A stretch of DNA of 9,740 nucleotides from a virus (Duplodnaviria > Heunggongvirae > Uroviricota > Caudoviricetes), in IMG/VR virus record IMGVR_UViG_2671181019_000001. One strand, written 5' to 3'. Under the pieces are notes generated by a model. The model was not told the DNA's origin. It searched no databases and saw only the letters and a program-made list of their open reading frames with translations. This document shows, piece after piece, positions 1-9,740 of the stretch (positions are counted from its first letter, which is position 1; the number at the start of each line of letters is the position of its first letter). Both the position numbers and the translations under genes were made by a program.

Positions 1-2825
<2,825 letters not shown>

Positions 2826-2845
<20 letters not shown>

Positions 2846-4145
2846 TCTCCCGCATATTGCCAGCATGGCTTTTAATGAGCCGCTGATGCTTGAACCCGCC
2901 TATGCGCGGGTTTTCTTTTGTGCGCTTGCAGGCCAGCTTGGGATCAGCCGCCTGACGGATGCGGTGTCCGGCGACAGCCTGACTGCCCAGGAGGCACTCG
3001 CGACGCTGGCATTATCCGGTGATGATGACGGACCACGACAGGCCCGCAGTTATCAGGTCATGAACGGCATCGCCGTGCTGCCGGTGTCCGGCACGCTGGT
3101 CAGCCGGACGCGGGCGCTGCAGCCGTACTCGGGGATGACCGGTTACAACGGCATTATCGCCCGTCTGCAACAGGCTGCCAGCGACCCGATGGTGGACGGC
3201 ATTCTGCTCGATATGGACACGCCAGGCGGAATGGTGGCGGGGGCATTTGACTGCGCTGACATCATCGCCCGTGTGCGTGACATAAAACCGGTATGGGCGC
3301 TGGCCAACGACATGAACTGCAGTGCAGGTCAGCTGCTTGCCAGCGCCGCCTCCCGGCGTCTGGTCACGCAGACCGCCCGGACAGGCTCCATCGGCGTCAT
3401 GATGGCTCACAGTAATTACGGTGCTGCGCTGGAGAAACAGGGCGTGGAAATCACGCTGATTTACAGCGGCAGCCATAAGGTGGATGGCAACCCCTACAGC
3501 CATCTACCGGATGATGTCCGGGAAACACTGCAGTCCCGGATGGATGCAACCCGCCGGATGTTTGCACAGAAGGTGTCGGCATATACCGGCCTGTCCGTGC
3601 AGGCTGTGCTGGATACCGAGGCTGCAGTGTACAGCGGTCAGGAGGCCATTGATGCCGGACTGGCTGATGAACTTGTGAACAGTACCGATGCGATCACCGT
3701 CATGCGTGATGCACTGGATGCACGTAAATCCCGTCTCTCAGGAGGGCGAATGACCAAAGAGACTCAATCAACAACTGTTTCAGCCACTGCTTCGCAGGCT
3801 GACGTTACTGGCGTGGTGCCAGCGACGGAGGGCGAGAACGCCAGCGCTGCGCAGCCGGACGTGAACGCGCAGATCACCGCAGCGGTTGCGGCAGAAAACA
3901 GTCGCATTATGGGGATCCTCAACTGTGAGGAGGCTCACGGACGCGAAGAACAGGCATGCGTGCTGGCCGAAACCCCCGGTATGACCGTGGAAACGGCCCG
4001 CCGTATTCTGGCCGCAGCACCACAGAGTGCACAGGCGCGCAGTGACACTGCGCTGGATCGTCTGATGCAGGGGGCACCGGCACCGCTGGCTGCAGGTAAC
4101 CCGGCATCTGATGCCGTTAACGATTTGCTGAACACACCAGTGTAA
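2826..4145 (+). CDS. C: Prohead protease / minor capsid protein C (S49 ClpP-like peptidase family)
   Basis: GTG start at 2826 preceded by GAGGAGGAG, protein begins VTAELRNLPHIASMAF; 439 codons to TAA at 4143-4145; overlaps B by 20 nt. The track ORF from 2691 is an in-frame upstream extension with no ribosome binding site. Confidence 0.92.
3540..4145 (+). CDS. nu3: Scaffolding protein Nu3, in-frame internal start within C
   Basis: ATG at 3540 in the C frame (MDATRRMFAQKV...), 201 codons sharing the C stop; the lambda nested C/Nu3 arrangement. The start is assigned by homology, not by an obvious strong Shine-Dalgarno. Confidence 0.8.
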   Translation: MDATRRMFAQKVSAYTGLSVQAVLDTEAAVYSGQEAIDAGLADELVNSTDAITVMRDALDARKSRLSGGRMTKETQSTTVSATASQADVTGVVPATEGENASAAQPDVNAQITAAVAAENSRIMGILNCEEAHGREEQACVLAETPGMTVETARRILAAAPQSAQARSDTALDRLMQGAPAPLAAGNPASDAVNDLLNTPV

Positions 4146-4154
4146 GGGATGTTT

Positions 4155-4487
4155 ATGACGAGCAAAGAAACCTTTACCCATTACCAGCCGCTGGGCAACA
4201 GTGACCCGGCTCATACCGCAACCGCGCCCGGCGGGTTGAGTGCGAAAGCGCCTGCAATGACCCCGCTGATGCTGGACACCTCCACCCGTAAGCTGGTTGC
4301 GTGGGATGGCACCACCGACGGTGCTGCCGTTGGCATTCTTGCAGTTGCTGCTGACCAGACCAGCACCACACTGACGTTCTACAAGTCCGGCACGTTCCGT
4401 TATGAGGATGTGCTCTGGCCGGAGGCTGCCAGCGACGAGACGAAAAAACGGACCGCGTTTGCCGGAACGGCAATCAGCATCGTTTAA
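4155..4487 (+). CDS. D: Head decoration protein D
   Basis: 110 aa [12 protein letters not shown]...AGTAISIV, recognised as lambda gpD; AAGGGA 5 nt upstream of ATG 4155. The track ATG at 4149 overlaps the Shine-Dalgarno and is unlikely to be the start. Confidence 0.95.
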
Positions 4488-4504
4488 CCTGACCCTTCAT
4501 CACT

Positions 4505-4529
4505 AAAGGCCGCCTGTGCGGCTTTTTTT
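4505..4529 (+). terminator. Intrinsic-terminator-like hairpin between D and E
   Basis: AAAGGCCGC (4505-4513), loop CTGT, GCGGCTTTT (4518-4526): 9-bp stem with one G-U pair, followed by a run of 7 T (4523-4529). Confidence 0.5.
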
Positions 4530-4542
4530 ACGGGATTTTTTT

Positions 4543-5568
4543 ATGTCGATGTACACAACCGCCCAGCTGCTGGCGGCAAATGAGCAGAAATTTAAGTTTG
4601 ATCCGCTGTTTCTGCGTCTCTTTTTCCGTGAGAGCTATCCCTTCACCACGGAGAAAGTCTATCTCTCACAAATTCCTGGACTGGTAAACATGGCGCTGTA
4701 CGTTTCGCCAATTGTTTCCGGTGAGGTTATCCGTTCCCGTGGCGGCTCCACCTCTGAATTTACGCCGGGTTATGTCAAGCCGAAGCATGAGGTGAATCCG
4801 CAGATGACCCTGCGTCGCCTGCCGGATGAAGATCCGCAGAATCTGGCGGACCCGGCTTACCGCCGCCGTCGCATCATCCTGCAGAACATGCGTGACGAAG
4901 AGCTGGCCATTGCTCAGGTCGAAGAGATGCAGGCAGTTTCTGCCGTGCTCAAGGGCAAATACACCATGACCGGTGAAGCCTTCGATCCGGTTGAGGTGGA
5001 TATGGGCCGCAGTGCGGCGAACAACATCACGCAGTCCGGCGGCACGGAGTGGAGCAAGCGTGACAAGTCCACGTATGACCCGACCGACGATATCGAAGCC
5101 TACGCGCTGAACGCCAGCGGCGTGGTGAATATCATCGTGTTTGATCCGAAAGGCTGGGCGCTGTTCCGTTCCTTCAAAGCCGTCAAGGAGAAGCTGGATA
5201 CCCGTCGCGGCTCTAATTCCGAGCTGGAGACAGCGGTAAAAGACCTGGGCGAAGCGGTGTCCTATAAGGGGATGTATGGCGATACGGCGATCGTCGTGTA
5301 TTCCGGACAGTACGTGGAAAACGACGTCAAAAAGAACTTCCTGCCGGACAACACGATGGTGCTGGGGAACACTCAGGCACGCGGTCTGCGCACCTATGGC
5401 TGCATTCAGGATGCGGACGCACAGCGCGAAGGTATTAACGCCTCTGCCCGCTACCCGAAAAACTGGGTGACCACCGGCGATCCGGCGCGTGAGTTCACCA
5501 TGATTCAGTCAGCACCGCTGATGCTGCTGGCTGATCCTGATGCGTTCGTGTCCGTACAACTGGCGTAA
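4543..5568 (+). CDS. E: Major capsid protein (HK97-fold)
   Basis: 341 aa MSMYTTAQLLAANEQKFKFDP...AFVSVQLA, recognised as lambda gpE; ATG 4543 follows GGGA and a T-run. The track start at 4516 is a GTG inside the upstream hairpin. Confidence 0.96.
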   Translation: MSMYTTAQLLAANEQKFKFDPLFLRLFFRESYPFTTEKVYLSQIPGLVNMALYVSPIVSGEVIRSRGGSTSEFTPGYVKPKHEVNPQMTLRRLPDEDPQNLADPAYRRRRIILQNMRDEELAIAQVEEMQAVSAVLKGKYTMTGEAFDPVEVDMGRSAANNITQSGGTEWSKRDKSTYDPTDDIEAYALNASGVVNIIVFDPKGWALFRSFKAVKEKLDTRRGSNSELETAVKDLGEAVSYKGMYGDTAIVVYSGQYVENDVKKNFLPDNTMVLGNTQARGLRTYGCIQDADAQREGINASARYPKNWVTTGDPAREFTMIQSAPLMLLADPDAFVSVQLA

Positions 5569-5570
5569 TC

Positions 5571-5597
5571 ATGGCCCTTCGGGGCCATTTTCTCTCT
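5571..5597 (+). other. Perfect 7-bp hairpin with TTCG tetraloop plus pyrimidine tract immediately 3' of E
   Basis: ATGGCCC (5571-5577), TTCG (5578-5581), GGGCCAT (5582-5588), then TTTCTCTCT. Begins 2 nt after the E stop codon. Confidence 0.45.
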
Positions 5598-5609
5598 GTG
5601 GAGGAGTCC

Positions 5610-6005
5610 ATGACGAAAGATGAACTGATTGCCCGTCTTCAGGTGCTGGGTGAGCAACTGAACCGTGATGTCAGCCTGACGGGGACGAAAGAAGAACTGG
5701 TGCTCCGTGTGGCAGAGCTGGAAGAGGAGCTTGATGACACGGATGACGCTGCCGGTCAGGACACATCTGTCAACCCGGAAAATGCGCTGACCGGACATGA
5801 AAATGAGGTGGTATCAGCGCAGCCGGATACCGTGATTGATACGGCTGCTCTGGTCACGGTCGTGGCACTGGTGACGCTGCATACTGATGCACTTCACGCC
5901 ACGCGGGATGAGCCTGTGGCATTTGTGCTGCCGGGAACGGCGTTTCGTGTCTCTGCCGGTGTGGCAGCCGAAATGACAGAACATGGCCTGGCCAGAATGC
6001 AATAA
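5610..6005 (+). CDS. FI: DNA packaging / head assembly protein FI
   Basis: ATG 5610 with GGAGGA at 5600-5605; 131 aa MTKDELIARLQVLGEQLNRDV... with acidic central linker; position and sequence consistent with lambda FI. Confidence 0.9.
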   Translation: MTKDELIARLQVLGEQLNRDVSLTGTKEELVLRVAELEEELDDTDDAAGQDTSVNPENALTGHENEVVSAQPDTVIDTAALVTVVALVTLHTDALHATRDEPVAFVLPGTAFRVSAGVAAEMTEHGLARMQ

Positions 6006-6016
6006 CGGGAGGCGCT

Positions 6017-6370
6017 GTGGCTGATTCCGATAACCTGTTCGATGCTGCCATTGCCCGCGCCGATGAAACGATACGCGGGTACATGGGAACGTCAGCCACC
6101 ATGACATCCGGTGAGCTGTCCGGTGCTGTGATACGTGGTGTTTTTGATGACCCTGAAAATATCAGCTATGCCGGACAGGGGGTGCGCGTTGAAGGCTCCA
6201 GCCCGTCCCTGTTTGTCCGGACTGATGATGTGCGGCAGCTGCGGCGTGGAGACACACTGACCATCGGCGAGGAAAACTTCTGGGTGGACCGGATTTCGCC
6301 GGATGATGGCGGAAGCTGTCATCTCTGGCTTGGGCGTGGCGTGCCGCCTGCCGTTAACCGTCGCCGCTGA
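6017..6370 (+). CDS. FII: Head-tail connector (head completion) protein FII
   Basis: GTG start 6017 preceded by GGGAGG (6007-6012); 117 aa MADSDNLFDAAIARADETIRGYMG...; consistent with lambda gpFII. Confidence 0.9.
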   Translation: MADSDNLFDAAIARADETIRGYMGTSATMTSGELSGAVIRGVFDDPENISYAGQGVRVEGSSPSLFVRTDDVRQLRRGDTLTIGEENFWVDRISPDDGGSCHLWLGRGVPPAVNRRR

Positions 6371-6381
6371 AAGGGGGATGT

Positions 6382-6960
6382 ATGGCCATAAAAGGTCTTG
6401 AGCAGGCCGTTGAAAACCTCAGCCGTATCAGCAAAACGGCGGTGCCTGGTGCCGCCGCAATGGCCATTAACCGCGTTGCGTCATCCGCGATATCGCAGTC
6501 TGCGTCACAGGTTGCCCGTGAGACAAAGGTACGCCGGAAACTGGTAAAGGAAAGGGCCAGGCTGAAAAGGGCCACGGTCAAAAATCCGCAGGCCAGAATC
6601 AGGGTTAACCGGGGGGATTTGCCCGTAATCAAGCTGGGTAACGCGCGGGTTGTCCTTTCCCGCCGCAGACGTCGTAAAAAGGGGCAGCGTTCATCCCTGA
6701 AAGGTGGCGGCAGCGTGCTTGTGGTGGGAAACCGTCGTATTCCCGGCGCGTTTATTCAGCAACTGAAAAATGGCCGGTGGCATGTCATGCAGCGTGTGGC
6801 CGGGAAAAACCGTTACCCCATTGATGTGGTGAAAATCCCGATGGCGGTGCCGCTTACCACGGCGTTTAAACAGAATATTGAACGGATACGGCGTGAACGT
6901 CTTCCGAAAGAGCTGGGCTATGCGCTGCAGCATCAACTGAGAATGGTAATAAAGCGATGA
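6382..6960 (+). CDS. Z: Tail completion protein Z
   Basis: 192 aa ORF, ATG 6382 after AGGGGG; position between FII and U and size match lambda gpZ; stop overlaps U start (ATGA). Confidence 0.9.
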   Translation: MAIKGLEQAVENLSRISKTAVPGAAAMAINRVASSAISQSASQVARETKVRRKLVKERARLKRATVKNPQARIRVNRGDLPVIKLGNARVVLSRRRRRKKGQRSSLKGGGSVLVVGNRRIPGAFIQQLKNGRWHVMQRVAGKNRYPIDVVKIPMAVPLTTAFKQNIERIRRERLPKELGYALQHQLRMVIKR

Positions 6961-7352
6961 AACATACTGAACTCCGTGCAGCCGTACTGGATGCACTGGA
7001 GAAGCATGACACCGGGGCGACGCTTTTTGATGGTCGCCCCGCTGTTTTTGATGAGGCGGATTTTCCGGCAATTGCCGTTTATCTCACCGGCGCTGAATAC
7101 ACGGGCGAAGAGCTGGACAGTGATACCTGGCAGGCGGAGCTGCATATTGAAGTTTTCCTGCCTGCTCAGGTGCCGGATTCAGAGCTGGATTCGTGGATGG
7201 AGTCCCGGATTTATCCGGTGATGAGCGATGTCCCGGCACTGTCAGATTTGATCACCACGATGGTTACGCAGGGCTATGAGTATCGTCGTGATGACGATAT
7301 GGCGTTATGGAGTTCTGCAGATCTGACTTATTCCATTACATACGAGATGTGA
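6957..7352 (+). CDS. U: Tail terminator protein U
   Basis: 131 aa [45 protein letters not shown]...; consistent with lambda gpU; ATGA overlap with Z. Confidence 0.92.
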
Positions 7353-7359
7353 GGACGAT

Positions 7360-8106
7360 ATGGCAACACCAAATCCCCTTGAGCCGGTAAAAGGTGCCGG
7401 TACCACTCTGTGGGTTTACAACGGCAAGGCTGATGCTTATGCAAACCCGTTGTCAGACGATGGCTGGCAGCGACTGGCTAAGGTGAAGGATCTGACGCCG
7501 GGCGAGATGACGGCTGAACCCTACGATGATAACTACCTGGATGATGAAGACGCGGACTGGACCGCGACCGGGCAGGGACAGAAATCTGCAGGTGATACCA
7601 GTTTTACGCTGGCCTGGAAACCGGGAGATGAAGGCCAGAAAGGGCTTATAGGCTGGTTTGAAAGCGGCGATGTCCGGGCCTATAAAATCCGTTTTCCGAA
7701 TGGCACGGTGGATGTGTTTCGTGGCTGGGTCAGCAGTATCGGTAAGGCCGTGACGGCGAAAGAAGTGATCACCCGCACGGTGAAAGTCACTAACGTGGGT
7801 AAACCTTCTGTAGCGGAAGAACGCAGCAAAATTACGCCGGTCACTGCGATTAAGGTAACGCCGACAGGTACGGTTGAAAAAGGGAAAACAACCACCCTGA
7901 CCGTTACTGTGGAACCGGAAAATGCAACGGATAAGACATTCAGGGCGATTTCCGCCGATCCATCAAAAGCCACCATTAGCGTGAAAGATATGACGATTAC
8001 TGTGACGGGGGTTAAGGATGGAAAAGTCAGCATCCCTGTGATTTCCGGTAATGGTCAGTTTGCTGCGGTGGCTGAAATTACCGTTAATAATGTGCCGGGT
8101 GGCTAA
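7360..8106 (+). CDS. V: Major tail tube protein with C-terminal Ig-like (Big_2-type) domain
   Basis: 248 aa; GAGGA upstream of ATG 7360; N-terminal two thirds resemble lambda gpV ([10 protein letters not shown]..., [37 protein letters not shown]); C-terminal Thr/Val-rich beta-strand region typical of Ig-like domains. Confidence 0.93.
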
Positions 8107-8124
8107 AGAGCTGAGAGATAAGCG

Positions 8125-8556
8125 ATGTTCCTGAAAACAGAACAATTTGAATATAACGGTGTATCCGTCACGCTTTCTGAGCTGTCTGCGCTGCAGCGTA
8201 TTGAGCATCTTGCCCTCCTGAAACGGCGGGCAGAAGAGGCTGAAGCCAGCGGCAACCTGCAGGTGAGTGTGGAAGATCTTGTCAGAACCGGCGCGTTTCT
8301 GGTGGCGATGTCCCTGTGGCATAACCATCCACAGAAAACGCAGTCACCGTCAATGAATGAGGCCGTGATGAAGATAGAGCAGGAAGTGCTCACCACCTGG
8401 CCTGCCGATGCCATTGCCCGGGCGGAAGACGTGGTGTTGTGCCTGTCCGGGATGATCGAAGCTGTTCGTCCGGATACTGATATTACTGAAGTGGCGAAAA
8501 ATAACACGCTGACTGATGATGATTTTTCTGCGGGAAAGTCTTCGACGGCGAGCTGA
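8125..8556 (+). CDS. G: Tail assembly chaperone G
   Basis: 143 aa MFLKTEQFEYNGVSVTLSELSALQRIEHLALLKRR...; lambda gpG-like; contains the slippery heptamer near its 3' end. Confidence 0.9.
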   Translation: MFLKTEQFEYNGVSVTLSELSALQRIEHLALLKRRAEEAEASGNLQVSVEDLVRTGAFLVAMSLWHNHPQKTQSPSMNEAVMKIEQEVLTTWPADAIARAEDVVLCLSGMIEAVRPDTDITEVAKNNTLTDDDFSAGKSSTAS

Positions 8557-8996
8557 ACTTTGCCCTCAGACTGGCGCGTGAGATGGGGAGACCCGACTGG
8601 CGCGCCATGCTTGCCGGGATGACATCCACCGAATATGCCGACTGGCACCGTTTTTACCGCACGCATTATTTTCAGGATACCCAGCTGGATATGCATTTTT
8701 CCGGGCTGACGTACGCTGTACTCAGCCTGTTTTTTTGCGATCCGGATATGCATCCCTCTGATTTCAGTCTGCTTGTCCCCCGGCATGAGGAAGAGCAGGT
8801 GGAGAGGCCGGATGAGGACAAAATGCTGATGCAGAAAGCGGCAGGACTTGCCGGAGGCGTCCGGTTCGGTGGGGACGGAGGGCGCGATATTTTATCGTCT
8901 GCGGATGTGGCGGATGTCATGGTGGATGATGCCGCATTAATGATGGCTTCAGCGGGGATTCCGGGAGGTGTGAGATATGTCCCAGCCGGTTGGTGA
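8125..8996 (+). CDS. T: Tail assembly chaperone G-T fusion product via -1 frameshift at 8532-8538
   Basis: G frame 8125..8538 joined to the -1 frame 8538..8996. The T-frame region has no convincing independent start and ribosome binding site, consistent with expression only as a fusion. Stop overlaps the H start by 20 nt. Confidence 0.85.
8532..8538 (+). other. Programmed -1 ribosomal frameshift slippery heptamer G GGA AAG
   Basis: GGGAAAG at 8532-8538, with GGA and AAG as in-frame G codons (G frame from 8125). A -1 slip reads GTC at 8538 onward and continues open to TGA at 8994-8996 (the frame of track ORF 8583..8996). Confidence 0.85.
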
Positions 8997-9740
8997 TCTT
9001 GTTATTGACCTGAGTCTGGATTCTGTCCGTTTCGATGAGCAGATGAGCCGGGTAAGGCGTCATTTTTCAGGTCTGGATACCGACGCCAGAAAAACCGCCA
9101 GTGCTGTTGAACAGGGCCTGAGCCGCCAGGCGCTGGCTGCACAAAAAGCCGGGATTTCCGTCGGGCAGTATAAAGCGGCCATGCGAACCCTGCCCGCACA
9201 GTTTACGGATATCGCCACGCAGCTTGCCGGTGGTCAGAATCCCTGGCTGATCCTGCTGCAACAGGGCGGTCAGGTGAAGGACTCCTTCGGCGGGATGATC
9301 CCCATGTTCAGGGGACTTGCCGGTGCGATCACCCTGCCGATGGTCGGGGTCACCTCGCTGGCGGTGGCGACAGGTGCGCTGGCGTACGCCTGGTACCAGG
9401 GCGACGCCACGCTTTCAGAATTTAATAAAACCCTGGTTCTTTCCGGTAATCAGTCCGGACTGACTGCCGATCGTATGCTGACTCTCTCAAGAGCCGGGCA
9501 GGCAGCAGGGCTGACGTTTAACCAGGCGAGAGAGTCACTGGCAGCCCTGGTGAATGCCGGTGTGCGTGGTGGTGAACAGTTTGATGCCATCAACCAGAGT
9601 GTCGCGCGTTTTGCGTCTGCATCCGGTGTGGAGGTGGATAAAGTCGCTGAAGCCTTCGGGAAGCTGACCACTGACCCGACGTCGGGACTGATGGCGATGG
9701 CGCGCCAGTTCCGTAACGTGACGGCAGAGCAGATTGCGTA
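8977..9740 (+). CDS. H: Tail tape measure protein, N-terminal portion (3' end beyond window)
   Basis: ATG 8977 preceded by GGAGG (8964-8968); my translation MSQPVGDLVIDLSLDSVRFDEQMSRVRRHFSG... stays open to the window end; lambda gpH-like with substitutions. Confidence 0.93.
   Translation, partial: MSQPVGDLVIDLSLDSVRFDEQMSRVRRHFSGLDTDARKTASAVEQGLSRQALAAQKAGISVGQYKAAMRTLPAQFTDIATQLAGGQNPWLILLQQGGQVKDSFGGMIPMFRGLAGAITLPMVGVTSLAVATGALAYAWYQGDATLSEFNKTLVLSGNQSGLTADRMLTLSRAGQAAGLTFNQARESLAALVNAGVRGGEQFDAINQSVARFASASGVEVDKVAEAFGKLTTDPTSGLMAMARQFRNVTAEQIA

Follow-up and report, generated by a model that had tools for sequence, protein, structure and literature searches.

A terminator-type hairpin between decoration gene D and major capsid gene E of lambda-like phages with conserved stem and U-tract

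The gap between the head decoration gene D and the major capsid gene E of a lambda-like phage (IMG/VR record IMGVR_UViG_2671181019_000001; the entire 9,740-nt stretch analysed is termed the window) contains a hairpin running into a T-run (plus strand, 4505-4529; AAAGGCCGC-CTGT-GCGGCTTTTTTT). Comparison with diverged relatives shows purifying selection on the stem and the U-tract, from which loop and 5' spacer are exempt; the quantitative demonstration of this selection is what is new here. The hairpin as such is already annotated in phages of the lambda/N15 type; by its architecture it belongs to the ordinary class of intrinsic terminators inside antiterminated operons and is no new kind of element. 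With regard to function we lean, with slightly better than even confidence, towards a canonical intrinsic (Rho-independent) terminator that would stop unmodified RNA polymerase and be passed by Q-modified polymerase.

The window represents a lambda-like late region. Its D-E stretch is 98.3 % identical to that of lambda (hairpin and T-run at 6097-6121 in lambda coordinates), and about 80 records of lambda-like phages match it at 97-99 % identity. The promoter pR' and Q are located outside the window, and placement in the late operon is derived from the 98 % identity to lambda. An earlier note on this DNA had described a terminator-like hairpin in the D-E gap; the architecture is indeed of terminator type, and the identity of both flanking genes is supported by their Pfam domains and the 98 % identity to lambda (Table 1). 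Likewise, the gap length of 55 nt given there agrees with the D stop codon (TAA, 4485-4487) and the ATG of E. The first T-run is followed by ACGGGA, a second T7 run and the ATG, which begins 14 nt past the last T of the first run as previously stated, and the weak GGGA Shine-Dalgarno (SD) motif was found as described. ACGGGA is kept in lambda- and N15-type gaps, and conservation extends over the entire stretch between hairpin and ATG. The automatic ORF start of D (4149) lies two codons upstream of the lambda-annotated start.

Table 1 Features of the D-E gap, its flanking genes and the E-FI gap (window coordinates)
Feature	Position	Strand	Evidence or remark
Head decoration gene D (110 aa)	4155-4487	+	Pfam PF02924 (HDPD), E = 3.8e-22; corresponds to lambda D, 5747-6079
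Variable 5' spacer, D stop to hairpin	4488-4504	+	17 nt here; about 13-41 nt in relatives
Hairpin 5' arm AAAGGCCGC	4505-4513	+	Sequence and fold; GC core 99 % identical in 13 diverged lineages
Loop CTGT	4514-4517	+	Sequence; freely variable among relatives
Hairpin 3' arm GCGGCTTTT	4518-4526	+	Sequence and fold; its final four bases open the T-run
T7 run (terminator U-tract)	4523-4529	+	Sequence
Weak Shine-Dalgarno GGGA of E	4532-4535	+	Marked as RBS in the phage 434 record
Second T7 run, SD to ATG	4536-4542	+	Lambda-type and Erwinia L122 only; AAAAATCT in N15-type
Major capsid gene E (341 aa)	4543-5568	+	Pfam PF03864, E = 8.9e-71; ATG start 4543
E-FI gap hairpin ATGGCCC-TTCG-GGGCCAT (UUCG tetraloop)	5571-5588	+	T-rich tail to about 5598; found by both scans; N15 homologue annotated as putative terminator

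The in-frame GTG at 4516, previously listed as an ORF start, is present and falls into the loop and 3' arm. It was rejected as the start of E, since the annotated starts are the ATG at 4543 and since T6 or T8 variants of the T-run put the GTG out of frame while leaving E intact. Such T6/T7/T8 length polymorphism affects both T-runs (4523-4529 and 4536-4542) in near-identical lambda-like phages (L030, L032-L034, L039, L045, L091) and could reflect real slippage or sequencing error.

A folding calculation with RNAfold, as proposed in the earlier note, yielded the 9-bp hairpin with 4-nt loop as both MFE and centroid structure, in a 76-nt context as well as for the hairpin alone (-12.2 kcal/mol, z = -3.5; equally stable dinucleotide shuffles 2/200). 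The RNA core GCCGC/GCGGC with the loop CUGU is extended by one G·U and three A-U pairs into the U7 tract. The previous description of a 9-bp GC-rich stem with a 4-nt loop therefore holds for the dimensions, but only the upper 5 bp of the stem are GC-rich (5 G-C, 1 G·U and 3 A-U pairs in all). The seven T residues said to follow the stem directly are present as well, but four of them had been counted twice, as the lower four stem pairs consume the first four T's of the run. The element is either a 5-bp GC core followed by 7 U or a 9-bp stem followed by 3 U, never both simultaneously. On the minus strand, only CUUUAGUG with three U's comes after the hairpin, and the signal is therefore unidirectional.

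Intrinsic terminators are characterized by a GC-rich stem of about 5-14 bp that folds stably around a loop of 3-8 nt, a U-tract (about 7-9 nt) adjoining the stem on its 3' side, and sense orientation beyond the reach of the translating ribosome. The D-E hairpin has a stem-loop of this type with the T7 run directly after the GC core, is oriented on the plus strand like D and E, and begins 18 nt past the D stop. In relatives the D stop is never nearer than about 13-15 nt to the hairpin; with this spacing and the size of the ribosome footprint, the hairpin can fold behind a terminating ribosome. Canonical E. coli/lambda intrinsic terminators (toop, tR2, tL1, tR') share with it the GC-rich stem, the 4-nt loop, U7 after the GC core and the sense orientation, as well as an upstream A-rich segment pairing with the U-tract. 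Unlike these, the D-E hairpin sits mid-operon with essential genes downstream and cannot be the operon end.

A consensus terminator scan of the window missed the D-E site, probably because the stem extension consumes the T-run, and retrieved 11 terminator-like patterns versus 9.7 expected by chance. A stricter scan (hairpin of <= -10 kcal/mol abutting at least 6 T in 8, with dinucleotide shuffles as control) recovered four sites on the plus strand (2911, 4523, 5588, 8728) and none on the minus strand, versus 0.45 sites in the shuffles, both strands combined. For calibration, the stricter scan was run at <= -9 kcal/mol on whole lambda and the gaps were compared with the lambda feature table. 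Matches fell into gaps which we take to be those mapped as toop, tR2, tL1, tL3 and timm; the sites recovered in these terminator gaps range from -9.9 to -16.7 kcal/mol and thereby bracket the -11.9 kcal/mol obtained for the D-E site in the same scan, i.e., the energies are comparable. This whole-lambda run missed tR', probably because the tR' hairpin does not fit the 24-nt window of the scan. Across 1-19 kb of lambda, the same scan detected seven sense-strand sites versus one antisense locus. Two further terminator-like sense-strand hairpins of the window are located inside coding sequence, one in gene C (2892-2913, T-rich tail to about 2923; 47 nt past the B stop) and one in the G/T region (8704-8735); both occur in lambda, too.

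Existing records already mark the element. A feature 'terminator, rho-independent' is annotated exactly at the D-E hairpin of phages 434 (OL657227), HK629 (NC_019711) and mEp237 (NC_019704), and the record of N15 (AF064539) lists stem-loops before and after its capsid gene 8 as 'putative rho-indep. transcription terminator'. The present hairpin is identical to the annotated features of 434 and HK629, and shares core and position with those of N15 and mEp237. The lambda reference records (NC_001416, J02459) carry no feature at the hairpin, and Rfam 15 gave no match anywhere in the window, so that the hairpin is without a curated RNA family. Full-text literature searches, including one with the exact stem sequence, retrieved no experimental study of 3'-ends, termination or half-life for the D-E site, and Goz et al. 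(2017) contains nothing specific on it.

For the analysis of conservation, D-E junctions were gathered from phage records, IMG/VR and a scan of one genome per species. The IMG/VR search with E returned only loci of 99-100 % identity, fit for polymorphism and not for covariation; the divergent lineages were drawn from the one-genome-per-species scan. A by-product of the latter scan were lambda E fragments (mostly 95-99 % identical) on short contigs, often at about 1x coverage, of unrelated taxa including Chromatium, Kitasatospora, Neobacillus, Paenibacillus, Bradyrhizobium and an Akkermansia MAG (L092-L107, L120, L125, L128, L130, L137, L139, L141-L148, L150-L151, L153, L157-L158, L161-L162, L166), most likely lambda DNA contaminating public assemblies.

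A hairpin with 5-8 T, 12-19 nt upstream of the E start, was found in each of the following groups, i.e., in the N15-type group (E 88-91 % identical; phages and prophages of Kluyvera, Citrobacter, Enterobacter, Trabulsiella, Klebsiella, Pluralibacter and others) as well as of the Erwinia (75 %), Aeromonadaceae (MAG, 72 %), Serratia (56 %) and Buttiauxella (57 %) groups; including the lambda-type, 21 of 21 sequences have a T-run of this length. With the window as reference, the GC core of the stem is 99 % and the T-run 96 % identical across 13 diverged lineages, versus 44 % for the four-fold synonymous sites of E. The lower stem (77 %) has retained its pairing. The loop is only 35 % identical, near the level of the four-fold sites, and takes at least 15 distinct forms in the 22 unique sequences; the D-side spacer is unalignable, differing in length in N15-type and other lineages. 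It is this contrast of GC core and T-run with four-fold sites, loop and variable spacer that argues for selection on stem and U-tract. Among the near-identical lambda-like loci, variation affects the D-side spacer (three haplotypes), the loop and the lengths of both T-runs, and a stem-breaking change occurs in one locus only.

Covariation points in the same direction. In an alignment of 19 sequences, 95.9 % of the cells are paired, and two lower-stem pairs alternate between A-U, G·U and G-C with seven double changes; the observed pairing score was reached by 1 of 500 shuffles, and slid registers drop to 40-66 % paired. The covariation signal is modest (2 pairs, 7 cells), because the GC core hardly changes and is conserved as sequence without full compensatory swaps. 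As judged from these alignments, selection is argued for more strongly by the contrast of stem and U-run with the diverged loop, spacer and synonymous positions.

That the hairpin represents a chance palindrome or a hitch-hiking sequence without function is hardly credible. Short GC hairpins are common, and the consensus scan retrieved patterns at chance rate; on the other side stand the folding z-score of -3.5, the excess of sites under the stricter scan and, above all, the almost complete conservation of stem and U-run next to diverged loop, spacer and synonymous sites, which effectively refutes this reading.

The element does not extend to all relatives. Phages of the D2/PhiR5_1-type (E about 61 %) and a Trabulsiella guamensis prophage possess an unrelated D-E hairpin without canonical U-run; such U-less hairpins, e.g., CAGGCCA..TGGCCTG, are followed by a stronger SD, AAGGA (L006 644-700, L007, L127, L129, L131, L132). 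In Providencia prophages and all relatives with E of 46 % identity or less, the gap is 6-26 nt long or a stable hairpin is missing, and the element is therefore dispensable for the D/E system as such.

The genes E to J are all located downstream of the hairpin with no other annotated promoter in the lambda feature table, and no sigma70-like promoter was predicted on the plus strand of the window. Since E and the tail genes lack another promoter, the D-E site must be read through in lytic growth, in agreement with the earlier view of an operon that must be transcribed through. Termination of unmodified polymerase, read-through under Q and any effect on mRNA stability are inferred. According to the preferred reading as a conditional terminator, the stem and U7 architecture would make unmodified E. 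coli RNA polymerase release the transcript. During lytic growth, Q-loaded polymerase transcribes the late operon; with the Q 'nozzle' blocking hairpins in the exit channel, transcription would proceed into E and the tail genes. The hairpin would then probably serve as a conditional block on polymerase without Q, i.e., on leaky or spurious transcription in the lysogen or during early infection. Outside the polymerase, the RNA would still fold into the hairpin, which would persist in the late mRNA, flanked by the two late cistrons of highest expression, and possibly act secondarily as a barrier to 3'-exonucleases. According to PMC9388147, the nozzle of Q-loaded RNA polymerase prevents terminator hairpins from folding inside the RNA-exit channel. 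The phage L genome paper (PMC8022706) describes terminators within lambdoid late operons as common and of unknown role, and suggests partial termination or halting of non-antiterminated transcription. The advantage of blocking non-Q transcription at exactly the D-E boundary is not obvious. Retention of the U-run despite a strong SD of E in Serratia (AAGGAGG, L134) argues that it is selected as part of a terminator and that the element is not merely a hairpin.

A primarily post-transcriptional function of the D-E hairpin is the main alternative, which we consider possible, if less likely. The hairpin would then be a barrier to 3'-exonucleases for the C/Nu3/D segment, or a 5' stem-loop protecting a processed E mRNA, and together with the E-FI hairpin would bracket E as a long-lived mRNA module, raising the yield of both proteins, of which each head requires about 400 copies. 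Two hairpins do in fact bracket E in the lambda/N15 clade, since one directly 3' of E accompanies the D-E hairpin; almost every E-family relative sampled has such a post-E hairpin, with many different sequences and at protein identities as low as about 30 %. Intercistronic mRNA-stabilising hairpins are known from the malE-malF REP and the Rhodobacter puf operon; they have no U-tract and are not terminators. As in these cases, the D-E hairpin is a stable stem-loop that separates cistrons of the same transcript, beside a highly expressed cistron, and is conserved as a structure at the cistron boundary. It differs in its U-tract, which is under selection: a pure stabiliser needs no U-tract, yet the tract is 96 % conserved. 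Judged by their sequences, the U-less D-E hairpins of the D2/PhiR5_1-type (and of L132) and of Trabulsiella guamensis would fit a purely RNA-level role better than termination. The hairpin is always positioned 12-19 nt before the E start at variable distance from the D stop, which agrees with such a function, but the constant distance may merely reflect the RBS filling that space. Terminator hairpins are known to stabilise upstream mRNA (PMC11696848), and the putative role as a 3' stabiliser of D proposed in the earlier note is compatible with the data.

In the adjoining region, the automatic start of FI (5571) is upstream of the lambda-annotated one (about 5610), and its ATG opens the post-E hairpin. 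The coordinate offset to lambda shifts from 1592 to 1595 within or around FI (5571-6005; ORF table), and the V and G ORFs (7360-8556) are 6 and 9 nt longer than those of lambda; therefore, the window is not lambda itself in that part.

It is improbable that the hairpin is a translational element for E, be it by insulating the weak-SD RBS from long-range pairing, by a U-run serving as S1-binding enhancer or standby site, or by coupling the D stop to the E start. Such a function could be expected from the GGGA-only SD with U/A-rich tracts on either side and from the conserved block between hairpin and ATG. However, partition function calculations in three contexts predicted unpaired probabilities of 0.54-0.61 for the SD/AUG region of E in all cases, i.e., in the wild type, in 5'-arm and 3'-arm mutants and upon deletion of 4505-4529. 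The previous proposal that the structure modulates E translation is not supported by this essentially unchanged accessibility, and shielding or exposure of the E RBS by the hairpin was rejected as far as folding prediction goes. Anti-SD pairing across the hairpin (CCC 4493-4495 with GGG 4532-4534) gained no support either: its mean probability is 0.81 with native and 0.80 with shuffled spacers (21 lineages, T-run misplaced in a few). Furthermore, L134 with its strong SD has kept the U-run, and no hairpin is found where D and E are tightly coupled.

The lambda-type layout of hairpin, U7, ACGGGA and second U7, shared with Erwinia L122, also brings to mind a 'Q-dependent' partial terminator, in which hairpin, spacer and second U-run would end transcription by a fraction of the Q-loaded polymerases with their nozzle-extended exit channel, as a step-down or pause before E. 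This class has been hypothesised explicitly with none found yet and the spacer length unspecified (Yin et al. 2022, PMC9388147); the second U7 run of the lambda-type, 9 nt past the extended stem, would suit it. We regard such a function as very unlikely for the D-E site, because the second U-run is not conserved in the N15-type homologues, being replaced by AAAAATCT, AAATAATTT or TAATGTT in N15-type phages, PhiR47_2 and L123, and doubles as the SD-to-ATG spacer. It would also make little sense to stop ahead of all tail genes and of E, whose product is in greatest demand among the late proteins. The class itself is hypothetical.

In phage T7, the T-phi terminator is located after gene 10. Like T-phi and the terminators T055/T056 of 201phi2-1, the D-E hairpin belongs to terminator-type hairpins flanking the most abundantly expressed structural gene; unlike in the lambda/N15 clade, these phages and their polymerases are unrelated and the elements show no sequence homology. 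The location of T055/T056 upstream of the capsid gene was taken as a hint of antitermination-based timing, and capsid-gene-adjacent terminators were proposed to tune dosage or timing and to imply antitermination (PMC11512511). Direct homologues of the D-E hairpin are the elements of N15 (stem-loops before and after gene 8) and mEp237, which share the core GCCGC/GCGGC and the position and are likewise located inside an operon with a single antiterminated promoter (PMC8022706). The P22/L terminator differs in following the procapsid/capsid module, whereas the D-E hairpin precedes the capsid gene.

The D-E element changes no current view. The 26-kb late operon of lambda is the textbook case of processive antitermination, and internal terminators are what Q-modified polymerase must ignore. 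Since selection clearly keeps stem and U-tract across enterobacterial lambda/N15-like phages, the element does something, and it would be a convenient natural site at which to study the efficiency of Q read-through, the fail-safe silencing of late genes and how stability differs between segments of the late mRNA.

Follow-up and report, generated by a model that had tools for sequence, protein, structure and literature searches.

The major capsid gene E of this lambda-like phage is followed by a real, conserved RNA stem-loop of the terminator type, which lies on the + strand between E and FI. We estimate at roughly 50% the probability that this hairpin serves chiefly to protect RNA 3' ends, with only leaky termination, delimiting the D-E (capsid) part of the late mRNA on its 3' side. 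The main rival to this reading is that the hairpin acts as a leaky transcriptional attenuator.

A stem-loop with a C(UUCG)G tetraloop follows the capsid gene

Our window, by which we mean the whole 9,740-nt stretch of DNA analysed, covers the head and proximal tail part of a lambda-like phage late operon. Its genes run in the same order as in lambda (end of A, W, B, C/Nu3, D, E, FI, FII, Z, U, V, G), and the sequence around the site is 99.8% identical to phage phiSTEC1575-Stx2k and ~95% identical to lambda. The E protein shares 99.7% amino acid identity with that of phiSTEC1575-Stx2k and ~98% with lambda-type E. Only two intergenic gaps in these 9.7 kb exceed 20 nt, D-E (55 nt) and E-FI (41 nt), and each is occupied by a stable hairpin with a T-rich tail, in agreement with a prior reading made from the sequence alone (the sequence-only reading), which had noted that D and E are each followed by a stem-loop (Table 1).

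Table 1. Positions of the two hairpins and of the neighbouring features in the window
Feature	Position	Strand	Basis
D-E stem-loop AAAGGCCGC/ctgt/GCGGCTTTT and T7 run, shaped like a classic intrinsic terminator	4505..4529	+	sequence, folding, relatives
Major capsid protein gene E, 341 aa	4543..5568	+	ORF list; lambda annotates E at the homologous place
E-FI hairpin, perfect 7-bp stem ATGGCCC/GGGCCAT with C(UUCG)G tetraloop	5571..5588	+	sequence, folding, covariation
Pyrimidine-rich tail TTTCTCTCT, weak U tract	5589..5597	+	sequence
FI Shine-Dalgarno GGAGGAG (5600-5606) and FI ATG (5610-5612)	5600..5612	+	sequence
FI gene, DNA packaging chaperone, 131 aa	5610..6005	+	ORF list, lambda FI homology

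The E-FI hairpin proved to be as that reading had described it, both in sequence and in fold: a 5' arm (5571-5577), a TTCG loop (5578-5581) and a 3' arm (5582-5588) that pair perfectly over 7 bp, starting 2 nt past the E stop codon (TAA at 5566-5568, followed by TC at 5569-5570). The loop is closed by a C-G pair, giving C-UUCG-G at 5577-5582, which is the extra-stable UNCG form that had been proposed for it. The predicted folding energy is -12.3 kcal/mol (z = -3.3 against dinucleotide shuffles, 1 of 200 of which folds as well), and even when up to 300 nt of flank is included on each side, the pairing probability of the five G-C core pairs stays at 0.96 or more. A generic terminator scan detects the element. 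Its 7-bp stem with 5 G-C pairs and a 4-nt loop, in sense orientation at a gene end, falls within the usual description of an intrinsic-terminator stem (GC-rich, about 5-14 bp, loop of 3-8 nt, sense orientation, gene end). For the U tract, that description asks for about 7-9 nt directly 3' of the stem; here the tail UUUUCUCUCU has 3-4 U adjoining the stem, then alternating C/U, with 5 T in the first 8 nt. The U-rich stretch abuts the stem, and GUGGAGGAG comes next.

Taken alone, the hairpin is weak evidence, because hairpin counts across the window match chance. There is no window-wide enrichment of perfect stems of at least 7 bp (4 found, 4.1 expected under a first-order Markov model) or of terminator-like sites (11 found, 9.7 expected). 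What is non-random about the E-FI hairpin is its placement and its conservation, not counts; none of the other gene ends in the window, 12 in all with that of E, is followed by a hairpin as strong. An Rfam scan of the whole window at permissive thresholds returned chance-level matches only, the single match at the E-FI site being PhotoRC-I (14.2 bits against a gathering score of 45, E = 8.9).

In the companion gap, where the D stop lies at 4487, the stem-loop itself spans 4505-4526 and its T run extends to 4529. This T7 run is kept across lambda-type and N15-type relatives, while loop and stem vary. A second T7 run, directly before the E ATG, occurs only in lambda-type phages; relatives have AAAAATCT there. 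The homologue of the D-E stem-loop is annotated as a rho-independent terminator in N15, HK225 and mEp237. A weak Rfam match to isrK, an Hfq-binding sRNA, overlaps this region (4458-4528, +; 18.1 bits against a gathering score of 50, E = 2.6), and we took it as chance.

The hairpin is conserved as a + strand RNA structure

A first set of related loci comprised 80 near-identical prophages with almost no variation, and sequence diversity was drawn from a GTDB scan and from distant phage records. Across about 110 lambda-type copies there is hardly any change in the 18 nt of the hairpin, in contrast to its tail and to the spacer upstream of FI, both of which vary; only A5571 to G recurs, and it retains a G-U pair.

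We then aligned 20 distinct enterobacterial variants, taken from prophages of 8 genera (Kluyvera, Citrobacter, Enterobacter, Phytobacter, Trabulsiella, Buttiauxella, Klebsiella, Pluralibacter) together with N15, phi80 and HK225. The only invariant columns are the ten core positions GGCCC...GGGCC. Both outer pairs covary, as A-U/G-U/G-C and as U-A/C-G/U-G, and the observed covariation score was reached by 4 of 500 shuffles and fell sharply in slid-partner controls. Because a G-U pair becomes an A-C mismatch on the other strand, the structure under selection is the + strand RNA, and the comparison indicates that the element is selected as such at its position. Loops of the UNCG class occur in 16 of the 20 variants, 13 of them UUCG. 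The remaining four, all of the N15/phi80 clade, have G-C in place of A-U at the stem foot, which fits selection on overall stability, if within a single clade only.

Tails are more variable. Those of enteric relatives are T-rich (mean ~5/8, ranging from CTTTCT to T8); some, such as TTTCTTTT and TTTTTTTT, are richer than the tail in our window, with GGGCCGTTTTTTTT a canonical example. Lambda itself has UUGUUUCUCU, a weak U tract like that of the window. Homology between lambda-type and N15-type phages continues across the hairpin site into FI, so the site is not a mosaic junction.

The GTDB scan also returned many lambda E matches of about 95-99% identity on contigs that are short, and many of which carry a low-coverage label, in assemblies of unrelated taxa including Kitasatospora, Bradyrhizobium, Chitinophaga, Prevotella and Corynebacterium, among others (L101-L116, L129, L132, L135, L137, L142, L144-L152, L154-L156, L161, L163, L166, L167, L171, L172). 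These look like contamination of public assemblies with lambda control DNA.

Other lineages carry unrelated hairpins in the equivalent place

Phage 21-type capsid genes (~60% amino acid identity) carry an unrelated hairpin at the same position, GCGGGGGC/gaaat/GCCCCCGT followed by a T6 run, and a sister version of it shows a compensatory G-C to A-U change. More distant E-family phages and prophages (27-46% identity) likewise have GC-rich hairpins of their own after the capsid gene; this set includes Alteromonas, Stenotrophomonas, Vibrio, Burkholderia, a Chi-like Salmonella phage, Marinobacter, Xanthomonas, Aeromonas, Ruegeria, Rhodobacter and others. When all gene ends of a locus are ranked by the strength of the hairpin that follows them, the capsid gene end comes first in 16 of 28 lineages and is among the top two in 23 of 28 (combined p = 3.5e-16 against random 78-nt windows, a value that is indicative only, the 28 lineages being not fully independent). 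A few lineages, namely Paenibacillus phiERICV and several marine MAGs, are without a post-capsid hairpin. The distance from capsid stop to hairpin is short, mostly 1-22 nt, and that from hairpin to next start codon ranges from 11 to 56 nt; on these grounds the hairpin is tied to the gene that precedes it.

In about half of the non-lambda lineages the 8 nt past the stem contain three T or fewer, and two of these U-tract-poor cases, the Chi-like PK5 and a prophage of Trabulsiella guamensis, come from enteric hosts. The feature that the lineages have in common thus appears to be the hairpin, not the U tract. A stem-loop 3' of the capsid cistron, kept as structure and not as sequence, is also the placement expected of an mRNA 3' stabiliser.

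Another terminator-like hairpin of the window lies inside the gene C coding sequence (GAACCCGC/ctatgc/GCGGGTTT, then TCTTTTGTG; 2892-2913, +), where it spans the codons for EPAYARVFFC about 48 nt past the stop of the portal gene B (2845). Across 15 enterobacterial prophage relatives, a 30-nt stretch here shows almost no synonymous change, unlike the codons around it, which vary, and the few changes fall in the loop or past the tail, or preserve a G-U pair. This hairpin may be a conserved intragenic RNA structure.

FI starts downstream of the stem

The hairpin's first arm opens with an ATG (5571) that is in frame with FI, and an ORF called from there encodes 144 aa. We rejected 5571 as the FI start: it has no Shine-Dalgarno, its codon is unconserved, and the match to lambda FI starts only at 5610, from where the product aligns along its whole length with 87% identity. 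Lambda FI is itself annotated from the ATG homologous to 5610. These comparisons identify 5610 as the true start and the 5571 extension as an annotation artefact. The sequence-only reading was right that a naive ORF caller extends FI to the stem, since extension to a stem ATG or GTG does occur in public records (phi80 RefSeq). That the hairpin "sequesters" the ATG is, by our analysis, incidental: the ATG lacks a Shine-Dalgarno, and relatives have GTG, GCG, CGG, CTG or ACG in its place.

In the phi80 RefSeq record (NC_021190; L004 1777) the FI homologue begins at a GTG that forms the hairpin's first base, and in PhiR12_2 (L006 2247) the CDS of the FI homologue is extended so as to start upstream of that phage's own, unrelated hairpin. 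Both starts lie upstream of an ATG preceded by a Shine-Dalgarno and are probably mis-annotated.

Relation to annotated terminators and to known intercistronic hairpins

In N15 (AF064539), the stem-loops after genes 7 (the D homologue) and 8 (the E homologue) are each annotated as a "putative rho-indep. transcription terminator", and in HK225 (NC_019717) those after the decoration and capsid genes are labelled "rho-independent terminator". Because these homologues are already annotated, the E-FI element is of an already known kind, and the "3' stabilisation or partial termination" offered by the sequence-only reading is the standard interpretation. The N15 and HK225 stem-loops are homologous to those of the window and occupy the same two positions, with the GGCCC...GGGCC core, a 7-bp stem, a 4-nt loop and a T-rich stretch that precedes the Shine-Dalgarno of the FI homologue; they differ in having G-C and not A-U at the stem foot, ATTC and TGTC loops in place of UUCG, and a CTTTCT tail. 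Annotation of the post-capsid hairpin is inconsistent between phages. It is unannotated in lambda, HK630, phi80 and 21, and the hairpin of mEp237 (L178 1777-1794) is identical to that of HK225 (L002 1779-1798), with only HK225 annotating a terminator there.

Leaky terminators follow abundant structural genes in phiX174, where partial termination at T_J, T_F and T_G has been measured (bioRxiv 10.1101/2020.03.05.979765), and inefficient terminators with partial termination are mentioned for phage T7 in a citing passage of PMC9163698. As at E-FI, a terminator-type hairpin stands directly 3' of a high-copy structural gene in a polycistronic unit, and a grading of mRNA dosage has been proposed; the phiX174 and T7 transcripts, however, are made without a processive antiterminator such as Q, and the E-FI hairpin is known here from its sequence. 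The malE-malF REP and the Rhodobacter puf hairpin are intercistronic stem-loops that shield upstream operon mRNA from 3' exonucleases, an effect that has been demonstrated. They resemble the E-FI hairpin in being stable hairpins between a highly expressed upstream and a less expressed downstream cistron, and the proposed mechanism is the same. They bear no sequence relation to it, REPs are longer, imperfect palindromes, and for E-FI stabilisation is a proposal of ours. Hairpins of the C(UUCG)G type were reportedly first noted, by Tuerk et al. in 1988, in phage T4 intercistronic regions and in rRNA. The E-FI loop is likewise a UUCG closed by C-G between phage cistrons, although C(UUCG)G is a structural motif class and not a functional family, and 4 of 20 relatives have non-UNCG loops.

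A model for RNA 3'-end protection

The reading that we favour starts from the report that Q-loaded polymerase sterically keeps terminator hairpins from forming at the polymerase (PMC9388147). The late operon would be transcribed by Q-loaded RNA polymerase that mostly reads past the hairpin, which would then fold in the released RNA behind the polymerase. Once an endonuclease had cut downstream of it, perhaps within the U-rich tail, the folded hairpin would block 3'-to-5' exonucleases, and E-terminated RNA would somewhat outlast the RNA for FI through the tail genes. A minority of polymerases, either unmodified or having lost Q, may terminate at the hairpin. The net outcome would be a modest bias of mRNA dosage toward D and E, atop larger differences in translation initiation. 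Three parts of this scheme are inferred: that Q-loaded polymerase reads through, that the hairpin acts as an exonuclease barrier, and how large the effect is. Protection is favoured because about half of the non-lambda lineages are without a U tract and because Q-loaded polymerase blocks terminator hairpins, the latter arguing against efficient late termination at E-FI. Counting against it, a 7-bp hairpin is a modest exonuclease barrier. Given the known ribosome footprint and a stem that begins 2 nt past the stop codon, ribosomes terminating on E would also have to melt the stem repeatedly.

A search of a literature library found no RNA 3'-end, half-life or coverage data around E-FI; the sRNAs of a lambda RIL-seq preprint lie elsewhere (LPR1, LPR2, 6S), and an EHEC Term-seq study is confined to tR'.

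That the two hairpins help to set the stoichiometry of D and E, as the sequence-only reading suggested, is unproven. The claim is plausible in direction, the effect is likely minor, and the claim is probably overstated. The major tail protein V of lambda is abundant and needed at roughly half the copy number of E. Since its gene lies beyond both hairpins, these can attenuate transcription only modestly, if at all. Relative late-gene expression was reportedly attributed to translation initiation in 1988 by Sampson et al. (PNAS 85:5439), to go by the title of that work.

Competing explanations

Under the main rival, the hairpin and its pyrimidine tail release a fixed fraction of polymerases, even Q-modified ones, so that fewer transcripts reach FI and the tail genes, and stabilisation is secondary. 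We regard this as a real possibility, if a minority one. The element has full intrinsic-terminator anatomy that a terminator scan picks up, its homologues have been labelled rho-independent terminators by annotators, and phiX174 provides documented cases of leaky terminators behind abundant structural genes, with phage T7 cited as another example. T-rich tails are enriched in enterobacterial relatives, several of them canonical, and together with the perfect, conserved T7 run of the D-E partner they look like selection for real termination, which favours attenuation. Against it stand the block that Q-loaded polymerase imposes on terminator hairpins (PMC9388147), the weak U tracts of the window and of lambda, the roughly half of non-lambda lineages, some of them enteric, without a U tract, and the position of high-copy V (a copy number that is general knowledge) downstream of both hairpins. 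The same terminator anatomy would suit an insulator acting only on Q-free polymerase, in lysogens or early infection, to halt stray structural-operon transcripts; such polymerase should be sensitive, judging from PMC9388147. This idea does not account for a hairpin that, in 23 of 28 lineages, directly follows the capsid gene, nor for the many versions without a U tract, and we consider it quite improbable. Two further terminator types were considered and rejected. A minus-strand or bidirectional terminator would have no T run on the minus strand, where the G-U pairs become A-C mismatches. PMC9388147 proposes a hypothetical "Q-dependent" non-standard terminator in which hairpin, spacer and then a 7-9 nt U tract follow one another; at E there is no displaced U tract, the U-rich stretch abutting the stem, and at D the second T7 run is not conserved, relatives having AAAAATCT.

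The hairpin might instead act on translation: by preventing re-initiation or coupling it would keep the very dense ribosome flow on E apart from FI, or it would influence how accessible the FI ribosome-binding site is. The spacing is suggestive, in that the stem begins 2 nt past the E stop and only 11 nt separate its end from the FI Shine-Dalgarno, which in some relatives lies within 2-6 nt of the stem. Yet disrupting the stem in silico barely shifts predicted accessibility (from 0.40 to 0.47 for the FI Shine-Dalgarno and from 0.29 to 0.25 for the AUG), and across lineages the element tracks the capsid stop at short distance while its distance to the next start varies from 11 to 56 nt. These two results make a translational role unlikely. 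A chance palindrome, or a DNA-level site for protein binding or recombination with no RNA function, would agree with the window-wide count of perfect hairpins, which equals chance expectation. Such an origin is very unlikely, and the comparative data bring it close to refuted: the pairs covary with + strand-specific G-U pairs, unrelated hairpins stand at the equivalent position in other lineages, the minus strand has no T run, and lambda-type/N15-type homology passes through the site into FI with no mosaic junction.

Implications

If RNA 3'-end protection is the correct reading, a decay barrier may tune capsid-gene mRNA dosage post-transcriptionally, and a "capsid mRNA 3' cap", in place of attenuation, would then be the general rule. 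We put this rule forward tentatively, because antiterminated polymerase bars hairpin action and because, across lambda-E-family phages, the stem is kept where the U tract is often lost. In a rarer, lambda-type variant of it, ribosomes terminating on E would gate the folding of the stem, since the stem starts 2 nt past the stop codon, so that what becomes of the downstream transcript would depend on E translation.

For annotation, the start of FI is 5610 and not the stem ATG or GTG, and extended public starts such as that in the phi80 RefSeq record are probably wrong. For the operon, the site offers a concrete place to ask what terminator-shaped hairpins do in an operon that Q makes terminator-proof. 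Neither the annotation point nor the operon question alters the current understanding of lambda; the comparative pattern, in which the hairpin is retained and the U tract is optional, gives a testable lean toward RNA stabilisation.
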